A DNA stretch of 64,000 nucleotides from Haliotis cracherodii. Its lineage: Eukaryota. The stretch is taken from NCBI RefSeq assembly GCF_022045235.1, contig NW_027266266.1, positions 186,001-250,000 of the forward strand. Reading direction: 5' to 3'. A model generated the notes under the pieces. That model was not told the DNA's origin. It did no database searches and saw nothing but the letters and a program-made list of their open reading frames with translations. Shown here piece by piece: positions 1 through 64,000 of the stretch. The translations under genes and the position numbers were made by a program. Numbering within the stretch: position 1 is the first letter of the stretch; each line of letters starts with the position of its first letter.

Positions 1-10838: not shown

Positions 10839-13800
10839 TTATAGAAAGTCATCTCTGTACCCAAAGGGGAGCGTGTCTACAGGCAGTCCTGTGGTTTCGT
10901 CGTAGACGAGACGTCGCTTGTCGTACACGGTACGATAGTTTTTTCGGGTGGGTGGGCTCACAAGAGCATTTTCGTGCCGAGGTCCTTTTCGAATGATCTG
11001 ATGAGGATAATCCAAACTGATTTTCTCGCCCTCTTTCCCAGGCCGCTGTCCCAGTATCAGGCCTTTCATGATGTCAAAGTTGAGATGTTGTTGGTTTCGG
11101 TAATTCCAAGTGAACCCTCGCACTTTGCAGGTCGTGTGCGTTCCATCGGGTCTGGGGTTCATTAACTCATTGCCATAGTTCTGGGGGCCTCCTGACACAA
11201 ACGTCTTGATGGTGTTTCCGTCCAGTTCATTTGTAAACTCACCCAACGAATGGCCCAGCTCTGGATTCGCGTCGTGGGGTCGATGAATGTAAATGACGCT
11301 GTCTGTGTCAAAGTACAAGACCCTGCGATCCACCAGAGCAAGGGTCTCGTACAGCTTGAGACGTGCTTGGGCGGTGACCCAAGCAGCGATGGCGACATTG
11401 AAATGAGAATGAGGGGTTTGGAATTCCTTCTGCTGGGTATAGGTCACTTCCACCATGTGTTCGTTGACAACGGTGACATCCTCGATGGTATTGCGTTCAT
11501 CCCTCCACAAGGTAAGGTACTGTAAAGGATCGTTCATATAGACGTTCTGACTGTAGTCTACCCGTTGTCCAAATTTGCCCCAGAGCGAATTCATTTGTAT
11601 CTTGGCAATTGTGCCGCGTCCTGGATTTTTTTCGATGCGGTCCTTGTCCAACTCAATGCCTTCTTGTCGTAGATCTCTGGATGTAAGCGTCGTGATCCGT
11701 ATATCCCTCAGGGTATCCGCTGGCTTCGAGCTTCTCCTTGAAATGCCGATCGATGTAAGTGTCAAAGAGTCCCACTTGCTGGGTGTCGGGATCATGCTGT
11801 GCAAAGGTGTCAAAATGCCAAATGTCGTAGATCTGAAGCACCTGGTAGTCATACTTCTTCACGGCTTCCTGGAGTTCTACGGTTGCGTACGTCCCCACCC
11901 ATGATCTCTGTAAGGCAGTAGCGGATGGTAGAGTCGTTTCGGGGGTAAGACACGGCATTGGATCAGTTCTTTCAGTTCAAACAATGCGTCCACAGGGGGT
12001 TGATGGAGAAGGGTCGGGTGTCCCGTGGGAAACGCTCTGGTCTTACAAATGTATGGATAAAGGGAACAAATATCGATGCATTTGATGGTTTCACCTTCTT
12101 GGGCTTCGTAGCACAATCGCGTGGCATTGGTGCGCCCTCCATAGAAGGCGTCGCGAGGGTTGAGCGGCCCGGGGACGTGGATACAGTGGGGTCCCTGCAA
12201 GAAAGCACGCAGAGCAGAGTCCCCCCGTTGCATTTGTGTAAACTCGTGCTCCCACAGGGTGACGATCCGTTTCACCTCAGGGTGTTGACTCAAGAGACCC
12301 AAGCAGTAGTGGATGTTGGTGTAACGGGCTCCCAACGACGTGCCCAGGATGGGATGTGGTTCTCCACGTTGGGTCTTGTGACAGGCCTGGCACCCATGCC
12401 AGAAACAGCCCAGGAATTCGTAGACGGTACCTGTCGCTGGATCGTAGCCATCCACACTGTACCGATGTTGGCCCTCTCCACAGGTGAACTCTTTTTCACC
12501 ACCATTCCTGGCATGCTGGAGGTGCAGATGGGGGTCCCTTTCCATCAGATATTGGAGCCAGCGCATACAGGCTTGGGAATAGTTTCTCTTGGGCTGGTAG
12601 CCTTGAGGTGGAAGAATGGCAATGGTATTGGGTTTCAGGTCGTGTTTTCGGAAGGATTTCATGGTGAACGCAGCAGCTGTCATCACTTCTACAAAGGGAT
12701 CCATGCCAACCGAGTTGATGGCGTTCTGTCGGAAGTCAGCACATCCCCGTCTCAAAATGTCCACATCGCTCTGGCAGAAGGCTAAAAAATCTCCTTGTAA
12801 GTCGAACAAGGCTCCTTCTTGCACTTTTTGGGTATGCCACTGGAGGAAGACTGTACGTTCTGCGGGAGACATGCCATCAGGATCGTACATGACGGCTGGT
12901 GGATAGACACCACTCTAGGTCTGGTTGGCTTCGGTATTGAAAAAGTGCGGAAAGTACCCTTTTTCAGTTCTTTCAGCCCAAAGCTCTTGGGAAATGTTTT
13001 CAGGGTGTAAGGGATGAAATTTAAGCTGTCTTCGAAACACAACCGTCCCAGGGTCACCTGCAGAATCTGTTGTCCATGTCGAATCTTGGTGGGGAGTTTC
13101 ACCAGAAGGGGGTACAGACCCTTTAGGATCAAATGTAGATCATAGGATCGTGCATTATGGGCAATCACATAAATGCGATCCTCCTGGACTGTTGTGGTGG
13201 TGCTCTTGTTCTTTGGCGTCTTTGTTTTCTCCACTTCCATGACCTCTTCCCCCTCCACCTCTTCCATCTCCTCCTGCTGGGGTGATGCATGTCGTTGACG
13301 TTTGGAAGCGTGGATTCTTGAGGGGGTTCCATCCTGTTTTCTTTTTTTCCCCAGGCCTCCTGTTGTCCCCTTGCGTGTGCTGCCCTCCTCTTCCTCTTGG
13401 TCCTTGTTCTTCTTGGTTTTTTCAGACAGCGTGGTCAACCACACACACACATCATGGCGCGTGGTGGGACCTCGAAACACGATCTCACGGCTGGGACCAT
13501 ACCCTTCTTCTCTCCATGGACAGTGTTCGCACTTCACTGATGCACCATCCACATCCAAGTTGCACCACCCACAAATTTGGAATGTGTTCCCCCGTGTCTT
13601 GCATACATTCAAAATCGTAGAATGCGTATTGGACGTCGTCTCGTACGTGATGTTGTTCCTCTTCCCCCTCTTCCTCCACCTCTTCCTCACCCTCTTCTTC
13701 CCCCTCCTCGTTTTCTTGAGGCGTCATGTAACAGCGATGGTCTGGTGTCATGGGTTCTCGACACACCAAGCAGGGATGTTCTTCATCGGAGCACTCGTGA

Positions 13801-14943
13801 TGAACCATGGGGGTCTCCAAGACGCGGACCAGCTGAAAACAGACCGGACACCTGTGAATCGATTGACAGGCGCTGGGTTTTCCCTCTGACGGTGACTGGA
13901 GATGTTGGGTGTAACACTGCTGATTGGGGAACCAACGTTGACATGTCAAGCAAGGGATCCCTTGCTCTTCCTTAGGTCCGCAATAGCTAGAGTGGAGGCA
14001 ACGGTGACAGCGGTATTGCTTGGTGCAGGGGTGTTTTTCGTGATGATCGTAACGTTGGTCGCAGTGTTCGCAGTAATGGACAGACCCGTCAAAAGCGGAC
14101 ATGGAAGTGATGACATCATAGTGCTGATCATGATGATATAAATGCAGTACGGTGGCGTGGGGTGGAGCCTCATCACACTTGTACAACAGTCTCTTGACAG
14201 TAGACTTTCAGTTGATAATTCAGGGAGGCCAAGGCCCGTCCCACGCGTGTGAGGTCGTCCAGACCTTGACAGGGACCTTCAGGCAGGCCAAGGCGTCGAA
14301 ACAAGACCCGTGCCGGTATGCCTTGAACGTCGGCCCGATCCGTTCTCGTCAGTCTCATTCGCCAGGCGGTCCATTCTGGGGTCAGAGGATGGGGCTTCTG
14401 GGCATAATGTTGTGCCACCACCAGGGCTCGTGCCAAACAGGATTGATCTTCGTTCTTGATCCTTACAATGGACCGTTTGCGTGTTAAAAAGGCTTCGAGT
14501 CCAATCACGTTTTTCAGCCTGGGACCTCCACTGCCCGATCCTAGCCTGTCGGGATCTGCGACGTGTACTAAAGTCACAACCATGGTGGCATCGATGTTCA
14601 GGTCTTTGTTGGACTGTTGGAATTTTTCCACGGCCTGTAAAATAATTAGCCTATGGAGATCTTCAAAGTGACGAAAGGGAATCCGTATGGGGGTGTTCAA
14701 AGTGGGATGATCGATACCTAGACCAATACGATCTCCCTTCTGGCCTGACATCTGTTGATAAAAGTCATCGATCACTCTGTCAAATAAAGCTGGTAGTTCC
14801 ATGGGAGCGCGGTCCGGTGGTACGGTGTCCAAGTAGTCTGGGTTGAAAGTCAAACGATAGGTATGGTTAGCAGTTCTTAACTGCCTGGAGCGGGTGATAT
14901 CTTTCCTCTCCAAACGATAGGGCGTACTTTGGTTGCTCGTCAT
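10839..14943 (-). pseudogene. polB: Protein-primed family B DNA polymerase (Polinton pPolB with N-terminal OTU-like/zinc region and VSR-like insertion), disrupted
   Basis: Likely ATG at 14943 (MTSNQ). Motifs in order: IKNEDQSCLARALVV, HYDVI plus CxxC cluster, ExoI YDFEC, ExoII AHNARSYD, DSLNF, ExoIII FCQSDV, VDGYD..YEFLGCFWHGC insertion, YGGRT, DICSLYP, KIQMNSLWGKFGQ, YFDTDS. About 5 frameshifts (~14190, ~13540, ~12955, ~11895, ~11680) and an in-frame TAG near 12916. Confidence 0.92.
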
Positions 14944-15024
14944 GATAGCGGTGTGTGTCTGATGAACGTTTGTACTACAAGAGGGGCTGAACGTCTGATT
15001 GATGGACAACCCTTCCCCAAAACA

Positions 15025-15310
15025 GGATCGAAATTTGACCAATCAGAAACCTGGGTTGTCGACCAATCAGAAGACAGCACCGACCAATGGTAAAATCCAT
15101 TTCCTATGGAAAAGAAACACAAGGGTCGGGTCGTTTTGGAAAACCGAGGTGCAGGCCAGGCACCGGAACGAACCAATCAGTGCGCTGCGTTTTGGGCCAA
15201 CCAGGAAGCAGCGAGTTTCGATCCGGTTCTTCTCCTATAAAACAAGAGTGGATTCGAGCGGGTCAGTGTCACTTGTAAAATTTTATTTTATAAAATCAAG
15301 AATTGCTGAA
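15025..15310 (+). promoter_or_regulatory. Repeated Polinton promoter cassette, copy B (divergent region between pPolB and the BIR gene)
   Basis: Four CCAAT boxes (~15039, 15063, 15084, 15173), TATAAAA at 15236 and a TCAGT initiator-like motif at 15263. Homologous to 16812-17133. Confidence 0.7.
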
Positions 15311-15391
15311 ACAAAGAAGAGTGGTACGACGACGGGTGGCGGAGACGTGGTGACGGATAGTGCAGATACTCGTGGATGTTGGAGTAAGAGT

Positions 15392-15763
15392 ATGGATGTT
15401 GAGGATGGGATACCATCGCTCAGTAACACGCCATTGACCTATTTTCTACGGTTTGAAAGAAGGCTCGCTTCGTTTGAGACGTGGCCTACGCAAATGAACC
15501 AGACTGGTGAAGAGATGGCCCATGCGGGCTTTGCCTACACAGGGGGTGCCGATGGCGTGTACTGTTTCCAATGTGGGGTGCGGCTGAGACGATGGGCGCC
15601 CCACGACGATCCTTGGGTGGAACATCACTGGTGGTCCCCACACTGTGACTACCTCAGACTAACAGGTCTTGTGAAACACAAGAAGAAGCTACAACTACGC
15701 TATCTCCGTGAGGAGAATGTGAATCAGAAGAACACGAATGGCGTAGCACGGCTGGATGCCTAG
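15392..15763 (+). CDS. Single-BIR-domain inhibitor-of-apoptosis-like protein (123 aa from first ATG)
   Basis: RLASFETWP..EMAHAGFAYTG..DGVYCFQC-x16-H-x6-C is an exact BIR Cx2Cx16Hx6C signature. No RING. The frame is open upstream to an ATT at 15302. Confidence 0.9.
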   Translation: MDVEDGIPSLSNTPLTYFLRFERRLASFETWPTQMNQTGEEMAHAGFAYTGGADGVYCFQCGVRLRRWAPHDDPWVEHHWWSPHCDYLRLTGLVKHKKKLQLRYLREENVNQKNTNGVARLDA

Positions 15764-16060
15764 GAGGGCGACGTTTCCCGTGTCCTGTGTTCCTGTTCAA
15801 GTTCCCGTTCCAGTTCCGGTTCAAGTTCCCGTTTGTCTACTGCTGTTGTTGTGGATGGTTCAGTCTGTTTCCGCTTCCTGTTTCCTACAAGCTTTTCTTT
15901 TGTTGGACCCCACAAGTGTTGGCACATAGGGCACCCCGATGACATACCCAGATGGTATACCCAGATGACAGCAAGTACCGTTTCGACGATCCTTGTCTTG
16001 TCATAAGCTTGGACATGATGATTCTTCTTGGACAGCAGCAGAAAAGTTTTCTTCTTTCCC

Positions 16061-16105
16061 AAAACGGCCCTTTTCAGGGCCACCCATCTCACCCAAAAGA
16101 CAACT
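16061..16105 (+). terminator. Histone mRNA 3' stem-loop plus downstream element, copy 2 (perfect consensus)
   Basis: AAAAC-GGCCCT-TTTC-AGGGCC-ACCCA-TCTCACC-CAAAAGACAAC, stem at 16066-16081. AATAAA follows at 16192. Confidence 0.85.
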
Positions 16106-16811
16106 TTCATCCCTTGCTTTGCCAAACAACGACAATCCAAAACAAAGAACCCACACCCTCCCCTTAGACCTCTTGGAGGCACACGTGTAAAAATAAAATA
16201 AATAGATATAAATATAAATATATAAATAGAGACACGTGGTACACTACGTGTGCATGGAGACACGAGTCAAACATCACGTGTGCATGAAAACACGTGTCGC
16301 AGTACGCCTGTCGACTTACACGGGTGTCAACACCTCGGTATCATTAAAGAATCATAATGATAATTTGAAGACACACACACACACACACACACACACAGGA
16401 CACGACGTTTGCATCACGTTGGTGTATTGATCTTTCTCTATTCATCTCAATACTACATCCATGGTTGTAGTCACACACACATACATACACGGGGCATCAC
16501 GACATTTTGCCTGACAACATGCGTGAAACACTTCGTGTACCTGGTAACACGTATGACAGTACACCCGTCAACCTACACGAGTGTCAGCACCTCGGCATCA
16601 TTCATAATAATAATAATAATCATTCTATGGATCAACGTAAACGTCTGTTTGAAGACAAACACACACAGAACATTCCGATTGGCATGGGAGTAACACAACG
16701 TACATCACGTAAGCATTCTTACATCACGTTCATGCCTACTTATGACGGTCCACCTTAAGCATTCAGACGACCATCTACCTAAAAATACCAAGGCTACCCA
16801 AGAAAAAAACC

Positions 16812-17133
16812 GGATCGAAATCTGACCAATCCGAAGCCTGGGTTGTCGACCAATCAGAGGCCGCGCTCGGACCAGGCTGGGCTCTCACTGGCCGAACCGG
16901 GGTTGTGCTTTCTCTCCCATGGTAAAATCCATTTCCTATGGAAAAGAAACACAGGGGTCGGTCCGCTTTGGAAAACCGAGGTGCTGGCCAGGCACCGGAA
17001 CGAACCAATCGGGGCTGCGGCCTGGGGAACCAACCAAGAAGCAGGGTGTCAGTACCTCTCCTATAAAACAAGAGTGGATTCGAATGGATCAGTCACTTGT
17101 AAAATTTATTCGAAAAATCAAGAATAACTGAAA
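16812..17133 (+). promoter_or_regulatory. Repeated Polinton promoter cassette, copy C
   Basis: CCAAT boxes, CCTATGGAAAAGAAACAC core, CTATAAAACAAGAGTGGATTCG TATA region and TCAGT. Lies upstream of the Cys-rich ORF. Confidence 0.7.
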
Positions 17134-17447
17134 ACTGGGATCTGGAGCTAGCCTCAGTGGTGCACCCTTTGCCACTGTGCAAAGGGTGTCGCTCGGAGTT
17201 GGAGAAGAAAGAAGCAGTACCGCCATTGCCATTGCCTCCACCATGGCAATGCGGTACATGCCAAGGGGGCCTGCCTGTGTACGCCCTTGGCACAAAGGCA
17301 TGGGATGGAACATTTCAATGTGTGTACTGTAAGACCATCCTCAAGGACACCTACGTGCGGCGGTTAACGCACACCGGTAGGTGTCCTGTGAGGAGACAGA
17401 TGAATGTCCACCCGTGCCTTTGCACCGCTGCGTGCACTTGCATGTAA
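17124..17447 (+). CDS. Polinton Cys-rich (three CxxC plus terminal Cys cluster) zinc-binding-like protein; no upstream ATG
   Basis: Open frame from ATA 17124: CKGC..PPLPLPPPWQCGTC..CVYC..CLCTAACTCM*. It sits between promoter copy C and a histone stem-loop 10 nt after the stop. Confidence 0.6.
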   Translation: MTENWDLELASVVHPLPLCKGCRSELEKKEAVPPLPLPPPWQCGTCQGGLPVYALGTKAWDGTFQCVYCKTILKDTYVRRLTHTGRCPVRRQMNVHPCLCTAACTCM

Positions 17448-17452
17448 GCATC

Positions 17453-17498
17453 AAAACGGCCCCTTTTCAGGGCCACCCATCTCACCCAAAAGACAACT
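17453..17498 (+). terminator. Histone mRNA 3' stem-loop-like signal, copy 3 (in right TIR)
   Basis: AAAAC-GGCCCCT-TTTC-AGGGCC-ACCCA-TCTCACC-CAAAAGACAAC, with one extra C in the 5' stem arm. Confidence 0.75.
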
Positions 17499-17975
17499 CT
17501 CATCCTTTGCTTTGACGACCCTCCAACCCAAACCATGAACCCGTCTCCTCCTTTCCTCCCTCCCTCCCTTCCCTCCCTCCCTTCCCTCCCTCCCTACACC
17601 ACCGGCACCCCGTCTATGTTTAGAACAACAACGACAACAACAAACGATTTTTGACGCGCTTCTTTCAATGTCGATCCCGTTCACCTTTTACGTGCGCTTC
17701 TCCGGGGTTTCCCCTATCCTCCCCGGAAACGGAGGCAACGCCCTCTTGGAGGCGTGCGCTACCGGACACGGAAATGCTGCCATCTTGGATGTGCACGCCA
17801 CCGGAAATGGAAGTGCCGCCATCTTGGAGGCGTGCGCCACCGGAAACGGAAGTGCCGCAATCTTGGATGCGCACGCCACCGGAAACGAAAGTGACGCAAT
17901 CGTGGATGCGCGCGCCACCGGAAACGGAAGTGCCGCCATCTTGGTTCTGGTTCCAGACCGATGCACACACCTACT
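17455..17975 (-). repeat. Right terminal inverted repeat of the Polinton
   Basis: Reverse complement of 7678-8199 with substitutions, one more 39-bp unit and shorter microsatellites. Confidence 0.93.
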
Positions 17976-18344
17976 ACAGACAGTACTAAGGCGTTGTGAA
18001 TTTTGCTATGTGAAAACAACAAATTTCGCCACCTTTAAATTTTCGCCGATAAAACTACTCTGGGATGAACATCATTATTGACAGCTTTATGTAAACTGTA
18101 AGCGAAGCTGATACTTCATGTTTTCTGAACGACATACTTGTATCTCAAATGGAGTTGTAAGTTTATATATGACGTCACACATGTATTTTATTGTTAAACC
18201 ATTTTTGTAACTGTATTATATTGTTTCTGCTGCGATTCGGTAGAAGCTCATTGCATTGTATTTGGACATTGATTAGTTGTCAGGAATGTAGTACTATTTA
18301 ATTACGGAATGTAAGAAAGTTTCTATATTTAGATGATAGTGCTG

Positions 18345-18949
18345 TGTAGCAGTGTTGGGTTCGAATCCCGGACGGGACTCAACCCCCAAAAGTACAAGAA
18401 TCTTTACTTTACAAAGAAGGTGTTATCCCACATATAACGTCTGTTATATATAGTGTGGTGTGTAAACCTCCGGAATACCGTGAAGTGTGAAACATGTAGA
18501 ATATACTGTCATGTTACTGTTATGTGATGGCACTGTGTAGAAATTTCCAGTAAAAGTTAGACTGTATATAAGGGGACAAGAGCGTGCCCCTCGTATCTCT
18601 CACACATTTCATTACATCAAGACAAGCTTTCGTGTGAAGATCACTCATCACCCCGGATTCCCTGTCTCGGAAGCCTGGCCACCGTCGCCGTTGGGTGAAT
18701 ATATATTATTATCACTGGCTAACACCACTGTATTTTTTGTATTTGATACCGACCACTGCCGTCAAATTATTTATTTCCATTGAATATTGTACTTCCACTC
18801 TATTGTGTACTGCCATTGTAATTGCTGTGAGGTGATTTGTGTTGACTTGGAAACCTAGTTAAGCGGGGACATCGTCAATTTGAATGTATGTGAAAAATAT
18901 GAAGTGTATTTGTATGTATCAAATAATCAATAAAGACATGCTCACAACA
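18345..18949 (+). mobile_element. Possible solo LTR
   Basis: TGT...ACA ends, TATATAAG at ~18564 and AATAAA at ~18929. No convincing TSD. Confidence 0.25.
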
Positions 18950-19263
18950 CACTAAACATTCTTTATACATTAACTTACAGAGGTGAGCTGAATTGGGGTT
19001 TATGCACGTACGTGTGTGTGTGTGCTTGTACTAGTCCGGACTCATGCCGATTCTATAGTGCTAGCCAATTGAGATACCATGCCGCAGTTTAACATGAATA
19101 TCCCACTCAGACAAAGTATACTGACTCACATTTGAATGATGTTGACACAGCATATTCACCGGAGAGTAAACATGTGATTACAAGATATTAATAAGTGGTA
19201 CAAGAACAAAGTGTGTACTTGTATTAGCATATATACCTATACTTTGCCATCCAAAAGCTTGGT

Positions 19264-22200
19264 GTGGATATTGTCGTTCGGAGGAGCAGAATAGGATGTT
19301 TTTGTCCGAGAAGAAAACACTCACGTGGAAGTCGGCCCGGTATACAGCTAACAAGTGGTATAAGGTTTGTTCTGAGACTCGCTCTGTTATCCTTGTCACT
19401 ATTATTGATAGCGGGAGATGTTGAATCCAACCCAGGACAGCCCAAAGTACCCCCTTCTTCAGAGTACAGACTAGATCATCTGCACAACATAGCCAATCAA
19501 CACTCGACGATCTCGCTATAACACTTAAAACAATACAAATACAGATTACCGCACTTAATGACAAGATGGACATATTCACAAAGGACAATGATGACAAACT
19601 TCGTGACCCTCAAGAGGGAAACACAAGTTTGAAACAGAAACTTGATGCCCTGGAATCAAGAGATGACAGCCTTGAAGCACAGTCTCGAAGATCAAATTTA
19701 ATCTTTCATGGTCTGCAAGAAAAGAAGGGTGAAACATGGGACGAGTGTGAGTCGTGTGTCAAAGATTTGATGGACGTTACCCTAAACATCGACATTCAAT
19801 CCATCAGCTTAGAAAGAGCACATCGGCTGCATCAAAATCTGGAAGAAGACCGATCATAGCTGTTTCCCTATATGATGAGAACCAGACAAGAGAACAAAGT
19901 TACCTTTTTGAGCTACGATAAACTGGTAGTTGATGGTTCAGTTTTTGTTCAGGGAGACGACGACACATAAATCAGACAAGTTGGACAGCACAGGAACTGG
20001 ACAAGATCATCACCCAATCCTACTGAGACATCATCGCCGTCTGCACCTGCAGCTGTGTCATCATCAACTACGTCTACATCAGCTGGTAGTTATGGCAAAT
20101 AGGATGGTGGTCGCGGCCTCAGTGACACTCATGAAAATATGACCGATTCAACACTTAACATATTGAATAAGTGTTCCTGGAACATCCAAGGACTAAAATC
20201 CAAGATTGAATTTGGTGACTTTATTTCATTCTGCCAGGATCTTGACATGTTCTGTTTTGTTGAAACAACGTGTACAGATGTTAGTGATGTAATAACGAAC
20301 GTATTCTGTAACTATGATAATGGGATAATGTTATCTTTTTCAGGATTATGAATGCTAAAAGTCCAATACACGTGTTCATTGCTTTTGTCTATATTCATCC
20401 TGAATCATCTCCGTTCTACAATAAGTGTGAAGAAAATGGTATAGAAAGATTGGAAAATCAGTTAGTACATATCAAACATGACAATGATGAGTCTTGTGAA
20501 TTCATCTTATGTGGTGATTTTAATGCAAGATCGGGGTGCGACCGGGATTTTATCCTTGATGATGATGTGAAGTATTCACCAATTGATCCACATTATGTTG
20601 GAGATAATTTTCCAGTTACAAGAAGTGTTCGTGACTACAAAACAAATAAGTATGGTAGAGCTTTACTGGACTTGATTAATCGGCATACATATTGTAAATG
20701 GCAGAGCCCCATTGGATATCCCGAGTAACTTTTGTGGCACATACAGGATGCAGTACTGTAGATTATTTCATAGTTTCCAGTGATTTTTTCCCAAATGTCA
20801 ATGATATGTCAGTTATCCATTGTACAGATTCAGATTATATGCCGGTCAAATGTTTGATGAAGACTGTGTTCAATTCAAATCAGAGAAATTTAGACCACTA
20901 AACAAATTCAGAAAATATTACTGTGCGCTAAATTTGCAAAAATACATTGATGCAAAGGCAGATTTTAAAATTTGCTGTGAAAGAAAGAAGAACATCTATA
21001 ATATGGAAATGACTCATGAAATAAATACTGCAGCAAAGGATAATGACTGCAAGAGATTCTGGGATACACTTAAACGTGCTCTGCAAAACACGAACTCTAG
21101 TAATACAATATCACCTTACGTTTGGGCATCCTAATTTAAACACTTAATGAACCCTGGAACTGCAGAAGATTGTTCTGAAATTTGATCATTCGGTTTCCCA
21201 ATTCCCTGATAACCATTTTAGTAACGATTTATCAGACGAAATCACTGCATACGAGGTAGAAGAAGCCATTTCCAAGCTAAAACTCGGCAAAGCACCTGGA
21301 GAGGACGGATTACCTTCAGAGCTTTTTAAGTGTGCGGGACCCTTTCTCATTCCCTTTTTGAAATTAATAATTAACAAAGTATTAGATACAGGTATTTTCC
21401 CTTCTTCCTGGAACTTAGGTTTGATTATCCCGTTATACAAATGTGGAAAAAAGACGGACCCAAATGATTGCAGAGGTATTTCTCTTTTTAATGTTACTGG
21501 CAAGTTTTTCACTTTTGTGTTTGAAAAAAGGTTGAGAACATGGATGGAAATTAATGATTATATATCGGAATCTCAAGCTGGTTTTCGCTCTAACTATTCT
21601 ACTATCGAGAATATGTACATTGTACAGTCATTGTCAAAGTAGGTTCGTTATATCCGTCAGTTCGTTATAAGCGTGTTCGTTATAACCGTAGTTTACTGTA
21701 TTATGATGCTATTGTTTGCTGGTATATATTGCTGCATGTTTTCATCTGCAGTAAGCGGTTTACAAAAACAATTAAATGTATTACAATCACTTTGTATGAA
21801 ATGGGGACTGGAGGTAAATTTAAATAAAACAAACATAATGGTCTTTTGAAATGGTGGTATTGTTGTCAAAAGTGAAAAGTGGACTTATGGAAATGCTTCG
21901 GTCAAGGTTGAAACTTCCTTTCAATATTTGGGTATCATGTTTTCTTCTAAATTAATGTGGCAGTAGCATGTAAACAACTTGCTATTCAAGCTTCAAAAGC
22001 ATGTATGCCTGTGTATAAATTGTTAAAACAAAATAAGCATATATAGCATATTTTAAACAGCATGCAATATTTTTTAGTGTAAAATTGCACCAATATTACT
22101 GTATGGTTCGGAAATATTGGGAACAAAATATTATGCTGCCATCGAAAAAGTACATACCTCACACTTCAAACGTTTTCTTGGGTATTGGTAAATATTCCTC

Positions 22201-22990
22201 AAATAAAGCAATTCTTGGTGAAACTGGACGCTGCAATATGTTTGCGCATAGCCAAGTAAGATTAGTTAAATACTGGGTAAAGTTACTAAGAATGGAAGAA
22301 TTTAGATCTCCTGTTCAATGTTATAAATTGTTAAAGCAGTTTGATGATAAAGGTAAACAAAACTGGGTATCTGAAGTGAGCAATCTATTATTTACATGTG
22401 GTTTTTCTTGTGTGTGGATTGCACAGGATATGGGAAACATTCAAGTGTTTATGGGAACATTTATGCAGCGAGTGAAAGATATATTTGCGCAAAACTGGAA
22501 CGAAACTGTTTCATCTTCGCATTATCTTAGCAATTATAGTAAACTAAAGACACATCTTCAACAGGAAATGTATTTATCTGTCTTACCAGACAAGTCATTA
22601 ATAAGATCGTGTTGAAAATTTAAATTCTCATTACATAATTTTTATGTAAATATGTGTCGTAAATCGAAAGATATTGATGCTGTTAACAGTGTTTGTACCA
22701 AATGTGATAGATGAATGTCTTATTTAAGTGTAACAAGTATTCCAAGTTAAGATCTACATATCTCCCGTTCTTGAATAATGACTATACATCTCAAATGTTA
22801 ATGGTCAATATTGTCAACTCACAAAATAAAAATGTCTTTTAAGTGGATAGTTATATAAAGGATGTTTCTTTCTATCAGATTCAAGAAGATGTAATTTCTG
22901 TATATACGCGTGACATCATATTGTATAAATTGTTCTTTAGGCCATATGGCAATAATACTAAATAAACCTGTCTGTCTGACTGACTGACTC
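19264..22990 (+). mobile_element. Decayed APE-type non-LTR retrotransposon (LINE) with 2A-like peptide, ORF1 and APE/RT ORF2 remnants
   Basis: LLLIAGDVESNPGQ. ORF1: SRRSNLIFHGLQE..ERAHRL. APE: SWNIQGL, CGDFNAR, TVDYFIVS. RT: KAPGEDGLPSE, IIPLYK, RGISL, QAGFRSNYST. 3' AATAAA plus (CTGT/CTGA)n tail at ~22960-22990. Many stops and frameshifts, and the central RT is deleted. Confidence 0.85.
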
Positions 22991-23134
22991 CAAGCCGATC
23001 AGTCCTTGTTTTAGCCCGATAATGCCGAGCGCCAGACAGGGCGACAAAAATAACATATTTTAACGTTTTGGTATGACGCGTCCGGGGATTAAACCCCGAA
23101 CCGGCCGCTCTACCACTAGACCACGGAGGCGGTC
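22990..23134 (-). mobile_element. tRNA-derived SINE (family C)
   Basis: Head GACCGCCTCCGTGGTCTAGTGGTAGAGCG (A-box-like) on minus. Related copy at ~45326-45550(+). Confidence 0.6.
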
Positions 23135-23502
23135 TAACTTACAGAGAGCACGTATACAAGCTGAATAGTATGCACATATATTTACAGTTGGGTGACGTGA
23201 TATGTTCTTGTGGAATGATAATACAGATACTTACCGACTTCAAATCTGTTTGCACTGATTTATGTATATAATCAAGTCTTAAAGATTTAAATTCTGAGGG
23301 GAGATCTTCTTCACCAAACGGAATTATCGACAAATAACATCCGAATATTTCTATATATGCCGACTGTTTAGTGCATTAGAAGGTTGAATGAGTAACTATG
23401 TTGTAATACGTATGCGTTAAGACTGTTTCATATAGTCTGGATTGTAGAGTGTCAGTCCCGGGGAATCTGTCGGCGTATTGACCACCAGTCTGTTGGGGAA
23501 CA

Positions 23503-26500
23503 CTAGCGTTTGGTCACCACTACTTCAAACGGCCTGGGAGATCGAGTTAATCCAGTGACCCCTTCCAGGTTCAAAGTCGCCCCATCTACCTTCTTAAATG
23601 TGAACCATTGTAGGAGGTTGGCGAAGTAGAGGAACAGTTCCATCTTGGCCAGAGTCTCGCCAGCACACACCCGGGGACCTGACATGAACAGGATATCATC
23701 CACTGAATATATCATCTATAGAATATATCATCCGTTGAATATATCATCCATTGCATATATCACCCATTGAATATATCATCCGTTGAATATATCATCCATT
23801 GAATATATCATCCGTTGAATATATTATCCATTGAATATATCACCCATTGAATATATCATCCGTTGAATATATCATCCACTGAATATATCATCTGTTGAAT
23901 ATATCATCCATTGCTTATATCACCCATATATATTATTCATTGAATTATCGACCTCGCAAAGGACAAATCGCAAAAATTCCTTGGAAATCAGGAAACGAAT
24001 TACAGATGAATACGACGTTCCGTTACATGTGTGATCAACGTAATTGATATGATGTCATAAGATAACAGCCATAAAGCTACATGTTTACTTGCAGAGAAGG
24101 GCATGACTTTCTGATAAACAACGTTACATGTTTACCAGCAGAGAAGGACGTGAATGTATGATAAACAGTGTTACATGTTTACCAGCAGAGAAGGGCGTGA
24201 ATGTATGATAAACAATGTTACAAGTTCTATATAATAAGTTACCAGCAGAGAAGGGCGTGAATGTATGATAAACAATGTTACAAGTTCTATATAAAAAGTT
24301 ACCAGCAGAAAAGGGCGTGAATGTATGATAAACAATGTTACAAGTTCTATATAATAAGTTACCAGCAGAGAAGGGCGTGAATGTATGATACAAAATGTTA
24401 CAAGTTCTATATAATATGTTACCAGAAGAGGAGGGCATAAATGTATGATAAACAATGTTACAAGTTCTATATAATAAGTTACCAGCAGAGAAGGGCGTGA
24501 ATGTATGATAAACAGTGTTACATGTTTACCAGCCGAGAAGGGCGTGAATGTATGATAAACAGTGTTACAAGTTCTATATAATAAGTTACCAGCAGAGAAG
24601 GGCATGAAATATTCTCCTCTGTGGACCTTCCCGTCCTTGAGGAATCTGTCCGGGTTGAAGGTCCCGGGGTCCGGCCAGAGGGCGGGGTCCATGTGCACCG
24701 ACAGGAGGTTGACGAGGACGATGGACTCCCGGGGGATGGTGAAGCCACCCAGGGTGGTAGCCTGTAGCGTGGCGTGGGGCACGGACAGCGGGGCTGTGGG
24801 TGGAGACACAGATGTGACGGGATACATGATGGCCATGGGTGCTTGACAACAACAAAAACAACAACAACAACAACAACAGCATGGAAACTAGGAGGAACAA
24901 CTCTGACAGAATATACCTTAGGCTGATTCGTACTGTCACTCTTACCTATGGTTGTTATTGTCCGTATCTTAGTGTAGATATAACATAAGTCACTCTTACC
25001 TATGGTGGATATTGTCTTTATCTTAGTGTAGATTTAACATAAGTCACTCTTACCTATGGTGGTTATTGTCCGTATCTTAGTGTAGATTTAACATAAGTCA
25101 CTCTTACCTATGGTGGATATTGTCTTTATCTTAGTGTAGATTTAACATAAGTCACTCTTACCTATGGTGGTTATTGTCCGTATCTTAGTGTAGATTTAAC
25201 ATAAGTCACTCTTACCTATGGTGGATATTGTCTGTATCTTAGTGTAGATTTAACATAAGTCACTCTTACCTATGGTGGTTATTGTCCGTATCTTAGTGTA
25301 GATTTAACATAAGTCACTCTTACCTATGGTGGTTATTGTCCGTATCTTAGTGTAGATTTAACATAAGTCACTCTTACCTATGGTGGATATTGTCTGTATC
25401 TTAGTGTAGATTTAACATAAGTCACTCTTACCTATGGTGGTTATTGTCCGTATCTTAGTGTAGATATAACATAAGTCACTCTTACCTATGGTGGATATTG
25501 TCTTTATCTTAGTGTAGATTTAACATAAGTCACTCTTACCTATGGTGGTTATTGTCCGTATCTTAGTGTAGATTTAACATAAGTCACTCTTACCTATGGT
25601 GGATATTGTCTTTATCTTAGTGTAGATTTAACATAAGTCACTCTTACCTATGGTGGTTATTGTCCGTATCTTAGTGTAGATTTAACATAAGTCACTCTTA
25701 CCTATGGTGGATATTGTCTGTATCTTAGTGTAGATTTAACATAAGTCACTCTTACCTATGGTGGTTATTGTCCGTATCTTAGTGTAGATTTAACATAAGT
25801 CACTCTTACCTATGGTGGTTATTGTCCGTATCTTAGTGTAGATTTAACATAAGTCACTCTTACCTATGGTGGATATTGTCTGTATCTTAGTGTAGATTTA
25901 ACATAAGTCACTCTTACCTGTGGTGGATATTGTCCGTATCTTAGTGTAGATTTAACATAAGTCACTCTTACCTATGGTGGATATTGTCTTTATCTTAGTG
26001 TAGATTTAACATAAGTCACTCTTACCTATGGTGGATATTGTCTGTATCTTAGTGTAGATTTAACATAAGTCACTCTTACCTATGGTGGTTATTGTCTTTA
26101 TCTTAGTGTAGATTTAACATAAGTCACTCTTACCTATGGTGGATATTGTCTTTATCTTAGTGTAGATTTAACATAAGTCACTCTTACCTATGGTGGTTAT
26201 TGTCCGTATCTTAGTGTAGATTTAACATAAGTCACTCTTACCTATGGTGGATATTGTCTGTATCTTAGTGTAGATCTAACATAAGTCACTCTTACCTATG
26301 GTTGTTATTGTTCGTATCTTAGTTTAGATTTAACATAAGTCACTCTTACCTGTGGTGGATATTGTCCGTATCTTAGTGTAGATTTAACATAAGTCACTCT
26401 TACCTATGGTGGTTATTGTCCGTATCTTAGTGTAGATTTAACACAAGTCACTCTTACCTATGGTGGATATTGTCCGTATCTCAGTGTAGATTTAACATAA

Positions 26501-27026
26501 GTCACTCTTACCTATGGTGGATATTGTCTTTATCTTAGTGTAGATTTAACATAAGTCACTCTTACCTATGGTGGATATTGTCCGTATCTTAGTGTAGATT
26601 TAACATAAGTCACTCTTACCTATGGTGGATATTCTCTGTATCTCACACAGTGTAGATTCAACATAGGGCAACTTGAGTCTGTCCGAGAACTGCACCATTC
26701 TGCCGGTACCAATGACCTTAAGTCAAAGCACATGCTATAAGCACCTGTAAACTCATGGGAGAAGGAAAGTATACTTTGATCTTTCCCCCAAAACTATCGA
26801 AATGAGCAAAATGGAATAAGACTTAAAACAGTTGCCCTAGAACTGCAAAATCAAACTAAAAAACGCAACGCGTTGGGCGGAAGGGTGTACGCGCAGTGGC
26901 CAAAGGTCACCCATCAGCTTTTCCAGGTATTCGTAAAATTGCACGTGCTGAATTTGTATAAAATAGCGATGAACCGTTGCTAAGTCATCACATGTAATAA
27001 AACATATGCCACGGTTAAGTGACGAA

Positions 27027-27104
<78 letters not shown>

Positions 27105-30100
27105 AGATTGGAGTCAACCACATCCAGATTGCTAGAAACCTAAACTGTATATAGGCAACGGTCGTCACACTGTTTCAACGCTTCAGACAGACAAGCACCA
27201 GACTGTACCATCTGCGCAACAGGTTCGTCACGGCGACGGAAACGGCAGCAACGGCGTTAGGACACCGTATCAGTCGGCGCACATTACTACGACGTCTACG
27301 TGACGCAGATATTAGAGCTCACCGTCCGGATCCATTCCGTGGAATGGCATTGACCCGGGAACATTGACCTAAAAATCTGCTATGGGCCAGGACAATACGA
27401 CGTTGGCATGTCCGTGATTGGAGGAGAGTGCTTTTCTCTAACGAAAGCAGGTTTCAGCTGTTTCACAATGATGGTCGAGCTCGAGTATACCGTCGCAGGG
27501 GGAAGTTCATCCCTATGGTGGAGATGCTGTGATGGTTTGAGGTGGAATTTGTGGTAACCAACGGACGAGACTTGTCATCATCCGATACAGAGATGATGTT
27601 CTTCAACCCGTGGTGCTTCCACTCCTTCGCCAACAGCAACAGGGAACACTCCTGCATTATGACAACGCTAGACCACACACTGCAAGGCTCGTCCAGGACT
27701 TCTTGAATACGAACGTCAACGTTCTTCCGTGGCCATCACTCTCACCTGACTTGAAACCAATTGAATATTTGTGGGATCATCTAAACCGTCAGATACGAAG
27801 ACGTCCACACCCACCAGCAAACCAGCTACAGCTTGCCGACGCTGTAAGAATTGAATGGAATCGGATTCCCGATTACGTCATCAGGCGGCTGACAACATCA
27901 ATGAGGCGGCGAGTCTAGACGTGCGGTGGTGCTCACGGTGGTCATACTCGTTACTGAGCGTACCATGTATCCGTTAAAGACCACGAACTTATCAAGACAG
28001 TACGTGGTTGACTCTGATCCTTCCTGTGAACTGTGATCTGCCTACCCCCATGTTCATGTGAACGTCATGTACGCGTCACCTGTGTCGAGTTTCGCACTGT
28101 AATTGTGCATGGACTATCGCATGTGACCCAATTAGCGAATACACCATCATTGAATAACATTCTCTTGTTTGTTTTCATTTTATTGACAACCCAACATGGG
28201 TGTATGCTTTAGTTTGTCCACTGGTTTAGTCAAGTTAAGTGTTTGTTTCCTATGGAGGCCGCTGGCCCATTTGCATGATATATCACATTAGTAAACAAAC
28301 ACAACATGGTAAATCTAGGTTTATAATTTCTGTCTCTTGACGTCATGGCTTTGCGACACGAATTAAATCTACACAGGTTATTTTCGCAATTTTTCCCAAA
28401 TCCAGATAATAACATTTGAAACTTATTCTGGGTTGAATATTGACAGTCCATTTTCGATAAATAATATTTTCTAAAGTTACCATAATAGTTAATATTGTAC
28501 ATACAGGATGTGTGCGTAGTGACGACTTTATTCCTAGCGATCAACCTTCATTTACCTTCAGTACTAACAATCCGACTCTAAGTCGAGTATAATGTGACGA
28601 TATTCCTTGTCTGAAATGTCAGATATTTACTTTTCAAGTCTAATAAAGTTTTGAACTATTGTTCAAAGTGCTATTCCACTACTGAAAATGCGTTTATAAG
28701 AAAATGATATATATTGATATACTTCTAGAAAAAAAAGTACTTTTTCATCCACCGATTACCACAAAACACAAACCCAAATCCATGTGAAAAAAGGAAGATG
28801 GAAAGATAATTGTTATATCCAGAGTAAACATGACATACAAGCGTAATCCTGGTCTTTGTCGGTATCCTACCATTATGCATTCTATTAATTTCAACCTATA
28901 TACAACCCTACTAAAACATTAACAACGTTTACATAAAGGGTAAAGATCACCATTTGCAATGACATTTGGTGTCTGGCATTTAGAAATTTTATTATGTGAA
29001 CATATTCTATCTTTTCATACCTTTGTAAACCCTAATCTTCAGAACCATATAACATAATTGATTGAATTTTGTGTATCAAATATTTTTAAAAATACAGCGA
29101 GTCGACTAAGTCAAGTCTGCTTAAATTACTTCCATCAGCGCTCGTTTTCCTCATAACTTTTGTTCCCCTTTATATAAAACCACACTTCAATTCTCCATGA
29201 CGCAAATCAGCACAGTAGGCACCGGTACTCGTCTTCTGACATTGTAAGTGAGTGAATGAGTGAGTGAGTGAGTATGGTTTTACGCCACTTTTAGCAATAT
29301 TCCAGCAATATCACGGCGGGAGACACCAGAAATGGGCTTCACACATTGTACCCATGTCGGGAACCGTAACGAGCGAACGCTTTAACCACCAGGCTATCCG
29401 ACCGCCCCGACACTCTAAGTAGTCAACAAGGCTCGCATGGTGCTGGGTGCGTCAGTGGCGCCTACCTCCTCCATCTCCTGCTGGCAGCGCGCCTGGATGT
29501 CGGGGTAGGCCACCATGTAGAGGAGGGCCCAGTTCAACGTTGTAGAGGACGTCTCCGTGCCGGCCATGAACAGGTCTACAATCACTCGTAGGAAGTTTCT
29601 GACTGGAAGAAGACAGAAGGCATTTCAAGGACAATTCCAAGGGTCAATCTCGACATATCTTAACCATATCTGGGCCATATCTCCACACCATATCTCGGCC
29701 CTCGGGAGAATCCATATTGGAACTGGCTAGCATCTATATAAAGAACATAAAGAGTCTATCAACCAAAGGATTTCTATTTAAATCGGCCAGAATTTAATAC
29801 GAACTATATGCGGTAGGGTCAGTAGGTTTACGGTTTACAATCACGCAATATCGCTGCCCGAGGTATAATAGCAGTAGCGAATAAACAGCCCTGCTTGGTT
29901 TCCTGGGTATGCTGCGCTGGCGCTACACTAGTGCTACACTAGCGCAAGCGCAGCATACCCAGGGAACCAGGCTGCCAAATGGTCTTGGAAACATAGGACA
30001 TGCTACGTGTAGTTCATGTGTACTGCGACAATGCATATCAGATATGTAACCTATGTACAAATATGCTAGAAAATGTCATGATGGAAACAAATCCGGCGTA

Positions 30101-33100
30101 CGTGTGTATGATGCGTCATTGTCCTCATCACGGAACTCGATGAACATGTCGATGAAGTCTCGGATGTTGTCTCGGTCGTATGTCGATTCATGATCCGTGA
30201 CGATGTCGCTGACAAACTGCGCCAGGCGGTCGAATGCTTCAATGTTGTCAACTAATCCCTGCACAAGGTAAACAGACAATCAGACTCATTCACTCACGAA
30301 CTCACGAACTCGCGCACTCACGCACGCACGCACGCACCCACGAACGAACGAATGAACGAACGAACGGTTAATCACTCACCTTTTTGAAATGAGGAACAAA
30401 TCTTAAGATGGGAAATGCATTGCATATTTGGAACAAGCCGGGCCTTTGAAAGACGTCGTTCAACAGCCGCACCATCTTCTGGAACTGCGCGTCCTCGTAC
30501 TCAAACCTGTAGACAGCAAAGTATTAACAGAGACCATCTACCCGGGATGACACTCATCAACCTAGCTTAAAGATAGGTAGGTGTCAATCTACACCAGCAC
30601 CCGTACAAAAGGCTCCACGGTAAGAAGAGCGCAATCGACACTAACATGTACCCGTACAACAGACTCCAGGGTAGGAAGGACTCAATCTACACTAACATAT
30701 ACCCGTACAACAGGCTCCAGGGTAGGAAGGACTCAATCTACACTAACATATACCCGTACAACAGGCTCCAGGGTAGGAAGGACTCAATCTACACTAACAT
30801 GTACCCGTACACCAGGCTCCAGTGTAGGAAGGACTCAATCTACACTAACATGTACCCGTACAACAGGCTCCAGGGTAGGAAGGACTCAATCTACACTAAC
30901 ATGTACCCGTACACCAGGCTCCAGTGTAGGAAGGACTCAATCTACACTAACATGTACCCGTACAACAGGCTCCAGGGTAGGAAGGACTCAATCTACACTA
31001 ACATGTACCCGTACAACAGGCTCCAGGGTAGGAAGGACTCAATCTACACTAACATGTACCCGTACAACAGGCTCCAGGGTAGGAAGGACTCAATCTACAC
31101 TAACATGTACCCGTACACCAGGCTCCAGGGTAGGAAGGACTCAATCTACACTAACATGTACCCGTACAACAGGCTCCAGGGTAGGAAGGACTCAATCTAC
31201 ACTAACATGTACCCGTACAACAGGCTCCAGGGTAGGAAGGACTCAATCTACACTAACATGTACCCGTACAACAGGCTCCAGGGTAGGAAGGACTCAATCT
31301 ACACTAACATGTACCCGTACACCAGGCTCCAGGGTAGGAAGGACTCAATCTACACCAGCATGTACCCGTACACCAGGCTCCAGGGTAGGAAGGACTCAAT
31401 CTACACTAACATGTACCCGTACACCAGGCTCCAGGGTAGGAAGGACTCAATCTACACTAACATATACCCGTACACCAGGCTCCAGTGTAGGAAGGACTCA
31501 ATCTACACTAACATGTACCCGTACACCAGGCTCCAGGATAGGAAGGACTCAATCTACACTAACATGTACCCGTACACCAGGCTCCAGTGTAGGAAGGACT
31601 CAGTCTACACTAACATGTACCCGTACAACAGGCTCCAGGGTAGGAAGGACTCAATCTACACTAACATGTACCCGTACACCAGGCTCCAGTGTAGGAAGGA
31701 CTCAATCTACACTAACATGTACCCGTACACCAGGCTCCAGGGTAGGAAGGACTCAATCTACACTAACATGTACCCGTACAACAGGCTCCAGGGTAGGAAG
31801 GACTCAATCTACACTAACATGTACCCGTACAACAGACTCCAGGGTAGGAAGGACTCAATCTACACTAACATGTACCCGTACAACAGGCTCCAGGGTAGGA
31901 AGGACTCAATCTACACTAACATGTACCCGTACAACAGGCTCCAGGGTAGGAAGGACTCAATCTACACTAACATGTACCCGTACAACAGACTCCAGGGTAG
32001 GAAGGACTCAATCTACACTAACATGTACCCGTACACCAGGCTCCAGGGTAGGAAGGGCGCAATCGACACTAACATGTACCCGTACAACAGACTCCAGGGT
32101 AGGAAGGACTCAATCTACACTAACATGTACCCGTACAAAAGGCTCCAGGGTAGGAAGGACTCAATCTACACTAACATGTACCCGTACAACAGACTCCAGG
32201 GTAGGAAGGACTCAATCTACACTAACATATACCCGTACAACAGACTCCAGGGTAGGAAGGACTCAATCGACACTAACATGTACCCGTACACCAGGCTCCA
32301 GGGTAGGAAGGACTCAATCTACACTAACATGTACCCGTACAACAGGCTCCAGGGTAGGAAGGACTCAATCTACACTAACATGTACCCGTACAACAGACTC
32401 CAGGGTAGGAAGGACTCAATCTACACTAACATGTACCCGTACACCAGGCTCCAGGGTAGGAAGGGCGCAATCGACACTAACATGTACCCGTACAACAGAC
32501 TCCAGGGTAGGAAGGACTCAATCTACACTAACATGTACCCGTACACCAGACTCCAGGGTAGGTAGGTATCAGTCCACGACACCTGGGTATCCGTACAGGA
32601 AGTGCCACGATAGGTAGGTCATCAGCATCTAAGCTTGTTGTAAGTAGCGACTAAGCCATCGAGTGACAAGCAATCGGATGGTCAGGCTCGCTGATTTGGT
32701 TTATGCACGTCATCGTAACCAAGTTGCGTGGATCGATGCTCGTGATGTTAATCACTGGATTGTCAGGTCAAGACTCGATTTTTAACAGACCGCCGTCATA
32801 CAGCTGGAATACTACGTAAAAAAACCGACCAAATGTAGGTATCAGTCTACGGCAAACATGAACTGAGGTTTTGCTCTTTATTTAAGGAGAAATTTGCCTG
32901 TTTCTTAAGAAGAAGTATTAACCTGTATTAAAGATAGATATTTATTCATAGATCATTATTATTGTATTTCGAAATTACGTAATACATCCATATACCACTA
33001 TCGTACTCATTATATATGAAAAGAAATTGTACTCTTGGCCATGAGGTCTTCAATACCGAATAAACTCTCTCTCTCTCCAGTCACCTCCGATACAAATGTC

Positions 33101-36100
33101 GGGGTCCATTCTTACCTTGATCCAAAGATGATATTGCAGATGATGTTAGATGTAGCCAGGGCCAGGTATTTATGCACCTGTATCGGTTTGTTCTCATTGT
33201 CAGACAGGATCCCCATGATGACCTCCACCTCATCTTGCACCTTCTCTTCTGTGGTCGACTTCCCCATACCGAAGTCTCTCATCGCGTGGAGGCTCATTCG
33301 CCGGAGATCTTTCCATTGCTGTCCGTTGCTTAAGATGACCCCTGAAACAGCGTACCGGGTAAAGATGATCATCTTCCTGAGGCAAGGTAGTTGGCTGACT
33401 ATAAAAGTACAGTTTCCACCCTTGCCTAACTAGGCTGCAATTATGGACTTACATTTTTGCTGGATTAACGAGTCTTTTCATAGTCCAATCAAAACAAACT
33501 AGACATCCGGTTCGTAAACAACATGGATTTCAACTTGCAGATTTCGGTCGAAGGCATGTGTACCGCCAACTGGGCGTCGACAGATATTTTACAAATCCTT
33601 TATGCTTTTAATCACGGTGCTCACGCGATTTGATGCACTTCGCATGGCAAGACCTAGTTTAATTACAATATAGATCTCGATTATCGATCAGATCGTCTTG
33701 ACTGGGTCCGCCATTTTGTTTGAAGCAAATGCAAGTGATATGAGAGATGGAATCTGATTGGTCAATAGGAGAAACATAGAAAGGACATAACTCCTAATAG
33801 CCACTGGTGGCGCTTTGATCGAGCTTGGAAATTCCAGCCCAGTTCGGCAAGGGTGGAAACTGGACTTCTTTTGACAGTCAAAGCCCTTGCCTCGGGAAGA
33901 TGACAGATGATATGCCTGCTTAACTTTAAACATTTGTTTATATTTAGTGTATGTTATAAACCTTCATGATCATCCTGACAATGAATATCAGAGAGTGTTT
34001 AGAGGCAGATATGTACAGTTGATATAGTTCGTTGGTAACTAACCAGTCTTTCACTCACTCACTCACTCATTAGGATTTTTAACTCCACTCTTTATCTGGT
34101 TGGATGTCAAATTGACAAACAATCCTCCGGATGGCGTCACTGTGATGCAGACTCCACTCTGTTAGTTAACGTTTAGACCCCTGAAGATCCGGGAGGGAAT
34201 AGGTCTTCAAAAATCACTGCTTGCTGTACAAGGCGACCATGCTTGTTGATAGAGGCGACCACAGGGATCGGGTGGTCAGGCTCGCTGTCTTGGTTGATGC
34301 ATGTCCGTATCCCAATTGCGTAGATCGATGCTCATGATGTCAATCACAGGATTGTCTGGTCCAGACTCGATTATTTACAGATCGCCGTCATATAGCTAGA
34401 ATATTGCGTAGTGCGGCGTTAAACAAGAAACGAACAAAACAAAGGTGAACGTTTATGATTCGCCACTTTACCGACTGTCTGCACACATTCATAACCTTGA
34501 AATCCCATTGTTTTGTCAGCAACCAATCACGGCCATCTCTTACCCTTCGTGCGCTACTGGCACGCAGCGTCCCGTCATGGCATTGCTTTTACAACACAAC
34601 GCTTTCCCATCATAATAAGTACTCCGTTATACGGCTGACCAACTCATGCTCATATTCCCACTGTGTACATATTCCACGAATATGTTGTGCCTCCACCTCA
34701 TTTACCCCACACCCTCATGAAAGTACATTTACACCTGATGGCAAATCACTTAAGTGATGTTCAACCTGTATTGTCTCACCTGTGATTACATCATAACTAG
34801 TGCAGTAGTTACAGATACAAAGCTAATCTTTAAAAGTGAGCGAGTGAGTATTTTTTACGCCTTTTTAGCAATATTCCAGCAATATCACGGCGGGGGACAC
34901 CAGAAATGGGTAATTTAAAAAAAAGATTTATTAGAGATGATATTACAATATAACATCAATAACAAATATACACATATTGAAGAGTAAAGGGTTATCCATA
35001 TAACATACGTCTACGTCTGTGTAACATTCGGTAGCAGGTTTTGGCATTGAAATAACTTACATCACAATTATGCAGAATAAAACACAACTTATCATCATTG
35101 CAGAAAGTACTACAATCTGTATCATATACTGACAGTTTTCTGACAGGAGGTTCCTCAGATCCTCGTAGAGGGGGCAAAATAAAAGAACATGATTCATTTT
35201 CTATTTTCTGTAATTAAAAGACTCCACTTTTTATGAAATATTTTCAAAACGCCCAGTTTCTATTTTTATCGGCGCTACACCACATCTAAACTTGGCTAAA
35301 GCTGAACGGTATCTTTTAGGCAAATATACCATTCATGTCACAATCAAATGTCGTAGCAGATTATTTTCAGTTCCATATTCTGTCTCAGTTAATGTTTCCC
35401 TTGCCTTCCATTTTCCTGTATAATTTCAGTCCATTTGTTTAGATGTTCCTTCATTCGTACCGTCCCACCTCATCACACACAGACTTCTTGACACTATGGC
35501 CTTCATTACATACCGTCCCACCTCATCACACACAGACTTCCTGACACTATGGCCTTCATTACACACCGTCCCACCTCATCACACACAGACTTCTTGACAC
35601 TATGGCCTTCATTACATACCGTCCCACCTCATCCCACACAGACTTCTTGACACTATGGCCTTCATTACATACCGTCCCACCTCATCACACACAGACTTCC
35701 TGACACTATGGCCTTCATTACACACCGTCCCACCTCATCCCACACAGACTTCTTGACACTATGGCCTTCATTACACACCGTCCCACCTCATCACACACAG
35801 ACTTCTTGACACTATGGCCTTCATTACACACTGTCCCACCTCATCCCACACAGACTTCTTGACACTATGGCCTTCATTACACACCGTCCGACCTCATCAC
35901 ACAGACTTCTTGACACTATGGCCTTCATTACACACTGTCCCACCTCATCACACACAGACTTCCTGACACTATGGCCTTCATTACATACCGTCCCACCTCA
36001 TCACACACAGACTTCTTGACACTATGGCCTTCATTACACACCGTCCCACCTCATCACACACAGACTTCTTGACACTATGGCCTTCATTACACACCGTCCC

Positions 36101-39100
36101 ACCTCATCACACAGACTTCCTGACACTATGGCCTGCGTTCAGTAGGCTTACCGCTGATAGTTTATCCACCACTCTCTTTCTGTTTACAGCATGACGTTCT
36201 GCCCACTTACGTGTGGTTCTGTTAGGCCTGGGGGAACGGGTGGCCCAGTCGTCTAAGGCGCCGTAATTCGCTGTGCAGAGTTGCGTCCCTTGGGCACGCC
36301 AGACCCTATGATTGTGGGTTCGATATCGCGGTTCGCCCCAATTATGATTCTAGGTTTGTCAGCGCCATACCCGTGCTCGTGGGTTTCACCGAAGTGGGTT
36401 TCACCGAAGTGGTAAACGTCTGAGACCCGCATCTCTTCGGGCTTTCCTCCCACATTAAGCTGTCACGTCGCAATATAACTGTAATACTGTTTAAAGCGGC
36501 TTTAAACCCAACTCACTCACCTATGTGGCATCATCTTGAATCTACACCATTGTGTTGTAATGCTCTTCAACTGTCGAACTATGGGAGGTACCCATCCTGT
36601 CTCCCCAGTCACTGCTGCGTTAGGTGCATACCTTCCTAATCCCAGGAAGTACCTGATCGCTTGACTCTGTACCACATACAAGATATATCTGAAGTCCCCA
36701 TAAGGCCACCCCGTAGTTCAGGGTTGACCATACCATGCTGTCATGATGTGTAAAGGAGTTGAAAGGGATACCACCCAATGCTTTTGTTTTTTGCTATTAA
36801 TAGTCCCAAAGGTCTACTAGCAGTATTCCCGCCATGGCCCAGACAGTTACATTACTGAGTGGCAGTCTCTATCTTCACGCTGTTGGTGTACAGCGGGTGT
36901 TGCGTTCTCTGAACTGACGGGTTTCTGAAGTGTACAACCTTCTCTTCTGCTTATTCTGATCACGCAGTGATTAGTAGTATATGTGTAGGCATGCGTGATG
37001 ATTGGCTGTCATTCCCACATACCGCGTGCTAGCCACGTGATCAACACACCTACTACTATATCACCCAGGCTCTTTGAGTCAATATTTCAATCCACGCTCT
37101 AAATTAAACGCTTTATGGAAAACGCTGTCATCGACGTTCATGGCCCAAATTGTCACACCTACTCATCCTGACATCAGTCACACCTACTCACCCTGACATC
37201 AGTCACACCTACTCATCCTGACATCAGTCACACCTACTCACCCTGACATCAGCCACACCTACTCACCCTGACATCAGTCACACCTACTCATCCTGACATC
37301 AGTTACACCACCTCATCCTGACATCAGTTACACCACCTCATCCTGACATCAGTCACAACACCTCATCCTGACATCAGTCACACCTACTCATCCTGACATC
37401 AGTTACACCTACTCACCCTGACATCAGTCACACCTACTCACCCTGAGATCAGTCACACCTACTCATCCTGACATCAGTTACACCTACTCACCCTGACATC
37501 AGTCACACCTACTCACCCTGACATCAGTTACACCTACTCACCCTGACATCAGTCACACCTACTCAACCTGAAATCAGTCACACCTACTCAACCTGAAATC
37601 AGTCACACCTACTCACCCTGAAATCAGTCACACCTACTCACCCTGACATCAGTTACACCTACTCACCCTGAAATCAGTTACACCTACTCACTCTGACATC
37701 AGTCACACCTACTCATCCTGACATCAGTCACACCTACTCACCCTGACATCAGTCGCACCTACTCACCCTGAAATCAGTTACACCTACTCACCCTGACATC
37801 AGTCATACCTACTCACCCTGACATCAGTCACACCTACTCACCCTGACATCAGTCACACCTACTCACCCTGACATCAGTCACACCTACTCACCCTGACATC
37901 AGTCACACCTACTCACCCTGACATCAGTCACACCTACTCACCCTGACATCAGTTACACCTACTCACCCTGAGATCAGTCACACCTACTTACCCTGAAATC
38001 AGTCACACCTACTCACCCTGAGATCAGTCACACCTACTCACCCTGAAATCAATACCACCTTACCCTGAGATCAGTCACACCTACTTACCCTGAGATCAGT
38101 CACATCTACTTACCCTGAGATCAGTCACACCTACTCACCCTGAAATCAATACCACCTCACCCTGACATCAGTCACACCTACTCACCCTGCAGTCAGTCAC
38201 ACCTACTTACCCTGAAATCAGTAACACCTACTCACCCTGACATCAGTCCCACCTCACCCTGAAATCAGTCACACCTACTCACCCTGAAATCAGTCACACC
38301 TACTCACCCTGAGATCAGTCACACCTCACCCTGACACAAGTTACACCTATTCACCCTGAAATCAGTCACACCTACTCACCCTGACATCAGTCACACCTAC
38401 TCATCCTGACATCAGTCACACCTACTCACCCTTAGATCAGTCACACCTACTTACCCTGAGATCAGTCGCACCTACTCACCCTGAGATCAGTCACACCTAC
38501 TCACCCTGACATCAGTCACACCTACTCACCCTGAGATCAGTCACACCTACTCACCCTGAAATCAATACCACCTTACCCTGAAATCAGTCACACCTACTCT
38601 CCCTAAAATCAGCCACACCTACTCACCCTAAGATCAGTCATACCTCACCCTGCCATCAGCCACAACTACTCACTCTGAAATCAGTACCACCTACTCACCC
38701 TGAGATCAGTCACACCTACACACCCTGAAATCAGTACCACCTTACCCTGAAATCAGTCACACCTACTCACCCTGAGATCAGTCACACCTACTCTCCCTAA
38801 AATCAGTTACACCTACTCACCCTGCCATCAGCCACAACTACTCACTCTGAAATCAGTACCACCTTACCCTAAAATCAGCCACACCTCACCCTGTCATCAG
38901 TCACACCTACTCATCCTGACATCAGTTACACCTCACCCTGAAATCAGTTACACCTCACCCTGAAATCAGTTACACCTCACCCTGAAATCAGTTACACCTC
39001 ACCCTGAAATCAGTTACACCAACTCACCCGTTCCTATTTTCTGGGTGAGGAGCAGGAAGTCGGGTCGGTCGCTGAACACATCCGCTCGCTTCATGAGCAC

Positions 39101-39370
39101 CTCCTGTATCCGGGCATAGCCGCTCACCACCACGATGTGAAGCCTGCCGAACGTCAGACTGAAGACGTCGCCCAATTCCACCGCCTGCTTCATGAAGGCC
39201 TCTGGAAGCCTGCCTCTGTTGGCACTCAGCTGCAACATGTTCCCCACCACCGGCAGCCCACGTGGTGACGGGGGTGGGTTCTCGGCACGAGTCAGGACAT
39301 TGTAGATTATTACAAAGGCCACAAGAAACACCAGCACAGTCGGCAGATCGAGGTATTCCAACAAGCCCAT
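23503..39370 (-). CDS. Cytochrome P450, CYP2 clan, 8 coding exons, 488 aa
   Basis: Exons 39370-39028, 33341-33116, 30506-30380, 30258-30102, 29602-29466, 26716-26620, 24793-24590, 23678-23503. All introns are GT-AG and phase-consistent (1467 nt). Motifs: N-terminal TM plus PPSPRGLPVVGN, WKDLRR, I-helix AGTETS, K-helix EIQR, NPDRF, heme motif FSAGPRVCAG. Confidence 0.92.
23692..23945. repeat. ~17-bp AT-rich tandem repeat next to the CYP exon 8 acceptor
   Basis: GAATATATCATCC(A/G)TT-like units. Confidence 0.85.
24078..24606. repeat. 60/46-bp tandem repeat copying the CYP exon 7 end and splice donor
   Basis: Minus-strand units contain CCCTTCTCTGCTG|GTAA. Confidence 0.9.
24935..26640. repeat. 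54-bp minisatellite (~31 units) derived from the CYP exon 6 end and splice donor
   Basis: Unit GTCACTCTTACCTATGGTGG(T/A)TATTGTCCGTATCTTAGTGTAGATTTAACATAA. Confidence 0.95.
27105..27957 (+). pseudogene. Tc1-family DDE transposase remnant (intronic)
   Basis: VLFSNESRF, DNARPHTAR and WPSLSPDLKPIEYLWD motifs with frameshifts and stops. Confidence 0.85.
29250..29408 (-). mobile_element. tRNA-derived SINE (family B)
   Basis: Minus head GGGGCGGTCGGATAGCCTGGTGGTTAAAGCGTTCGCTCG and (ACTC)n tail. Copies at ~34835-34910, 49545-49703, 51095-51243 (-), and a related head at ~59015(+). Confidence 0.75.
30586..32562. repeat. 51-bp minisatellite, ~39 units (CYP intron 2)
   Basis: Unit ACTAACATGTACCCGTACAACAGGCTCCAGGGTAGGAAGGACTCAATCTAC. 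Confidence 0.95.
35459..36134. repeat. 53-bp minisatellite, ~13 units
   Basis: Unit ACCGTCCCACCTCATCACACACAGACTTCTTGACACTATGGCCTTCATTACA(T/C). Confidence 0.95.
37152..39027. repeat. 25/22-bp minisatellite starting at the CYP exon 1 splice donor
   Basis: Unit GTCACACCTACTCACCCTGACATCA. The minus strand contains CAGG|GTGAGT in most units. Confidence 0.95.
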
Positions 39371-39574
39371 GACTGCTGCCCTGGGTCAGCGCACTGTGCC
39401 CGTGTCATGTGACGAAACACAAGGAGGCAGATAACAATACCCTGGTTCAGTAAGTGGGTTGTCGCGGTTGTCATGGCTGTGGCTGGGGACACTTGGTGGA
39501 GATGGAAAATACTGGGGTGAAGAATGAGATGGGGAGAGGGGTGGACACAGCGTACCCAGGGAACTAGGCCGGGC

Positions 39575-42348
39575 GGAGAGAGAGTTGGAGAGAGTGGTGG
39601 AGAGAGAGAGTTGGAGAGCGTGGTGGAGACAGAGAGAGTTGGAGAGAGTGGTGGAGAGAGAGAGAGTTGGAGAGAGTGGTGGAGAGAGAGTTGGAGAGAG
39701 TGGTGGAGAGAGAGAGTTGGAGAGAGTGGTGGAGAGAGAGAGAGTTGGAGAGAGTGGTGGAGAGAGACAGTTGGAGAGAGTGGTGGAGAGAGAGAGAGTT
39801 GGAGAGAGTGGTGGAGAGAGAGAGAGTTGGAGAGAGTGGTGGAGAGAGACAGTTGGAGAGAGTGGTGGAGAGAGAGAGAGTTGGAGAGAGTGGTGGAGAG
39901 AGACAGTTGGAGAGAGTGGTGGAGAGAGAGAGAGTTGGAGAGAGTGGTGGAGAGAGACAGTTGGAGAGAGTGGTGGAGAGAGACAGTTGGAGAGAGTGGT
40001 GGAGAGAGACAGTTGGAGAGAGTGGTGGAGAGAGAGAGAGTTGGAGAGAGTGGTGGAGAGAGAGACAGTTGGAGAGAGTGGTGGAGAGAGAGAGAGTTGG
40101 AGAGAGTGGTGGAGAGAGAGAGAGTTGGAGAGAGTGGTGGAGAGAGACAGTTGGAGAGAGTGGTGGAGAGAGAGACAGTTGGAGAGAGTGGTGGAGAGAG
40201 AGACAGTTGGAGAGAGTGGTGGAGAGAGACAGTTGGAGAGAGTGGTGGAGAGAGAGAGTTGGAGAGAGTGGTGGAGAGAGAGAGAGTTGGAGAGCGTGGT
40301 GGAGAGAGAGAGAGTTGGAGAGAGTGGTGGAGAGAGACAGTTGGAGAGCGTGGTGGAGAGACAGAGAGTTGGAGAGAGTGGTGGAGAGAGAGAGAGTTGG
40401 AGAGAGTGGTGGAGAGAGACAGTTGGAGAGCGTGGTGGAGAGAGAGAGAGTTGGAGAGAGTGGTGGAGAGAGACAGTTGGAGAGAGTGGTGGAGAGAGAG
40501 AGTTGGAGAGAGTGGTGGAGAGAGAGAAAGTTGGAGAGCGTGGTGGAGAGAGAGAGAGTTGGAGAGAGTGGTGGAGAGAGAGAGAGTTGGAGAGAGTGGT
40601 GGAGAGAGAGAGAGTTGGAGAGAGTGGTGGAGAGAGAGAGAGTTGGAGAGAGTGGTGGAGAGAGACAGTTGGAGAGCGTGGTGGAGAGACAGAGAGTTGG
40701 AGAGAGTGGTGGAGAGAGAGAGAGTTGGAGAGAGTGGTGGAGAGAGACAGTTGGAGAGAGTGGTGGAGAGAGAGAGAGTTGGAGAGAGTGGTGGAGAGAG
40801 ACAGTTGGAGAGAGTGGTGGAGAGAGAGAGTTGGAGAGAGTGGTGGAGAGAGAGAGAGTTGGAGAGAGTGGTGGAGAGAGAGAGAGTTGGAGAGAGTGGT
40901 GGAGAGAGAGAGAGTTGGAGAGAGTGGTGGAGAGAGAGAGAGTTGGAGAGAGTGGTGGAGAGAGACAGTTGGAGAGAGTGGTGGAGAGAGAGAGAGTTGG
41001 AGAGAGTGGTGGAGAGAGACAGTTGGAGAGAGTGGTGGAGAGAGAGAGAGTTGGAGAGAGTGGTGGAGAGAGACAGTTGGAGAGAGTGGTGGAGAGAGAC
41101 AGTTGGAGAGAGTGGTGGAGAGAGACAGTTGGAGAGAGTGGTGGAGAGAGAGAGAGTTGGAGAGAGTGGTGGAGAGAGAGACAGTTGGAGAGAGTGGTGG
41201 AGAGAGAGAGAGTTGGAGAGAGTGGTGGAGAGAGAGAGAGTTGGAGAGAGTGGTGGAGAGAGACAGTTGGAGAGAGTGGTGGAGAGAGAGACAGTTGGAG
41301 AGAGTGGTGGAGAGAGAGAGAGTTGGAGAGAGTGGTGGAGAGAGACAGTTGGAGAGAGTGGTGGAGAGAGAGAGTTGGAGAGAGTGGTGGAGAGAGAGAG
41401 AGTTGGAGAGCGTGGTGGAGAGAGAGAGAGTTGGAGAGAGTGGTGGAGAGAGACAGTTGGAGAGCGTGGTGGAGAGACAGAGAGTTGGAGAGAGTGGTGG
41501 AGAGAGAGAGAGTTGGAGAGAGTGGTGGAGAGAGACAGTTGGAGAGCGTGGTGGAGAGAGAGAGAGTTGGAGAGAGTGGTGGAGAGAGACAGTTGGAGAG
41601 AGTGGTGGAGAGAGAGAGTTGGAGAGAGTGGTGGAGAGAGAGAAAGTTGGAGAGCGTGGTGGAGAGAGAGAGAGTTGGAGAGAGTGGTGGAGAGAGAGAG
41701 AGTTGGAGAGAGTGGTGGAGAGAGAGAGAGTTGGAGAGAGTGGTGGAGAGAGAGAGAGTTGGAGAGAGTGGTGGAGAGAGACAGTTGGAGAGCGTGGTGG
41801 AGAGACAGAGAGTTGGAGAGAGTGGTGGAGAGAGAGAGAGTTGGAGAGAGTGGTGGAGAGAGACAGTTGGAGAGAGTGGTGGAGAGAGAGAGAGTTGGAG
41901 AGAGTGGTGGAGAGAGACAGTTGGAGAGAGTGGTGGAGAGAGAGAGTTGGAGAGAGTGGTGGAGAGAGAGAAAGTTGGAGAGAGTGGTGGAGAGAGAGAG
42001 AGTTGGAGAGAGTGGTGGAGAGAGACAGTTGGAGAGAGTGGTGGAGAGAGAGAGAGTTGGAGAGAGTGGTGGAGAGAGACAGTTGGAGAGAGTCGTGGAG
42101 AGAGAGAGAGTTGGAAAGAGTGGTGGAGAGAGAGAGAGTTGGAGAGAGTGGTGGAGAGAGACAGTTGGAGAGAGTGGTGGAGAGAGAGAGTTGGAGAGAG
42201 TGGTGGAGAGAGAGAAAGTTGGAGAGCGTGGTGGAGAGAGAGAGAGTTGGAGAGAGTCGTGGAGAGAGAGAGAGTTGGAAAGAGTGGTGGAGAGAGAGAG
42301 AGTTAGAGAGAGTGGTGGAGAGAGAGAGAGTTGGAGAGAATGGTGGTG
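39575..42348. repeat. Purine-rich ~30-bp minisatellite (GAGA..GTTGGAGAGAGTGGTG)n, 2.8 kb
   Basis: Direct inspection. It is the source of the long spurious ORFs. Confidence 0.95.
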
Positions 42349-43499
42349 ACTCTTGGTCTGCCGGGGCTGACTGACGTCCATGGTACAATTGTTTGGTTGT
42401 TGTTTTTGTTTGTTGTTTCACGACGCACTCAGCAATATTCCAGCTATATTATGGCGGTCTGTAAATCGGGACCAGACAATCCAGTGATTAATACCGTGAG
42501 CATCGACCCACGCAACTGGGATACGACATGCATCAACCAAGTCAGCGACCCTGACCACCCGATCCCGTTAGTCGCCTCTTACTGAAGTCGAATGCAGGGC
42601 AGATCTTCACGGGTTCCATGGTGGGATTAACCGACGTTACACTGCCCAGAACAGCACCGGAATGTTCAGGTTAAATGCGAGATGTCCTGGCAATTAAACC
42701 ATTCCATGTCAAAATTAATTCCCATGGTTAAGAAGAGTATTTTAGTAAGCATCGTTAAACCAAATGTATTTCTATATGTAGTAGATCTTTAAATCAGTAT
42801 CGTTTGGTAAAAGTCTAGAGTCCTTGAATATATTATGGATTCCAAGGTAAAATGTGTATTTCATAAAAAATCACTGACTTTGTTTTTTATGAAATGTGGA
42901 ATATTAGATTACTTACAATGTTGAAACAATGTCAGATATCAACGTTTTCTTTTTCAAATCTGGAAAGGCCAATGTTGACACTATGTATTTCAACGCAGCA
43001 GCATCAGATCATTCAAATGTCAACGTGGAAACAATGCCTGGTGCCCCCAGAGTCGGGAGTCTGTAAAAACTGATTGGAAACTTTCAAAAAATTTAACCTG
43101 GCAAATGAAAGTATACCGTGCTTGTTTTTTATGTCATTGAAAATTAAGAGAACTTTTCTTGAATATGAATATGTCTATTTCACCATTATTCATTTGGTAC
43201 AGGCAAACAGTAACCTCTGGCTAGGTAATGCAGGGTAATGCTGGGTAATATTAAATTGGTTCAATGAAGACTGGGGTTAGAAACGAAGATGCAATCACAC
43301 GCCCCCAACCATGTTTGAAATGTTGTATATTTGTGCCGAAAAAGCAAAACTTATTTATTTACAAAGATTCTACCATACGCATCAGTAGTAACTATTGTGT
43401 ATTATGCTATTGTTTATTCATTTTTAAAAGTTAGTTATCTAATTATATTTTTAAAAAAAACATAAAACCATGTAGACGTATTGTTTGAATGCTGACTTA

Positions 43500-43929
43500 G
43501 CGCCAGTACAGTTCATTGTTTGAATACAACATCGCCAACAGTTCATTGTTTGAATACAACATCGCCAACAGTTCATTGTTTGAATACAACATCGCCAACA
43601 GTTCATTGTTTGAATACATCATCGCCAACAGTTCATTGTTTGAATACAACATCGCCAACAGTTCATTGTTTGAATACAACATCGCCAACAGTTCATTGTT
43701 TGAATACAACATCGCCAACAGTTCATTGTTTGAATACAACATCGCCAACAGTTCATTGTTTGAATACAACATCGCCAACAGTTCATTGTTTGAATACAAC
43801 ATCGCCAACAGTTCATTGTTTGAATACAACATCGCCAACAGTTCATTGTTTGAATACAACATCGCCAACAGTTCATTGTTTGAATACAACATCGCCAACA
43901 GTTCATTGTTTGAATACAGCATCGCCAAC
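43500..43929. repeat. Near-perfect 30-bp minisatellite, ~14 units
   Basis: Unit ACAGTTCATTGTTTGAATACAACATCGCCA. Confidence 0.95.
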
Positions 43930-45686
43930 TTCAACTGAACACCAGACATAAGATAAAATCAACGAAGCGGGATAGGTCCATTTGACTTCTTCAGTTTATT
44001 TATTGTTTCATAATTATTAATGAAAGAATTTGAAACTTACCAAAATACATTGCTTCAGTGTGGCACTTTTTATTTTTCAGTTGGAAGACTATTTCTTGCT
44101 CATTCAAGCCCTTGCCTGGAGTTGATAACTGTCAATGAATATTGACGAAGATACAATTATATATCATTCAGAGGTATCTACTCGTGTCTACCACATGGGT
44201 TGGTAAAACCGACATATGCTGGATTCGGAAGCTTTCACAGTTTCCAGGGATAATTAACAATGACAACGACGCAATTCAGGGACTTAGAAAACGTACGACG
44301 CCATGATAACGAGTTTACACTGAAACTAGCCAGGTGTTTTCATCACCGTTATCAAGCTGGAGTTGTTATCCATGAAGTTCTACGTGTTCTTATTTACTCA
44401 GCAACGTCCAGAATGCGAATCAAGTCGTTAGTTCGAGGATTGTCGAGCCTGTACTTGGTACGCTAAGCTCTACATGGCGATTGTTATAGTGATTATTGAC
44501 GCGTGTTCACCAAGCTGTCATACAACGTACTGTGGTGACGTGTGTCCATACACCGCACTGGGGTGACGAATCAATGCGTGTATTATGTGTACAATACAAT
44601 GTCAGCGTACACCAGTAGAGCCTTTTGCCTGGATCGGTAGAGACACCGCCGACAAAACGCTGCTACTTGCACCATCCTCAACATCATGTTACGTGTACAA
44701 CGTCATCATATTCCGAGCACTGCGCTTAAGGTGAGAACGATTGTCCCAGAAAGATGAGGAATGGAGTGTGGTTTAACATCATCAGCATTGTGTCCTGACG
44801 ACTGAATTTGCGAGGACAGCCTCACGTACGACGTGGACGTCTACGGCTTCAGCGAAACCCACGAGAACGGGTAGGTTTGGGTAGATCAAATGAACATCTA
44901 AACCACGCTGTCTTTTGGAACTAACTGTTAACTGCGCATGTCCATGTATGTGTTCTATAACCTGACTGCTGCACCAGGGTGTTTCCAGTTAATGGCTGAT
45001 ACTGCTAGACCGCCTCCTGGTGAAGCGATAATGAATAGGGAGTCTGCCCGGAGAGCGGAAGGTCAATGGTTCGATCGTCACTGTTACTTGTTGTTACCCT
45101 GCCTGGAGCTCGTCATTAACGGCTGGTCGGCTCTGAGTCAGTTTACTGTGTCTTAGTGGGGTATTCATATATGGGGTATATATATTCATTAATACATATA
45201 ATATTTTTTTTGTATTTTGAAAATACGTAATACATTCACATACCACTATCGAACTCATATGAAAAGAAATTGTACTCTTGGCCAGGTGGTCTTCAATACA
45301 GATTCTCTCTCCCCTCTCTCCTTTCGACCGCCTCCGTGGTCTAGTGGTAGAGCGTCCACCCGGAATGCGGAAGGAAGGGCTAAAACAAGGACTGGTCGGC
45401 TCGGAGTCAGTATACTGTGTCTCAGTGGGCTAGCACTATAAATCGGCATCAGTCCGGACTAGTACAAGCAGCCACACACACACGTGCCTGCACGTCGCTA
45501 TATAAGTGCAATAATCTTGGACGCGACGTTAAATCCAATTTCACCTCACCTCACCTCTCTCCTTTCTCTCTCTCTTTCTCCTCTCTCACTCCTCTGCTCT
45601 CGCTCTCTCCTCTCTGTCACACTCTCTCATCTCCCCTTTGCTCTCTCGTTCTCTCTTCCTCCCTCGCTCGATCTCTCTCTCTCTCA

Positions 45687-45747
<61 letters not shown>

Positions 45748-45851
45748 CCCCATCCCCACCCCCCCCACCCCCACCCCCCTCTCTCTGTGTGTCATACATA
45801 ACTTACATAAGAGCTCTTCAGAGAACCGTGATGTGTATTTCAGTGACCACC

Positions 45852-47162
45852 ATGATCAGAAGGAAGCTCTATGCCCTGTTTGCCCTGCTGATTCTGTGTT
45901 TCTCCTACAAGCTGTATGTAGAACTTACCACCCTCCTGGTACACGAGGACACCCCCCCAGGGAGTAGAAGACACGTGGCTGATGACGTCAGACAACCTAA
46001 ACAACACCCTTGCTTCTCCGACATCCGTGGCAAGAAGAAGTTCCACTGTCAAGAACTAGTCCGCGGCAGGGGATTCCACGCGTTCGCCAACCAGAGCCTC
46101 TCCAACAAACGACTCCACCAAGAGCAAGACTGTGATTTCCTAGTCGCTGTACAAGACTGTGAGTCACTAAGAGAACAACACGGTTACCTGGATAAACCGG
46201 TGGCGCCGAAGGAGAAGCACTTCGCCATTGCATACACTATAAAGGTGCATAAATACCCGCGCCAGGTGGAACAACTACTGCGGAACATCTATCGACCACA
46301 CAACGTCTACTGTGTTCACGTCGACGGGTCGTCGCGGCGGTTGTTTCAAGTCATGAAACAGCTGTCGGAATGTTTTCATAACGTAATCGTTATTCAAAAG
46401 ATAAATGTGGTGTATTTTTCCATAGGCCTGTTACAGACGGACCTTGTGTGTATGGAGGAACTGCTCAAGTCCAACATACGGTGGAAGTATTATATCAATT
46501 TGGCAGGGCAGGAATTCCCTCTGAAAACAAATTTGGAAATAGTAGAAATTTTACAAGCCTTGAATGGAACTAACGATATCGAGGCGTATCCCTTTCCCGA
46601 CTTCATCAAGTCTCGGTACTTGACCCATAAGTACATAGAAAATGGCGTCCTCAAAAGGTCCCACATTCCTAAAGAGCCGTTTAAGCACAACATAACGTTT
46701 TACAAAGGAAGCATGTACGGTATGTTTTCTAGAAAGTTTGTTGAGTTTGTGATGACAAGTGAGATCGCAAGGGACTTTGTTCTCTGGCTCAACGACACCT
46801 TCGCCCCGGAGGAGATGATGTGGGGCACGCTGAACGCTCTGCCCGACGCCCCAGGGGGCTACAGCGTGGTGGTGGACCACAAGAAAGGGGGGTTCCTGTC
46901 GAGGGCGATGGTGTGGAAGGATGACGAGGACGTCTGTGAGGGCGAGTACGTCCACGGTGTGTGTGTGTTCAGCTTCAGGGACCTGCCCTGGTTGAGTCGC
47001 AGACCGGAAGTGGTGGCTAACAAGGTGGACCTTCAGAAGGACCAGGTGGTCATCGACTGTCTGGAGGAGGCGCTGCAGGCCAGGGCGTACACGGGGAACA
47101 CCTCCACCCTCGACTGGACGTTCTATAACGCAGCTCCACATATGCACATACACAGAAACTAG
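45852..47162 (+). CDS. Beta-1,6-N-acetylglucosaminyltransferase (core-2/I-branching, GT14, GCNT1-like), 436 aa, single coding exon
   Basis: Acceptor TTTCAG at 45843 then ACCACCATG. Type II TM segment. Motifs IAYTIKVHK, LLRNIYRPHNVYCVHVD, WKYYINLAGQEFPLKTN, YKGS, PEE..W, C.G.YVHGVCVF, ANK. Confidence 0.92.
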   Translation: MIRRKLYALFALLILCFSYKLYVELTTLLVHEDTPPGSRRHVADDVRQPKQHPCFSDIRGKKKFHCQELVRGRGFHAFANQSLSNKRLHQEQDCDFLVAVQDCESLREQHGYLDKPVAPKEKHFAIAYTIKVHKYPRQVEQLLRNIYRPHNVYCVHVDGSSRRLFQVMKQLSECFHNVIVIQKINVVYFSIGLLQTDLVCMEELLKSNIRWKYYINLAGQEFPLKTNLEIVEILQALNGTNDIEAYPFPDFIKSRYLTHKYIENGVLKRSHIPKEPFKHNITFYKGSMYGMFSRKFVEFVMTSEIARDFVLWLNDTFAPEEMMWGTLNALPDAPGGYSVVVDHKKGGFLSRAMVWKDDEDVCEGEYVHGVCVFSFRDLPWLSRRPEVVANKVDLQKDQVVIDCLEEALQARAYTGNTSTLDWTFYNAAPHMHIHRN

Positions 47163-48472
47163 GCAGGTGTTTTCATTACTTATTTATGAGTCCTTAGTAA
47201 AACTTTCAAGAGCAGACGTGAGGAGGACGTCTTCAAATTTGACGCATCACTGACAAAAATAATGCAATTCTCATTTGTTACAAAGACACAATTAACACTT
47301 GCCTTTGCATGTGTTTGTGACGGAGGCCACTGTTGAGTCCGGGTCCGCTCACCTTTTCGTGAACATCTGATATCCTGATATCGTTACTATTTGATAGTGA
47401 TTTATTTTATTTAATTGTTAAATTGTTGTTTAACGCCGCACTCAGCAATATTCCAGCTATATGACGGCGACTTGTAAATAATCGAGTCTGTACCAGACAA
47501 TCCAATGATTACCGTCATGAGCATCGATCCACGCAATTGGGATCGATGACATGCATCAACCAAGTCATAGAGTCTGACCCGAACCCGTTAGTCGCCTCTT
47601 ACGACAAGCATAGTGGCCTTTTACGGCAAGTATGGGTTGCTGAAGACCTATTCCACCCCGGATCTTCCTGGGGCGATAGTAATTCATAAACGCAAGCTGA
47701 TGGTATACTGGGAATCATCGTACAATGTACAATGGTTTCTTGTGATTGTGGTAAAGGATTTGTCGCTTTTACTTCTTTAGATAAAAACCGCGGTTGTGCA
47801 GTCGTGATATATCTGAAGGTATGGGTGGAGTGCGGGGCGTGGCACGAGGACACCCCCGTGCATTGTGAGACAGGCTGGTGACGGTGACGGTGACGGTGAC
47901 GGTGTGCAGCACGCGCTGGACTCACCTGGAGGGGTAGTCGTGGTAAACTCACTCACTCACTCACTCACTCTCCACACACTTGGAGACTTGGAACCAGTAT
48001 CATATGTAGTGGAAATATATAAATACAGGTTGTAGCAATTAAGAACTCTTGATATGTATCCATTTCTTTTTAAAAATAAACACTTCAATGATTTGCACAG
48101 GACAGCAGTGTTGTAGTCAAGGGCAGGTTGAAGATAGTATGGACAGAGACAAGGATTCTGCTTATTTTGTTTTCTATTTATTCAGCATTTGTAACATCAA
48201 TAATCAAAAAATTCAAATGTTTATATCATATTTTGATATTAATAATTAATAATTAAGGAAGAGAATTTATAAAAGAACGTTTTGGAGTATATACCTGATG
48301 AAGTATAAGTATATACTCCGAAACGTTGTTTTCCTCATAATAAGTTGACATCCATAAAAGCTGTTCCTTATGTGTATCACTACTAAACGCCTTTCAAAGA
48401 CTTGATATTAACCAATATTTGTATCAGATCGGTATATATAACGACGTTAAATAATTGTTTATTCTGATGTAT

Positions 48473-48622
48473 AGAGGTTATCACGCGAGTGTGTTAGGGG
48501 ATGGTATATCCTGCATTAGGAATAAACATTGTATTTAGCGAGCCTTGGCGAGCTTAATACATAGTGTTTATTCCTAATACAGGATATTTACCATCCCCAA
48601 ACACACAAGCGTGATAACCTCT
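48473..48622. repeat. ~150-bp imperfect palindrome, probably the end of a non-autonomous transposon
   Basis: AGAGGTTATCACGC...GCGTGATAACCTCT arms around a GAGCCTTGGCGAG centre. Confidence 0.7.
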
Positions 48623-50167
48623 TTATCATATAATGTCATTCTTTAATTCTGTGCTTCAAAATCGCTTTCCCTCTCTCACAAACATTACCGAAACATTGCG
48701 AGTTTCCCTGGAATGCGCGCATTAATATTTATTACGTCACAGGGTAAGTGATGTGTCAGTCGGATAGTGACAGTAGCCAATATAGTTCCAACTGAAATCT
48801 GTTTCTTATACAGTGGCGAAGCAACAGATACGCAAAACAACAGTTGTTTTTAATTGCCTTTCGCGGCAATCCACCGGTCTGTCCGCTAGAGTAACTGCCC
48901 TTTGTCAAAGGGAAGCTATGATGGTTAATTCTGACTCGATCGGATATCGTTTTTATCCGTTGGCTTTATCCTGCGCAGAAACCTACCCATTATATGATAA
49001 AAAATAGATATCAGTTGATTCGGACCTTCTACAACGTGCTGATTACCTGTGGTAGTGATTCGAGCTGATGGAACTCGTATCAATGCGTACTAGATTCGTA
49101 TGGTCTCATAACCATCTGTGTTGATAACGATACGAGATAATAACCAAATTACATTTGCTACAGGTCTAATAGAATATAGCATTCCCTGTGACAAGAATCA
49201 GAGTTATCACTTAACTATCAACGTCCCGTATAGTACAATACAATCGTGACTAGACTCGTCTCTACGTTTTCATTTAACTCCAACACAAGTCAGGGATTCT
49301 AGAGTGATAGACTATGAAGACGTTCTCACCCCAAACACAGCCAGCTGAGAATCACCAACATTTCTGTAATTACACACGAGATCACAATACGTCGAGATCT
49401 TTATACAAGAGTTGAGACCTCAGTTTCACGGCTTCCACAGGACGGTATAGTCTACACGAGTATAATCCCTATGTTTTCCTGGAAGCTCTGCTGTGACCAG
49501 GTGATAGTGTTACGATGTGCTTTCCAAATATCAACCCAGGCATCGGAGTGAGTGAGTATTGTTTTACGCCGTTTTAGCAATATTTCAGCAATATGACGTC
49601 GGGGGACACCGGAAATGGGCTTCACACATTGTACCCGCGTGGGGAATCGAGCCCGGGTCTCCGGCGTGACGAGCGAACGACTTAACCGCTAGGCTATTCC
49701 CCCCAGACATGGGGACGTCCAGGACTAAATGGGGAAATGATTAAATGACCTCACACGATGACTGAATGGTGAGTAAATACATCTGCTAGCACCGCTAGGT
49801 AAGCAACAATAAACCATTTTGAGGACGACAACTGCTTTCAACTGTTTTAATTTGTTTCAGTTTTACAATAAAAATAAACGCCATGGGAGGGGTGAAATGT
49901 GTGACAGCTATTATAAGTAACAGGCCCTATAATATAAGTTCCTGCACTCGCGAATGACCAGAATCTGGTCACTTTTAATTGTGAATCGGGAAGAGTGTTG
50001 CCTGCGTTTGGCAAGTAGATCAGATGCCTCGTGTCGACCTCGCCTCACGCTTGTACAGACACAGCCACCTGCCACATCGCGGAACTTACCGTAGATCTGT
50101 GTTTGTCAACAACCAAGGGAGGCAACTCCATATCTGTCGCAACAGCTCTTGTTATTGTACGAGCGTT

Positions 50168-50710
50168 TCAATCTGTCAACAATCTGTACTGTCACACTCA
50201 CAGCAATTTTTACTACCACACAAACAGGAACTTTTACTACCACATACACAACAATCTCTGTTGCCACATAGACAACAACGTCTATTGCCACATACACAAC
50301 AATCTCTATTGTCACATACATAACAATGTCTATTTCCATATACACAACAATCTCTATTGCCACATACACAACAATCTCTATTGTCACATACATAACAATC
50401 TCTATTGCCATATACACAACAATCTCTATTGCCATATACACAACAATCTCTATTGCCACATACACAACAATCTCTATTGCCACATACACAACAATCTCTA
50501 TTGTCACATACATAACAATCTCTATTGTCACATACATAACAATCTCTATTGCCATATACACAACAATCTCTATTGCCACATACACAACAATCTCTATTGT
50601 CACATACACAACAATCTCTATTGCCATATACACAACAATCTCTATTGCCACATACACAACAATCTCTATTGCCACATAGACAACAATCTCTATTGCCATA
50701 TACACAGCAA
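50168..50710. repeat. 24-bp minisatellite
   Basis: Unit CACATACACAACAATCTCTATTG(C/T). Confidence 0.9.
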
Positions 50711-53700
50711 TCATGGCTCTGACGTCATGTATGTTTTGTTTGGCGGAAATAAGACCACAGCTACTGACTCCATGACGCTGAATTATTTTAAAGGTCAGAC
50801 ATTTAGAAGGGAAGATAAACATACTAGCATTCCATGTTTCCACTCGAGTTACTCCTCTCTGATGGTAAACACAACTTATTTACATGACATACATCACGCG
50901 CACATTAACTACAAATACACATTCATTAGTCGCATATTTCCTGTTATCCAACGTTTACATCTCACGAAGGCAGACGGTGATATATGGCGTAGAGCAGATA
51001 GGTTATAAACTGACGATGGTATACATGTTGGATATACATCGATCACATGTCTGTTTCAGAAGTTCCAGACACCATGAAGCCACACCGCACCACGAGCGAG
51101 TGAGTGAGAATGTTTTTACGCCGCTTTTAGCAATATTCCAGCTATATCACGGCAGGGGACACCAGAAATGGGCTTCACACATTGTACCTATATCGGGAAT
51201 CGAACCCGACAACGCTTTAAACACTAGGCTACCCGACCGCCCCTTAACACAGAAGCTACAGGCTGGTATTGTGGACATTGTCAGGTCTGCACTGCACACA
51301 GACTGGAATACTTGATTTGTTGTCACAGCCAAGTACAATTTTCGCTTTCAAGAAACCCACGAAATCTGTTTGATAGGCACGGCTTAGAAGTTGACGGATG
51401 ACAAAGTAGACACAATTTATGGAAAAGAACTTCTTAATTTACGGTAAAGTAGACGTCTCGGTGTAGATCCTTATACCGTTGTCAAACCTATACCGAAACG
51501 CCGCCTTTACAGTAAATGAAGAAGTTCTTTTCCATAAACTGTGTCTAATTTGCCATAAAAAGGGTGATTGTTTGGACAGTTTGACTCTCAGCGCACATGA
51601 AATCCGTCCGCCTTTACATGCTTCATATACCTACAAGGTCGTGATTGGACTGGATTGCTACTAGAACCCGCAACAATAAGCTCATACCTAATTGAAAAAA
51701 GTCATTCGTGACCCGGGATATATTTAGCCGGTATCGGCCGGGTGTATCCAGGCGTCATGTTGTGACTTATACCCGCAATCCCTCGACAGACTTAGGCGGA
51801 TACACAACTGTGTGTGACGTCTCACCTAATCAGCAGATTTCTCCCTCTACCAGTTCCCGAATCACAAGTCAAGGTAAGAGTCAAGTTGTTGTGACTTGGC
51901 ACGCACACGGGTAGAACACCCCACCTGTCAGTACCCGCCACCTGTACCCGGTCATGAAGCAGTCTGTCACTTGGCCATGGGTGGTAGACATAGTCGCACT
52001 ACACGCCAGCACCCTGGGAGTCTAATACGGTCCCTCAGCGTCCAAACCCCACCCGACATACCCGTGAAGGGGGTGACGAGATCGAACTCTCAGAGTAGTT
52101 CAAGGTCAGTCTATTGAAATGTGCCTTTATTGTTGAAACCCTCCGTCCACCCTCTCTTTGTATACAGCATGACACAATATCTATATTAAGACTCCTCTTT
52201 GTTGTAAGTATTGTGGACCACACGCGCCAAATCCTGGGCTTTCTGTGTCCCGGTCACTCTGGACCCAGTTCAGATTAGAAAGTATTGCCCAGCGAGAACA
52301 TCAGCGTGGCCTGAGGTCACCAAAGCGGAAACAATTGCAGTGGCTGTTTGCGCGGCATATCGACATGAAGCTCGATGACCTTGTCAGCTGATCGGGGAAG
52401 GTCAGGCCGATACGTCTAGATTCTCCGTAACGATTCATTCCCTTGGCGGTGAAGTAGGTTTACTTATTCTCTTACTGATGTGTAACAGCCGCATCACGTC
52501 TAGGGACTGACGACGAATACTTGGAGAGGTTCAGGGGATTTACTGTGTCTGTTCAATCTGGCATATGGAGATCCCAACACAATGTGGTGTAATGTGTATA
52601 AGGCTGATAATACCCTATACAAAATAAGGTGGAATTAGATTACAAGAATCTATAAGTATACAGACGTATTATTACATTTACTATATACCGTGAGCATCAA
52701 TGTACGCATATGTTACACAATACAATAAGAACAACCATCAGTATATTATTACACCACAAATCCCATTTATATGGCACAATACACATCAAAATATAACAAT
52801 ATGTACATATAACTATTAGCACACAAATACCAACCTCGTCCTTGGGACACAGGCACATCACGGCGAAGACAACAGAGACGCTCTATACTTATTCCCAATA
52901 ATAAAATGACATAATTGTGTAAGATGTATATTATACGTACATGGACATGCTTTCTCTCTGCCTCCATCTCACACTCACAGAGTAGTAGATGCACTACATC
53001 AGTACATATTTACCAGTACTATTCATTTAACTGTGTACACAATAACCAGCTAACTCACACAAGACTTGGTCACTCAAATACTACTGTACAATATATTACT
53101 GACATCTGTAGCTGTATGCTAGAAATTATTGCTGAAAATAAACGTATTTCTAACAGCTACAGCTACAGCTACAAGCTATAAACAATACAAATTACTGAAG
53201 GCACCTTATAACAATATAGTAGTTCAACATACTAATTATATCATGTTCCAAATGGTTACTTAAGTCATTGCTAATCACAATGTATACTAATGTATCATGA
53301 AGAATAAATAATATATTTACAACTTTGCGTAGATTGTTGATATAACAGATATGCAATTAAAATGATAAAAGTATATTAACAAGACAAAAATACTAGATCC
53401 TAACTTCCTTATGATACATATAAATACTACAGAAGCATGATTAACTTTTCATGCAGAGTTGAAAGGCAGCAGTGACCAGAGGAGAGAAATATCGAAGTGT
53501 ATAAAGCTAAAAGCCTGGTCACATGCTACAGAAACACTAGAATAGGCAATCACTGGCCAAGCGGTGGCTGGACCATATCACAAAAGGCCTCACATAACTA
53601 CTTTACCTAAGGATGAGTAGAGAGTGCTCGGGACAGTTTAATACTAATGCTGATACGTCGTAAAACAATATTCATTCCTGTCAGTTTAAGGTTCTACAGC

Positions 53701-53744
53701 TGTACTCAAATAAATTATTTACCCAAGTTGAATCGTATGACATG

Positions 53745-54615
53745 TTCCCCTAGTGATTCACCTGTGTGATGCATTCCCCTAGTGATGAAGTTGTATGACT
53801 TATTCCCCTAGTGATGAAGTTGTATGACGTATTCCCCTAGTGATGAAGTTGTATGACTTATTACCCTAGTCATTCAGTTGTATGACGTATTTCCCTAGTG
53901 ATGAAGTTGTATGACCTATATTCCCCTAGTGATGAAGTTGTATGACGTATTCCCCTAGTGATGAAGTTGTATGACTTATTCCCCTAGTGATGAGGTTGTA
54001 TGACGTATGTTCCCCTAGTGATGAAGCTGTATGACGTATGTTCTCCTAGTGAAGAAGTTGTATGACGTCAATTCTCCTAGTAAAGAAGTTGTATGATGTA
54101 TATTCTCCTAGTGAAGAAGTTGTATGATGTTTACTCCTGGTGATGAAGTTGTATGACTTATTCCCCTAGTGATGAAGTTGTATGACGTATGTTCTCCTAG
54201 TGAAGAAGTTGTATGATGTTTACTCCTGGTGATGAAGTTGTATGACTTATTCCCGTAGTGAAGACGTTGTATGACGTCAATTCTCCTAGTAAAGAAGTTG
54301 TATGATGTATATTCTCCTAGTGAAGATGTTATATGATGTATATTCTCCTAGTGAAGAGGTTGTATGATTCATTCCCCCAGTGATGAAGTTGTATGACTCA
54401 TTCCCCCAGTGATGAAGTTGTGTGACTTATTCTCCCAGTGATGAAGTTGTATGACTTATTCCCCCGTGATGAAGTTGTATGACTTATTCCCCTAGTGATG
54501 AAGTTGTATGACTTATTCTCCTAGTGAAGAAGTTGTATGATGTTTACTCCTGGTGATGAAGTTGTATGACTTATTCCCCCAGTGATGCGCCTGTGTAACG
54601 TATTCCCCGAGTGAT
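53745..54615. repeat. ~30-bp diverged minisatellite
   Basis: Unit TTCCCCTAGTGATGAAGTTGTATGACTTA-like. Confidence 0.9.
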
Positions 54616-54944
54616 GCAGCCGGTGTTCGACTGTTTGCCCTGTTGTATGACGCGATCCGGACCTCCATATTCAAGGTGATCCTAACGCTTCATTAATCGT
54701 AGTCTAATTTAAAGTTGAGGAGGTATAGCAGTCCTATGCTCACGGTGTGGAACGAGTCCCTGTCGTTTAATGTGCAGGTGGATGGTCTGGGGTGTTGTTT
54801 ACGGGCAGGTTGTATTTACCCATAAAGAAATCCAATCTGTTCTCTCGTTGTGACCTATATCACTTCACCTTCCCATGCTGAGTATGTAGGGTGCTGAATA
54901 TATTCGACGTAGTCTTGTATCAATAGCAGTGTGTGTATGGACTC

Positions 54945-55525
54945 GATGGATGGATGGATGCATGGACGGCTGAGGGGGTCGTTGACGGCAATGGTGGGGT
55001 AGTTAGGTGTATGCTGGGTGGAATGGTCGGTGGATGAGTGAGATAATGGACAGGTGGGTGGATGGAAGATGGTGGATGAGGAAAGAAAAGGATGGGTGGT
55101 GGATGGTTTGAGATAGGTGGTGGGTGGTTTGATATTAGAGGTGAGTGGTTTGATATGAGTGGTGGGTGGTTTGAGATGGGTGGTGGGTGGTAGACAATGC
55201 AAGGATGATTGATGGAAGATGGCCTGATTGGTGGTTTGAGATGGGTGATGGGTGATTTGAGATGGGTGATGGGTGGTTGACAATGCATGGGTGATTGATG
55301 TTTGATGGACGATGGCCTGATGGGTGGTTTGAGATAGGTGGTGGGTGGTTGACAATGCAAGGATGATTGATGGACGATGGCCTGATGGGTGGTTTGAGAT
55401 GGGTAGTGGGTGGTTTGAGATAGGTGGTGGGTGGTTGACAATGCAAGGATGATTGATGGACGATGGCCTGATGGGTGGTTTGGGATGGTCGGTGGGTGGT
55501 GGGTGATTGACAATGCAAGGATTAT
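54945..55525. repeat. GT-rich degenerate tandem repeat
   Basis: Recurrent GGTGGGTGGTTTGAGAT and GACAATGCAAGGATGATTGATGG blocks. Confidence 0.8.
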
Positions 55526-56125
55526 TGATCCACAGAAATGCGGCTGAACGAGGTGTAGCTAGTCCCATGACTGGTTTTACTACCCATAATTCTGTGCTTT
55601 GGAGATTGAGTTCACACGTCACAACACATTCACTTGATAGACTTAACTTTATCGCTTTGGTGTGAAATGAACAACATCTCAACATTCATTAGTCCATTGA
55701 AAGGTAGATCTGTTCCAGATCTGTTAACTGAAACGATAAAAAAAGTCTCAAACGTAACCACACATCTTTTACCATGTCAACACGAGATGTATGTCTACAA
55801 TCTACAACTTGTGTATACAGACGTATTTATCAAAGGAAAAGAATAAAAACACTTTTCAGCGAATCCAATATTTGTGTATAAGTGTAACATCACTGAAACT
55901 GATCACCTAAACTCAGCTGTCATACAATGATCAACAGTTCTGTCCTGGCGAGTGTCACCCCGGTACTACTGGGCAATCTGATTGTCAAGGTAAGCTCTTG
56001 TCCATCAATGAATAATCAATCAATCAGCTGGCACCCTGTTCTATGTCACTCTGTTCTATCAAGCACTTCATATGGCACTGCCACTGACTCACTGACTCAC
56101 TGACTCTCACTGTTTCAGACCGGTC

Positions 56126-57290
56126 ATGGCGGAGTATCTGAAGGTGGGTGACATGCAGGAGGCGGTCATGGAGTGTCCTGTCTGCTCCTACGTGTTCGAC
56201 AGCGACGATCGTACTCCGAGACTGATGTCGTGCTGTGTCTCCTCCATCTGCTCAAGCTGCATCAACGACATCCTCTCCCGTGGAGGCAGCAACTGCATCG
56301 ACTGCCCCCTGTGTAGGACCAGCCATACCATAACGGAAGGGGTAGCCAGCTTCCCCTTGGAACGAGTCATGTTGAAGATGGTGGAGTATGTCAAGGTGCA
56401 GAAAGGCCACAAGTTCCCTTGCACTGGTTGCCCTGACGACAATCAAGCTGTGGCGCGCTGCAAGGACTGTGGTTTGTTCATGTGTGAGGATTGTCTGAAT
56501 GCCCATAAAAGGAATGGGGTGACACGTGACCACACAACCGTCAGCTTTCACGAACTAAGGAACCAGTCAATCCTGAGTTTTGGCACCAGTCACCACTGTG
56601 GGCAACACAAACTCAATCCCCTGCAGTTCTACTGCCGGAAGTGTGACAGGGCCATTTGCGTGTCGTGCACAGTGGTGGAGCATAAAGAGGTCAACGGACA
56701 CACCATCGTGTCCCTGGACGACATCTGCGACGAGAGGGCGTCCCAGGCAGACGCCGTGCTGACCTCCCTGGACGTGAGAATCAGGTTGCTAGGAGCTGAC
56801 ATTGAGACAATGAACAAAAAGAAAAAGATTCTTAACACTTCTAAGACGTCAGCGAAGAGACAGGTTGAGTCCACATTTGATGCTCTTATTGAGAGTCTGA
56901 AGCAGAGGAAGGTAATGTTGCTGACAGAGGTGGACACGAGATACGAGGTCCACAGTTCCGCCATCGACCAACGTCTGGACGAGACAAAATCACTGACATC
57001 ACGTGTTGCTTCAGCCTCGGAGTACATCAGGCACGTGCGCTCGAAGGCAGACGAGATTGAGTCGCTTCAGTTGTTTTCCCGGGTGAAGCAAGTTCTGGAT
57101 GGGATAGTCCACGAGAAGCCGGAAGCAGACGACTGGGAACGAAAGGGACTGGGATTTGACCCCACCTTTGCACGTGACGTGGACGAGCTCATTCAGCACA
57201 CGGGGGCAATCAAGACTGTGACCTTCATGAAAGACCAGACCACCTCAGGTGCCCAGACTCTGTATATTCAGCCCTCTGTTCCAGAAGAAG
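56126..57290 (+). CDS. TRIM-family E3 ligase (RING, B-box1, B-box2, coiled coil), first coding exon
   Basis: CPVC..PRLMSCC..ICSSC..CPLCR RING. CTGC..ARCKDC..MCEDCLNAH..H B-box1. CGQH..FYCRKC..ICVSC..H B-box2, then coiled coil. Acceptor at 56118, donor GTAAAT at 57291. Candidate next exon 57642-57727. Confidence 0.9.
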
Positions 57291-58570
57291 GTAAATGAGA
57301 AACATATAAGTAGAACTATGTATCCATGATTCAGGTGATAATCCTACTTATCTGAGGACGTCATACATAACCACAAAACGTGTTCACATTTGGAAACGTG
57401 ACATTTATAGTTTCTATGAGGATTTCAACATTAGTACATTTTGTTAACGTTGTGGGTAATTTCCTGTGGCTCTGTATCTGTTACTGAGAAGGATACAAGG
57501 TGCCAGGGCTCCGTTCCACAAAGTGATCTTGGCACTGAGACGATCGTAACTCCCATACTTTAACATAGACTTACGAGAGTCGTAGCGCTAAGATCGCTTT
57601 GTGGACCGGGGCTCTGGAGTAATAATGTTATCTGCTCTCAGGACATGGCGTCAGTGACGGCGGTCTGTACTCTAACACAACAATGATACAGACGATACCA
57701 TGCGGAGGCCTGCTCTCTACTACTTGGGTAATGCTTGCCGTCCGGGGCGACTTGATGCATCGGTGGTCAGGCTCCATGACTTGGTTGATTTCACATCATC
57801 GTACCCCGACAGACTGGGATGTTGCTCATAATATCCGTAAAAGGCGACTATGCTTGTCGTAAGAGGCGACTATGCTTGTCGTAAGAGGCGACTATGCTTG
57901 TCGCAAGAGGCGACTAACGGGATCGGGTGGTCGGCCAGGGTAGTTGACTTGGTTGATACATGACATCGTATCTCAATTGCGTGGATCGATGCTCGTGAAA
58001 TCAATCACTGAATTGTCTGGTCAAGACTTGATTAATTACAGACCGCAGTCATATAGCTGGACTATTGCTGACTGCGGCGTTAAACAACAACAAACAAACC
58101 AACAAACTAACATGATGCCGTAATACAGCTAATGTGCTGCTCACTGAGGCAACAAACAACATGTCTACGTGGCGATAACCTTCATTGCAACATGGACAAT
58201 AAGTTCAAATAATTTACTAACAAATTCCAAACATTCAGTCTGCTGTACACGCCTACAATTGCTGTACAAGTATGTGAATGTCATGTACATTTTCATATTT
58301 CCGGTGTATACTAACCGAATATGGTCGACAGGCCCGTGGTAAGTTATGTGTTGCCCTACTGTAGACAACATATTCAAAAAAGATGATATTACCGAACGTT
58401 AAGCATCTTCCCAAAACAAGAGTATCCACTAGCCTATATAAAAGCCTTGTTTCTTTGAAAAAACTAAACAGGATTAGTGGACACGCTTGCCTCGGGAAGA
58501 CATACGCGTGCAGAATGTGAATCACAACCTTAAAGTCGAGGAGATGTCTTCATGAATATATATTTAATTA

Positions 58571-58619
<49 letters not shown>

Positions 58620-59585
58620 ATATTTAATATATTTTTTAATTTCAGAATATATAAATGTATATTGAATTTTATATCAAGCAGTTACTTTTTTCCCGCTAGT
58701 ACATATGAGTAACCCCTGGACTATTTTGAAGAACACTTACAGACGAGCGTGTATCAGTGTACGTAGAGGGAAACAGGATGTTGTAGAGTCACCATGTTCC
58801 CAGATATAAGTGCCATTCACTTTCTCTTCCAGCAAAGAATCTGCAGAGTCACGTGACTGTGTGCGGCCACGTGACGGATGAGCGACAACCTTTCCATATG
58901 ACCAGTAAGTTGTTTAATTACTTGACACAACTAAGACGTGACTCTTGGCACGTCACCTTCATACGCATGGCTGGCTGTCTCTGTTCCACGCTGCATGCCT
59001 TACATCCGCCGCGTGGGGCTGTCGGGTAGCCTAGCTGGTGGTTAAAGCGTTCGCTCGTCACGCCGAAGACTTGGTCCGGGGTTGGGATAAGTCCGCTTGG
59101 GATAAGTTGGTGGTCTGGCTCTGAGACTTGGCGGATTGCTTCGCATCCTGTTCCGATTGCGTGGCTCATGCTTTCCCTCACTGGCTGACCAGATCCAAAC
59201 TCGATTATAGAAAGGAGGATATAGCTGTATATTGTTGATTGCGGCGTGTAGCAGATGTACTTACAATGATTTGAAATTTGAGCTGGTCTAACTGTAGATT
59301 TGACACCTCTTATTTGTTATTAGCTACAGTTGAACCAACTCAAATTTCCAACACAATCAATTTACCCTCATTCTACCATGACGACAAGAGCGATTTACAA
59401 ACAGCGTGCTTTCACAGGGCGAAATAACCCAGCTATGTCAGAACGCGCAGACAATGACTCACATAAAGTGACAAACATAAACAGATTACTTGAGTTCAAA
59501 ATTAATAATCATCAACCAATACCTTGCAACAAATCATACTGTAAACATAGGGGCGGGTGGGGTGGGGGGTGGGGGTGGGGCTGGG

Positions 59586-62500
59586 GGTAACTTAATGAGG
59601 ACACAAGGAGAGGATGGTGGGGATCTTGTCTACCACGGTAACTTAATCAGGACACAAGGAGAGGGTAGCGGGGATCTTGTGTACAACGGTAACTTAATGA
59701 GGACACAAGGAGAGGGTAGTGGGGATCTTGTCTACCACGGTAACAATGAGGACACAAGGAGAGGGTTGGGGGATCTGGTCTACCACGGTAACTTAATGAG
59801 GACACAAGCAGAGGCTAGTGGGGATCTTGTCTACCACGGTAACTTAATGATGACACGAGGAGAGGATAGTGGGGATCTTGTCAACCACGGTAACTTAATG
59901 AGGACACAAGCAGAGGGTAGCGTGGATCTTCTCGTCCACGGTAACAATGAGGACACAAGGAGAAGGTAGTGGGGATCTGGTCTACTATGGTAACTTAATG
60001 AGGACACAAGCAGAGGGTAGTGGGGATCTTGTCTACCATGGTAACAATGAGGACACAAGCAGAGGGTAACGGGGATCTGGTCTACCATGGTAACTTAATG
60101 ATGACACAAGGAGAGGATAGTCGGGATCTTGTCTACCACGGTAACTTAATGAAGACACAAGGAGAGGATAGTTGGAATGTTGTCTACCACGATAACTTAA
60201 TGAAGACACGAGGAGAGGATAGTGGGGATCTTGTCTACCACGGTAACTTATTCAGGGCACAAGGCGAGGGTATCAGGGATCTTGTCAACCACGGTAACTT
60301 AATGAGGACACAAGCAGAGGGTAATGGGGATCTGGTCTACCACGGTAACTTAATGAGGACACAAGAAGAGGGTAGTGGGGATCTGGTCTACCTCGGTAAC
60401 TTAATGAGGACTCAAGCAGAGGGTAGCGGGGATCTGGTCTACCTCTGTAACTTAATGAGGACACAAGGAGAGGATAGCAGGGATCTGGTCTACCACGGAA
60501 ACTTCATGACGACACAAGGAGAGGGTATTGGGGATCTTGTCAACCACGGTAACTTAATGAGGACACAAGCAGAGGGTAATGGGGATCTTGTCTACCAAGG
60601 TAACCTAATGAAGACACCAGGAGAGGTTAGTGGGGATCATGGTCTACCTCCGTAACTTAATGAGGACACAAGAAGAGGGTAATGGGGATCTGGTCTACCA
60701 TGAAAACAATGACAAAAGGAGAGGTTAGTGGGAATCTGGTCTACCTCTGTAACTTAATGAGGAGACAAGGAGAGGATAGTGGGGATCTGGTCTACCACGG
60801 TAACTTCATGAGGACACAAGCAGAGGGTAATGGGGATCTTTTCTACCAAGGTAACTGAATGAGGACACCAGGAGAGGTTAGTGGGGATCATGGTCAACCT
60901 CCGTAACTTAATGAGGACACAAGTAGAGGGTAGCGGGGATCTTGTCTACCACGGTAACTTAATGAGGACACAAGGAGAGGGTAGTGGGGATCTTGTCTAC
61001 CACGGTAACTTAATGAGGAAACAAGCAGAGGGTAGTAGTGATCTGTTCTACCACGGTCAGTTAATTAGGACACAAGGACAGGACAGTGGGGATCTGGTCT
61101 ACCACGGTCACTTAATGAGGACACAAGGAGAGGGTAGCGGGGATCTGATCTACCTCGGTATCTTAATGAGGACACAAGGAGAGGGTCATGGGGATCTGGT
61201 CTACCACGGTAACTTAATGAGGACACAAGGAGAGGATGTTGGGGATCTGGTCTACCACGGTCACTCTATAAGGACACAAGGAGAGGATAGTGGGGATATT
61301 GTCTAGCACGGTAACTTAATGAGGACACAAGGAGAGGGTCATGGGGATCTGGTCTACCACGGTAACTTAATGAGGACACAATGAGAGGATAGTGGGTATC
61401 TTTTCTAACACGGTAACTTAATGATGACACAAGGAGAGGATAGTTGGCATGTTGTCTACCACGGTAACTTAATGATGACACAAAGAGAGGATAGTGGGGA
61501 TCTTGTCTACCACGGTAACTTAATAATGACACAATGAGAAGACAGTGGGTATCTTGTCAACCACGGTAACTTAATGATGAAACCAGGAGAGGGTAGCGGG
61601 GATCTGGTCTACCACGGTAACTAAATGACGACACAAGGAGAGGGTAGTGGGGATCTGGTCTACCATGGTAAGAATGAGGACACAAGAAGAGTGTAGTGGG
61701 GATTTTGTCTACCATGGTAACTTATTCAGGACACAAGCAGAGGGTAGTGTGGATCTGGTCTACCACGGTAACTTAATGAGGACACAAGGAGAGGGTAGCG
61801 GGGATCTGGTCTACCACGGTAACTTAATGCGTCACAGGGAGAGAATAGTGGTGATCTGGTTTACCACGGTAACTAAATGACGACACAAGCAGAGGGTAGC
61901 AGGGATCGTGTCTACCATGGTAACTTAATGAAGACACAAGGAAAGGGTAGTGGGGATCTTGTCTGCCACGGTAACTTAATGAGGACACAAGGCGAGGGTA
62001 TCAGGGATCTTGTCAACCACGGTAACTTAATGAGGACACAAGCAGAGGGTAGCGGAGATCTGGTCTACCAAGGTAACTTAATGAGGACACAAGGAGAGGG
62101 TAGTGGGGATCTGGTCTACCTCCGTAACTTAATGAGGACACAAGAAGAGGGTAGTGGGGATCTGGTCTACCACGGTAACTTAATGAGGACACAAGAAGAG
62201 GGTAGTGGGGATCTGGTCTACCTCCGTAACTTAATGAGGACACAAGAAGAGGGTAGTGGGGATCTGGTCTACCTCCGTAACTTAATGAGGACACAAGAAG
62301 AGGGTAGTGGGGATCTGGTCTACCATGAAAACAATGACAAAAGGAGAGGTGAGTGGGGATCTGGTCTACCTCTGTAACTTAATGAGGACTCAAGCAGAGG
62401 GTAGCGTGGATCTGGTCTACCAAGTTAACTTAATGAAGAGACAAGGAGAGGATAGTGGGGATCTTGTCTGCCACGGTAACTTAATGAGGACACAAGGCGA

Positions 62501-64000
62501 GGGTATTGGGGATCTTGTCAACCACGGTAACTTAATGAGGACACAAGCAGAGGGTAGCGGGGATCTGGTCTACTATGGTAACTTAATGATGACACAAGGA
62601 GAGGGTAGTAGGGATCTTGTCTACCACGGTAACTTAATGAGGAGACAAGGAGAGGATAGTTGGCATCTTTTCTACCACGGTAACGTAATGATGACACAAG
62701 GAGAGGATAGTTGGCATGTTGTCTACCACGGTAACTTAATGATGACACAAGGAGAGGATAGTGGGGATCTTGTCTACCACGGTAACTAAATGACGACACA
62801 AGGAGAGGATAGCAGGGATCTGGTCTACCACGGTAACTTCACGAGGACACAAGCAGAGGATAGTGGGGATCTTGTCTGCCACGGTAACTTCATGAGTACA
62901 CAAGGAGAGGATAGTGGGTATCTTTTCTAACACAGTAACTTAATGATGACACAAGGAGAGGATAGTTGGCATGTTGTCTACCACGGTAACTTAATGAGGT
63001 GACAAGGAGAGCATAGTTGGAATGTTGTCTACAATGGTAACTTAATGAGGACACAACCAGGGGGTAGTAGGGATCTGGTCTACCACCGTCACTTAATTAG
63101 GACACAAGGGCAGGACAGTCGGGATCTGGTCTACTTCGGTAACTTAATGAGGACACAAGGAGAGGGTAGTGGGGATCTGGTCTACCATGTTAACTTAATG
63201 CGGCACAAGGAGAGGATAGTGGGGATCTTGTCTACCACGGTAACTTAATGAGGACACAAGCAGAGGGTAGAAGGAATCTTGTCTACCACGGTAACTTAAT
63301 CAGGACACAAGGAGAGGGTAGTGGGGATCTGGTCTACCTCTGTAACTTAATGAGGACACAAGCAGAGGATAGTGGGGATCTTGTCTACCACGGTAACTTA
63401 ATGAGGACACAAGGAGAGGATAGTGGGGATCTTGTCTACCACGGTAACTTAATCAGGACACAAGGAGAGGGTAATGGGTATCTGGTCTATCTCGGTAACT
63501 TAATGAGGACAGAAGGAGAGGATAGTGGGGATCTGGTCTACCAAGGTAACTTCATGAGGACACAAGGAGAGGATGTTGGGGATCTGGTCTACCTCGGTCA
63601 TTTAATGAGGACACAAGGAAAGGATAGTGGGGATCTGGTGTACCACGGTCACTTAATGAGGACACAAGGAGAGGATAGTGGGCATCTTGTCTACCACGGA
63701 AACTTAATAATGACACAAGGAGAGGATAGCGGGGAATTTGTCTACCACAGTAACTTAATGATGAAACAAGGAGAGTTTGGCGGGGATCTGGTCTCCCTCG
63801 GTAACTTAATGAGGACTCAAGCAGAGGGTAGCGGGTATCTGGTCTACCTCTCTAACTTAATGAGGACACAAGGAGAGGATAGTGGGGATCTTGTCTACCA
63901 CGGTAAGAATGAGGACACAAGAAGAGTGTAGTGGGGATTTTGTCTACCATGGTAACTTAATGAGGACACAAGGAGAGGGTAGTGGGGATCTGGCCTACCA
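59586..64000. repeat. 51-bp minisatellite/satellite, >85 units, running off the window
   Basis: Unit GGTAACTTAATGAGGACACAAGGAGAGGGTAGTGGGGATCTTGTCTACCAC. Confidence 0.95.

Follow-up and report, generated by a model that had tools for sequence, protein, structure and literature searches.

A Polinton-derived element in Haliotis cracherodii carries three copies of a module that joins a histone-type stem-loop to a downstream AAAAGA element, and we put at roughly 0.6 the probability that small accessory genes use these modules as SLBP/U7-type 3′ ends, with the location of two of them at the edge of the TIRs being a by-product. The host SLBP/U7 snRNP/CPSF73 machinery would then cleave the accessory-gene mRNAs directly behind ACCCA, and their production and decay would probably follow those of histone mRNAs, in S phase as the pPolB (protein-primed family B DNA polymerase) replicon copies itself. 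What the sequences show directly is the match to the histone signal, the HDE spacing, the position of the hairpins after stop codons in this as in other mobile elements, and their independence of the TIRs in relatives. In the accessible part of PMC2781718, histone 3′-end processing is said to require the stem-loop together with a purine-rich HDE, and the stem-loop is called ‘unique to histone mRNAs’. If virus-like elements or DNA transposons truly used the stem-loop/U7 pathway, the pathway would become a host-parasite interface, and mobile elements would gain an S-phase-coupled, poly(A)-free mode of expression that poly(A)-selected RNA-seq would largely miss. A literature search that left aside supplements, Repbase reports and subscription journals did not turn up any paper that describes histone stem-loops in Polintons or transposons, and the word ‘hairpin’ does not occur in the accessible part of an article on adintoviruses and Polintons (PMC8502044).

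Architecture of the element

The window, by which we mean the whole stretch of 64,000 nucleotides, contains the element at positions 7678–17975 (10.3 kb; AGTAG at the start, CTACT at the end), flanked by an identical hexamer at 7672–7677 and 17976–17981 that constitutes a 6-bp TSD. The TIRs measure 522 bp on the left (7678–8199, minus strand) and 521 bp on the right (17455–17975, plus strand) and their alignment has 462 matching and 19 mismatching positions, not counting gaps; the left one comprises 39-bp tandem repeats, microsatellites and, at its inner edge, a hairpin module. Complete Polintons/Mavericks likewise end in long TIRs (AG...CT) and are flanked by a 6-bp TSD, and the element further shares with this group (which includes the adintoviruses) a Polinton-type PolB and accessory genes near the ends. 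The PolB gene occupies 10839–14943 on the minus strand in several broken frames, three fragments of which match Pfam PF03175, and its nearest relatives reside in Haliotis (∼90% identity) and, at ∼40% identity, in oysters, corals and a coral adintovirus. The element differs from Polintons in its size and in that integrase, ATPase, capsid and protease went undetected: Pfam analysis of 10 window ORFs returned no RVE integrase, packaging ATPase, capsid protein or protease, and tblastn of 11 non-PolB proteins (integrase, ATPase, capsid-like, protease and others) from two full Polintons, L137 and L148, gave 0 matches in the window, so that, judged by its sequence, this is a Polinton-derived, pPolB-only element.

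The 39-bp TIR repeats (7709–7890 and 17723–17944) contain motifs similar to the binding sites of YY1 (AAGATGGCG), ETS/GABP (CGGAAGTG) and NRF1, and similar motifs occur near the end of Polinton locus L148. A Haliotis gene model (P0027) starts within TIR sequence and continues into pPolB, and the TIR may thus act as an inward promoter or origin enhancer. Outside the element, the window holds a 51-bp tandem array to its left (6000–6509) and a long region of extreme, inverting GC skew at ∼37000–43000.

As the initial annotation had it, genes of the left arm point leftward and those of the right arm rightward. The candidate outermost gene on the left is a putative 91-aa ORF (8339–8614, minus strand), the C-terminal half of which resembles the basic/acidic linker of pPolB (77% DNA identity between 8380–8461 and 13261–13345, with a protein match as well), and this gene was possibly built from the element's own pieces. 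Inside it lies a cysteine-rich accessory gene (9169–10347, minus strand) that is probably spliced and has many Haliotis homologues; its cysteine-rich end is tandemly duplicated (9169–9452, minus strand, 161-bp spacing). On the right, a BIR-domain ORF (15002–15763, plus strand; domain at ∼15461–15655, PF00653, E 2e-22) probably has its true start downstream of a TATA box at 15236. It is followed by a small cysteine-rich gene (17130–17447, plus strand), which in the window copy has no ATG at the expected start and for which neither Pfam nor Atlas provided a family. A full HMMER scan recovered 6 homologues of this protein (best E 3e-15), and the 5 inspected end at the same place, near the same cysteines.

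A promoter module of ∼250 bp with CCAAT boxes is present in three copies. One, at 10568–10779 on the minus strand, has CCAAT boxes and AAGAAACACA but no TATA box; the second (15019–15311, plus strand) has both of these and the TATA at 15236; the third (16801–17133, plus strand) has a TATA at 17062, and relatives diverge from it before 16806 and after 17068/17093. An extra fragment of the module lies at 8479–8511. In relatives, the module shows very high contig depth and sharp edges. We take the H1 box of histone H1-type promoters to be AAACACA; the H1-box-like AAGAAACACA is found in 3/3 promoter copies of the element, whereas the H1 box itself is found in only 1/2 H1 and 2/8 H3 upstream regions from the loci collected here. 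The H1 box is named in the accessible part of PMC12240685.

Hairpin modules and the inner edges of the TIRs

The internal module (16060–16121, plus strand) consists of a perfect stem-loop (16066–16081), ACCCA (16082–16086) and an HDE-like AAAAGA (16095–16100); it has the 6-bp stem, 4-nt loop and flanks of the Rfam family Histone3 (RF00032), and its 36.8 bits exceed the gathering score of 34 bits. Both TIR copies fall below that score. The right one (17455–17493, plus strand; irregular stem-loop 17458–17474, ACCCA 17475–17479, AAAAGA 17488–17493) reaches 25.7 bits and the left one (8162–8199, minus strand; stem-loop 8196–8181, ACCCA 8180–8176, AAAAGA 8167–8162) 26.6 bits, both stems have a flaw in their second pair, and the left hairpin folds at the level of shuffled sequence (z −0.05). 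Three hairpin matches occur in the 64-kb window, compared with 0.21 expected, and 0 of 100 shuffles reached three. The AAAGA of the element begins at offset 11 after ACC, which is the histone median, and together with the Rfam match this spacing bears out the previous identification of the hairpin as a histone-type 3′-end signal; the signal includes an HDE-like element. Like the 3′ end of metazoan replication-dependent histone mRNAs (RF00032 plus HDE, served by SLBP, U7 snRNP and CPSF73), the modules have a 16-nt stem-loop, AAAC/ACCCA flanks and a purine-rich element ∼10 nt after ACC, and they accompany CCAAT/TATA promoters and apparently intronless small genes. They differ in that the genes lie within a mobile element and encode not histones but BIR and cysteine-rich proteins, and in that two of the three stop-to-hairpin distances are long in the window copy. 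The right-arm stop precedes the AACGG flank by 7 nt, but the stops of the putative left ORF and of the BIR gene precede their hairpins by 139 and 299 nt, respectively, compared to 7–51 nt in histones; these two distances and the imperfect stems of both TIR copies argue against the 3′-end reading.

The stem-loop had been described as the inner boundary of both TIRs, and indeed the homology ends at AAC, 3 nt 5′ of the stem (8199 and 17455), with only 22 matches in the 60 nt further inside. A third copy of the same TIR segment behind the BIR gene was likewise verified by alignment, 16060–16121 being 95% identical to 17452–17514 of the right TIR, with a weaker tail to ∼16165. The proposal that each arm runs into a TIR-borne processing signal applies to the outermost unit of each arm, but not to the inner genes: the left-arm cysteine-rich gene is followed by same-strand ATTAAA/AATAAA poly(A) signals (9035, 8878 and 8873), and the BIR gene has its own hairpin with AATAAA beyond it at 16192/16197. 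Since the outermost genes point outward, their shared 3′-end signals are the innermost sequence that is identical between the two ends. End-homogenisation, by a panhandle or by template switching, would copy everything outward of the signal and stop at gene-specific sequence, and the hairpin at the TIR edge would then probably be a by-product, a coincidence of modest interest once explained in this way.

The initial annotation had drawn a different conclusion from the same geometry, namely that the TIR hairpin is a terminator selected to keep Pol II away from the terminal, protein-primed origins and that the TIR was the source of the internal copy. The feature that it rested on is real, and in favour of this idea boundary and hairpin coincide within 3 nt at both ends, the outermost units face outward, and neither TIR contains AATAAA/ATTAAA within 520 nt after the hairpin. 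We consider such selection unlikely, as the damaged copies here are precisely those of the TIRs and as hairpins elsewhere track stop codons rather than TIRs (see below). A Haliotis gene model (P0004) that spans the left-arm gene into the TIR also points the other way, although, as a prediction, it gives only a weak hint of read-through. Protection from read-through may be a side benefit of the TIR hairpin. Very improbable, in our view, is an action of the palindrome at the DNA level, as a single-strand hairpin or a recombination anchor that sets the TIR edge: while this would account for the coincidence of boundary and hairpin, the strand-specific AAAC/ACCCA flanks and the HDE fit recognition at the RNA level, and so does the position of the hairpin after stop codons in other elements.

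Histone-type hairpins in Polintons and DNA transposons

Clear hairpins were detected in 3 of 19 loci related by pPolB, using a pattern that took in loop and terminal-pair variants and that gave 0 matches in 20 runs on shuffled sequence. Two of these loci, L137 and the closely similar L146, are full Polintons (with ATPase, integrase and protease recognized by Pfam in L137), each with three hairpins located 19–30 nt after the stops of small genes, one of them with a compensated terminal pair; in L148, an Rfam match with an HDE lies 28 nt after a C2H2 zinc-finger ORF. The remaining 16 of the 19 loci, most of them partial, showed no clear hairpin, and pPolB searches of viral contigs yielded 2 weak loci, both without hairpins. 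L148 also encodes TBP. The Polinton-like contigs L137–L153 come from bacterial MAGs yet resemble animal elements, and they are probably host contamination.

The L137 element (G001:C47) is a distant relative, with a PolB 35% identical to that of the window, and it separates the hairpin from the TIR. All its hairpins face inward, away from the TIR, the nearest lying ∼1.45 kb inside the TIR edge, and the gene that points outward into the TIR is followed by AATAAA rather than by a hairpin.

The hairpin is not confined to Polintons. A metagenome scan for the exact 22-mer was evaluated on the best 141 of ∼240 stretches, which represent 130 distinct contexts; among these matches, 67 of 130 contexts lay behind histone ORFs and 63 were without a histone gene. 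The 22-mer thereby corresponds to the common histone hairpin of invertebrates. For the histone contexts among the matches listed, the purine block begins ∼10 nt after ACC, with a median AAAGA offset of 11 (31/67). Retaining the 57 of 63 listed non-histone contexts with at least 290 nt of upstream sequence (6 were dropped) left 39 families, 23 of which have an ORF (60 codons or longer, or running open to the edge of the locus) that stops 5–60 nt upstream of the hairpin, at a median of 26 nt. The same count gave 54 of 55 (median 27 nt) for the histones among the matches listed, while random positions averaged 3.4 and never exceeded 8. Purines occupy 4.5 of the 6 HDE offsets 10–15 in the listed non-histone contexts, compared to 5.0 in histones and 1.9 at upstream offsets. 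Where the flank extends over just 300 nt, a few of the non-histone families could represent H1 tails that escaped recognition.

Several of these ORFs encode transposases. Pfam assigned Tc1/mariner DDE_3 to L040 and L069 above the cut-off and to L033, L035 and L038 below it, and ISXO2/Merlin transposase to L028; other names at hairpin loci were P2RX7_C proteins, a Mutator-like transposase (one locus), a zinc-finger protein and a GDSL protein. At L044 (1236–1398), a piggyBac-type transposase, with a stop-to-hairpin distance of 80 nt, is followed by seven tandem histone hairpins at 24-nt spacing. A candidate TIR pair was recognized in 5 of 10 regions with cut-and-paste transposons, and in 5/5 of these, among them Tc1/mariner and Merlin loci, the hairpin is located behind the stop of the transposase and outside the TIR, which again speaks against selection of the hairpin as a terminator within terminal repeats. 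IR-DR Tc1-like transposons do have a poly(A) signal within the TIR, and thereby resemble the abalone element in embedding a 3′-end signal in a terminal repeat; they differ in that the signal of the abalone element is a histone hairpin, which in the Tc1/mariner loci examined is outside the TIR. A family of contigs (L025, L026, L029, L048, L055, L058–L060 and L071) carries several small unnamed hairpin-ended genes near zinc-knuckle ORFs, a layout that resembles the accessory region of L137. Comparison of the non-histone hairpin loci with the proteins of 17 Polinton-relative loci gave no match. Viral contigs contained no match to the strict hairpin pattern; 11 loci found with a looser pattern were treated as chance, as they had no ATG-ORF stop within 100 nt, no Polinton protein and no Rfam Histone3 match.

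With a hairpin just behind the genes of unrelated transposons, it appears likely from these sequences that mobile DNA borrows the 3′-end pathway of histone messages. We entertain a wider proposal more tentatively, at somewhat less than even odds: that invertebrate mobile DNA (Polintons, Tc1/mariner, Merlin, piggyBac-type and Mutator-like elements) repeatedly took the SLBP/U7 3′-end pathway for S-phase timing or oocyte loading, that, among the genes carrying the canonical hairpin, non-histone clients may rival histone genes in diversity, and that the small genes of the abalone element were built from portable promoter and 3′-end cassettes.

Related copies and apparent reuse of modules

Contigs from sequencing runs that cover 17330–17544 rise 15–20-fold in depth over 17461–17493, the hairpin and HDE, with a two-base variant in about half or more of that depth, and near-identical sequence must therefore be abundant elsewhere in these genomes, possibly in host histone arrays. 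This abundance and the damaged stems of the window copy would be expected if the module were an inert 3′ flank of a host histone gene, captured once and spread by recombination of the element without any function. We hold this to be improbable, however, because unrelated families of elements repeatedly place it 14–41 nt downstream of stops together with an HDE and because most relatives are free of the irregularity of the window copy: DNA-run depth without the right-stem irregularity amounted to 898 of 1,095 (X5) and 589 of 693 (X10), so that the irregularity is probably confined to the window copy or to a minority of copies.

Two contigs guessed to derive from RNA bridge the hairpin (X7 record 20, covering 16021–16186, and X14 record 11), which reflects equally well read-through to poly(A) sites, such as the AATAAA ∼105 nt downstream of the internal hairpin, or DNA in the runs. 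Such contigs, that AATAAA and the seven tandem hairpins of L044 would suit a hairpin that is not a U7 site but an SLBP decoy, or a tag that gives polyadenylated or non-coding transcripts stability, translation or storage in oocytes. This alternative strikes us as rather unlikely, since the HDE-like purine block retains the spacing needed for cleavage and, according to the accessible part of PMC2781718, is relevant only to U7-dependent cutting. None of the sequencing runs that carry this sequence is registered as RNA, and a transcript end at ACCCA was not seen among the assembled contigs, a kind of data in which such an end would not show. The low-depth contigs of X7 gave no cover over 17159–17720, and X14 record 10 stops at 17493, a branch point of the shared core and not ACCCA; both are neutral as to expression and transcript ends.

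The relatives also bear on the suggestion that the hairpin segment was copied internally as a portable 3′-end cassette. The junction between right-arm gene and hairpin recurs in contigs of three organism labels (X5 record 21, X10 record 4 and X14 record 10), and the AAACGG flank is preceded by a variety of unlike sequences joined to it (X5, 11 contigs; X10, 5 contigs; agreement ∼0.6). In light of these multiple joins and of the sharp edges of the promoter module, the element looks, as far as sequence can tell, to have been assembled from reusable promoter and 3′-end modules. The portable character of the cassette is thereby upheld; copying may have gone from the TIR inward, as suggested, or the other way. 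In other contigs, a TTCC-rich run directly precedes the hairpin, as in the left arm, and ∼240 nt before the hairpin are absent.
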